Assembly: GCA_039096225.1 (NCBI GenBank)
Contig: JBBPEB010000028.1
Location: 806,001 to 870,000 of the forward strand
Source: Blastocystis sp. Blastoise
Lineage: Eukaryota; Protista; Bigyra: Opalinata
DNA: 64,000 nucleotides
Direction of reading: 5' to 3'
Shown here: positions 1 through 64,000 of the stretch, one piece after another
Position numbering within the stretch: the stretch's first letter is position 1
Layout: the number at the start of each line of letters is the position of its first letter
Made by a program: the position numbers and the translations under genes
Notes under the pieces: generated by a model
Seen by the model: only the letters and a program-made list of their open reading frames with translations
Told to the model about the DNA's origin: nothing
Databases searched by the model: none

Positions 1-1214
1 TTCTATTACTATTACTTCTGTGTCTAGAATGTCTTCTTTTAGAATCAACTCTATTATCTCTATATTCTGATCTTTTCTGTATAGTATTATTCTCTTTCTT
101 CTTATCTATATCTATATCACTATCATCATTCTCTCTAGAAGGAGAAGAAGAAGAAGACGATTTTTTATGATTTTTTGAACGATAATCACGGGAATGGTGA
201 TGATGATCTCTTTATATAATATCATATAATAAAAATAATATAATAAAAATAATATAATAAAAATAATAATAAAAATAATAATAAAAATAATATAATAAAA
301 ATAATATAATAAAAATAATATAATAAAAATAACAACCATACCTTTCACTATTTGATTTCTATATAAATATAATAATTATATATATGATTATTTATACATA
401 CAGAAGAATAACTTGTTTTACTGTGCTTATCATTTTCTGATGATTTCAACATATCAGCTGTACTCGTTGAAATACCTACTGGCTTCCCTAATTGCTTTGA
501 TAACTATAATAATAATATAAATAGACATAATAAATGTTATAAACATAATAAATGTTATAAACATAATAATAATAAACATAATAATAAACATAATAATAAT
601 AAACATAATAAATGTTATAAACATAATAAATGTTATAAACATAATAATAAACATAATAATAAACATATATATACGGCTCCATGAGTTGTTTCTTACGTCT
701 TGGATTCTCTAATAGTTTCTTCCTCATTTCAATTTCTTTTCGCTTCATCTCTAACAACGGGTCTTCATGAACACGACGAAAAGCCTCGGTTTCAGAGGAA
801 ACAACTGGAGCATTAGCTATACTGGCACCGGCGATTGAACCATCTTCAAGCTTCGAAAATGTATTTTTATCATCTTTATCAAAATCAACAGCTGCCTTAC
901 CAGTTAAATAATCTTCATCAGTTGGACCTTCTCTCTTATACGTATACATCCATTCTACACACTCTTTCTTATCATCTTCAATATTTCGATCGTGAATAGC
1001 TGTGATCTCCATCAATTGGCGCTCATCTTTTATCTTCTTCTGTAATTCTTTGATTTTCTTCTCTTCAGCTGCCTTCTCTTGCTCTCTTATCCACACAGCC
1101 TCTCTGTTCTATCCAAAATAAACATATAATGACATATAATAAAGAACAACTTACATTTCTATTACCTGGATTCCATTTCTTTTTCGACAAAAACTCTAAA
1201 GGAGTCTTTACCAT
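1..1214 (-). CDS. CWC25: Pre-mRNA splicing factor CWC25-like (3' end outside window)
   Basis: ATG 1214; spliced MVKTPLEFLSKKKWNPGNRN|NREAVWIREQ (Cir1/Cwc25 N-terminal motif), EWMY, DYLTGK, RVHEDPLL; R/S/D/H-rich downstream exons continue to position 1; intron 1 is 1109-1154. Confidence 0.85.
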
Positions 1215-2757
1215 GATCAATATAAATTAAATCTATAATATATTATAATAAAAATTATTTTTTTCCTTAATAAACAAAAAATAAGATATATCGAAATGTT
1301 TTGAATGTTCTCCTGTTTATTTATGTTTGAATAGGTCATTTTTTTAAATATTTCGTGATTCACGAATTTTGTGAATAATTTGTTGTGTATTGATTTTATA
1401 TAAGGAATTGAGGTTTTATTAGATTTGTATTATGTTTGGAATGAATTATATATCAGAAATGAAGAAATTTATGTGGTGATTTTAAATTATTATTTGTATT
1501 ATTAATAGATTAGTAGTTATAAATAGCTGAATGATAAGTAAACATGATTTAAGGAATATTTAATGAATAGAATCTATGATAAAAGTTCATCATTCTTGAA
1601 AATCACAGAAAATAAGCGATTCTTCTCTCTTTAAGTTATTTTCAATTGTTTAGATATATCTCAGATATTATCATAAATAAAATTATAAAAAGAATGTAAA
1701 TAGATAATAAATATTATGAATATAATACTTGTTATAGATTTATAATATTATTTACTTTATATATATATGTATTTTATGTCTTTAAACATTATATTCATAG
1801 AAATCTTCCTATTTTTGTTATTCCATTAGATATTTATCAATAAATAAGATATATATATAAATATATTGTCTATTATATATACATAAAAAAAATATAGTTT
1901 TTCTGTATATTATATTCTGTTGTTCATATTGATATTTATCATATTAATATTATTTATTACATAATAAGAAAACCAAAGATAATATATACATATATATGTT
2001 TATATTAACAATAGGGCTTAATAGAGAGAGAGTTTAAATATATATAAGTATTCATCTTTAATTATGATATATATATAACTCTTAAAAAATATACTTTCAC
2101 TAATACTATTTATTCATCATAAATTTTATTGAATCTATATATAATCATGTATAAATAATCAATAAACATAAATATTTATTTTCATGTCACAACAAAAATA
2201 TATACACATTAAATGAATTATAAAAACAATCTATTTATATCGATTTTCATCATAATTACTTATATAGTATAATTTATATTAATTTATCCACATATTTTAA
2301 GAAATACTGATTGAATAAGAATCCTATTTGAACCATTTCGTTATATAAAAAATCATTTACAGTCATTTCATATCTAGAATCCATCAATACTTTATGAAAT
2401 ACTTTCTTCAATTACACCATAATATCATCTACATAATTAAATGATTCTATTGAAAAATATGCAATATTACGGTAACAATCTTCTTCATTCGATTACAAAG
2501 AGATTGTTATCCTTATATTGCATAAATATATACTAGTGTGAATCCATGTTTTTATTTCTACAATTTTTATAATGACTTAATTACTTATTATAGAACTTGC
2601 GAAACTTTAAAATTTTTAAGAAAATCAAAACAAAAAGTGTTTCGAACTTCTTCATTTGGTTTTCTTTTACATTTATTTACACTTATTATGTAATTTAATA
2701 TCTTATTCAATCTAATTTCAATGAAATTATACTATTTAGAAAGAGAAAAGTTGAGAG

Positions 2758-3513
2758 ATGAGTTCAAGAAATCATGGTTTATCGCATTCACCATCTTACG
2801 AAGATCAGAAACCATATCGTTCATCACACAGAAACAGAGATAGGATGAATGAAAGAATCTATGATTTTGACTTTGATAATTCGTAAGATATTTTCTATTA
2901 AGCGATTCCCTATATGTTTAGAAAAGATAAGCAGATTTCGAAATCGAATAAATATGAAGAAACAGGTCGATATTATAGTGATCGTGGACGATCTCGTTCT
3001 CCTTCGGATCGTTATAGTCGTCATTCCTATGATGTTGATGATCACAGAGATTCTAGATCATCTAGATCTTCTAGACCACATAGAGAGGATCATCAGTCCT
3101 ATAAAGAAGAATCAAAATCAAAATTACCTCAAGTTAAAAAGAACAGTGTATTTTAGATTATACTCTATAGTTATATATAATTATATATTGAATAGGTATT
3201 AGAGAATTTAAAGAAGAAGGCACTTTCGTTAAAAGAAAAACAAGAAACAGGTAAGTGATATTTATATATATATATATTCTTATTTTTTTATATAGAAAAA
3301 CAGAATCAAAAAGAAGTAAATGAGAAGAGTGTATATATTATAAGATGAATATTATTGATATTATATATATATATATAGTTAGTGAAATCCCATGTTTGGT
3401 CTTCTGATGAAGATGTGACGAACAGTGTGTCACCAAATATATGCACAAATAATAATAATAATAATAATAATAGTGTTTCACCTTGTACTCCTTTAGGTAT
3501 ATATATATATGAT

Positions 3514-3548
<35 letters not shown>

Positions 3549-5339
3549 GTATATAGAAGATGGAAAGAAGAAGACTCCTCGATGGATGAGTGATGATGGT
3601 ATATATATATATATAGTTAATATATAATAATAATATGATTATATATATATATAGAAGAAGAAGAAGATCAAGAAGAGATATCCTTTCAAAAGGTAATCAT
3701 AATAATAATATATATATATATAATGAATATAGAGAGTATCTCCAAAATCTGTGTCTCCATCTGTGTCTCTGACTCCTCAAGATCCCTCAAATACTATTTC
3801 TATAAATAAAATGGATATAAATACACAAGAAGAAGAAAAAGAAGAAGAAGAAGAAAAGACTGTTTCACCTATTGTTGAATGTATTCTATATATAATAATA
3901 TGATACTCTATTTAATAATATTATCATTATATATATAGCACTTAAAATAATAGAACCAATAAATCCAGATGTATATATACATATATATAGATATTATCTA
4001 TGTATGTATATATATAGGGATGTCGTAATATAAGTGTATATTCCAAGATTCAGAGGTTAGGAGAGGGTACTTATGGCGTTGTATATAAAGCAAAGAATAA
4101 TATCACACAAGAAATTGTCGCTCTTAAAAAGATTAAAATAAATCCATCGACAACATCTGCTTCTGGTTTTCCCATTACAGCACTTCGAGAAGTGAATTGT
4201 ATATATATACTATTATATATATATATTACTCTCTATCTCTATATCTGTAGATATAATATTATATATATAAATTACTGTCTATCTCTCTTTATATGTATCT
4301 ATATATATAGTATTATTATCATTGCATCATCCCAATATAATTCCCGTGAAAGAGATGGTGATAGACCCTCATCCCCCAATGACGACGTATATGGTCATGG
4401 AATATCTGCCACTTGATATGGTCAAAGTCATGTTCACGAAGATGCACGTGCCTTTCAGCCAATCAGAAGTGAAATGCTTATTATATCAATTATTACAAGG
4501 AGTAGAATATATGCATTCTAAATGGATTATACATAGAGATCTAAAATTGAGTAATTTATTATATAATAATGGTCAACTCTCTATTTGTGATTTTGGTTTG
4601 GCGCGTATTTATTCGGATCCCCTCGAGTTATATACGCAGCAGGTCGTGTCACTCGGATATAGAGCACCTGAATTACTAGTAAACCCCCGGGAATCTAAAG
4701 TTTTATATGATGATAAATTAGATATGTGGAGTGTAGGATGTATATTTTATGAGTTATTAACTCGAACTCCATTTGTGTCTCTAAAACAGGGAAACGGAGA
4801 AATGGAAGCACTTATTAAAATTATTAAACAAATTGGCTATCCACCTCCTGAATATGATGGTTTTAAGAATACTTGTTGGAATAATGAATTAAATAAAGTG
4901 AAAAATGTGAGAAGTAACTTACGAACTGTATTACCTGCTATTGCTATTGCTGTATATATATATAATATATATATATATATTTTAATACACATTCCCATGA
5001 TTATATAGTCACCTGTATATTTATCAGAACAAGGAATGGATTTATTACTAAAATTATTAGCGTGGGATCCAAAACAGAGAATAACCGCGGAAGAAGCACT
5101 TCAACATCCTTATTTTCAAGAAAAACCCTTTATGATTGTATATATATATATTTATTCAACTTATTATAGTTATTATACTTATTATTCAACTTATTATTCT
5201 ACTTATTATTCTACATATACTTATTATTCTATAGTCGAAAGAGGCTATGCCACATTTTGAAATGACATCAAATGACACACCAGAGAAAACAACAACAAAA
5301 GAAGATCTTAAGCAACTGGCAGACTTATTAAAGAAATAA
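2758..5339 (+). CDS. CDK11/CDK10-like (PITSLRE-family) cyclin-dependent kinase, multi-exon
   Basis: RS/RD-rich N-terminus and acidic stretch, then GEGTYGVVYKA, VALKK, GFPITALRE, HRDLKLSNLL, CDFGLAR, YRAPELL; stop TAA 5337-5339. Confidence 0.88.
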
Positions 5340-5641
5340 TATATAAATATATTCTTTATCTAAATAATCGTGTTGTTTTCATTCAATAATATTTTGTTTT
5401 TCATCTATTTATAGTATATAGTATATTTCTAAAAATTTATTTTACATTTTATAAAAAAACTTAATATTCTATTTAAACAAAACAACTGAAGAAAATGAGA
5501 ACAAATATATATATAGAAACACAGTCAATATATTATATATAACAAGAAAAAGAATTATGAATTATTGAAAAAAAATAAATAAATTAGAAAAAATAAAAAA
5601 AAGAGTGAATTTGAAAAAATATATGCTTATTATAAAACCAT

Positions 5642-8001
5642 TTAGGCTTCTACAGTTTCTTTCTCTTTCTTTTCCTTCTTCTTCTTCTTTTCTTCACCAT
5701 CTTCACCTTCTTTCTTTTCCTTTTTCTCTTTCTTTTCTTTCTTCTTCTTCTTTTCTTCTCCATCCTCACCTTCTTTCTTCTCTTTCTTTTCCTTTTTCTC
5801 TTTCTTTTCTTTCTTATCCTTCTTCTTAGCAAATAAAGCATCAAGAGCATTAGCAGCTATAGCAGCTTCATCTATATTCTCTACTTTCAACTGCTTCTTC
5901 TTCGTATATTTAATTTGAGATGCATTATCTTCATCATCAGAATCTTCTAAGCTATCAAGTAATGATTTCTTATATTCTTCATATCCTCCTTCAATAAAGC
6001 TAACTGTTTGATTATCCATTAACCACATTTCACAATTAGTGACCATTAATAAACGAGCATCATGAGATACCAATAACACCCCCCCTTCAAATGTACGAAG
6101 AGCCTCACCTAAAGCATCAATAGACTCTATATCTCTATATATAGAGAGATTAAAATAAATATAATAATAATAATAATATAAAATATATTATATATATATA
6201 CAAATGATTTGTAGGTTCATCTAATAATAGAATATGAGGACGAGATAAAGATATCTCAGCGAATGTAACACGTGACTTTTGACCACCAGATAAGCTTTGA
6301 ATCTTAATTGTATGTGCATGTCCCTCTAAACCATAACGACCAAGTAAATTACGAATATCTTGATAAGATTGTTCTGGATAACGAGATTGAAGGTATTCAA
6401 CAGCAGATACATCCATAGGTAATTTATCTACGAAATGTTGATTATATATACCAAGTCTTAATTTGCTATTAATACGTACTTCGCCCTCTAAAGGATGGAG
6501 ATCTCCCGTGATTAATTTCAATAAAGTACTTTTACCTATACCATTTGGACCTACAATACTGATTCTACTTGACATGTTTAAGCCGAAATCAACATTTTTC
6601 AGTAGGATCTTTTCAGGTGAATAACCAAATGTCACGTTTTCAACTGAAATAATCGGAGGACGTAATTCATCACAAGGAGGGAATGAGAATTCCACAATAT
6701 ATTCTGAGGGTCTTTCTAGTAATTGTGTAGCATCATCCTGTTCTTCTGTCCATTCCCCCATACCATTCTTCTTACTCTTCTTTCCTGCATCTTTCTCTCT
6801 TCTCTTCGTGACATTCTTCTCAGCGGCTTCTTTCGATTTACCTGCTAACTTCGCTTTCTTTAACTCTTTCTGTTGTTCCTGCCAAGCTTTATATGATTCA
6901 GCTTTCTTCTGAACTTCCATCTTCTTAAATGTATAATAATCACCTTTATAATAATTCAATTTCTTCATATCTAAATGTATAATAGATTCACAAACAGAAG
7001 ATAAGAACTCCTGATCATGTGATACTACTAATAAAGTAGACTTCCATTTCTGTAAATAATTATCCAACCAAATAACCTATAAAATATATTATATAATATT
7101 ATATAATAATAACATAATATATAATAAAGAATAGTATATAATACTATATACAGCATTAAGATCAAGGTGATTTGTGGGCTCATCCAATAATAATAAATCA
7201 GGTTGTAAAAACAGAGCACGTGCCAAAGATATTCTCATTCTCCAACCACCACTAAATGACTTCGTAGGCATCTGCTGCATATCCGGAGTAAATCCAAGAC
7301 CAGCTAATATTCTTCTAGCTCTAGGTTCAGCATTATGTAATCCTAAGAAATTAATCTCTTTTTCTAAATCACGATATTCTTCCATCTATATATAAATCAA
7401 ATAAAAATAAATATATAATACTAAATAAATAAAAATAAATATTAAAAAAATATACCAATATAAAAAACATATAATAATAAATAAATAAATATGAATATAA
7501 AAAATATATAAATTAAATAAAAAATAAAATAAATACGATTTTATCGGATTCTTCAAGACTCATTTCTTCTAAAGCATTTTCATCTTCAACAATTGCTTGA
7601 AGTTCTTTTTCTCTTTTTAAAAGATTTGTTCTTTTTTGATCAGCTTTAAGGACAGCTTTAATAGCAGGAGTATCATCAGCTACAATTTCTTGTTCCACAT
7701 AAAGAATTTCAATATTTGGAGGAATTGATAACTCACGACTAGCAATCATCTTCAAAAGAGTTGATTTACCTTGACCATTAGGACCTACTAAACCATATTT
7801 CTTACCATAAGCAATCTTTAATTCTGCATTCACAAACAGAGGTTTGCCTTTAGCAGCGATATTGATTTTATCAATATGAATATCTTTGCTATTGATCCAA
7901 TTGACATCATTCTTGTTTTGAGGTTGTTGAGAACAAGTGAATTGATCAGGAGCAGCACCACCCCAATCTTTATCTTCATGAAATTCATCAGCAGATTGCA
8001 T
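5642..8001 (-). CDS. ABC-F family ATPase (ABCF1/GCN20-like) with KE-rich C-terminal tail
   Basis: Two ABC domains: [30 protein letters not shown]; [25 protein letters not shown]; no transmembrane segments; exact start uncertain. Confidence 0.93.
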
Positions 8002-8295
8002 ATTTCTTTATTTTAAAAGAACGACAAGAAAAAACAAAACTGCTTTATTTTCCATGGTTATTAACAAATAGACAAAAGTATTTCTCTGATTTCTTGGGAA
8101 ACAGCAAAGAAATGAAAAATTTTCAGAAATTTGTTTTGTTCTTCTTTTTCGAGCAACTCGATATGATTTAAATTTGATCACATATATAGTGAATAGAAAC
8201 CTAGATTCAGTGAATAATTCATTTTTTCCATTATTAGAAAGTTTAATTGATTATTTAAACACAAAAATAAATAGTAATTAGTGTATTAGTTACAA

Positions 8296-9548
8296 ATGAG
8301 TGACTCTGATTCTGATGATATATCGTTATTTGTATCGAAGAAGAAAGATTCATTAGTAAAGAAAGGTATTTATTTCATTAATGCTTGAATCTCTTTATTT
8401 TTCTATGTTTTTTCATTTTTTTTCTTTTTAGCTAATGAATTAACAACTATAAATATATCGAGTGATGACTCTGATAGTGAAGAGAACTCTTCATTCTACT
8501 CTTCAAAACGAAGAAAACAATCTGAAGGTGATGAAAATTTCTTGGATGCCGACACAACTCAGAATCCAAGTCAATCTGGTGATACACAAATGAATAGTAT
8601 TTTTTTTATAGACCAAAATAATTTATTATTTATTTTTTTATGTTCTTTTATATATTATTTTATATGTCTATATATATAGAGTCAAGTACAGCTAGTGATA
8701 TTGATGTCGAGCAGATTTTAAAAGAGAGCAAAGCGTCTGCGTTAACAAATATGTCTAAAGATTCTATAGAAATGCTCAATAAAATTGTTCTTTTAAAGTA
8801 ATTCTTTTATTATATATAGTTTACATATTTATGAATATTTTCAATATAAATATATATATATTAATTTTATAGACAGATAACATCAAAAACGAATGAATTA
8901 TGTGAGAATATTACTAGAACGATGGATTCCCAGGAGAATAATATTAGTCCAATCATAGATATAGATAGAGAAGAAATTCCTGAGTTGAAACAACTTCAAG
9001 AAGAAGAAGAAGAAGAAGAAGATCTTAATGTTATTAATAATATAGATGTATATATATATATTATATATTATATATTATATACTATTATTATTATTATTAT
9101 ATATAGGTAGAGAAGTCAGTAGATGCAGAATTAGATGCATTTGATAAACAGATATATGATCAAGTAGATAAAACTTATTCCACTTCTCTTGCTTCTCTTC
9201 CTATAAATACATCTAGTTCAACTACAAAGGAACCTGAGATTCCCACGGGACTACCTGGACAAATATATATTAAATTGAGATACAATGAAGATGATTCTCA
9301 AAAAGAAAACTTCTTCTTATTTCCTGTATATATATATATTTATTATTTCTGTATATAACATATATTTTTTATATTTATCCAATTAAATATTATTAAAATA
9401 TACTAAATATATATATATACTTTAGTCAGATACTTTTGAAATAGTATTTCAACATATTCAAACGACAAAGAACGTTGATAACGTTAAACTTCTCTTTGAT
9501 GGCGACGAACTGTCTCCATCAGATACTCCTCAAGTATCTATATATATA

Positions 9549-9600
<52 letters not shown>

Positions 9601-10277
9601 GGATCTTGATATAGAAGGAGAAGAATTAATTGATGTTCAATGTCAATCACAAGTATATATATACATTATATATATATATCTATATATACCTATGTTTATT
9701 CTATAGTCCCTCGATCCTTTCTCTTCTCTTCCTTCTCCTTCTTCTATTACTACGTATATAGAGTCATCTATAGCATCCTATATAACCAATAAACAAAAAC
9801 TTATTACTATCACTCTTAATATTGGAAATATACAAACAGATATACAAATACCCAAAGTATATATATATATATTTATACTTTTTCCTAATATTTGTTATTA
9901 TTCTTTGTTTTCTATTTTTTTAAATATATGCTTATCATTTATTTTTATTTCTCTATATATACATATATAACATTATAATATTATATATATATATAGGATT
10001 TAGATGCTACTGTACTTTATACCTCTATATGTAACTGTCTCCATTGGGAAAACTGTCTACTTACTATTCATAATCATAAACTAAAAAAAGATATTCCTAT
10101 TGATGTATATATATTTATTTATTTATTTATTTATTATACTTTATTTATTATATATTATTTTTTATATATCTCTCTATATATTTCTTATCTATTATCTTTA
10201 TTATATAGAAACAAAAAGTAAAACATAAATCTCTTCTTATGGTCTCTTATGAAAAAACGAAACAAAAATCATCATAA
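8296..10277 (+). CDS. Rad60/Esc2/NIP45-like protein with C-terminal SUMO-like domains
   Basis: Acidic low-complexity N-terminus; spliced IYIKLRY...VKLLFDGDELSPSDTPQ|DLDIEGEELIDV matches the SUMO-like domain pattern; a second Ubl-sized segment follows; stop TAA 10275-10277. Confidence 0.7.
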
Positions 10278-11329
10278 CAAATATTAGTATAATATATATA
10301 ATAGCCTATAATGGAAATAATTGAATTTATTTTCTATTTTTCATGGTGAGAAATTCTGATAAACTAATGATTTCAAAGAAGAAAAAGGAATTCTGTTTAT
10401 TACCATTTAGTATATTTTTTGATTAATTATTCCTTTCAAAGGCATAAATTTATATATGTTTTAGCTTTTGATATAGAATATATCATAATTTAATTGTTTA
10501 TTTAGTTCGCTTTGTATATTTCAATGGATTTTGTTTGTTTTTGTTTAAAAAAATAGAAAAGAAATTCTCAACAATTTATTGAAACGATTTATATCATTAA
10601 TTCAAGTATTAAACTATAAATTACTTGGTACTAATTAAATAAATTATAGAAAAGAGTATTTTAAGGGTTATTTATTAAGGAATCGGATATATGAATTGTG
10701 TAGCATACATTATTTAATTACAATTATATAAATTATTATGTTTTCTTAAAAACTTATGATACAGTAAGTGTAAAAAGGGTCAAATTATTTTATATTATCT
10801 CTGTTTTGATAGATCTCTTAACTCTTTTTATATTCTATTATATGGCATTGTATATTATGTATTAAATAATATTAAAAAAAAAGAGTGTGAAAATAATAAA
10901 TATGATAAAAATATGACCAAAAAATCTAAAACACTGACCTTTTCTTTAACTTACTGTATACTATTCTTTCTATTTTCATCTTAAAAAAAAAGTATATTTA
11001 ATATTCAGCAATATTAAATAAAATATAATATTGTATTTGGTAATTTCATGAGATATTTCACATCATATAGGGAAAACTCTACTATAATAACAAACGACAA
11101 TTGGAAAAAGAAAAAAAATAATGAAGTATACTGTTATAATAAATAGCATGAAAAAAAATAATATATGACTGCCCTTAATGAGTTGATAATAAAAGAAAAC
11201 ATATGATATAATAAGAAATTAAAAACCAAAAAAAGAAAAGAAATCAGGAATAAGAAACAGTAGAAATATATATATATAAAAGTAAACAATGACCTCTCCC
11301 AATGAATAAAAGTAATATTTTCTTATCCT

Positions 11330-12916
11330 TTAGTCAATAGAATTTTTATATAGAGGTCCTGTATATTCGTCTAATTCTTTAACAATATCAGCCGCAGAAG
11401 GTCTTTCTTCAGGATTAAAAGATAAACATTTCTGGAATAAATTATATAATACTATAGATATAGATATATAATAATAAGTATCATAGATAGAATTAAGAAT
11501 AATAATATATTAATATAGTTCGATAATATATAGAATCAGATGAATACTTGGATTCAGAAAACTATTCACTTCAACTTCATAAGATGGATTTCTTTTATAA
11601 GTTCTACACTATATATATATATATATAATAAACAATGATAACAGTATGATATAGATCTATATACTGTTGCCTCATCACCAAATAATTTTTTTGCTAAATC
11701 ACATTTAGTCATAATATAATAGCCAACTAAACCTAATGAGAATATATCACATTTATTTGTAATCAAACTATTTTTAATAAACATTTCTGGAGCAGCACTA
11801 TATATATATATATAATACACAAAAGAATGCAAAAAATATTATCAAACAATAATAATTAAAAATATATTGAAGAAAGAAGAATATAAAAATAATAAAAAAT
11901 ATATATATATATACAAAGGTAATGTACCACAAAGAGTAAAATCATTAGGAGCAACTTTTTCTTCTATAACACGTGACAATCCAAAATCTCCCAAAACAGG
12001 TTTATTATTTTCATCCATAAAAATATTTTCAGGCTATAATAACAGTCATAAAGTTATATATATATATATATATAATACTTTAATATCTCTATGATAAACA
12101 TGGTTTTCATGAATAAAAGCCACAGCACTGGCAACTTGTTTAAATATATCACAGAATAATGTTGTATCTTTTTCCACATCTCTATATACAAAGATATGAA
12201 TATGTGAATATATATATATATATATACTTTGTGGTATTCTTCATATATTTATCAAGATTTCCATTTTGTGCTAATTGTGTAACTAGCAGGATGTTGTCTT
12301 TATGTTCAATTATTCCGTATAACTATATATATATATAGTTATATATTACATAGTAATATATATACCTGAAGAACTCCTTTATTATTTCCTCTATTATTTA
12401 ATAATGTCATTGCTTCCACTTCACGACTTATATATTTTCGTGAATCACCCTTATCCTTTTTAATTTGTTTTATACAAACAGGAAAATTGTAATAATGACT
12501 ATAGTAATAATAAAGCATAACATGGTTATATTATGATAAAATTATTATCAGTATATATTACTCTATATATACATACGATTTAAAGCAAGTTCCATACTTT
12601 CCATTTCCCAGAAAGTTAGGATTATGTTCATTATCTGGAACATAATTAAGTGGATCCACGATTCTGGGGGTAAAATCATTACCATTAAGAAGATTTACTA
12701 TATATATTACATTTATATAAATACTACTATTCATAAACAGTTATAAATATATACCTTTTCTAAATATATTTGGAATAGTTAACAACTAGTAAGACGTATA
12801 TATATATAATGATATATATACAAATAAAGATGGTATTTCTTCACTAGAATTTCAATAAAATCACGGATTTGAGAAATGGTTAAATCCTATAAGACAAGAA
12901 TAATCATTATACGCTA

Positions 12917-12978
<62 letters not shown>

Positions 12979-13430
12979 GATTAAATGTTTCCATAATAGA
13001 CTCTCCTAAAACGCCAATAGAATTAATCCAATAATATTGAAGATTCATTAAGTATGAAGCATGTGGCATTAATCGAATAGAAGGAGCTGTGTCAGGATAT
13101 GAGCTCTTAGACATTATCATTTCTATGCTGACTGCATCAGGGTCATATCCTTGAATGCACATATCAAAAATTATATGTATCATATCACTGTTGCTGTCAT
13201 CTTGATATAAAAAAATAGAAATGTAATTGCATTAAATAATATACCTTGAAATATTTGAGCAACTCTTATCAGATTTGTTAGCATTGCAGTATTGAGCTGT
13301 TCAACTAGATGGTATCTCTATATACGTATATATTAAACATCGCACATTGATTCTATACTTGGTTGAGTGTAAAATCAGACAAATATCTAACCGCATTTTC
13401 ATACCCAATCTCGTAATTATTATTATTCAT
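11330..13430 (-). CDS. Ser/Thr protein kinase with N-terminal UEV/RWD-like domain
   Basis: Spliced kinase motifs GNGKYG, VCIKQI, HRDIK|PENI, GDFGLSR, CGTLP|FAAPE, CDIFSLG, PEERPSA; N-terminal YPDTAP motif; ATG 13430, TAA 11330-11332. Confidence 0.8.
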
Positions 13431-14268
13431 AATGTGTTCTTATCTAAAATGAATTTTTAAATAAATAATGACTAAAAAGAAAAATGAAAACCATCTTAGT
13501 TAAAGACCGACTTAAAGTCCCTATTTGAAGATATCCTGAAAACCGTGATTTTCATAAATTTTTCAGTGACTCTTTTTTGATCATTTTCTTTAAATACTAG
13601 CTTTTTAAAGACTTTATATACATCAATAAAGTGCACAGTGTTTAGAATTAAGAAGATATAAAAGTATAGTTTTTTTTGTCATAATTGGTTAGTTTAAATA
13701 TGTTATTTATATAAGGTTATTAAAAGTGTTTGAAATGGTATTCTAGATGAAATGAGCTTAGAAAAGAAATCTTAAAAAACAACAAATTCGTAAATGAATA
13801 TGAAATAGTCTTCTTATTTTGTTCAGTCTTGTCTGTCTAAGATACCTTATAAATAACATATATAATGACAAAGATTTTAAATACAAGATAAATAAGTATG
13901 ATAAATACTTGATTTTGCTTCATTTAAGCATGAAAAATAGAAGAATTCTCTTTTTTTAGGCTTATATCACTAGGATATTTTGTTCGTTCTATATATTCAT
14001 CTTTATAAATATCTATAAAAACTCTAAAAGTGAAATATCGAACATTTCTTACTGAAGTGTTACAAGAACATGGAGTCTTTCTAAATGAATTAATCCTTTT
14101 CTATCACACCTATACTAGTCGACACAAAGATATGGTAACAATATACATGGAAATATGAGAAAATAATTCATTTTATTTATAATCATAAATAAATGAGAAT
14201 TGAGAAGTATAATTTGCATTTTTTTACGGGAAAAACATTTCACATCAACATTTTAAGTTACTCTAAAA

Positions 14269-15896
14269 ATGTATCTATGTTACAATATATATCTTTATTT
14301 TAAATATACGAATATAGGGAACCACGAGAATTGCAAGTAAACGATAATATTAAGAATGATTGGAATAAATTAGTCAATAGTTATTGTGATTTCATTCTTT
14401 CCTCTAAGGAAACGAATAGACAATCACTCTCTGTACCTGATTATTTATCTTTTGTCGACTCTGATTTAAAACCATTGTTGGAAACACAATTCAAATATTT
14501 ATCTGATCAACTAAGTAGTGATGCAAGACTCCAAGAAAGTGGTGCTTTTTGTGATTCCTTTCTGAATAGTATATCTTATGTCTATGATACATATAAAAAA
14601 GGTGTGATTGTTTCAATAAACACAAGTAACAAGAAAGGCATGTATTATCAACCATTCTCGAACAGCGATTTTTCTAATAATTGGGGAGAACAACTTAAAT
14701 TTAATAATATTCAATTATACACTTCTTATAAAAGGAAATTTGATAATGCTCCTTTGCAATGTATTTATTCCATACTTCCAGCTGAAAAGTGGGTTTATAA
14801 CGGGAATTATATCTATATGCATGAATCTTATCAAGTATATATACATATATATATATATTTCTTTATGTATATTATGTTTCCTTGTTCTATGTCTATTTGT
14901 TTTTCTATTTCCTGTTCATTATTCATTTGATAAACACTCACTTTATCATATATATATATATATATATATATAGTTTGATGGATACATTGACTATTGTTAT
15001 TATGAGAAACTATTTGAAGTTTTTTATAATTATTTACTCAATCATAATGTATATGAATAATAATAATAATAATATTCATTATAATATATATACTTATTAT
15101 TATGACTAGATTTCCCTCTCGATCTCTCTGATTCTCAATTCCTTCCAATTCCCATTAATATATAACACTACTCTACAATCGGAATGCTCTCTTCCCTCCT
15201 TCCAGAAACAACCATCATTCTCGTATATATATATAAATGTTATTTCTTTATAGATCCTTTTCTGTAATTCTTTATTTTTAAATCTCCCTCTCATTTTATT
15301 CTTATATATATCTTTCTATCATCTTCATATACTCTATATATATATAGTGTATATCTGCCTATTCTTGGATCTTACACATCCTCTCCTTTCACAGATCTCC
15401 CTCTCCCTCTGTATATGGACTATATACTGACCTTCCAACCATCCTTCATGCCATCACGATCTCTATTTCTCTCTTCGGTCTATGAGGCTATACATGTCTC
15501 ACAAGATAGTGACGCACACTCCGTCGATCAACGATCCAATTGTCTCTTTTGGAGAGGAGATCTATCCTGTATATATATATATATATATATATATTACTCT
15601 TATAATTACTTCTATAGATAATAGTGGAATTAAAACTATATACCAAGATTTATTAACAATGAAAGAGGAACTGTATGATTTATTCTATATATAAATATAT
15701 TATTATTATTATTATTATTTATATAGTTCTCTTGATATGAAATATACTGATGGAATTGACGCATTCGAAGTTACATCAAGTATGATTCTATATATAAAAT
15801 TATATATATATATATAGATCCTGATAATCCAAAAACATATAAATTTCAGTATTATTTACTTGATGAAAAAGTGTCTATTCCCTTATTGAAAAACAA

Positions 15897-15928
<32 letters not shown>

Positions 15929-16964
15929 TTGTTCCTATTAAATATTACTATATATATTCATTTATAGAAAAGGGGACTATCCAAATATCTTGTATATTAT
16001 TCATTATATATATATATATTTTCTGCTATGTATATATTCTCTATATATTCTTTTAGTAAGACTCTCTCTCAATGTAAATACGCCTTGTATATATATATAT
16101 ATATAATCTCTTTACTATCTCTTTATCTATGTGTCTTCTCTAGAGTGCTTCCTGGTCCACCTTCTTCCTGTTATCTCTCTTTATATGCCATCACTAATAC
16201 ACTCATCATCATGGTATAACCTATTCTCTATTCTCCTATTATAACTATATATATACTTTTATACTCTATATATTACTATCTAGTATCAATATTATATATA
16301 TATATATATAGTCTCCAGAAGTTCATACATGGATAACACCTCTACTCAAACCCTATATTCATTATATACCATTAGTATGTATATATATATGTACTTTTAT
16401 ATATTTTTATATACCTTTAATATCCCTATATATATTCATATAGATAAATGAGAGTATAATAGACACTATATCCTATATTAATACACATCAACAAGACATC
16501 CCTGCTATTATTCATAACATGAAACAACTTATTACTATATGTTGTACTTCTTCTTATATGTATAACTATATGCATTCCCTCTGCACTCTGATTCAATCTC
16601 TTCCTTGTGTTTCTATGTTTAATAACACACTACAGGAATCTAGTGACTTATTCTCTCAAAATAATCGCTATTATTCACTCAAATACCCTTTCTCTTATCC
16701 TATCTCTTTTGTATTTCAATTCATTTATTCATTTATTTATCCTTTACTATTATATATATATCTAGTCGGATCATTTAGAATGCACATGCGTTCGATGCAA
16801 AGAAGTATATGAATCAACAATTCTTTTATATATCTCTATTATTATTATTATTATCATATTTATATGCTCTTCTATAGATGTGTCCTCCAAAATCAAATCA
16901 AATCAAGTATAAATATAAAAAATATCACTCTAATTCATCTCATAGGAGAACCTATAATCAATAA
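14269..16964 (+). CDS. Glycosyltransferase family 90 (CAP10/POGLUT-like) protein, multi-exon
   Basis: LFWRG, CKYAL|VLPG, TWITPLLKPYIHYIP and YMYNYMHSL follow the GT90 pattern; 5' end uncertain; stop TAA 16962-16964. Confidence 0.6.
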
Positions 16965-17396
16965 CAACTGACAAAAACATATTCTTTTAAATTTATCTAT
17001 GACTTGACGTTTATTCAAATTCCTTATCCTTCTGATGATAGCTTTGTTATATATATTCATTTAATAAAATAGAATTTCTTTGTAATTTCTAAAAAAATAA
17101 TTTATTAATACTCATTTCTATTTCACAACTCATGATCATACTCTTATGAATGCATATCACAATATAAAATTATACACAACTCTGCAACTAACAAGTTCAT
17201 TCATAAAGAATCTGGAAAAAAATTATTTCCCTAAAGTACCGACAGGAACTCAGTGAACCCCAAAAAAAAATATTTTTGAAATTCAGTTCGATAAAGAAGG
17301 TTTGATTTCGACAGAAAATTTTTAAACGAGTTAAGTGTTTTTCATTACTTTATTCAAATTATTACCTATATATTCATATAAGAGTTATAGATTCTA

Positions 17397-18615
17397 ATGA
17401 ATACTTCTCTCTACTTTAATATGAGTATGAAAAGAAGATTATGCATTCTATCACTAATAATCTTCATGTTGTGTAGTCCAATAACTAATGCAATCAGTAT
17501 ATATTTTTTATGTGTAATATATTCTTGTTTCTTGGATCACAAGAAATAAGTTATATTCCTTATCAGAATACAATAGAAATCATTTTCTACATCATTTATT
17601 CTTTAATATATAGATATAGATAAATCTGAAGATTCAGATGATATGATGAGCATCGACGATATTATGAGAAAGAATACAACTGAGTCTTTAAACAATTTAA
17701 GACATCTTCAAGGTATTTTTATTATTTTTGTTATTGTTTTATTATATATTTACTATTAGATGTTGACAAGAGTGATTATTTTCTAGTATATGGAATTCCA
17801 GTTATGAAAAACAATGTATATATATATGTTTTTTCTTATTTAAATATAAATTTTATTTATAAATAAACAGGATGCGTTGGTGAATCAGATTCGAACTAAA
17901 GTTTATGCTTCTATCAGTTATATTCAGCAACAATATAATATTAAGATAGTTATCTATACGAAGATTGAAGGAGCTTTCTTTAAACCGGAATTCAAACAAT
18001 TTACAGTTGTTAATCATTTTAAGTATATATATATATATATTATTATTATTGGTATTCATTATATATAATATATTTTTATTAAAGGACGAATTCCCTTGGT
18101 TATCCTTTAGTAACATCTCTCTTGGAGGATATGCGATCCAAATGGACTTCTGCTTATTATGGGATTCTATCCCCAGAAACATTTCAATCTTCTACTCTTA
18201 TACATACACTTCTTTCTATTAAGAATTCTATGTCCAAAGAAAGAATACTTAGAAAGGTATATATATATATAGATATAGATATATATATATATAGAATATG
18301 TTAGTTGGGCATCGTCATTTAGTACCAGCCAATCAAATTCAAATGAATTATATAACACAATTCGATTACGATCTTCATGTATCTAATCTTTGTACGGAGG
18401 ACAATGAAGATAATTCATTCACTTTTGTATTTATATATGCTTATATATTTATTTTTATCTTCTTTTCTATATATATATAGGATTTCTTCATCTTCTCTAA
18501 AAATGCTGATTTATCGGAATTGTGTCCCATCGCGTACGGAGAACCGTACGTTGAACGTCTATTAACATCGTATTGCTTTTATAAGAATATTCAAGTTATT
18601 GATGTCTCTACTACG

Positions 18616-18682
<67 letters not shown>

Positions 18683-18919
18683 TTTTTTATTTATGTATTT
18701 TCTCCTTCTATATATATATATATAGTCAGTACTATTCACGGTATGAATCCGCTTCTCGATTCTACAGTCACTTCAGTTGCTGTCACGAATGGCCTCTGTG
18801 TCAATAAATATAATACACTACAAATAGAAAATAAACTCAATTGGAAGACTATTAACACCAGATCCTATTTTGATAATGTTACTTTTGTTAATCCTATTAT
18901 CAAGGTTAGAGTATTCTAA
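17397..18919 (+). CDS. Secreted or type II membrane protein, putative GT-A-like glycosyltransferase
   Basis: N-terminal hydrophobic segment RRLCILSLIIFMLC; consistent GT-AG splicing; motifs TNSLGYP, YYGIL, LVGHR, DFFIF, VIDVSTT|VSTIH; function is inference. Confidence 0.5.
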
Positions 18920-20605
18920 ATCGAATTATTATATATATATATAAAGATCTTCTAGCTTCTCTATTATACACTAGTATATATACTATTATATATACTATTT
19001 TTATATACTGCTATAAATACTATTCTATTTGAACTTTTTTTCCTTTTATATATTATTATTCTTTCTTTTTTTTTTTGTTCTTTTCTTTTAGCTCCTCTTC
19101 TCTATTCACATTATTTGTAAATATATATATTACTATATGATATTTTTTCTCTTCTATCTATTTGATTTTTTTTTTTATTTACTAAATTTGAACACATATT
19201 TCATATTTATATATACTCATATTTATATACCTTCTTTATCTTCTTATTTTTTTTTTATACTTTTATAAATCATTATTCACTTGACTTTTTTATTTTTAGT
19301 TTCTTTTATTCAATAATTTTTTTTTTTTAATTTTCCTTTTGAATCTATTCTACTAATTTTATATTATATTCTCTAATTCATTTCTCTTTCTCTCTTTTTT
19401 AATTTTTATTTATCTTTCCTTTTTATTATTTATATTTTCTTTATATACTCTCCACATCTTATTTTTTCTTCTTATTTTATTTGTGTTTTGTATGGAATAT
19501 CATCTCGCAAACATTTTTTTGTCTATTTATTTGTGTCATCCTTCCTTCTCTTTATAGTTTCTTGTGTTATATGTATTTCTATACTATATATATATATATT
19601 ATTCACTTGTATTAAGAATTATAAAGATATCTTAAATGCATATTTTGTGTTTTGTTGAGAATCAAGTTTAATATATATGAAATAGTTATAAGTCAATCAT
19701 CATTTTAATGAATAAAAGTTATATATATATATAGTTGATCAAAGGTATTATTTGATAAGTATAAACAATATTCTATGCTTTTTATTCCATTTGATACATA
19801 TGTAATAATAAGTATAAGTATTCATAGGTATAGAATTAGAAGACTATATTCTATTTATGTATAGAGTAATATTTTTTTAAATTTTTAACCAAAAAAAAAC
19901 AAATATAGCCAGTTAGTAGGCAACTAATATCTTCTATTCTTCTGGTGTCATATAATGAAGTCTCTTTGTTAAAAACACCGAGTAATAGTAAAAATATATA
20001 TATTAGCCTTTATAACCTTTAATTTAACAGAATTTCAATATGAAAAAGATTTCTTATAGTCACAATTCATGTTTGGTGCTTTTATTTCTATAGAATATTT
20101 TTTATTAACCCATAAAAAGTAATTCAATAATCATAGTGTTGTAAAACCCATTAGAAATATCATCATCGATAAATAATAGTTAGACAATAGTTCTGGAGAC
20201 ATCTACATATTATATTGGATGAAATCTTCATGAATTCTGTGCAAAAAAAGTATTAATTTGTTGTATCACTTCAGAACAATCGATGTCTAGAGATATTATT
20301 AAGTTCGTCAAATATTTATCTTTACCATTCATAAATAGTAGAATAAGAATATTAAAAAATGAATCTCATGTTATTAATTATAATTACATACATTATTAAT
20401 CTAAAGACCAAAAAACACATTTATTGTTGTCTATTTTCTCCGTTTCCTTGTTCGTTTTCTGAGAAAAATAAAGGATTTCTCGTTTGTTTCTATTAGCAAT
20501 AATTCTGTTGATATATCTATATCTTGACTTCAAGTTTTAAAACTACATTTCATTTCTATATTATTTTTAAAACTTTGTTACATAATCTTTATAAGGAAAA
20601 TCAAT

Positions 20606-21386
20606 ATGTCATTGAGACAAACGGTGCAGGTTTCCAATACATACAAGATAGTAATGCTTGGTCGATCTATGTCTGGAAAAACATGCCTTATTCATACATA
20701 TGTAAAGGGGATGTTTAAAGCAGGCACACTTGCAACAATTGGAGTAGAACTTCAAACTAAGTTCATTACTGTGGATGATCAACTAATTAAACTACAAATC
20801 TGGGATACTGCTGGTAGTGACCAATATGAATCTATTACTAAATCATACTACAGAGGTGCTCATGGAATTGTTCTTTTGTATGATATAACCTATAGAGAAT
20901 CATTTGAAAAAATAGGATATTATATGCAAAGCATCTATGATAATGCAGATGAAGATGTACGAGTAATTCTTGTCGGAAATAAAAGTGATTTAGAAGATAA
21001 AAGAGTATGTATATATTTATATAATCACAATTATTATGATTATTATTATATGTTTCTTTTATTTTTCACTTATTAAATATATGTTTATAATAAAGGCAGT
21101 ATCTTATGAAGAAGGTAAAAGATTAGCAGGTAAGTATAATATTTCATTTTTTGAATCTTCTGCTGCTACTGGACAAAATATTAGCGATATTTTTATGACT
21201 TTAACAAGGGAATGTATGCAAGTTAATCCTAACTCTAACCCTCAAGATGATCAAAAAAAAATTGTATATAAAATCATGAAAATTATTCATATTATTCTTA
21301 TTATTCATAATATATATAATAATGTATATACATAGATTATTGACCCAACACCAAAACCAAAACCAGACCCAAAGCAATGCTGTTAA
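20606..21386 (+). CDS. Divergent Rab GTPase (Rab1/Rab8-like)
   Basis: GRSMSGKT, TIGV, IKLQIWDTAG, SYYRGAHG, GNKSDL, ESSA, C-terminal CC; two introns; TAA 21384-21386. Confidence 0.92.
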
Positions 21387-21768
21387 TAGTTATTGTTACA
21401 AAAAATATAATACTTGTTTTCTATTCTCTTCTTTCTTAAATTGTTTTCATAAAGTTATCTATGTAGATTTGTATGTATATTTATTGTTTTTCTTTTAAAT
21501 AAAGATTGGTATTTTTCTGTGGTTTTCTTTAAAGATTATAATAATCTTAATTGTTATTTTATAATATTTATAAATAATTTAGTATAAAGTATTTTTATTA
21601 TAATGAACTTAGTATAAATAAACGAAATGCTTTATAAAGCAAAAAATGAATGATATTAAATAGAAGCAGAAAATATTATAAATATGCAATTATAACATAT
21701 ATTTTATTTAAATAAAAAAAGAAGAACTATTGAAAGATATAATAATAGTAAAATAACAGAAAATGCGT

Positions 21769-22052
21769 TTAAATTGTGTCGGCGTAACATATATATCCAC
21801 TGAAACTCTTTGATATTGTCATGTTACTATAAAAATAAATACTCTATTATCAGAAAACAATTGGAATACATACTAATCAGTAGTTTCTATAGTAATTATT
21901 GGAGATTGATCTGGATGAAGTGTGCCGATTGTATTATAAAGATTCGCTATAGTGCCTGTAGCATTGGAGAAGTCATGCGACGATAAACCACCTTCTGAAC
22001 TTATAAGACATCCATTTTGATCAATAAAGTATGTATTCGAATGAATGGACAT
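21769..22052 (-). CDS. LAMTOR5/HBXIP-like Ragulator subunit (78 aa, one intron 21827-21873)
   Basis: Exons 22052-21874 and 21826-21769 splice in frame: MSIHSNTYFIDQNGCLISSEGGLSSHDFSNATGTIANLYNTIGTLHPDQSPIITIETTDYNMTISKSFSGYICYADTI; DxxG..G.L, GxIxxL and PIITIET resemble LAMTOR5. Confidence 0.68.
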
Positions 22053-22235
22053 TAGGAATAAATATATATAGAACGATTAATGTAAAATATGTATAAAACA
22101 GTATTCAGAAGTTTCAGAAAATTCAGTGTTTTTCTTCTGATTTGGTCTTTTTAAAAAATATTCATTTTGTGAGTTTCACACCTTTGTTATTTATTTTAGC
22201 ATTCCTAAATTTCTTAAAGTTTTAGTTCGGTCAAT

Positions 22236-22897
22236 ATGCTTCCACTTATGTCTTCATTATTCAGTGATAACCGAAAAGTCGGTATGATTCTATTATGCAT
22301 CGGTCTTCTCTTTCTGTTTCTCGGCGTTATCTTACTCTTCGACGATGTTCTTCTTGTTATGGGAAACATATTCTTCATTTCAGCATTTCCATTTCTGATA
22401 GGATTCACTCGAACTATACATTTCTTCAATCCATTTGAACGTTCTAATAAATGGAAAGGTGTTTTATGCTTCTTTGGAGGTGTACTCTTAGTATTATTTA
22501 GATGGCCTATAACTGGAATGATTGTTGAAGCCTATATATCTTTTCATATACTTTTATTGATTTATTTCATTTTTTTCTTTTTTATATTCTTATATTTTTC
22601 TTAATTATCTCTTACGGAATGATATATTTATTTGGTCGTTTCTTCCCCATGATTGTGTCCTTCTTAAGCCATGTATATATATGTTTATAGTTTTTATAAT
22701 ACTTAATTTTTTTATATGTTTATTATTAGTTATTTAATTAATATATAATAATCGTTATGTAGATTTTTTTTTTGTTATTTAATATATATATATATATATA
22801 GCTTCCTTATGTGGGTGCTATATTAGATCAAATTCCATATATAAATACATTTATTCATAAAAAAGCAGAAGATATGCCGAGAATGATGGAAGTTTAA
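22236..22897 (+). CDS. GOT1: Vesicle transport protein Got1/GOLT1
   Basis: SDNRKVG, LGVILLFD..LLVMGNIFF, GFTRTIHFF, FFGG, WPITGMIVEAY|GMIYLFGRFFP; AT-AC intron 22536-22615; TAA 22895-22897. Confidence 0.92.
22536..22615 (+). other. U12-type AT-AC intron in Got1
   Basis: 5' ATATCTTTT, branch-like TTTCTTAAT about 10 nt upstream of terminal TAC; removal restores the EAY|G..LFG.FFP Got1 motif. Confidence 0.88.
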
Positions 22898-23170
22898 ATG
22901 GATTTATTTATATATATGATTGTAAATATATGTCTTTGTTGCTATTTCTTCTTTCTCTGTGTTATCTATATAGATTATTGTTATTTTAATGATTTTTGTT
23001 TTTAAATGAGAATTTATTAATGTTTTTTTTAGTATTTAATATACATAGTTTTTTACAATGGTTTTTTGCGTGAAAACAAGAATTAAAAGATATTTTTTTG
23101 TTATCTATTTATTCTATTATAAATGAATAATAAGTTCATATGAACAAAAACCAAATATACAAAAGAATAA

Positions 23171-23202
<32 letters not shown>

Positions 23203-23480
23203 GAATACTATAATAAAATGCATAACGAAACAATTACAGAATCATAAAACAGTACAATAAATAACAATACAAAAATATTTAAAAATAGTATAATATATAA
23301 GCATTTGATAATAAATATTAATATATATATATATTATTATTCATTATTTAAAAAAAAAATAGAAAACACATAGCAACGTTAATAAGAAGAAGCAAAGAAA
23401 ATAAAACTAAACGTTTATAAATAGAGAGAAAAACTATAATAGGAATTCAATAGAAAAAGTGATTTATATATATATAGTGT

Positions 23481-23640
23481 TTAGAAAGTTTTGCATCCAA
23501 GAGCACATGCAGTTCCCGCCAAAGTGACAGCAGCAGTACCAAGATTTATTAATACTGTTTTCCTATATATATATAGAGTATATTAAGAAGAAAATATAAA
23601 TAGTATATATATATATATAAGAAAAAGTGTTAATAATTTA

Positions 23641-23716
<76 letters not shown>

Positions 23717-24110
23717 TGGAGCTTCTTGTTCTGTTTTCACTCGTTTCGCTTGATATTCATCGTTTTCATTGGATGCACCATTATTTCCCTCTTTCTTTGT
23801 AATAAATCCATCTTCAACATCTCTATAAGTAACTTTATAATTATCTGTAGTAATAGCTAAAGTTAAAGGTATAGATTTAGGAATAGAATCCATTCGTTTA
23901 ATCTCTATAGGTACAGGAGTAACAGGGGAAATAGGGGAAACATGGGAACACAAAGGATCACAAATAGAAATAGGAAGTGCAATTGGAGTTAATTCTTTTG
24001 GATTCATTTGAATAGGTATCTATATATATATATATATAGATAAGTATAAGAAAAAGAGAGTTATATATATATATATATACATGTGGAGACACTTTAGGAA
24101 CTTGAGCATC

Positions 24111-24151
<41 letters not shown>

Positions 24152-24283
24152 CTTGATTCTGTCTGGGTCTCAAGTTCTTGATTATCTAAAGTATATATAT
24201 ATGTAATATAACCATAATAATATTATATATATATATACTGTCTTGATTACTTGAGACCTCTAGCTCGTTTTCTATAAAGAGAG

Positions 24284-24319
<36 letters not shown>

Positions 24320-24348
24320 TTGACAAAGAACGAAGGTTATATCTTGGC

Positions 24349-24386
<38 letters not shown>

Positions 24387-25359
24387 CTATATATATATAT
24401 ACAGGAGTAAGTATAAGTTCTGCTTTTGGCATGGTTGGTACTATATATAAATAATCATGGAAATATATAAAGAATAAATGTAATTTAATAAAAAAAACCA
24501 TGAAAATAAATACATATTTCAGAATTAGATAGGTCTGAAATAGAACGTTTTACTTCTATATATATATATATATATTATTATATAACATATATAAATATAG
24601 ATATATACGAGAAGATTTCTCATTATTATCGTCTATCGCTATATATATATATAATAAGCATTTATTATATAATAATAATAATAATATATATATGTTTATA
24701 TACATTTAGTCTTTTGAACCTTAGATTTCTTATCTACTTTCTCTTTCTTATTTTCTTTAACTTTCTTATTTTCTTTCTCTTTCTTTTCTTCTTTCTCTTT
24801 CTTATTTTCTTTCTCTTTCTTTTCTACTTTCTCTTTTTTATTTTCTTTCTCTTGAGGAGAGACAGCTGAAGGAGATGGTACTTGTTGTAATACAAGCATA
24901 TCTATTAATATATATATATATATAGAATAATAATAAGAATAATAATAAGTCATATATATATAATCAAAAGAAAATAAGAAAAACAAATAAATATATATAT
25001 ATACCAATGGAATGTGCTGGAGTGAACTATATAAATATAATAATAATAAATAAAAGTATAATAATAATAATATATATGTATATACAATAGGAGTATGTTT
25101 GTCAACAGGATTAGAAATACTCTTTTCAAATAGCTTTATATACTTGTTATATATCTTTTCATTTATTTTATCAAGTGAATATAATTCAGTTATAAACTGA
25201 GAAAAGATATCAGTTTGCTTGGCAAATAAAATATTTGATTCTTCTTTAATTTGTTGAATTTCTCGCGGTTTTTTATCTCCAAACCAAGGAAGAGGTTTAT
25301 TAGTATAAAGTTGATAGAGTAGATATGCAATACCAATAAGATCATCCAAAGGAGTGCAT

Positions 25360-25446
<87 letters not shown>

Positions 25447-25558
25447 TAATATTATTATGCATAGATATGCTGCAATATGCATAGTTTCCGTTAAATTTAT
25501 GAGGGTCTTCGAATTCGTTAGCTGTACGATATCTAATGATATAATAATAATAATAAAC

Positions 25559-25629
<71 letters not shown>

Positions 25630-26394
25630 CATAATAATAATAATAATAACATATATATATATATACTTAAGAACACATCCTAGATCGACAAGAACCAGTT
25701 GTTTCTCTTTAGGATCTTCTCGAATCATGATATTTTCAGGTTTCATGTCACGATATACATACCCTTTTTTATGAAGGAAATGAATAGTTTCCAACTATAT
25801 ATATAATATATATATTATTCATAAAAAATACAACAGAAAATAATAATAATAAATTGAATAATATATATAATAAACAAAAAAAATAATAATAAACATATAT
25901 ATATATACCAACTGAATACCAGCTTTGCAAACATCAGTTACTGTAAATTGAGTTTGTTTTTCAATTAAATCTAAAAGAGTATAAGGAAGATATTCCATAA
26001 CTAGCCATTTGTAGCCAATGATTTCTCCATAGAATGGTTTTGAGGGAATTTTTGCAAATCCTGTGAATCCATAAAACTGTGTAAAATATACTAATTACAT
26101 ACCTTGATGAGAATTCTTAATATAGAGACGGTAAAGCATAGATTCTAAAGAAAGAGATGTTGAAGCAGTACTGTTCTTGTTTTTCTTTGTAGAACCAGAA
26201 CCTTTAATTGGTGCTAACTTCATTGCCCATTTTGTGTCGTGATCATTAATTTCATGCACTAATAATAAATACTCAGATATTTTATATGATGAATCAATAC
26301 CTTGATATACAGTACCAAAGGAACCATGTCCAACTTCGTTGTCAATTATCCAGTTTCCAATTTTTTTTTCAGCCTTAAAGATCTCTTGTGACAT
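23481..26394 (-). CDS. CK1/VRK-family kinase with long low-complexity tail and C-terminal hydrophobic segment
   Basis: GHGSFGTVY, WAMK, WLVMEY, YVYRDMKPENI, LVDLG, DDLIGIAY, LPW; many micro-exons; ends LINLGTAAVTLAGTACALGCKTF*. Confidence 0.8.
25362..25665. repeat. Long intronic (TA)n and (AAT)n microsatellites
   Basis: (TA)n at ~25362-25445 and (AAT)n at ~25541-25650; source of the spurious poly-Ile and poly-IY ORFs. Confidence 0.95.
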
Positions 26395-27027
26395 CTTGTT
26401 TGATATTATATAAATATTTATAAAATGCCAAGTGAATTAGCAGATAAATACAATTATCTATTGTTTTAAGAAAACAACCTGATTTCTCCTTTTTCAACTC
26501 ATTTTAATCGTGGTTATAAATGAATAAAAAAATTTAATTTTTTTTCAAAACACGTCACTTTATTTTCTGTATTCTACTCTATGGAATGGCTTACTGTTGT
26601 TTATATATATCTAGAATGCTTAACACTATGTTGTTCATGACAAAAACAATTGATTTCACGTTTATATACTATAATTTCAAATAACAATGTTCATTACAAA
26701 GATTAAATCATATAAATTGGTAAAGAATTATGTTTGAAGTATTTAAAAATGACAAAAAAAATTATCATCGAAATAAAGAGTTGTATACGAATAAATCGGA
26801 ATTATAGCTTTTTAAAGCAAATAAATAGAAATCAAGTAGACTTAAACAATAGAAATTAAATATGTATATTAATATAAAAACATATATGACTTGATAATAA
26901 TAGTAACAATAGCTTTTTATTGAAGACTTTGATATAAGTATAGAATACAATGTATTTTAAAGAAATATTTAAATATATATATGTATATATAAAGAATAAT
27001 ATATATAGTAGTAACTAACTCTATAAA

Positions 27028-28378
27028 TTAATTATTAAATCGGCCTACATCTGCAAAATAAGGATGTTTCAAGGCATGAGCACAATCGATACGCTTATCA
27101 GGATCATAAGCTAACATTTTCTATATATATATATATATATATATATTATAAGTTTATTCATGATATATGTAAATAGTTAATATATGGAATACATATTTAT
27201 AATAAGTAAAGAATATAAATAAAATGAATAATATATAACTATATATATATATATAAATAATAAATATACTTTAAGTAAATCAATAGCTGGTGGACTCATT
27301 CCTTTAACAATATCTTCAAATCTCTTTACAGGATAATCCGGAGTATTTGGATCCCAATTTAATTCACGGGAATGAGGCCATTCTTCTATAGAGGGTGTAC
27401 CTAACTTCTTAAATATAATATCAATTTGATCTTTTTCATTCTGACCAGGAAATAAAGGACGACCATTATACATTTCTATATATATTATATCTTATTATAA
27501 TTATTATTAGTATTAATGTTTATTATTAATATTAATCTATAAAAGTATCAATATAATAATAATATTAGCATATCTTTCTTATGTAATATATAACAATCAA
27601 ACAAAAAAAATAAAGAGAATATATATATATGTATATATATACCTGCGAAAATACATCCGATACTCCATATATCTACAGAAGTTGAATAATCTCTACTTCC
27701 TAAGAGGACATCAGGGGCTCTATACCATAAGGTCACAACCTCATTCGTATATCTATATATATATATAATAATTATAAAATAATAATAATAACAGTAATAA
27801 GATAAAAATACATAAACATGAATATACATAAAATAAATAAAATATAATAATAATAATAATATACTTCTTAACAGGTATCCCTGAAGCTCTAGCTAAACCG
27901 AAATCAGCCAATTTCAGCTCAAAATCACGACTTAATAATAAATTATGAGGTTTTAAATCTCTGTGTAGAATTCTAAATTTATGGCAATGATTAACAGCTG
28001 ATAAAAGTTGATACATAAGATGTTTAATTAAAGGTTCTTCTAAATGATGTTCTTTATCTAAAAATTTACGTAAATCTTGATCTACATATTCAAAAACAAG
28101 TGTTAAGCAATTATCTGAATGAATAACATCATAAAGTCTTTATATAAAAGTGTGATTTAAAAATATTCTCTATTTTTAGCATACTTGACAATATTTGGAT
28201 GATTCAATTCCTTTAATAAAGCGATTTCTCGAATAGCTGTACTTGGAATACCTTCATCTTTTTGTTCAAGTCGAATGTTCTTAAGAGCAACAATATCTCC
28301 AGTTTCCGTATCACGAGCTTGGTAGACAACACCATAGGCACCTTCTCCTGCCTTTTGAAGTTTCTCATATCGTTCCAT
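27028..28378 (-). CDS. PSTAIRE cyclin-dependent kinase (CDK1/CDK5-like)
   Basis: [66 protein letters not shown]; TAA 27028-27030. Confidence 0.95.
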
Positions 28379-29000
28379 AGTATATATTTAACTGCTAATT
28401 TTATGTATACTAACCTAAACAGGTGAGTATCTTAAACAAATATTATTTTCAAAAATATCTCAACAAACTAGGTCATTTAATCAATTAATTCGTGAAACCT
28501 TTTTCATTTGTAACATAAAAGACTTAATCAAGGGAATTTCTTCTTTCTTGGTTTTTGGCACTTTTTTAACGGCGGTTTTTCATTTAAATTTTCTAATGTT
28601 GAGTTGTTGCTTCTTTTTCCATTAATTGAATTCTATGTGATTGTAACGTGATTCTCATATGATTTACTCTGATTTGAATATTTATTTGAAGGATTTGATG
28701 GATAATTGATGGCTTTCTTTTTAATTGAAGTTGTTTTATGAAGTGTTGAGATTCATTAGTTATGCAGCATAGAGCATAACTAATGAGTAATTATTTTATG
28801 AAAAGAAAATGGGTAGTTATTAATACTTTTTATACATTTTTTTTAGTTTACGACAAAAAAACTCTTCATATATTTTTCAAAGTTTTTTTAATTGTTTAAT
28901 AATAAATGAAATAGCAAATAATAGCAATAAGATCATATTTAAAGTATTGTTTGAAACCCTAATATAATATATAAATGTATTTATAGGAAGATATAAGTAT

Positions 29001-29728
29001 TTATAATGATTGTTCTTCATAAAAATCTTTATGTAAATTAAATAATCGAATTATTTCATTATAACTTAATGATTTTATATTTAAATTAGCCTAGAAGATA
29101 TATATTGAATTTAGAGTATTGATAGTTATATAAAATATATAAATTGTATTTATAGTATTATAGTATATAAAATATATATATAGTATATAAAATATATATA
29201 CAGTATATAGAATATATATAGAGTATATAGAATAGAATACTTTGAGTTTATTCATAATATTATGACGTATATTAATATCCATGTTATGTTGACTCTCTAT
29301 TGCATTCACAGCTGTAGCATAACCCATAAATTGACTTTTACTAAAACCAAATAAACTCACATAATCATTACAATATTGAAATGATTGTTGAGAAGAAGGA
29401 TGACAAAGCATATCGATTTGATTCTGAAGAATCTTTATCACGTGTTTTAACACTTGTATTTGTTGCTATATATATATATTAAAATGAATCAATAATGAAT
29501 ACTATATGAATATTATGAAAACAGTATAAAATAGAAAAGTATATAGATATATATATATACAATATCTTTAACAACACGATAAGTGACACAATCATAAAGA
29601 TATTTATCAATTTGAGTTGATATCGATGTATATATAGAGATTTGCATGTCTTTTGAGCATGTTTGAAGTACATATTGAATGTGAACACCATGTATTAAGA
29701 AATATATATACAGTAGTAGAACAGAGAG

Positions 29729-29762
<34 letters not shown>

Positions 29763-31233
29763 AATAGAGAGATAAAGTGTATAAATAAGTTATAGAGATA
29801 TAATATAAGGATATAAATAGAGAGAGATGAAGTATACAGTCTGAAAGGAATGGAGGAATATAATAACCAATATAAAGAGTTTTATTTTCTGAAGATAAAC
29901 TATCGAAATAGGATGATATATAGAGTTGAATATCACTCTTAAAGTGAGTCATACATTCTGATGCTATAGAAGAGAGGAGTGAGATATATAATAGCAAGAA
30001 TGAAGAAAGAGAATAAACAATAAGAAGAAGAATGAAGAAAAAGATGAAAGAGAATATATTATAACAACAATAATAAGAAGAAGAAAGACGAAAAAAATAT
30101 AAATATCTACATACTCATAGAATCGACTATTGTATTATATATAGCATGTAATTCATTGATGAAGGGTTTAAAGAGATCGAAATCATTTGAAATGGCTGCA
30201 TCATTAGTGGCGGCAGAAACAGAAGAAGGTGCGTCATCAGTAGACTTATTTTTATTTGTAGATAATGTTGAATATAATGATTTAAACATACTCTATATAT
30301 AATAAATATATATATAATAAATATATATATAATAAATATATATATATACAGAAATGGAAGACATAGTAGATTTGCCATAGAATTTCTATATATATAAAGA
30401 GAAATATATTATTATATATACAAGTAAAGAAGACACGGATTGATCATTTTTCTATAAATATAATAATAAACATAATATAGAATCATATATTATCTATTAA
30501 AACAGTATACTTGATATATAAATATAATAAATAATTATATATTCATATACATTGGATTCTGAATATTTCTGAATGTTGATGAATATATCTTGTTTGGATA
30601 TATCTTCAAGAAAATGAAGAAGAAGAAGAGCTGACTGAGAAAGACTACTCTCCAAACCAAAGATAGAACTACTATTATTATTCATATATATATTAGCCAT
30701 TGAGAATGAAGTATCAAGGAAGGGATCGCTGTTAGGGATTGAAAGAGGGTTTTCTAACGGTAAGGAGGGATCCATTGTTGAAGTAAATAGAAGCGTATAT
30801 CCGTTACCAAAGTTGAGTGCGTCATGAGCTTTTATAATACGGGAGATTATTCTATAGAAAGAAAAGGAGATATATATAATTATATTTATAATAGATATAA
30901 TAATATATTTAGTATTTTAATAATTATATGATTATATGTAATTATATTTATAATTGATATGATAATATATTATTATTGTAATAATTATATGATTACAATA
31001 TAGACTATAGTAAATATATATATATATACTGATTAAGTAGAGGAAGATACACTGTGCAGAAATATTCGATTTGTTTATTAATATCATTAAGAACTTCAAG
31101 TTGATGGAATACTTGACTTAGCATATATAAGAATAACTATATATATATATTTAAATAATAATAATAATAATATATATATATATATAGAATAGATATATAT
31201 ACAGTAATACAAGTAGGAGACGATCGTTCATCA

Positions 31234-31273
<40 letters not shown>

Positions 31274-33436
31274 TATATGTATACCTTCTAAGGGAACTGT
31301 ATTCCAATAATTGGGGATATATATAGTTTTGGAGGCGGGAAGAAGGATGGAGGCAGTACTCGGATCCTCCTCTTTAAAGGAGAATATAGAAGAAGTAATA
31401 GACATAAAGTGAAGGAGATCTGAGGATAACCATACAGAGAAATACTATATATATTCATTATAAGAAAGAATAATAAATAATAATAGAAATACCTTATCTT
31501 CCATAAAAATATTCATAATTGAGAAATCAGTTGTTTCAATAGATATATCGACTAAAGAAGAAAGTTTTTTTTCAAATAGATTTGCTTCTTTCAGCATATT
31601 TAAGAAGTATTCAGCATCTAAAGATAAAGATATTCATAATAATAATAATGGTATTCAATAGATATAAAGAAAAGGGACAGAAATCATACCTTCATTAGTA
31701 ATAGCATGATAATCCCCCTTATAATGGCCAATAATATCGTTTAAATCCTTGTAGACACGTGTCTGGAGTGATTTATAAATCAATTGAATATAATGTTCCT
31801 ATAAGTATATATATAGAATAATAGTATAAGATAATAGTTATATATATATATAGGAGACATTAGGAGTATACAGTGATATATGTTTAAAGAGATATATTGA
31901 TTATCAATAGTTATATATATATATATAATATACTGTGATGATACGCATGGTGCGTCGATCTGTGACGAGTAGAGGGAAGAGAGAGGAGGAAAGGAAGGAG
32001 ATATTATTATTCATAAGGGTATATACCCAATCAAAATAACTATATATAATAGGAGATATATAGCATATATATATGTATATATATACATATCTGGCTTATC
32101 AAAGGATACTTGAGAGTATTCAGACAAGAAATGATGTTGAAAACGAATAGTAAAGGAGGATAATAATACCTATATAATATATTATTATATTATTATTATT
32201 ATACATATATATACTTCAAACACATAATCAGTTGATTTTAAAGGAGATTCTTCTTCTAGTGTCGATGGAGCCAGTTTCTCCTGAATGATAATAATATCGT
32301 CAATTGCTGATTTCAAAGAATCCAGCTGTTCCTAATATATATATATATATATATAGATTATAGAATAAAATAGAATATACATACAGAACTAATTCTTTCC
32401 TGAGAGGTTTCAGAGAGAGGGTAATTACATCTATATAATAATATACCTGATACATATATATATACTGTTTTAATATTGCTTTGAGTTGATTTTGTCCTTG
32501 AGTTTTAATTTCATTATGTATATACTTAAATCGTTGAGATATGCACGTCTATATACAGTTATTATTACAATATATATTAGAATATTTATTGAATAAATTG
32601 AAATACACAATATAAGTATCATTAATACCTTATAAATTGAAATACAGATTATTATTATAATAAAAGTATAAGAATCACTAAGAAAGTGTAATACATATAT
32701 ATATATATATACAACAATTTCTGTTTTATCATCTAGGATTTTATCGATATGACTTTGTGCATAAAGTTCTTTTGTATTCCCAAAGGTAGCGAGAGCGTTC
32801 ATATATTTTCCGTCAACTAATAATTGACGACAGACTTCGGTTTGAGATAATATATTCTGTATAGTAACTGCAAAAGAAAGACGTAAAACACATCTCTAAG
32901 GAGGAATATTTATAGATATTTATATAAAGAGAAAGAATATATATACATTATAATCACGAGCTGCTGATAATAATTCATTTTGATTGTCATTTGATGATAG
33001 TAAAATTTGATTAAACTGTTCTGTAAATGCTCTTTATAATATAAAAAAAAATTAAATAAATAATATATATATAATAATTTCAAATATACTCTATGTTAAC
33101 ATGATTTTTCTTATAAAAACTAGTTTGTTCTATCATGGCTTTCAAGATTTCCTCTTTAAGAGCATCCATTTCTGCTTTCATTTCATTCCTTTTAACATTT
33201 ATATCTTCATAATGGTGTTGAATATCCGGTAAAATCTTTAGAACCTCATCCATCACAGGATAATTCTGCTCATTTGTTGGATCATCAATTGGAAACAGAG
33301 TTTCAAAGTATCTATATCATGAACATCACAAATAAATGCATTTTATATTTAAAAAAATATACTCTTTCACTTGAAATCTACCATTTTCATCTTTTTTATG
33401 TAGTAATTCGATACAATCAAGCTTTTCTGAAGGCAT
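29001..33436 (-). CDS. Exocyst subunit Sec8/EXOC4-like, many exons
   Basis: N-terminal coiled coil, QLLVDGKYMNA; C-terminal SECMTHFKSDIQLYISSYF, PPFLSDCILHLSLF|IQY, IKILQNQI, FQYCNDYVSL and LSYNEIIRLFNL align by eye with the EXOC4 C-terminus; ATG 33436, TAA 29001-29003. Confidence 0.62.
29681..29814 (-). other. U12-type AT-AC intron in the Sec8-like gene
   Basis: 5' ATATCCTTA (canonical U12 donor), branch-like TTTCTTAAT 13 nt before the intron end, terminal CAC; phase-0 join is open; no AG is available in this interval. Confidence 0.85.
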
Positions 33437-34302
33437 GCTTATCGCTTCTCAAATAAAATATATCAAAGAATGAAGAAATAAGTAGTTTGTCGTTTATAAA
33501 AAAAACCGAGATTTTATTTGTATTTTGACTTGCTTATAAAATAAAATCAGAAAAATGTATTATATATAATTTTTGCTCTTATTCTATTATTCTTTTCAAT
33601 ATTAATTAATTATTACTATTTCAAGACTTGATTGACTTATGAAAATATATATATTAAAAATAATTCTGAGAGAAAACCACATAAATTAATTGTTAGCACT
33701 ATTTATATATAATTATTATTGTAAGATTTCTTATACTATGTTATATCCTCATTTATATCTATTAGAATTATTTATTATTTATTTTTAACACATGAATCAA
33801 ATATATGTGACTCGTGTATACTCTCTAATTGTCACGATAATAATATATTTGCTTTGTATGAATAAATAAGAAAACAAATACTTAAAAATATTTTCATTAA
33901 AAGATAGAGAAGATAGTTTGTAATGCATTTTGTGTAAATCGTTAACATATTGAAGATTGTGTATTGATAGTTATTTATTTGAAATAACATGATTCTATTA
34001 AATAAAGTGATAAATATATAGGTTATAGTTATTATGCTTAGCTAGAAAAATCTCAAAATAGGTTTCTTAAAAGGAATTATATTATGTAAAAAAATAATTA
34101 TTCTTATTGAATATTATATAAATAGATGCTTAATAAAGAAACAAAATAGTGAGTATTATAAAATATGAATGATATCGATATTCATGTACACGAAGAAATA
34201 GAGTAAATGAAAATGATAATTAGAAAATAAATATATATATATATAGAATGAAAATTACTGTATATAATAAAAAGTCTAGATATATATATATATATATATA
34301 AT

Positions 34303-35917
34303 TTAGAGAGCATCGACTTCTTTGACAACATCTTCTGCAACTCCCATAACAAGACTAATAAGGGCCATTCTCGTAAACATACCGTTTTCCATTTCTCTAA
34401 AGAAGGCAGCTTGAGGCATATGATCAATAGATTCAAGGATCTCACCAATACGAGGAAGAGGGTGCATTACACGCTATAGATATAGATATATATAGATATA
34501 GATATATAGATATAGATATAGATATATAGATATATGTAGATATACAATAAATGTTTATATGTTTAGAATAGATTTATAATATATGTAGATATACAATATA
34601 TATTTATAAAAATTAAAAAGAATGTTAATAATATTATGATTTATAATAATATTAATATATTTTTATATAAATACTAAATAAAAATATATATGAATAATAT
34701 TAATATATTTATATATATATACAACAGTAGATTTACACTTGGCAAGAGTATCAGGTCCAATGATATATACACCATGATACTTCTTATATTCCTCTTGAGA
34801 TTCAAATCTCTCCTATTTATATATATAAATCATATTAATGATATTTAGTTATTATATATAAAAAAATATTGAAAAAAGATCATAATATATAGAAAGAAAA
34901 CTATAATAAACAGAGAATGATTTACAAAAATAAAACAAAATAAAACAATAATAATATTTATATACTTGTTGAACTCTGGTGACATATAAGATATCGGTTT
35001 CTGCTAAGATATCATCCGATAAGACTTCCGTCTTATGTTGTTGAATGCCCTTGGCAGCTACTTCATTATATACTTCATCAGGCATTTGAAGCTTATTAGG
35101 AGCAACATAATTCAATTTTACCTATATATATAATAATCATAATAATAATAATAATTCTTTAATAATACTAAAATCATTAAATAACTATAGTAGTATTAAA
35201 AAAAACAGATATAGCAATACTAAAATAAAATTAAATACAACATTTCTAAAATAAAACATATCTAACATATATAATTAAGAATTTCTTTTAATAAAGAGTA
35301 TACTACGATCAATAGTTATAGAAATACATTATAGAAAGCTAATAATCTAGCAAGAGAGTGAACAGTACGACCATATAAAAGATCACCGACCATAGTTACA
35401 GTAATACCTTCAATATGACCAATTTCTTTATTAATAGTAACAAGATCAAGGAGAGCTTGAGAAGGATGTTCACCAGCACCATCACCAGCATTTAAGAAAG
35501 GTTTTTCTAAATATTTAGAAGCAATTGAAGCAGCTCCGGTCATAGGATGACGAAGAACGATGCAATCAGCATAACATTGAACGCATCTCATAGTATCTTG
35601 AAGAGTCTCACCCTTCTTAGTAGAAGAAGTATCAGCACCAACAGAAACAACTTTACCACCAAGACGCATGAAAGCAGTGGCAAAAGAAGAAGCAGTACGA
35701 GTTGAAGGTTCTAAGAAAACATTGGCAAGAATACGATGATGAAGAATATCGGAGCCACCTTGTTTGGCAACAAGATCTCTCATTTTTTCAGCAACGTAGA
35801 TAACTTCCTCGCAGTTTTGTTTAGTAAGAGGTTTGACGGAAATTACATGCTTTCCTTTCCAAGAAGATAAATCGTACTAAGAATATTATATAGCTCTACA
35901 AGAATACATACACTCAT
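34303..35917 (-). CDS. pyrB: Aspartate carbamoyltransferase, standalone
   Basis: FLEPSTRT, KKGETLQDT, VLRHP, NAGDGAGEHPSQALLD, VGDLLYGRTVHSL, YVTRVQ, MHPLPR; own ATG 35917 and TAA 34303-34305. Confidence 0.95.
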
Positions 35918-36451
35918 CTTAACACAGTTTTAAAGGTATAATATGGCTATATTTCAAAAAATATATGATCAAGTAAAGGAAAACCACAGAGAAACAATAT
36001 CTGACGCACCTTTTTATCACAGAATCTCCTGGATCATTGGATGAACGAGAAATGACTTGTCTTCATTGGCTCATGAATAGTCAGTTGTAACTTCTTGAAA
36101 AGAGTCTGAATGTAAAATCATACTTTATCTGAAAAAATGCATAGTATGTTTTAATGAACAATCATATTCTTTACTTATTTACTACAATGAAAGAAACGCA
36201 TATAGTTATAAATGAATACAAATTGTTTTTAAATTAATTTTTATTGCTTTATTGTGAGTATTTTAAATTTTAAACAATTGTCATTGTTGTCATGTTCATA
36301 GAAGTTATTTATCTTATTAAAAAATCAAGCCTAGAGTCATATATATATGAATCAAACATAAGACAGTTCTTTTTTTATAGATTTAATGAATATAAAATAA
36401 AGAAAAAGTCATTCTCAAGTTAAAAAAAAGTTTTACCAAGAACACTTAAGA

Positions 36452-38396
36452 ATGTCCTCTGCTCTTCAAATATTCAATGCCTTAAAATCAAGAGGACTCA
36501 TTTCTCAATTTACGCCTACAATTGAAGAGACTTTAAGAACATTTGGTTCGAATTCATCCATCTATCTTGGTATAGATCCAACAGGTGATGGTCTTCATAT
36601 TGGACACTATCTTTCTGCAAAGGTTCTTAAATCATTTCAAGAAACAAAAGCAAAATGCATTTGTTTGGTATGTATTGTTAGTATGATATTTATATATTTT
36701 TAATGTTATTCACTAGTTAAACCAAGTCTATGTTTAATGATTTATCTTTCATTACATATATAGTATTATTTAGTTCATTATTGTTGTATTTAGGTTGGTG
36801 GTACTACAGCACAGATTGGTGATCCAAGTGGGAAGTTTGTTGAACGACCCTGTTTGGAATATGAGCAAGTTGAAAAGAATATAGAAAAGATTAAAGGAGA
36901 TCTTGAACTTTTACATATAGATTCTCAGTCAGTTCAATTAGTGAATAATATGGATTGGTATAAGAATATGGGTATTGTTGAATTTCTTAGAGATATTGGA
37001 AAGTATATATATATATATTTTTTGTTATTATTATTGTGTTTTTTTATATATTTTTTGTTTCTTTCATCAACATATAAAAATTCTTCTTCTTTTTCTTGTA
37101 GGAATGTTCGTGTGAATGCAATGATGAATAGAGAGAGTGTTTCTGCTCGATTAAATAGTTCTACTGGTATTTCATTTACAGAATTCTCATATCAACTTCT
37201 TCAAGCCTATGATTTTTATTATTTAAATAAGAAATATAATTGTACACTACAAATTGGAGGGAATGATCAATGGGGAAATATAACAGCTGGATGTGATCTT
37301 ATACGAAAATTGACAAATCAAGTATATATATTTTTAATAATTCTATCCATTTAATTTATTTTTTTAAAGGATCTATTATATGTATAGTATATTTATTATG
37401 TGTATTATTATGTTCTATTTTTCTTTTTTATATTCCTATATTTTTTCTTATAGAATGTAAACGGTGTTACAGTCCCTCTCATAACAACAGCAAATGGACA
37501 AAAAATTGGGAAAAGCGCGGGGAACTGCATTTATTTGAATCCTCAGAAAACAAGTCACTATGATTTTTATCAATATTTCTTGCAATTAACAGATGAAGAT
37601 GGAGAGAAATTCTTGCCTTATTATACAGATTTACCAGATAAAGAGATTCAGGAGATTATTATGGAACATCGAAAGACACCTGAAAATAGACTAGTTCAAA
37701 AAACAATTGCAAGTATATATTCTTTATTTATTTATATATATGTATATATTATTTAATATTTTTCAATCAATTTTATATGTATAGAAAGTTTAATTACTGA
37801 GATTCGTGGAGAAGAAGCATATAGGATTGCTTCTGCTGTATATAAATATTAGTTTTATTTACATATATGTTTATTTACTTATAATATTGTATTTATTTAT
37901 ATTCTTTTAATTATAAATTAAATATTTGTATATATTATTCTATAGTGTACAGATATTCTCTTTAAACGTATCTACGATAACATTACTATAGAAGAAATAG
38001 AGCCCTATTTGAATGAATTACCTGCTTTTGAAATACCTTACGAGAATATAAAAGACAAAAAATTATTAGATGTTTTATTTCAATGTAAATTTGGTCCTTC
38101 TAAAAGTATATTTTTAAAGTTTATATATATATAATATTCTTTATAAACTAATAACTTTTATATAACAAATAAATTAGATTTTATAATTATGTTCAATAAT
38201 CAGAATAACTATTATTATAATTATAATACTATATATAAAAGATATTCAGCGAGTTATTAAGAGTGGTGGTTTGTCTTTAAACAATCAAATAGTGAAAGAT
38301 CATCTATATACATTAAAAGAAAGTGATATTATTGCACATAAATGGCTCTATGTAAAACGAGGCAAAAGACAAGTCCTCATTATTCGTGTTATCTAA
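36452..38396 (+). CDS. YARS2: Tyrosyl-tRNA synthetase, bacterial/mitochondrial type
   Basis: YLGIDPTGDGLHIGH, GGTTAQIGDPSGK, FTEFSYQLLQAYDF, QIGGNDQWGNI, KIGKS, S4-like tail ending KRGKRQ; TAA 38394-38396. Confidence 0.95.
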
Positions 38397-39548
38397 GTTA
38401 TTCTTATTCTAGTTTGTGTTTGTGTTTTTTTTTAATAACTTTTATACTTTATGTATTTTATTCTATTATTAATATATATCAAATCATCGAAAAACACAGA
38501 ATATATTTAAAAAAAGAATGAAATAACAATAATCATAGAGTTATTTTTTTCTATAACTCATCTCCTTTTTATTTCTATCGTTACTATTGTTTATAGATGT
38601 TTTCTAGTTATTATTATATTAGAATATATTCGTTATATATATAGCTCTCTATAATTATTTAGTTTAAGCATTTATCAGTGCTATCAATCCAATTATATTT
38701 TTGAAATCATACTTTTTTATCCAGAAATCCCTGAAATGTATGACTTTTACTATTTAAGACTATAAATTGAGTAATAGAGTAAAGGAACATCGATATATAG
38801 ATAGGATATTTCATTATTTCATAATCAGATATATAGAATATGAAATAAGACTTTCAACGAATAACTATATACATAATAAATCAAGGAAATCCACATTTTT
38901 AATTTGAATAATGATTTAAATTTTTGTTTAATTAATTCTCTAAGTAACTACGAACCATTTTAAATCAGAATTATAATTACCAAAGACGAAGAGTGGAAAA
39001 AATTAAAGTAATCAGTATTATAAATATATTTAAACTATTTAATTTTACTCACCATCATATTATACAATTATTTCATGTACTAGGTCTCATTATTATAACA
39101 GTCTTGTTCTTCATGACTACCTAATTCTGTTTGTCACATGATATTTCTATCTCATAGAATACAAAAAGCAACTTATATGACTTAACAGTATACAAAGCAT
39201 ATTAAATAATAATATTAAACATAATAAACATTAAAATATTAGCTGAAAAAAATTTTGTCACAAAAAAATGATTTGTATTAATCTTTTTTTTATTATATAT
39301 TAATTAATTATATTTTATTTTAGAATATTTAAAATAGTAGAGATAGAAAATATCATCTTGTTTTTGTATATAAACAAACTTTTTTTACAGATATCGCCAG
39401 CATTATTTCAAAATAACTTTAAGTAAGCTGAATCTCATTTAAGTTCACTCAGTAACATACAAATTAAATAAAATAAAACCTCAATATATACTTTCTTCAA
39501 TAATAGTAACAAAAAAAGATCTGAGTGAAATAAAAAATAATAAAAATT

Positions 39549-39619
39549 TGCACCAGCCGGGAATCGAACCCGGGTCTGTTCCGTGGCAGGGAACTATCTT
39601 ACCACTGGACCACTGGTGC
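39549..39619 (-). tRNA. tRNA-Gly (GCC)
   Basis: GCACCAG/CTGGTGC acceptor stem, D loop CAGTGGTA, anticodon loop CTGCCAC, T loop GGTTCGATTCC, followed closely by T tracts. Confidence 0.97.
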
Positions 39620-41019
39620 ATATTGAGTTATTCAAATCTTATCTATTTGAGTAAGCCACTATCAAATAATAGCTATCTTTTGTTCATATATATTCCTATA
39701 TATTAATATTTTAACGCTAAAGCTAATAAAATAATTAGATTAACATATTTAGATGTACAAAAGCACAAAAACCTAATATAAAAGCTGATAATTAAATATT
39801 TATGACCTTTTAGAACGTCTGATAGATAGAAACGGTAATTTTCTGTAATGGTCACTCTTAAAACACAAAATACCTTTGAGACTAATAGTTATCTACTATT
39901 CCAGAATTATTAAAATATCTTTCTTCCTCTCTTCTATCGACTCTCCATAAAAATGAATTGAAAAAAGGTCAATTAGCTTATGTAAACAGTAATAATAATA
40001 TACACAATCAATAGATACATCAACAGTAATTATAATTAGAACAGTTGCCAAATATAGACAATATATAGAGGTATATATAGATTATTATTAATAATATATT
40101 TGATAAAAAAGTATACATATATAATACTTTAATATATATATACGTATTATAAAGGCAGAGTTATGTTTCATTTGATGAGATGCTATTTAAATCACAATCA
40201 TATTTTCTCTTCTTACAAGCTATTTTCCAGCACTTATTAAAATAATTTAATTAAATTATTTTTTGATCTAATTTATTTATTTGATATATATTGAATTGCT
40301 ATAAAATTCTTTGTATTACTCACTTTTTGGACAGGAGTAATTTATTTTGAATGATATTGGTATTATTATATTTTTTGTTTAATAATTTCGTTAGAATTCC
40401 TGTATGACTTATTTGTTTCATCTTCTTATAATGTAAGTATATATTAATAATCAAATAGATTTAATAAACAACTAACTATTATTTATATAATTTAAGCACA
40501 ACACTCTTTTTATGAATTATTATAGTTAATCCTATTGAGTTGCATCTTTTTGTTACCATCTTATAATTTACATTGAGTTTCATCCTCTCTAATAGATAAC
40601 AGCAATTTAATTAAAACCATTTTAATAAGTTCTTTAAGTTATAATTAATAAAGATTTATTAGACATATCTTATTATACATACAGTGATTTATTTATGTTT
40701 TATCATTTCTATTCTTCACATAATTAGATTACTTATATATACATTGTTTCTATAATAATAATCTCAGGATAAACGTATTGTAATTCTTCTGTATATTTAT
40801 ATAACATATTTATCTACTAGTTATCTATATTTTCAACAAAAACAATCAAGAATTCAATATCAACATCAACATATATATAATCTTATAACTTATAATAAAA
40901 ATTAAATCAGTTTGAAAATGGACGGAAACAATAGCAAATAAAATGATTGTTAAAGGTAATAATATATAATTTTTAATCAATGAATAATAAAATATTAGCA
41001 TCTCATTTAGAATATTTTA

Positions 41020-41391
41020 TTATTACAATCACTAGAAGTTCCTTGTGTACCAGTAAATTGTATGTCATAGCGATTTTAAGGCACAGAGAAGTTTCTTTTA
41101 ATTTAATTAATTTGCTAATAATCTCACTGCCCATAGAAGCATCAACACAACCTAGACTTACTAGATTTGCTTTGGTAAAAAGAACATCAAATTAAACAAA
41201 TAGAATGGCAACATCTGGAACTAAAGAAGCCGTTATAAAAGAATATTATTTACTAAATTTTCTTATATTTAAATGTCTTACGACCGAGGCATTTTGAGTT
41301 CAGTAGTAACAATTCTTGAGGCAATTTTTAAGATTTCTTATGAAGCAGTCTTATCTACAACGAAATCTGAAATATTTTGAAGTAGAACCAT
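41020..41391 (-). pseudogene. MIF/tautomerase-like pseudogene
   Basis: MVLLQNISDFVVDKTAS*EILKIASRIVTTELKMPRS|gtaag..; ASLVPDVAILFV*FDVLFTKANLVSLGCVD..; frameshift; SVP*NRYDIQFTGTQG; three stops, lost Pro1, damaged acceptor. Confidence 0.7.
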
Positions 41392-41671
41392 TCTTTCGAA
41401 TTATTTGTTGAAGACAGAATACCAAATAAGCAATTGTTTTAAATACTGAAGATATGATCATAAGAATTTGTTTCTTTTGAATCACTATTTGATTTCTATA
41501 GGAGACTTCATCTATGAAAACGAAATAATTTTAAGTTATATTGAGTTTATGGATATAAAAGAATAAAAAAAATAAAAGACTTTTGGTATTTCTTGGAAAA
41601 CTTGAGAATGAAAGGGAAAATATAAAAATCTCCAAAACAGTGATTTTTTTTCTTCGAAAAAGTAATTACGT

Positions 41672-42445
41672 ATGGATATTGAAGCAAAAACTTCGAATAG
41701 GATTGTGAATGTGTTATCTTATTAGATGGAATATGAAGACCAATAAAATAACATACTAAAGTAATCGAATTAATGCTTTATCTGTAGTTATTGAATGCTA
41801 GTCTATTGATTAGAATCAAAATAAGTATGAATATTGATACAATTGATGTTAACCCTGTCTTGACATATATAGAAATAAAGATGCTTCTGAAGATGTTGAA
41901 GAGTTGTACATATGAATCCAGAATTGGGACATTGATATCTCAGATAGACTTGATCACTCTGTGCATAAGAAAGGAGTTATATACAACTTTTTGTTAAGGA
42001 GGTATTTATTCAATTTTTGTTTTTATTTTTATTCTAGAGATCTTGAAGTCATTAAGGATAATAAAACATTACAAGTTATTATGGAAAAATATCAGAAACA
42101 ATTTACACGAACATATTTTTATTTCTTTGAAATTCTTAATTGGAATATATAGTTATATGAAGAAGATTTTACTGTAAAGGAATTGACTGCAAAAATGTTT
42201 CTTAAAAAGGTCGATTAACAATTTAATTGAAGAGTTTTATAACGGAGATTGATTAAATTGAAACCTATTGAAAATATAAAGAAATAATTGTATATCTCTA
42301 ATTATCATATTTATTATAAATATAAATAATTGTAAATATTTCTATATATGCATAGTATTATCTTTAATATATAGATAACAGATGAAGATGTATATGTTTT
42401 AATATAAAGTGACATAAAAAATGATTAGCCGAAATCAATTTTTCA

Positions 42446-42512
<67 letters not shown>

Positions 42513-43200
42513 CTCTCTACATAATTCTTCTAATAATATAGTATAATGTCATCATTTGATTCTATATATATATATAGAATTACTTCTTGTAATAAATGAG
42601 GATATTGATCAATGATATTTTAAAGTATAAATAGTTATATAATTATATATATATATCTAGTGATATATACCAAGATATATATAAATTAAAGATCAAATAA
42701 TATATATTTGAAGTTGTAAAGTAAATCCAAAATGATTAAGTATATATATATATATATAAAATTATTTTTATTATAATTAAATAAATTTATATATATATAG
42801 TATAGAAAGAAAATTGATGATTGTATATCTATAATGTTAAAAGTTGTAAAATAGTATATTAAGAAAGAAATGTTAATTGAGAATAAAAAAGAATTGATGT
42901 GAATTATAAAAGTAATATATATATATGGTATGATGAAGCTATATAGAATGAGATGATGAGTTTATTTGTAGAAGAAGAAAAGTTGATCAATATATATATA
43001 TAAGGTTATATATAAATGAATAGAAACAGAGTAAGTATATAATATATAAAGTCAAATAAAGAGATAGAGAAGAATAAGAAGTTAATAAGAATAAGAGATA
43101 CCCAAATAGAATCCTAGAGAGATTACAAACAAAGTATATATATATATATATTACATCTTTAAAAACAGTTCTTCTATAGATAAATAAAATCAATTGATTT
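41672..43200 (+). pseudogene. Decayed multi-exon gene of unknown family, running into the left palindrome arm
   Basis: ATG 41672, a series of GT-AG introns and protein-like segments (WDIDISDRLDHSVHKKGVIYNFLLR|RDLEVIKDNKTLQVIMEKYQKQF) broken by many stops; 3' limit unclear. Confidence 0.55.
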
Positions 43201-45263
43201 TATTTTGTTTTAAAATATATACTACACCCTTCAATAATATAAAAAGTATATATATATATATAGATTATATCAAAATATATATATTATATATATATATAGA
43301 AAAAATTCATAATAATTTATAAAATTCAAATAAATATTAATATAGAAAAGATTACATAGTTTTCGTATAATATATAGTTATTTATTTTTAATATATTTAA
43401 AAAATATATGAATATGTTAACAATATATATATTTTCTTATTAATATAAAAATATTTTCATTATATATTTGTTGATATTATTTATATAGTTGATTATAATT
43501 GAATTATTATCATTTATAAACTATATATAATTAATTATGTATTATTTATTCTTAATACTTGCTATATATACAACAAATCAGTTTTATTTTTATTATTATA
43601 TTTATATATATATATAAAATATAATCAATATCTTAATGTGATTATATATAAATATTATTATTTTAAAATATATTTTAGTTAATTAATTTGTTTTATTTAT
43701 TTTGAATTTATTTAAAGAATACTAATAAAATGTGATTTATTGCTTAAATAATTAAAAAATAATAATAAATATAATTCCATTTGATTTTAAAACAAACAAA
43801 CTAGTTGACTATTTCAATTGTATTAATATATTGATTAATATAATATTCAGATGAATCTAACAGTATACTCTTTTGTAACTCAATTGTTTGCTAATAATAC
43901 TAAAGAAGAAGAAAGAATAGAAAATGAAAAATGTTGTGATCTATATTATTAAATTATACAATATATCTTTTATATTATTGTGATTTTGATACTATATATA
44001 ATAATAAATAAATGATATCATATAATATTCTTCTTAATGTTCAATATATATATATATTTGAAATAAGTTTATAAATAAATTTAAAGATTTAATAAATATT
44101 AAACAAATACGAAAATATACTTTATATATATAGAATATGATTATAATAATAATATACTTAAAATAATATCATGAATTATTGGAGATTCCTTAATTGATAG
44201 ATATTTGTATTAAGAATGATCTATAAAATGAAATGTTAATTTTATTATTTTAATATAGAAAATAAACTATTATTAATATAAATAAAGATAATATATTAAT
44301 TATTTTAATTATATTTTATATAATTATAAAAATATTATAATATAATACAAACTATATATATATATATAAATAAGAAAATATACAACTAATCCACAATTTC
44401 TATTGACTTGAATAGAATATATATATATATATATATAAGAATATTTATAATAGAATTCTTTATTTATATACTTTGACACGTTGATTTTTTTTATTGTCGT
44501 GTTTTACTTTTTAACTTTTTAATTTATCTCTATGTTGCTAATATACTCTATATATACTGCTATTCTATGTTAAATCACTAAAAAATAATATTTTTTGATA
44601 ATATTTTTTTGTCGTGTTTAGATGACTACTATCATCATATGACTATATTGTGATTTTGAAATATAAAAAAGTATTAAATACTTAATCATTTACAAAATAG
44701 CAATTCTTTAATTCAATATTTATATAAAAAATATTTTAAAAATTAATTTAAAATCACGGGGATAAATAAAATTTCTAGCGAATTTCGAAAAGAATATTCA
44801 AAAAACAAAAAAATGTCGCTATTTTTTAAAAAATCATGAGAAAATTATGAATAAAGAAATGATAATAGCATTAATTTTTAATTATTTTTGTATTTTAATG
44901 TTTTAATTTATAATAAATCTCATTTGATTTATTAATTATATCAATATTATGTTTTTATAAGACAAATATACTTTCAATTACTATAATTTTCGAAAAAATA
45001 TTTTTTTTGTTTGACAATTATATTCAATAAATTGACTTAAATGACATAATTACATTTTATAATGAAACTTAAACTAAAAATCAATATTATCTTCAGATGT
45101 TAATTGAAGATGTCAGTGATTATTTTCAAAATAACAATTTTTTAATATAATTATGAGTTATAAAAACAATTTAAGATGTATATAAACAAAAAATATAAAA
45201 TAATTTTAGAGTTTGTTCAAAATGTGTGATCTTTGTTATTCATAAATTTATATATAATAATAA

Positions 45264-45307
<44 letters not shown>

Positions 45308-47104
45308 AAAATTAATAATTATTTATGAATTTAATTACTTATTAATAAACTAAATGTAAATACATTAGAAAACATAAATTTTTAAAAATATATTTTCAAA
45401 TAAACTATTTTAATCATCTTTAGTTCATTTCTTTTTTAAACTATCTTTATTTAATAAAATCTATTTTTATATAGATAGAATAAATGTATATAATATGTTT
45501 TTAAAAGTAAATTATAATTATCACTCTTTACTCTTAAATTAATTTTTAATAATTTTATTTAATTATATAATAAATATCATTTTAATCGTTTTAAGAGTGT
45601 TATAAACAAAAAAAATTATATAAGAAGAATGACCTGTCAATTAATTGTTGTCTTTTTCAAGTGCTATTTTCATAAAATAATGTCAGTTTCTTTTTAAAAT
45701 GAATAAAATATAATAAAAATAAAAATTTTATTTATTTAAAAATATATATATATATAAAAGAAGATAAAAAATAAGAAAACACAATAAATATTGAGAATTG
45801 ACTGAAATTTCATTTTTTAAATAAAGAATAGGATGATTTTTTCTGAATATTTCTCTTTCGATCTTGACTTTATTTTTATTATAATTCATTTAAAATGTTA
45901 TATATAAATAGATAAATGAATATTGTTAAAAATACTACATTTTTATACATATAAAAGACAAATTCCTTTTAACATGTTACATCATGTTACAAATAATAGT
46001 ATAAAGAAATCTTTAAAATAATTATTTCATTGTAATATAAATTATATCTAAAAGCTATTTTGAAAATTTGAGTTTAAAATAAGATGACAAAAGAATCATC
46101 TGTTTTACATTTGTCATTGTTTTGTCAGTTTTAAAATCTTATTTATTTAATTAAAATTTTGTTTTTTATTAATTATTAATAAATTAAAAATAAAATAGTT
46201 ATTTTTTATTCTCTTTAATAAATAAAATCGAAAAGAAATATTGTGTTTCTTTCATACTTTCATGATTATTATTTGTTTCTCTCTTAATATTTGTTAATTT
46301 TTTTTTAAGAAAAAGGATTATTTTAAAAATAAGTATTATGCTTTCTAAAGAGATTAAGTGCGACTTTTAAGAGTATAAAACATTTTTATAGAAATAATTT
46401 TGGCAAAACAAAACAAAAAGTGACGAGATTTCTCTTGCAAACATACTAGTGAAAAGATAACAGACTCATTATCTGAATATCTATAAAAGAATCAAATCTC
46501 TTATGAGAATAAATAACTTGACATATCTGTTTTTACTTTTTATGATCAGAATATAAATTTGTAAAGATTCAAATAATTCTTTATTTTGAATGATTCTATA
46601 AGTTATAAGATAGATAATATATTTAAAATATAGTCAATAAGTCAAATAAAATTTTTTTTTGTCAATTGAAAAGTTTGATACGTTGTCTTTTTAAAAAATA
46701 ATGTTTAAGAAACATGATTAAAAAATATATTAAAACTATTTATAAATATGTCAAAGATACATTTAAAAAATAACGAAAAACTTTGAAAAGAAAGGATGTT
46801 TGTGATCTCATCACGTATATTTATAAGAATTCGATCATGTTCTTCATATGACTGGCAATATATGCCATTAATTTTATCTCAAATAGAGAATCTCGATGTT
46901 TTCTTAAGTTTTGGGCCTTTATAAATAGGTCTTTATTCATCAATACTCTTTTTTTGAAACACAAAATACTCTATTTCTAATATGATTGGATTATTTTTTA
47001 AATAGTAGAAACATATAATTTTTTTTGAAATAAACCAAGAAACATGATTTTTAACACAAAAATACACAAAATTTATTTATTTTCTTGATTATCAAAAAAT
47101 AATA

Positions 47105-47952
47105 ATGCCTATTATTCAGTGTCAATTCTTCACTTCAGTATCTCTTGAAAAATGTTGAATTTGTGAAAGTCTTTTCTTGTTGTGAAAATAAAAATATTTT
47201 AATTTTATTTTTAATTTTTGATTTAGAAAATGAAGCATTTTGGTTTTGCTGTTCGTGTCGTGAGACTTCATGGGAAGTTCAGTCTTCGTAAGAGACTGAA
47301 TGTAACCATGTCATCGATGAAGCGACCTATGAAGAAGTATTGGCACTTATTCAAGCGCCAATTATTTCAAAGTATATACATATATATATATATTATTTAT
47401 ATTAATTATTATTGTTTTTTTTTAATTATTATTATTTTTTGCTTATATATTGTTTATATTAATTATTATTATATTTTTTAATTATATATTATATATATAT
47501 ATTATTATACTATATATATTTATATAGGATCCCTTTTGTTGGTGAAGATGTTTTTATATTTGGTTCTTTTCATATACAAGAACATCTTCAGCTGGCTCAG
47601 TATTGGACAGAAGAGTCCAGACAGACCTGCTATCTTGAAAAAGGTTTGTAAAGGTTCTGTCTGCTCTTCTAAGAAGCATCATTCTTGTAAAAAACGTGTT
47701 TCCAAAAAATCCAATACTGGTGAGAATGATACTGTAAAAGATGATGATGTTAAAGACAATACTGTGAAAGATGATGACGTTAAAGAAGATGATGTTAAAG
47801 ATGATACTGTGAAAGTTGATGACGTTAAAAATAATACTATGAAAGATGATGATTGTAAACATGATGATGTTAAAGAAGATGATGTTAAAGAAGATGATGT
47901 TAAAGAAGATGATGTTAAAGAAGATGATGTTAAAGAAGATGATGTTCAATAA
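47105..47952 (+). other. Spliced gene or pseudogene ending in an acidic KEDDV repeat (left copy)
   Basis: Higher-GC exon-like blocks separated by GT-AG introns; open frame from ATG 47230 across the intron into the repeat until TAA 47950-47952. Confidence 0.5.
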
Positions 47953-48332
47953 GATGATGTTCAATAAGATGATGATCAATAAGATGATGTTAAAGAAGAC
48001 GATGTTAAAGATGATGTTGTGAGAGATGATGATGTTAAAGATGATGTTGTGAAAGACGATGACGTTAAAGATGATACTGTGAAAGATGATGATGTTAAAG
48101 AAGATACTATGAAGTATCATTTTTCACAGTATTATTTTGCACATCATCTTCTTTAACATCATCTTCTTTAACATCATCTTCTTTAACATCATCATGTTTA
48201 CAATCATCATCTTTCATAGTATTATTTTTAACGTCATCAACTTTCACAGTATCATCTTTAACATCATCTTCTTTAACGTCATCATCTTTCACAGTATTGT
48301 CTTTAACATCATCATCTTTTACAGTATCATTC
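47725..48332. repeat. 15-bp tandem repeat (GATGATGTTAAAGAA) arrays meeting tail-to-tail at ~48110
   Basis: Directly visible; orientation switches at GATACTatgaAGTATC (48103-48118). Confidence 0.93.
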
Positions 48333-48951
48333 TCACCAGTATTGGATTTTTTGGAAACACGTTTTTTACAAGAATGATGCTTCTTAGAAGAGCAGACAGA
48401 ACCTTTACAAACCTTTTTCAAGATAGCAGGTCTGTCTGGACTCTTCTGTCCAATACTGAGCCAGCTGAAGATGTTCTTGTATATGAAAAGAACCAAATAC
48501 AAAAACATCTTCACCAACAAAAGGGATCCTATATAAATATATATAGTATAATAATATATATATATAATATATAATTAAAAAATATAATAATAATTAATAT
48601 AAACAATATATAAGCAAAAAATAATAATAATTAAAAAAAAACAATAATAATTAATATAAATAATATATATATATATGTATATACTTTGAAATAATTGGCG
48701 CTTGAATAAGTGCCAATACTTCTTCATAGGTCGCTTCATCGATGACATGGTTACATTCAGTCTCTTACGAAGACTGAACTTCCCATGAAGTCTCACGACA
48801 CGAACAGCAAAACCAAAATGCTTCATTTTCTAAATCAAAAATTAAAAATAAAATTAAAATATTTTTATTTTCACAACAAGAAAAGACTTTCACAAATTCA
48901 ACATTTTTCAAGAGATACTGAAGTGAAGAATTGACACTGAATAATAGGCAT
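48107..48951 (-). other. Inverted copy of the KEDDV-repeat gene (right copy)
   Basis: Reverse complement of the left copy with fewer repeat units; stop TAG 48107-48109 lies across the palindrome centre. Confidence 0.5.
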
Positions 48952-50748
48952 TATTATTTTTTGATAATCAAGAAAATAAATAAATTTTGTGTATTTTTGT
49001 GTTAAAAATCATGTTTCTTGGTTTATTTCAAAAAAAATTATATGTTTCTACTATTTAAAAAATAATCCAATCATATTAGAAATAGAGTATTTTGTGTTTC
49101 AAAAAAAGAGTATTGATGAATAAAGACCTATTTATAAAGGCCCAAAACTTAAGAAAACATCGAGATTCTCTATTTGAGATAAAATTAATGGCATATATTG
49201 CCAGTCATATGAAGAACATGATCGAATTCTTATAAATATACGTGATGAGATCACAAACATCCTTTCTTTTCAAAGTTTTTCGTTATTTTTTAAATGTATC
49301 TTTGACATATTTATAAATAGTTTTAATATATTTTTTAATCATGTTTCTTAAACATTATTTTTTAAAAAGACAACGTATCAAACTTTTCAATTGACAAAAA
49401 AAAATTTTATTTGACTTATTGACTATATTTTAAATATATTATCTATCTTATAACTTATAGAATCATTCAAAATAAAGAATTATTTGAATCTTTACAAATT
49501 TATATTCTGATCATAAAAAGTAAAAACAGATATGTCAAGTTATTTATTCTCATAAGAGATTTGATTCTTTTATAGATATTCAGATAATGAGTCTGTTATC
49601 TTTTCACTAGTATGTTTGCAAGAGAAATCTCGTCACTTTTTGTTTTGTTTTGCCAAAATTATTTCTATAAAAATGTTTTATACTCTTAAAAGTCGCACTT
49701 AATCTCTTTAGAAAGCATAATACTTATTTTTAAAATAATCCTTTTTCTTAAAAAAAAATTAACAAATATTAAGAGAGAAACAAATAATAATCATGAAAGT
49801 ATGAAAGAAACACAATATTTCTTTTCGATTTTATTTATTAAAGAGAATAAAAAATAACTATTTTATTTTTAATTTATTAATAATTAATAAAAAACAAAAT
49901 TTTAATTAAATAAATAAGATTTTAAAACTGACAAAACAATGACAAATGTAAAACAGATGATTCTTTTGTCATCTTATTTTAAACTCAAATTTTCAAAATA
50001 GCTTTTAGATATAATTTATATTACAATAAAATAATTATTTTAAAGATTTCTTTATACTATTATTTGTAACATGATGTAACATGTTAAAAGGAATTTGTCT
50101 TTTATATGTATAAAAATGTAGTATTTTTAACAATATTCATTTATCTATTTATATATAACATTTTAAATGAATTATAATAAAAATAAAGTCAAGATCGAAA
50201 GAGAAATATTCAGAAAAAATCATCCTATTCTTTATTTAAAAAATGAAATTTCAGTCAATTCTCAATATTTATTGTGTTTTCTTATTTTTTATCTTCTTTT
50301 ATATATATATATATTTTTAAATAAATAAAATTTTTATTTTTATTATATTTTATTCATTTTAAAAAGAAACTGACATTATTTTATGAAAATAGCACTTGAA
50401 AAAGACAACAATTAATTGACAGGTCATTCTTCTTATATAATTTTTTTTGTTTATAACACTCTTAAAACGATTAAAATGATATTTATTATATAATTAAATA
50501 AAATTATTAAAAATTAATTTAAGAGTAAAGAGTGATAATTACAATTTACTTTTAAAAACATATTATATACATTTATTCTATCTATATAAAAATAGATTTT
50601 ATTAAATAAAGATAGTTTAAAAAAGAAATGAACTAAAGATGATTAAAATAGTTTATTTGAAAATATATTTTTAAAAATTTATGTTTTCTAATGTATTTAC
50701 ATTTAGTTTATTAATAAGTAATTAAATTCATAAATAATTATTAATTTT

Positions 50749-50794
<46 letters not shown>

Positions 50795-53510
50795 TTATTA
50801 TTATATATAAATTTATGAATAACAAAGATCACACATTTTGAACAAACTCTAAAATTATTTTATATTTTTTGTTTATATACATCTTAAATTGTTTTTATAA
50901 CTCATAATTATATTAAAAAATTGTTATTTTGAAAATAATCACTGACATCTTCAATTAACATCTGAAGATAATATTGATTTTTAGTTTAAGTTTCATTATA
51001 AAATGTAATTATGTCATTTAAGTCAATTTATTGAATATAATTGTCAAACAAAAAAAATATTTTTTCGAAAATTATAGTAATTGAAAGTATATTTGTCTTA
51101 TAAAAACATAATATTGATATAATTAATAAATCAAATGAGATTTATTATAAATTAAAACATTAAAATACAAAAATAATTAAAAATTAATGCTATTATCATT
51201 TCTTTATTCATAATTTTCTCATGATTTTTTAAAAAATAGCGACATTTTTTTGTTTTTTGAATATTCTTTTCGAAATTCGCTAGAAATTTTATTTATCCCC
51301 GTGATTTTAAATTAATTTTTAAAATATTTTTTATATAAATATTGAATTAAAGAATTGCTATTTTGTAAATGATTAAGTATTTAATACTTTTTTATATTTC
51401 AAAATCACAATATAGTCATATGATGATAGTAGTCATCTAAACACGACAAAAAAATATTATCAAAAAATATTATTTTTTAGTGATTTAACATAGAATAGCA
51501 GTATATATAGAGTATATTAGCAACATAGAGATAAATTAAAAAGTTAAAAAGTAAAACACGACAATAAAAAAAATCAACGTGTCAAAGTATATAAATAAAG
51601 AATTCTATTATAAATATTCTTATATATATATATATATATATTCTATTCAAGTCAATAGAAATTGTGGATTAGTTGTATATTTTCTTATTTATATATATAT
51701 ATATAGTTTGTATTATATTATAATATTTTTATAATTATATAAAATATAATTAAAATAATTAATATATTATCTTTATTTATATTAATAATAGTTTATTTTC
51801 TATATTAAAATAATAAAATTAACATTTCATTTTATAGATCATTCTTAATACAAATATCTATCAATTAAGGAATCTCCAATAATTCATGATATTATTTTAA
51901 GTATATTATTATTATAATCATATTCTATATATATAAAGTATATTTTCGTATTTGTTTAATATTTATTAAATCTTTAAATTTATTTATAAACTTATTTCAA
52001 ATATATATATATATTGAACATTAAGAAGAATATTATATGATATCATTTATTTATTATTATATATAGTATCAAAATCACAATAATATAAAAGATATATTGT
52101 ATAATTTAATAATATAGATCACAACATTTTTCATTTTCTATTCTTTCTTCTTCTTTAGTATTATTAGCAAACAATTGAGTTACAAAAGAGTATACTGTTA
52201 GATTCATCTGAATATTATATTAATCAATATATTAATACAATTGAAATAGTCAACTAGTTTGTTTGTTTTAAAATCAAATGGAATTATATTTATTATTATT
52301 TTTTAATTATTTAAGCAATAAATCACATTTTATTAGTATTCTTTAAATAAATTCAAAATAAATAAAACAAATTAATTAACTAAAATATATTTTAAAATAA
52401 TAATATTTATATATAATCACATTAAGATATTGATTATATTTTATATATATATATAAATATAATAATAAAAATAAAACTGATTTGTTGTATATATAGCAAG
52501 TATTAAGAATAAATAATACATAATTAATTATATATAGTTTATAAATGATAATAATTCAATTATAATCAACTATATAAATAATATCAACAAATATATAATG
52601 AAAATATTTTTATATTAATAAGAAAATATATATATTGTTAACATATTCATATATTTTTTAAATATATTAAAAATAAATAACTATATATTATACGAAAACT
52701 ATGTAATCTTTTCTATATTAATATTTATTTGAATTTTATAAATTATTATGAATTTTTTCTATATATATATATAATATATATATTTTGATATAATCTATAT
52801 ATATATATATACTTTTTATATTATTGAAGGGTGTAGTATATATTTTAAAACAAAATAAAATCAATTGATTTTATTTATCTATAGAAGAATTTGTTTGTAA
52901 TCTCTCTAGGATTCTATTTGGGTATCTCTTATTCTTATTAACTTCTTATTCTTCTCTATCTCTTTATTTGACTTTATATATTATATACTTACTCTGTTTC
53001 TATTCATTTATATATAACCTTATATATATATATTGATCAACTTTTCTTCTTCTACAAATAAACTCATCATCTCATTCTATATAGCTTCATCATACCATAT
53101 ATATATATTACTTTTATAATTCACATCAATTCTTTTTTATTCTCAATTAACATTTCTTTCTTAATATACTATTTTACAACTTTTAACATTATAGATATAC
53201 AATCATCAATTTTCTTTCTATACTATATATATATAAATTTATTTAATTATAATAAAAATAATTTTATATATATATATATATACTTAATCATTTTGGATTT
53301 ACTTTACAACTTCAAATATATATTATTTGATCTTTAATTTATATATATCTTGGTATATATCACTAGATATATATATATAATTATATAACTATTTATACTT
53401 TAAAATATCATTGATCAATATCCTCATTTATTACAAGAAGTAATTCTATATATATATATAGAATCAAATGATGACATTATACTATATTATTAGAAGAATT
53501 ATGTAGAGAG

Positions 53511-53546
<36 letters not shown>

Positions 53547-53641
53547 GAGAAATATATATGTTATAATAAATACTATAAAAAGTATAAAAAAGAATAAAAT
53601 ATTAAAAAAAAACATAAAATGAACATAAAACTTGAATATAC

Positions 53642-54087
53642 TTTTTTAATATCTTTATTTTCGAAATATTTTTTAAAGTAATTAATAGTACCTTCTGATT
53701 CATCTAGATTATCTATCCATATTCGTGGGCCGTTGCCAAAATCATACTGAGGACCACAATAGATAGAAGCACAAATCAATTTACCATTTCCTATATAGAT
53801 AAATAGATAAATTTCTTATGAATAATAAAATAGTTTTATAAGCATACCTATAGGAGATTTATCCATATCGATATCACGAACTTCTGTATCACAAGCATGA
53901 TATTCATCTTTTAATTGCATCAACTAAGACAATAAAAGAATATTAACTTAAAAAATACTTGATTCACAACTTTCTCTGCAGTTTCCTTATTGTTGACAAT
54001 AGTAACTCCAGTTGCAGTTGCTATGAATCGATTCGACAATATATTTGATGAAATGAACAGCTTTTTGGTCAATAGCAACCTTAACAT
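53642..54087 (-). CDS. 5' fragment (118 aa, 3 exons) of POP-type organellar family A DNA polymerase
   Basis: Targeting-like MLRLLLTKKLF; HACDTEV (ExoI), GKLICASIYCGPQYDFGNG and WID..YFENKDIKK match plant/protist organellar Pol I; downstream exons absent from the window. Confidence 0.88.
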
Positions 54088-54316
54088 TGACTGTTCAATA
54101 ATCGTTAAGTATTATAATAGAGAGATAGGATAATGAAGTATATTAATTTATAATTAGTAGAGTAGTTGATAATCTGAATGTGAAGAACAATGGAATTATA
54201 ATAATATTCTGTTTCACAATTTTTTTGAATTTTGAAGAGAATTTAAAATTATAATCGAGAAACAAAAAAAAAACAACTTTTTTCTTTGATTTGCGTTTTT
54301 CGATTGAATAATTGTT

Positions 54317-57300
54317 ATGAGTGATAAAGGAGTGAATCCATTGAAAAGTATTATTTATAAACAAATCAATGGAGTAGATGCACCTCCACGAGAAAAAGGT
54401 ATTTTCAATCCCACTCAAAGAAAAGCTCCAGAAGAAACTCGTGGAAATCTCCCAAAGGCTCAGATGAGGTTTGCTCCAAGTTATAAAGTTGCTCCTACGA
54501 AATTTATGACACACAATGATGGAGCTGATGATAAGAATACTCTTTTGCATGTTCAGGATGTTCCTGACGTCGAAGGTGGTGTCAAGGATCTTATAGACAA
54601 GTTTGATAGAATTCAATCAACGACAAAACCTTTATTATCTGAAAATGACCGATTGAAACCTTCGTTATCCAGTACATTCTCAAATACATATTCAAATACA
54701 TATTCAAATACATATTCAAATACATATTCAAATACTCAGTCGTCAAAAGAGAATTCTTCGTTTTCGAAACAAACTATTCTATCTGAAGAACAAATCCCCA
54801 AAACCTCTGAAATATCTACTCCTGTGATTCCAAATAGGAATAATGGTCGTCAAATGGATAGTACTTGGCAACAACAAACTAAGAATTCATACAGTGAATC
54901 AATTCTTCCAAATAATAACAATTCTCAATCTTTATTTAATACATCTGTATTTATATTTATAGTTTATTATTAATATTTTTTTCATTTATTTTATTTTTAA
55001 ACATTTTTTTTTATAAACTATTAATATATATATATATTATATTTTATATATATTATTCTATTTAGATGCCAGCAAGAGATAGTGGTATGTTCAATTCTTC
55101 AGTGAATAACGTTCTTCTAGATAAGAATAATAAGGATAATAATAATAGTTCATTTCTTTCGAATTCGATTCCTTCTTTTTCCAGACCTTCTTTAATATAT
55201 ACTAAGAATACAAATAAAACACAATTAGATGTATATCCCAGTATATATGAAGATTCAAGTTCATCTTTTCACAATTTATCTTCTCTCTCTCCTAAAGATA
55301 CAAATACGTTATTTCCTTCAGAAATCACAAGTCAACCTGACACTATTAATGATTCCTTTCTCTCTGTTTCTTCATCTCCATCTAAACCTATATCACAAAC
55401 TAGTATATATAATATAAAATAGGCTATTTTTTATTGTAATAATCATTTTATTATTATTATTATATTATTGTTTTTATTATTATATTATATTATATAGAGC
55501 AATCTACTTCTACAGATGGATATATATCTCCTCCTCCTTTGTCATTGCCATTAAAATCACATAATCAAGGAATAATACCTTCTCAGTCAAATATATCTAT
55601 ATCTACAACTATTCATCCTTCTTCTCCTCCTTCATCTGTTATCTCAGAAGATGTAACGAGAAGAACATTACGTTTTAGTAGTGTTTCTTCTGAATCACAT
55701 CCTTCTAGTCTCTCTAATAATAACAATAACAATAACAATAATAATAATAATAATTCAACAAATATTAATAATAATAATACAGCAAATTCAGCGATTATAG
55801 TTACTCAGCCAGAAGAACAGTCTTCTCCTATTATTACTCCTTCCTCTTCTCCTATCATTACTCCTTCTTCTTCTCCTATCATTACTCCTTCTCCTTCTCC
55901 TATTATTACTCCTTCTCCTACTCCAAAGAAATTATCTTCTACTACTTCAATGAATGTATATACACAGAATTCAAATGCTTCTCTTTCATCTACTTACCCT
56001 AATACTATAAATAACTCACAATCTACTCTTTCTTCTTCAAATATACAAAATACTCAAAAATCTCTACTGAATTCATCTCAAAATACAAGTCAATCACAAT
56101 ACAATGTGCAATTAAATACACAAAATACATCGCAATCCTCTATAGATAAAGATTCTTTGTCTTCAAAAGTCTCTTTCTCTCAAACTCCTTCTAATACAAT
56201 AAAAAGAACATCGACTATAAATTCATTATTATCTTCAGAAAGTTCTATTGATGACACATCATTCTTTGAAGATGAAACAGATGATGAACAACATATAACT
56301 ACTATTACTCCTTCTCCTTCTTCTATTAATAATAATAATAATAATATTAATAATAGTAATTCTATTAATAATAATAATATTTCTCAAGATATAAATAATA
56401 AAACACTCTCTATATCTGAAGATCGCAATTCTACATTATTAAATCAACAATTAAATAGTATTTTGAATAACAGTACTCTTAGTAATACAAAAAGTCCTCT
56501 CTCTCCTTCTCAACCTCAACCCTCAAAACCTATATCTTCATCTATTAATACGTCTAATAGTATAGATACAAACTTTTCTTTCTTATCAAATTCTTTAGAC
56601 GACTCTATGAATAACACAAATAATAATAATAATAATATTTCTCAAGTAGTTTCATCTGATATTCCTTCTTCAATACCTTTAAGTTCAGTAACAACACGAA
56701 GAGGAACATCCTTTTATCATAATTATTCTCCTTCTAATAATACTGCTTCTCCTTCTAATAATACTGTTTCTCCTTCTAATAATACTATATCTCCATCAAA
56801 TATATCGAAATCTCCTGTATCTCTTCTAAATAATAAACAAAATATATTACAAAATAATACTACTCTTTCTTCTTCACCAAACACACGTGACTCAGAAATA
56901 AGTCAATCATTTGATTCGCTACTTAATATTACTATTCCTGTAGATCCATCTCCTCCTAAATATTCTAAACATATATCTATTGATCCTATTTCACCTTCTC
57001 AAACAATAACTTCTTCTTATACTAAAGATATCTCTAACAATAATACACAATCTATTCCTTCTCCTTCAAGTATTCAACAAGAAAATCATTCTCTAAACGC
57101 CAAACAATCTATCGATATAAATATATCTAATGATTCGTCATATATTCCTCCTCAAGATGGAACACAATCGTTAATTGACCAATCAATCGATTCACCTTCA
57201 TTCGATACATGTGATAGTGATGATAATATATCTGTTCATAATATGAATATGTCTAAATATATCACTTTAAATGAATCCTATAATGGTATAGGTATATATG

Positions 57301-57795
57301 AAGATTCTCTTTATAATCCTATTCAACAAACTATTCAATCTAATTTCATGAATAATAGTATATATATATATATTTTATATATTATTTATTATTCTATATA
57401 GATCCATTAGAATATATTCATCAAACAATTATTCTTTATTATACACAACAAATACCTTTTTTACATAGTATATATATTTATATAATAATATATAATTATT
57501 ATTCTATATATATATAGATTCAAGTTCAGAATATATACATAGTTTAGAAGAATGTTTTCCTTCCTATAATTCATTATTTACAAATATTCAACTATCCAAT
57601 GTATTACAACCTTCACCCTTCTATATATATACATTAAGTATACTCTGGGATCAATCGAAAGATACTCAAACTTCTACTACTCCATTATGGAAAACATATA
57701 CAAAACAATGCTTAGAAAAATATAAATTAAATAATTTTATTTATGGGTATACTTATATTTCTGAAGAAAATGGAAATTTTATTTACCAACTTTAA
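54317..57795 (+). CDS. Large Ser/Asn/Pro-rich protein of unknown function with small globular C-terminus
   Basis: Long open exons (ORFs of 218, 118 and 620 aa) joined by GT-AG introns; internal repeats TYSN, SSPIITPS, SPSNNT; TAA 57793-57795. Confidence 0.75.
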
Positions 57796-58170
57796 TTTGT
57801 TTTCAATATCATCATGTGTACTATCTGTATTTTTAGTAGTCTTATAGATTTATTCTGATATAGCTTTCTTTATTATATATTTTATTATTTTTTTGTATTG
57901 ATTTATTTTATTTAGTTGTTTTTTTAATCAAAGAAGTTTTATCTTGTTATAGAAATGTTTATGATTTGCTGAAAGCAAAGAAGCTAATGAGTATTCAAGA
58001 AAACAATAAAAATAATAAACAAAAAATAGAACTTTTAAAAGAGGGAAAAAGACCCTATCAGTAAGGCGTGAGTGACAGTATTCGTGATTAATTTATAGAA
58101 AAGTTTATAAGAATTGAAATAATCATAAAAATCGAAAAATGAGAAAAATAGATGAATTTAAATAGCATTA

Positions 58171-59314
58171 ATGGATAATAATGATATAGAAAGAGATACT
58201 ACGCCTACTTCTGAAGAAGAAGATGAGGATTTTGTAAGAATAGTCTCTATTAATGAGTAATTTATGTGTAGACAGCTGAATTAGATGAGCCGGCAGGACA
58301 ATTATATGTCACAACAAGAAGTGGTAAAGGTCACGAGGAAGGTGAGACAAAAATTGATCCTATTTCAAGTGAACGAAAAATGAAAGCGTTAGCATTTCTT
58401 AACGATATGCTTGAGGAATCATATCAACCTGTGGATCCTATTAAAAGAAAAGCAGAATTGGGAACAAATTGGAAAGACATCATGGTTCCTGAGAAGAAAA
58501 AGAAAATGGATTCAGCAACTGATGGAAAAGAAACAGATCAGCATCAGAATACAATTAAGCCAAATGAAAATATAACAAAGAACGAAGAAGAAACGAAGAA
58601 ATTAGATAATGATAAAGAAGAAGAAGAAGATCGTAAGATGGAAATTCGTCGATTAGCAGCAGAAGTATTAGCAAATAATAAAACTGTAGTAACTACAAAA
58701 AAAGTTAAATTTGCTGGTCAAGAGATTATGTATATATTAATAGAATTATGGAATGATTCATAAATAATAGTATTATGATTTATTTAAATGAAAATACTTA
58801 GAATATTTTTTTTTTATAAATATATATAAATATAGTGTAGAGAATGATAGTAAACCCGCTGAAGTATCAACTTTAGATACATTATTATCAAATATATCAG
58901 AAAAGAAGTCTATTTCTACTATTGAAAAGACATCTTATGATTGGGAGAAATATAAAAAAACAAGTGGCGACAAAGATGAAGTAGAAAAATCAAAATTAAA
59001 TGGGTATATAGTTAGTTGTTTTTATTATATATTTATTATATTTTTATTATATTTATTATATATTTATTATATTTTTATTATATAAAATAAATTTTTTATT
59101 ATATTTTTTATTATATTTTTATTATATTTTTATTATATTTTTATTATATATTTATTATATTTATTATATATTTAATTATTGTTTTTTCTATAGTTTTATT
59201 GAAAAACAAGAATTCTTAAATAGGGTAGATCAACGTAGATATGAAAAAGAAAGGGTAGAAAAAGAAAAAGAACGATATAAAAGAGAATTACAAACTATGA
59301 AAAACAAAAATTAA
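58171..59314 (+). CDS. CFDP1: CFDP1/Swc5 (BCNT-domain) SWR1 subunit
   Basis: SEEEDEDF, VKFAGQEI, LDTLL..KKSISTIEKTSYDWEKYK, G|FIEKQEFLNRVD. Confidence 0.9.
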
Positions 59315-59693
59315 TTCATTTAGATGTTGTACTCTATATTTTAACTTTCTACAATTGTGGTTAACTTGTTTATGTTGCTAAATTTATGATTAATGAAACA
59401 ATAATGAAAAATGGTTTTTTGTTCATTTGATAAATATCATGATTATACTATTATTTAACTTTGTATTATATTTGATTTCGTTTAAATTACTTTAAACAAT
59501 ATGAATATAAATAATTAATCAATATAGAAAAAGTATTCAATAAAAAAAAGAAAAGAAAAAAATTAAATTTATTTTATTTTCATTTTCATTCATTTTAAAA
59601 TATAGCATCAGAATTTTATTCAGATTCATATCTGCAAGCTTCTTTATTTAATAAAAGATAACCCTTAGAACAGAATTTGTTGCAATTAAGCAA

Positions 59694-60656
59694 ATGTTTT
59701 CTGGACTTCATATTGTTTCTACTGATTTTGATGCAACTCAAATTGTATAGTTATAATGAATATATTAAAGCTATTTTTATTAGGAAACATTAAAAAAGAA
59801 TGTTGAAGATAATGGAGGTGAATATTGTGGAACACTTTCAACCAACACAACTCATCTAGTCGTTGCTAAATCTGGTTCAAATAAATTTTTAGTATAAAAA
59901 GAGCATATCTTTATGATGATAATCTCATTTTTCATTTAAATAGGTAGCAATGAAATATCAGATTCCAATTGTTACAATAGAATGGATAGATGACTGTATT
60001 AAGCATAAGAAACTCGTTGATATTAATTCCTATAAACCGCCATTATTCTATAAATTATATTTTACAACCACTGGAGCTAATGCAGGTATGAAATATATTT
60101 ATCTATATTCATAATGATTTTATAGTGAATATTTATTGTAAAATTTATTATATATTATGTTTATTATTATTATATTATTATTATTATATATATATAGAGG
60201 AGATAGCAGTTATTCAGAGATCTATCGTAGCAGAAGGAGGTATATATGACGCCAGATTATTATATGGAAAAACAGATCTATTGCTGATTTGTAACGGTAA
60301 TGTTGACAGTCAAAAAGCAAAATGGGCACGTGCACATCAACTTCTTTCTGTTCCATTAGAATGGATGACAACCTGTATTCAAAAAGGAAGTATATAATAT
60401 ATATTAATATATATATATATATATATATGTTGAATAGTTTATTTGGATCCCAATTTATTTCCTTTAAATCAATCTCAAGATTCCCGTGGGAATGGGAATG
60501 TTTCTATTACGAAGAATTCAAATGGCTGCCTTGAAATACCATCTTTAGAAACAAATATAGGTATATATATTTTATTATTTTTATATTTTTTAATATTCAT
60601 ATATATATATATATATATAGAAGTTTTTACTCCACCAAAACAAGAAACTAGTGATA

Positions 60657-60700
<44 letters not shown>

Positions 60701-60949
60701 TATATATATTGTTTATAGATATTGTAAACAAGTATATAAACCAAGTGTCCAAAGTTGATAGTCATAATAATTCAAAAGATATATCTATGACACTCTCCAC
60801 GTTATTAGTTGCTAAGAACATTGTTTCGAAACCCCCTCAATCCGTGTCTTCTTCCCCTCGTCCCCCTCCATTGTGTTCCCTTATTCAGAACACAATTATA
60901 GCTAAAGAAACAGAATTAGCATTCAAAGATAATAATAATAATAATAATG

Positions 60950-60995
<46 letters not shown>

Positions 60996-61275
60996 TAATA
61001 ATATTTCAGATGATAATAATAACACTCTACTAAAACGATCGTCTACGTCATCATTACACTCGTATTCCCACGGGAATCGGACACTTTCTACAGCAATTAA
61101 TTCCTCTCAGCCAAAGCAAACTACGTCTTTAGATTCCCGCGGTTCTCCTACACTTCCCAAGTTATTTTTCTCTCCTCCTCCTGATTATTTCTTTACAGGT
61201 TGTGTCTTTTATTTCCAAGGAGACTCTATATGGAAATCGAAATATAATATTATCATTATGAATCAGGGAGGAATG

Positions 61276-61337
<62 letters not shown>

Positions 61338-63377
61338 TTGGATATTTTATGTCCTTGTGTAACCCATATAATTGTCCAATCAAAAGAGTCCTTTTTTAAT
61401 ATTTCAAAACAGATTCGAACGCTAACAATGATGCCCTTACATGATCATTTCTTTAAAGAGAATTATATTGATGATTGTGTCTCTAAACAAAAATTATTAT
61501 CTCCAGACAAACAATATTATTGGAGAGAAGGATTATTTGGAGGGATTCTCTTTATGGTGTTTCCCTTTGCACGTGATACAGATAAAGTGACACAAATTAT
61601 TACTGCGAATAGTGGTGTCACTATTCCCTATATTCCTGAAGATTCCCGTGGGGAGGATACTCCTCATTATGATTATATAGTCTGTCCTAATAGTGTAGAT
61701 ACAGATATATATAAAGACAAAAAATCAGTTTCTGTTCGATGGTTAAGAGAATGTATCGAAAAGAGTAAAATAATATCTATTGATGATAGTCCTCTTTTTA
61801 AACCTATGGCGCCAATATTAACCGGGAAATCGATATGTATTAGTGGATTAGAACGAAAAGAAAAAATATTCCTTGAAAAAATGATCGTGTATATATATAT
61901 ATATATATATTTGTGTAATATATTGTTTTATTATCCTAATATTCAATTATATATATATATAATTTATGTATATATCTATGATAATATTATTCTATATATA
62001 TATATATATAGAAGTATGAGAGGTTCTGTATGTCCTTCTATTCTTCCTTCTACATCACTATTAATCGCTGGAAATATATATACACAGAAAGTGAAACAAG
62101 CCACTAGCTCTTCTATTCCTATTGTTAATAAACAATATATTCTAGATATTAATATACATTTATATATATTATATATATTATTATATATATTATTACATAT
62201 TAGTATCTATTATCTATTATATATATATATATAGTCCTCTTTATTACCCTATGATGAGTATCACGTGACATTCGATACAATAGACACAAATGACCCTGTA
62301 TATATATATATATAAATAACTATATATATAGATTGAAAATACAATGTCTATGCCTACAAAAGAAAGTATTCATTATATATAATAATACATATAATATAAA
62401 ATAATATTTATATATATGTATATAGATAAAGCAAGACCGTTATTACCTCTTCAAACTGATTTTTCTGCAGTTCCCCACGGGAATCTGTCTCCCTATAAAT
62501 CACCCCTCTCTTTTCCTTCTCCCCAAAATACCGATATTACAAATAGTCCTATAACCGCGGGAATCAGTGAGGATCAAGAGATATCCAATCGCATTCAGAG
62601 ATTGATTGACGCGAATACAAATCCTCAAAAGAATCAAAACAACGATATGTCTAAAGAAAATAATTCTATAAATAAAGTAGATAAACAAGTAGAAAACTCT
62701 CCTTCAAAAATCAGACCGTTTCAGATTGATTTCAGTCATATGAATTCTTCTTCTTATGTATATACTGATTTAGAAAAAGAAAATCGAAAGATGAAAAGTG
62801 TTTCGACAGTGGAAACAAATAGTGTTTCTTCTAAAGATACTATGTCTGTAGAGAAATCCAATTCTGTTGATCGAGTATCTGTCTCTTCTGATTCTCATCA
62901 TAACCGCGGGAATAATGCAGGCTCTATTGTAGACATCACTCATAATGGTATATATAATAGTAATACTATTGTTATGATTATTAGTTAATACTTATGTATA
63001 CTTATTAAGTCTATATATATATATATATAGAAGATAGTGAGATAGAATTTGAAGAAGGAATTGAGGACATATCAAAAGATATTACTATGAATCGATTCTC
63101 TTTAGATACATTGAAACAAACAATCATGAATAATACACGAATCTCTAGTTCTAAAGATGATATTCCCGCGGGAATAAATCAATTCGTAGAGATTCTTGAT
63201 GAGAATTCCATGAATGAATTGAAAGAAAACGAAAAAGGAAAACAAAAAGAAAACGAAAAAGAATTGACAAAGAAGAAAAGGGGAAGACCTAAAACAAAGT
63301 ATATAGAGTTATATATAGTTATATATAGTTATATATATATATATAGAAAACAAGTCATAAAAAAGAAAGGAAAATAA
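59694..63377 (+). CDS. Multi-BRCT protein, TopBP1/Cut5/Dpb11-like
   Basis: At least 5 BRCT repeats: NGGEY..TTHLVV..IPIVTIEWIDDC, VPLEWMTTC, VTHII..YIDDC, VSVRWLREC, LTGKSICISG..IPIVNKQYILD. Confidence 0.82.
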
Positions 63378-63812
63378 AAATATAGAAAAAATAGGATATA
63401 ATAATATCATATATCGTACACGTGTTATAAATAGAAAAATAATATATTCACATGATTGTTATGTTTTGATTAGTGTATATGTTTATATAAAGTTAAAAAA
63501 ATATGTTTATACTAAATGAAATGAAAGAAAGAATTTTTAAAGTCATTTTTTGGAATAATATCTCTTTTTGTTAACGAGTTATTCACAAGTTTATATAACA
63601 TTAAAATAGAAAAAAAAATAGTATTAGATTTGTGTTTTGACATAGAAATAACGTATTAAAAAAGTGAATTATTGAGTTAGTAGCTTACTAATAAAATGGT
63701 TTCAATATATATAAATAATTGTCTATTTCAAGCAATACATATATAAGAATAAACAAATTTATAAAAATATGAATTAAACACAAAAAAAATATATTAATAT
63801 ATAAAAATATAA

Positions 63813-63947
63813 TTATTCTTGAATAACTGTCTTCTTTTCTTCTGTTTGATCTTTTTTGGGTTCTTGAGAGGGCGTTGTTGTTGTGTTTTCCTTTTCTAAT
63901 TCTTTTGATATCTTTTCATATATAGAATATATATATCCATTCGCAGC
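63813..63947 (-). CDS. Terminal exon of a gene starting beyond the window
   Basis: After a TATAG acceptor, open frame ..NGYIYSIYEKISKELEKENTTTTPSQEPKKDQTEEKKTVIQE* (TAA 63813-63815). Confidence 0.6.
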   Translation of the reverse strand, partial: AANGYIYSIYEKISKELEKENTTTTPSQEPKKDQTEEKKTVIQE

Positions 63948-64000
63948 TATATATAGAGATATAGATAATATATATATATATATAGTTATATATATATAGT

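What the first reader, a model, noticed from the sequence alone, without database searches (positions are those of the whole stretch)
43134..43168. A complete 35-nt GT-AG intron is present in one palindrome arm and precisely absent from the other
Seen: the left arm reads GATTACAAACAAA|gtatatatatatatatattacatctttaaaaacag|TTCTTCTATAG. The mirrored right arm (junction 52889/52890) reads GATTACAAACAAA|TTCTTCTATAG. The indel is exactly GT...AG, matches the local intron size and style, and has no flanking direct repeat to explain a slippage deletion. Otherwise I saw only a few transitions and repeat-length changes between the arms. Inference: very recent precise intron loss (spliced-RNA/cDNA-templated repair or conversion) or gain, in an apparently dead gene, while neighbouring intron-like segments are retained. 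Alternative: polishing or assembly with RNA-derived reads.
Basis: partly seen in the sequence, partly recalled or inferred. Interest (0 to 1): 0.8.

Follow-up and report, generated by a model that had tools for sequence, protein, structure and literature searches.

The report
Intron-shaped 35-base gap between palindrome arms
One arm of an 11-kb DNA palindrome in a tortoise-gut Blastocystis lacks exactly one 35-base, intron-shaped segment that the other arm keeps; this is probably a very recent precise intron removal of a kind that recurs in this genome, but no reads could be examined to prove splicing.

Summary
The arms (42482-47915 and 48141-53541) differ only by three transitions, one TA unit and one 35-nt indel (43134-43168; junction 52889/52890). 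The indel has a single possible placement, GT...AG, and no flanking repeat.

Chance is low: 13 of 5326 35-mers in the arm are GT..AG on either strand, and only the segment itself reaches its splice-site score.

The genome matches Blastocystis sp. Rus-B, which was assembled and polished with genomic DNA only. That speaks against RNA-read polishing.

I checked two other near-identical inverted gene pairs. SDHA differs by 2 exact short introns and Era by 4. Six of the seven large non-microsatellite indels I examined are exact introns; the seventh is a tandem duplication.

The unique 18 nt of the segment occur nowhere else in the genome, so loss from the right arm is more parsimonious than gain.

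I found no reading frame across the site, so the "dead gene" is unsupported. A truncated, promoter-bearing POP polymerase duplicate does point into the right arm in the sense orientation, and may supply the spliced RNA (inference).

Verdict: probable precise intron-type loss, a new member of a known kind.

The parts
43134..43168 (+). The 35-nt GT...AG segment, present only in the left arm: a consensus donor GTATATATAT, (TA)8, a unique 18-nt tail TTACATCTTTAAAAACAG, and a weak CAG acceptor
   Evidence: Splice-site score: donor at the 71st percentile of 82 high-confidence introns, acceptor at the 13th, total at the 33rd. The unique tail occurs once in the genome.
52889..52890 (-). Junction in the right arm where the 35 nt are exactly absent (ACAAACAAA|TTCTTCTATAG on the minus strand)
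42482..47915 (+). Left palindrome arm. The outer 2.8 kb (42482-45265) are identical to the right arm except for the 35-nt indel. GC is 9-20% from 42.5 to 47.1 kb, with no reading frame above chance.
48141..53541 (-). Right palindrome arm. Its outer edge is a (TA)n tract that abuts the truncated POP copy.
47916..48140 (.). Asymmetric centre made of 15-nt (DDVKE-type) coding repeats. This is the only part of the palindrome with a reading frame above chance (about 47.4-48.03 kb).
53642..54087 (-). Exons 1-3 of a truncated duplicate of the organellar family-A DNA polymerase (POP) gene. Exon 1 is 54087-53959, intron 1 is 53958-53924 (35 nt), exon 2 is 53923-53848, intron 2 is 53847-53791 (57 nt), and exon 3 is 53790-53642. 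The donor of intron 3 is at 53641, and its original acceptor was lost at the (TA)n edge of the palindrome. Transcription from here would run into the right arm in the orientation in which the 35-nt segment reads GT...AG.
   Evidence: Searches give the sequence and frames; exon 3 is 100% identical in protein to C15:855010-855156. DNA_pol_A matches lie downstream in C15 only; homology ends at about 53514-53541.
53514..57803 (-). 4.3-kb segmental duplicate (94-98% identical) of C15:851065-855283. It carries the POP 5' part, the 230-nt divergent promoter region and two upstream genes.

Best explanation
The 35 nt are a short spliceosomal-type intron of a non-coding or chimeric transcript. They were cut out precisely from the right arm very recently, by repair or recombination templated by the spliced RNA or its cDNA, while the left arm kept the ancestral state. 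Shown: the excision is exact, GT...AG, unambiguous and without microhomology. The 5' end is the genome's donor consensus. The same kind of exact difference in short introns (37-55 nt) recurs between other near-identical inverted duplicates of this genome. The segment has no donor copy elsewhere, which favours deletion. Inferred: the RNA source is the truncated POP gene copy. This copy keeps its promoter region and first three exons, has lost the acceptor of its third intron, and must transcribe about 750 nt further into the right arm, on the strand where the segment reads GT...AG. That would explain why the right arm is the one that lost it. Splicing itself was not observed.
For: The indel is exact and can be placed only one way. 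Chance of GT..AG ends is 0.24%, and about 0.03-0.04% for a splice score this good. The intron consensus from 82 high-confidence introns is GTATATAT...TATATAG with lengths from 35 nt upward; POP intron 1 is also 35 nt. The SDHA inverted copies differ by two adjacent exact introns of 45 and 55 nt inside a conserved coding sequence. The Era inverted copies differ by four reciprocal exact GT..AG introns of 37, 48, 44 and 39 nt. In about 15 kb of other near-identical duplicates, every large indel that was not a microsatellite or tandem duplication was an intron. The unique 18 nt occur once in 33 Mb, with no local template of 11 nt or more. The truncated POP copy, with its promoter, points into the right arm. 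The published assembly used no RNA reads.
Against: No reading frame spans the site: 218 nt against a control median of about 278 nt, and the flanking 'exon' has stops in all frames. Intron status therefore rests on shape alone. The acceptor is weak: C at -3 occurs in 5% of introns and the upstream stretch is A-rich. A consensus TTCTTCTATAG acceptor lies only 11 nt downstream, at 43179. G(TA)nG microsatellites mimic introns throughout this DNA. Intron-like neighbours of 36 and 80 nt between the POP exons and the site are retained in both arms. No RNA or DNA reads could be laid, so transcription, splicing and the arm assignment are unverified. Across a whole-genome scan, a chance GT..AG indel somewhere is not excluded.
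Confidence: 0.5

Rival explanations
1. The indel is an ordinary DNA-level deletion or insertion in non-coding AT-rich DNA, for example end-joining after a break in a fragile palindrome. Its ends happen to be GT and AG. No RNA is involved.
For: No coding signal spans the site. The local + strand is G-rich and C-poor, which raises GT and AG frequencies. The acceptor is weak, and a better one 11 nt downstream was not used. The finding was selected from thousands of notes on this genome, so a coincidence of about 0.2% somewhere is conceivable.
Against: The chance of GT..AG ends is only 0.24%, and about 0.03% at this splice score. There is no microhomology at the ends. I saw no other large indel outside microsatellites, tandem duplications and introns in about 15 kb of duplicates at 1-6% divergence. 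One such event in arms that are 0.06% diverged is therefore itself improbable.
Confidence: 0.2
2. The difference is not a true difference between the arms. Either it is a heterozygous allele of a diploid genome that the assembler or polisher placed in one arm only, or it is a consensus error in a nearly perfect repeat assembled from R9 Nanopore reads.
For: The matching published assembly is a collapsed diploid made with Flye --meta from R9 reads and polished with racon, PolyPolish and POLCA. The paper reports a strong diploid k-mer signal. Arms that are 99.94% identical are hard to polish separately. No reads could be examined.
Against: A consensus error would not be expected to remove 35 nt that include 18 nt of complex unique sequence, exactly at GT..AG. 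Three transitions also distinguish the arms, so the polishers did keep the arms apart. The site lies only about 650 nt from unique flanks on either side, easily spanned by long reads. The allelic version would move the event but not change its nature.
Confidence: 0.17
3. The segment is an intron gain, or another insertion, in the left arm: a de novo insertion of a GT...AG segment such as break-repair filler DNA, an introner-like element or reverse splicing.
For: The Era pair shows reciprocal differences, which pure loss explains only with several independent events. All polymorphic introns seen are short (35-55 nt), as young introns might be.
Against: The segment's unique 18 nt have no other copy in the genome, and no template of 11 nt or more in the window. 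There is no target-site duplication. The seven polymorphic introns share no sequence beyond AT-rich low complexity.
Confidence: 0.06
4. A DNA-level excision system that does not depend on splicing removes short AT-rich segments bounded by GT..AG, somewhat like the excision of internal eliminated sequences in ciliates. This would explain why a non-genic site is affected.
For: The only support is the apparent lack of a gene at this site, together with the high frequency of exact short-intron differences in this genome.
Against: No such system is known in stramenopiles. All the other verified cases lie in expressed-looking coding genes, where RNA-mediated loss is sufficient. A plausible transcript source exists here, the truncated POP copy.
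Confidence: 0.03

Closest known systems
Precise intron loss through spliced RNA or cDNA (reverse-transcriptase-mediated model of Fink 1987; transcript-RNA-templated break repair shown in yeast, Keskin et al. 2014; cited from my own knowledge)
   Same: The GT...AG segment is removed exactly, the flanking bases are unchanged, and there is no microhomology. It occurs between very recent duplicates, as in the SDHA and Era pairs of the same genome.
   Different: The site interrupts no recognisable reading frame. The RNA would be a non-coding run-on of a truncated gene copy. Only one intron-like segment is lost, while upstream ones are kept. Neither reverse transcription nor splicing was observed.
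Intron presence/absence polymorphisms described in Daphnia, Drosophila, Arabidopsis and fungi such as Zymoseptoria (from my own knowledge)
   Same: Two otherwise near-identical sequences differ by exactly one intron.
   Different: Here the two forms are arms of one palindrome (or possibly alleles), in a stramenopile gut protist with 23% GC and (TA)n-rich introns. The paper describing these genomes does not report this phenomenon (PMC12129017 discusses only intron length).
Microhomology-mediated or end-joining genomic deletion of introns (model proposed for nematodes and other metazoans; from my own knowledge)
   Same: It is a deletion of intron size at the DNA level.
   Different: That model predicts short direct repeats at the ends and frequent imprecision. 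Here there is no repeat and the ends are exact.
Introners, transposon-derived introns (PMC9860276; title and abstract seen)
   Same: They produce intron presence/absence differences between recent copies.
   Different: Introners are multi-copy families, usually with target-site duplications. This segment is unique in the genome and has none.
Arm-to-arm gene conversion in large palindromes, as in the human Y-chromosome ampliconic palindromes (from my own knowledge)
   Same: The arms are 99.94% identical, with a 2.8-kb tract of perfect identity around the indel. This is consistent with ongoing homogenisation or a very young age.
   Different: Conversion would erase or spread a 35-nt difference, so the indel must post-date the last homogenisation. 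Conversion itself does not explain GT..AG ends.

Membership tests
U2-type spliceosomal intron of this genome | GT at the 5' end and AG at the 3' end, with unambiguous placement | tested here: met
   the gap cannot be shifted in either direction.
U2-type spliceosomal intron of this genome | Extended 5' splice-site consensus (GTATATAT) | tested here: met
   One search gives the consensus from 82 introns. One search places the donor score at the 71st percentile of true introns.
U2-type spliceosomal intron of this genome | 3' splice-site consensus (TATATAG, T at -3) | tested here: inconclusive
   The acceptor is AAAACAG. C at -3 occurs in 4 of 82 introns, and the score is at the 13th percentile. 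A stronger TATAG lies 11 nt downstream. However, the CAG is the first AG after the donor.
U2-type spliceosomal intron of this genome | Length within the genome's intron range | tested here: met
   35 nt is the second shortest of 82 introns (range 26-150, median about 88). It equals POP intron 1 and is close to the polymorphic introns of 37-55 nt.
U2-type spliceosomal intron of this genome | Lies in a transcription unit, and its removal restores or continues a reading frame | tested here: not met
This does not exclude an intron of a non-coding transcript.
U2-type spliceosomal intron of this genome | Spliced junction observed in RNA | not testable with these tools
   Only one candidate run was found (X1, share 0.10).
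RNA/cDNA-mediated precise intron loss | Exact removal with the flanking sequence unchanged | tested here: met
   there are no other differences within 2.1 kb on either side.
RNA/cDNA-mediated precise intron loss | Affected copy is transcribed in the sense orientation | tested here: inconclusive
   A promoter-bearing truncated POP copy points into the right arm on the correct strand. Transcription was not measured.
RNA/cDNA-mediated precise intron loss | Adjacent introns lost together, or a 3' bias | tested here: not met
   Intron-like segments of 36 and 80 nt upstream (42625-42660 and 42721-42800) are retained in both arms. Whether these are real introns is unknown.
Microhomology or slippage deletion | Direct repeat at the two ends, or an indel made of repeat units | tested here: not met
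   There is no flanking repeat. Only 17 of the 35 nt are (TA)n.
Introner or mobile-element insertion | Further copies in the genome and a target-site duplication | tested here: not met
   There is one copy in 33 Mb, allowing up to 2 mismatches, and no duplication at the ends.

The most novel reading that the evidence does not exclude
This Blastocystis lineage has an unusually active process that precisely removes (or adds) short introns in recently duplicated DNA. The 35-nt event shows that process acting on a non-coding run-on transcript of a truncated gene inside a break-prone palindrome. It would be RNA-templated repair caught in a 2.8-kb tract of otherwise perfect identity, with the untranscribed arm serving as a built-in 'before' copy. 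More radically, and much less likely (about 3%), the excision is a splicing-independent DNA process.
Probability: 0.45. Interest if true: 0.6.

Novelty: new member of a known kind. Interest (0 to 1): 0.42.

Why it matters
Precise intron loss is usually inferred from comparisons of distant species. Here the 'before' and 'after' states would sit 10 kb apart in one molecule, differing by almost nothing else. Together with the SDHA and Era pairs that I verified, this suggests that tortoise-gut Blastocystis turns over short introns quickly. That would make the mechanism (spliced RNA as a repair template) directly testable with existing reads and with PCR. It also bears on why human-gut Blastocystis ended up with uniform 30-nt introns. 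If the site proves untranscribed, the case instead warns that G(TA)nG microsatellites in very AT-rich genomes imitate introns.

Tried and rejected
**Reads.**
- The look-up of sequencing runs gave one run (X1, share 0.10, possibly RNA).
No read evidence exists.
Later queries began at 44340 or ended at 44295, and scripts masked them.
- Loci L024 and L025, which fetched automatically, cover those places and were not used.

**A third copy to set the polarity.**
- Own-genome DNA searches of 42900-43400 and 44340-48140 found only the two arms plus low-complexity matches.

**Independent assemblies.**
- The look-up of encoding contigs with the 218-aa flank ORF: not on record.

**A hidden gene at the site.**
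- ORF lists, a splice-aware longest-frame search on both strands with Markov controls, and Pfam on flank and centre ORFs all gave nothing.
The script reported only lengths and coordinates.

**The arm as continuation of the POP gene.**
- Rejected. The intact gene at C15 continues with a VWHNYSFD exon that is absent here, and homology stops at the (TA)n edge.

**Other rejected ideas.**
- Templated insertion: no donor.
- RNA-read polishing: the published methods used genomic DNA only.
- The paper's supplements are not held.
- Four hAT-like copies used as a base-rate control differ only in microsatellite length.

Full report
**1. Observation**

The left arm reads GATTACAAACAAA, then 35 nt (GTATATATATATATATATTACATCTTTAAAAACAG, 43134-43168), then TTCTTCTATAG. 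The right arm, read on the minus strand, joins GATTACAAACAAA directly to TTCTTCTATAG at 52890/52889.

The repeat finder shows the inverted repeat broken into three blocks exactly at this point. A global alignment sets the arms at 42482-47915 and 48141-53541. They surround an asymmetric centre of 15-nt coding repeats.

Inside the arms there are five differences:
- the 35-nt indel;
- one TA unit at 45266;
- transitions at 45514, 46028 and 47556.

The outer 2.8 kb are otherwise identical. The gap has only one possible placement, so its ends are truly GT and AG, and there is no flanking direct repeat.

**2. More than chance?**

| Test | Result |
|---|---|
| 35-nt windows in the arm that are GT..AG on either strand | 13 of 5326 (0.24%) |
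| Windows that fit GTA[AT]..[CT]AG | 2 of 5326 |
| Outer-arm windows, both strands, that reach the segment's splice-site score | 1 of 3540 (the segment itself) |

The scoring matrix came from 82 high-confidence introns of this genome. As a single test this is well beyond chance. The finding was, however, picked from thousands of notes on this genome, so one coincidence somewhere in the genome cannot be excluded.

**3. Organism and assembly**

- The window is contig C5:806001-870000 of a 33.34-Mb assembly in 34 contigs, at 23% GC.
- It has eukaryotic genes (protein kinase, ABC ATPase, BRCT) and the standard genetic code.
- Earlier notes of this scan call it a tortoise-gut Blastocystis.
- The figures match Blastocystis sp. 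Rus-B in PMC12129017: 33.3 Mb, 23.1% GC, 33 scaffolds.
- That paper reports longer and more variable introns in the tortoise isolates, and a diploid k-mer signal.
- Its assembly used Flye on R9 Nanopore genomic reads, polished with racon, PolyPolish and POLCA on Illumina genomic DNA.

Diploidy leaves open that the indel is allelic and was placed in one arm by the assembler.

**4. What lies around the site**

From 42.5 to 47.1 kb the arm is 9-20% GC. It is full of (TA)n and other low-complexity repeats.

ORFs there are short and low-complexity. The 83-nt stretch just upstream of the segment is closed in all three frames.

A splice-aware search for the longest reading frame, allowing GTA...AG introns of 30-150 nt, gave these results:

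| Region | Longest spliced frame | Markov controls |
|---|---|---|
| 42482-44295, + strand | 218 nt | 158-599 nt, median about 278 |
| 44336-46400 | not above the controls | 152-590 nt |
| Palindrome centre, about 47.4-48.03 kb | 470-485 nt | at most 287 nt |

The "apparently dead gene" therefore has no support beyond intron-like shapes. Two of those shapes, at 18 and 21 nt, are below the shortest credible introns and are simply G(TA)nG microsatellites.

**5. Intron style in this genome**

Eighty-two introns were recovered by joining long open frames across low-GC GT..AG segments.
- The consensus is GTATATAT...TATATAG.
- T occupies position -3 in 84% and C in 5%.
- Lengths in the set run from 26 to 150 nt, the upper limit of my search; one is 26 nt and the rest are 35 nt or longer, with a median of about 88 nt.
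- POP intron 1, 800 nt away, is 35 nt.

The segment's donor is consensus (71st percentile). Its acceptor AAAACAG is weak (13th percentile). The total score is at the 33rd percentile.

A better acceptor, TTCTTCTATAG, lies 11 nt further on. The CAG is nevertheless the first AG after the donor.

**6. Is exact intron presence/absence a real process here?**

Notes from other windows claimed several cases. I tested two of them.

*SDHA.* Two inverted copies on C18 (585693-589293 and 601238-604698, 97-100% identical across the blocks) differ by two adjacent segments of 45 and 55 nt. Both segments fall inside a conserved coding sequence, which reads through uninterrupted in the copy that lacks them (...[28 protein letters not shown]...).
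- The 55-nt segment is GT..AG.
- The 45-nt segment has a perfect GTATGT donor but ends in TG.

*Era.* Two inverted copies on C14 (95-100% identical) differ by four exact GT..AG segments of 37, 48, 44 and 39 nt. One is present only in copy A and three only in copy B.

*Controls.*
- The 4.3-kb POP-region duplicate (94-98% identical) and four 99%-identical hAT-like copies show only microsatellite and tandem-repeat length changes.
- Apart from one 42-nt tandem duplication in the Era pair, every large indel that is not a microsatellite is an exact intron: six of six, or seven with the present one.
- There is a caveat. In coding genes selection removes imprecise deletions, so this ratio overstates the case for non-coding DNA.
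- Even so, large non-repeat indels were absent from the non-coding parts I examined.

**7. Loss or gain**

The unique tail of the segment occurs once in 33 Mb, even with two mismatches allowed. The window holds no template of 11 nt or more. There is no target-site duplication. The arm has no third copy in the genome that could serve as an outgroup. A deletion in the right arm is therefore the more parsimonious reading.

**8. A possible source of the spliced RNA (inference)**

The right flank of the palindrome (53514-57803) duplicates C15:851065-855283.
- It carries the first three exons of the organellar family-A DNA polymerase gene on the minus strand (54087 to 53642).
- It carries the 230-nt region between that gene and its divergent neighbour.
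- Its exon 3 is identical in protein to the intact gene. The polymerase domain is found only at C15.
- Homology stops in intron 3, at the (TA)n tract that forms the outer edge of the right arm.
- The next exon of the intact gene (VWHNYSFD...) is missing here.

A transcript of this truncated copy therefore has an open donor at 53641 and no acceptor. It must run into the right arm on the minus strand. That is the strand on which the segment, about 750 nt further on, reads GT...AG. The arm that lies downstream of this promoter is the arm that lacks the segment.

This fits removal templated by a spliced RNA or its cDNA. It also explains how a site with no reading frame could be spliced. None of it was measured.

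**9. What could not be done**

- Only one public run was offered (X1, share 0.10, possibly RNA).
- I kept those 40 letters out of every later search and masked them in scripts.
- An exact-protein look-up for other assemblies found nothing.
- The paper's supplements are not held.

**10. Verdict**

My estimates for what it is:

| Reading | Probability |
|---|---|
| Precise removal of a short spliceosomal-type intron from the right arm, one instance of a turnover of short introns that I confirmed elsewhere in this genome | about 0.5 |
| Coincidental DNA deletion | about 0.2 |
| Allelic or consensus misassignment | about 0.17 |
| Gain in the left arm | about 0.06 |
| Splicing-independent excision | about 0.03 |

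The kind of event is known: intron presence/absence polymorphism and RNA-mediated intron loss. What is new is the organism, the palindrome setting and the non-coding context. Flank-anchored long genomic reads and the existing RNA-seq would settle it.

Noticed in passing
G000:C18:588296-588340 (locus L034), minus strand: The 45-nt SDHA intron that is present in one inverted copy and absent from the other has a perfect GTATGT donor but ends in TG, not AG. None of the three equivalent gap placements gives GT..AG. Either a TG acceptor is used, or this copy is splicing-defective.
   Followed up: partly
G000:C14:1190500-1196500 (L036) versus 1229200-1235200 (L037): Inverted Era GTPase duplicates (95-100% identical) differ by four exact GT..AG introns of 37, 48, 44 and 39 nt in a reciprocal pattern, plus one 42-nt tandem duplication. 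Exon identity is highest (99.5-100%) in the tract that holds the intron differences.
   Followed up: partly
Genome-wide: All seven polymorphic introns are short (35-55 nt), whereas the 82 high-confidence introns have a median of about 88 nt and reach at least 150 nt. Turnover seems to be concentrated on the shortest introns.
   Followed up: no
window 61275-61336 and 18257-18294; L014:1515-1620: Many real introns are almost pure G(TA)nG, down to 2% GC. A GTAG tetranucleotide that expands its TA would create exactly such a GT..AG segment. Microsatellite expansion is therefore a conceivable route to new introns, and a source of false intron look-alikes.
   Followed up: no
window 53514-57803 versus G000:C15:851065-855283: This 4.3-kb segmental duplicate (94-98% identical) includes two whole upstream genes and the first three exons of the organellar DNA polymerase gene. 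It is cut off in intron 3 at a (TA)n tract that is also the outer edge of the right palindrome arm.
   Followed up: yes
window 42482-45265 versus 50791-53541: All three substitutions between the arms lie in the inner half. The outer 2.8 kb are identical apart from the 35-nt indel. This suggests very recent formation or homogenisation of the outer part.
   Followed up: no
G000:C16:~659550-662385, C18, and C29 (two loci); loci L038-L045: Four hAT-like elements of 2.85 kb, about 99% identical, differ only in the lengths of (TA)n and (TAT)n tracts. They appear to be a recently active small hAT family, distinct from the 16-kb element noted by others.
   Followed up: partly
window 43169-43179: A consensus-like acceptor TTCTTCTATAG lies 11 nt downstream of the CAG that ends the 35-nt segment. 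With the same donor it would give a 46-nt intron with a higher splice score (14.8 against 12.5).
   Followed up: yes
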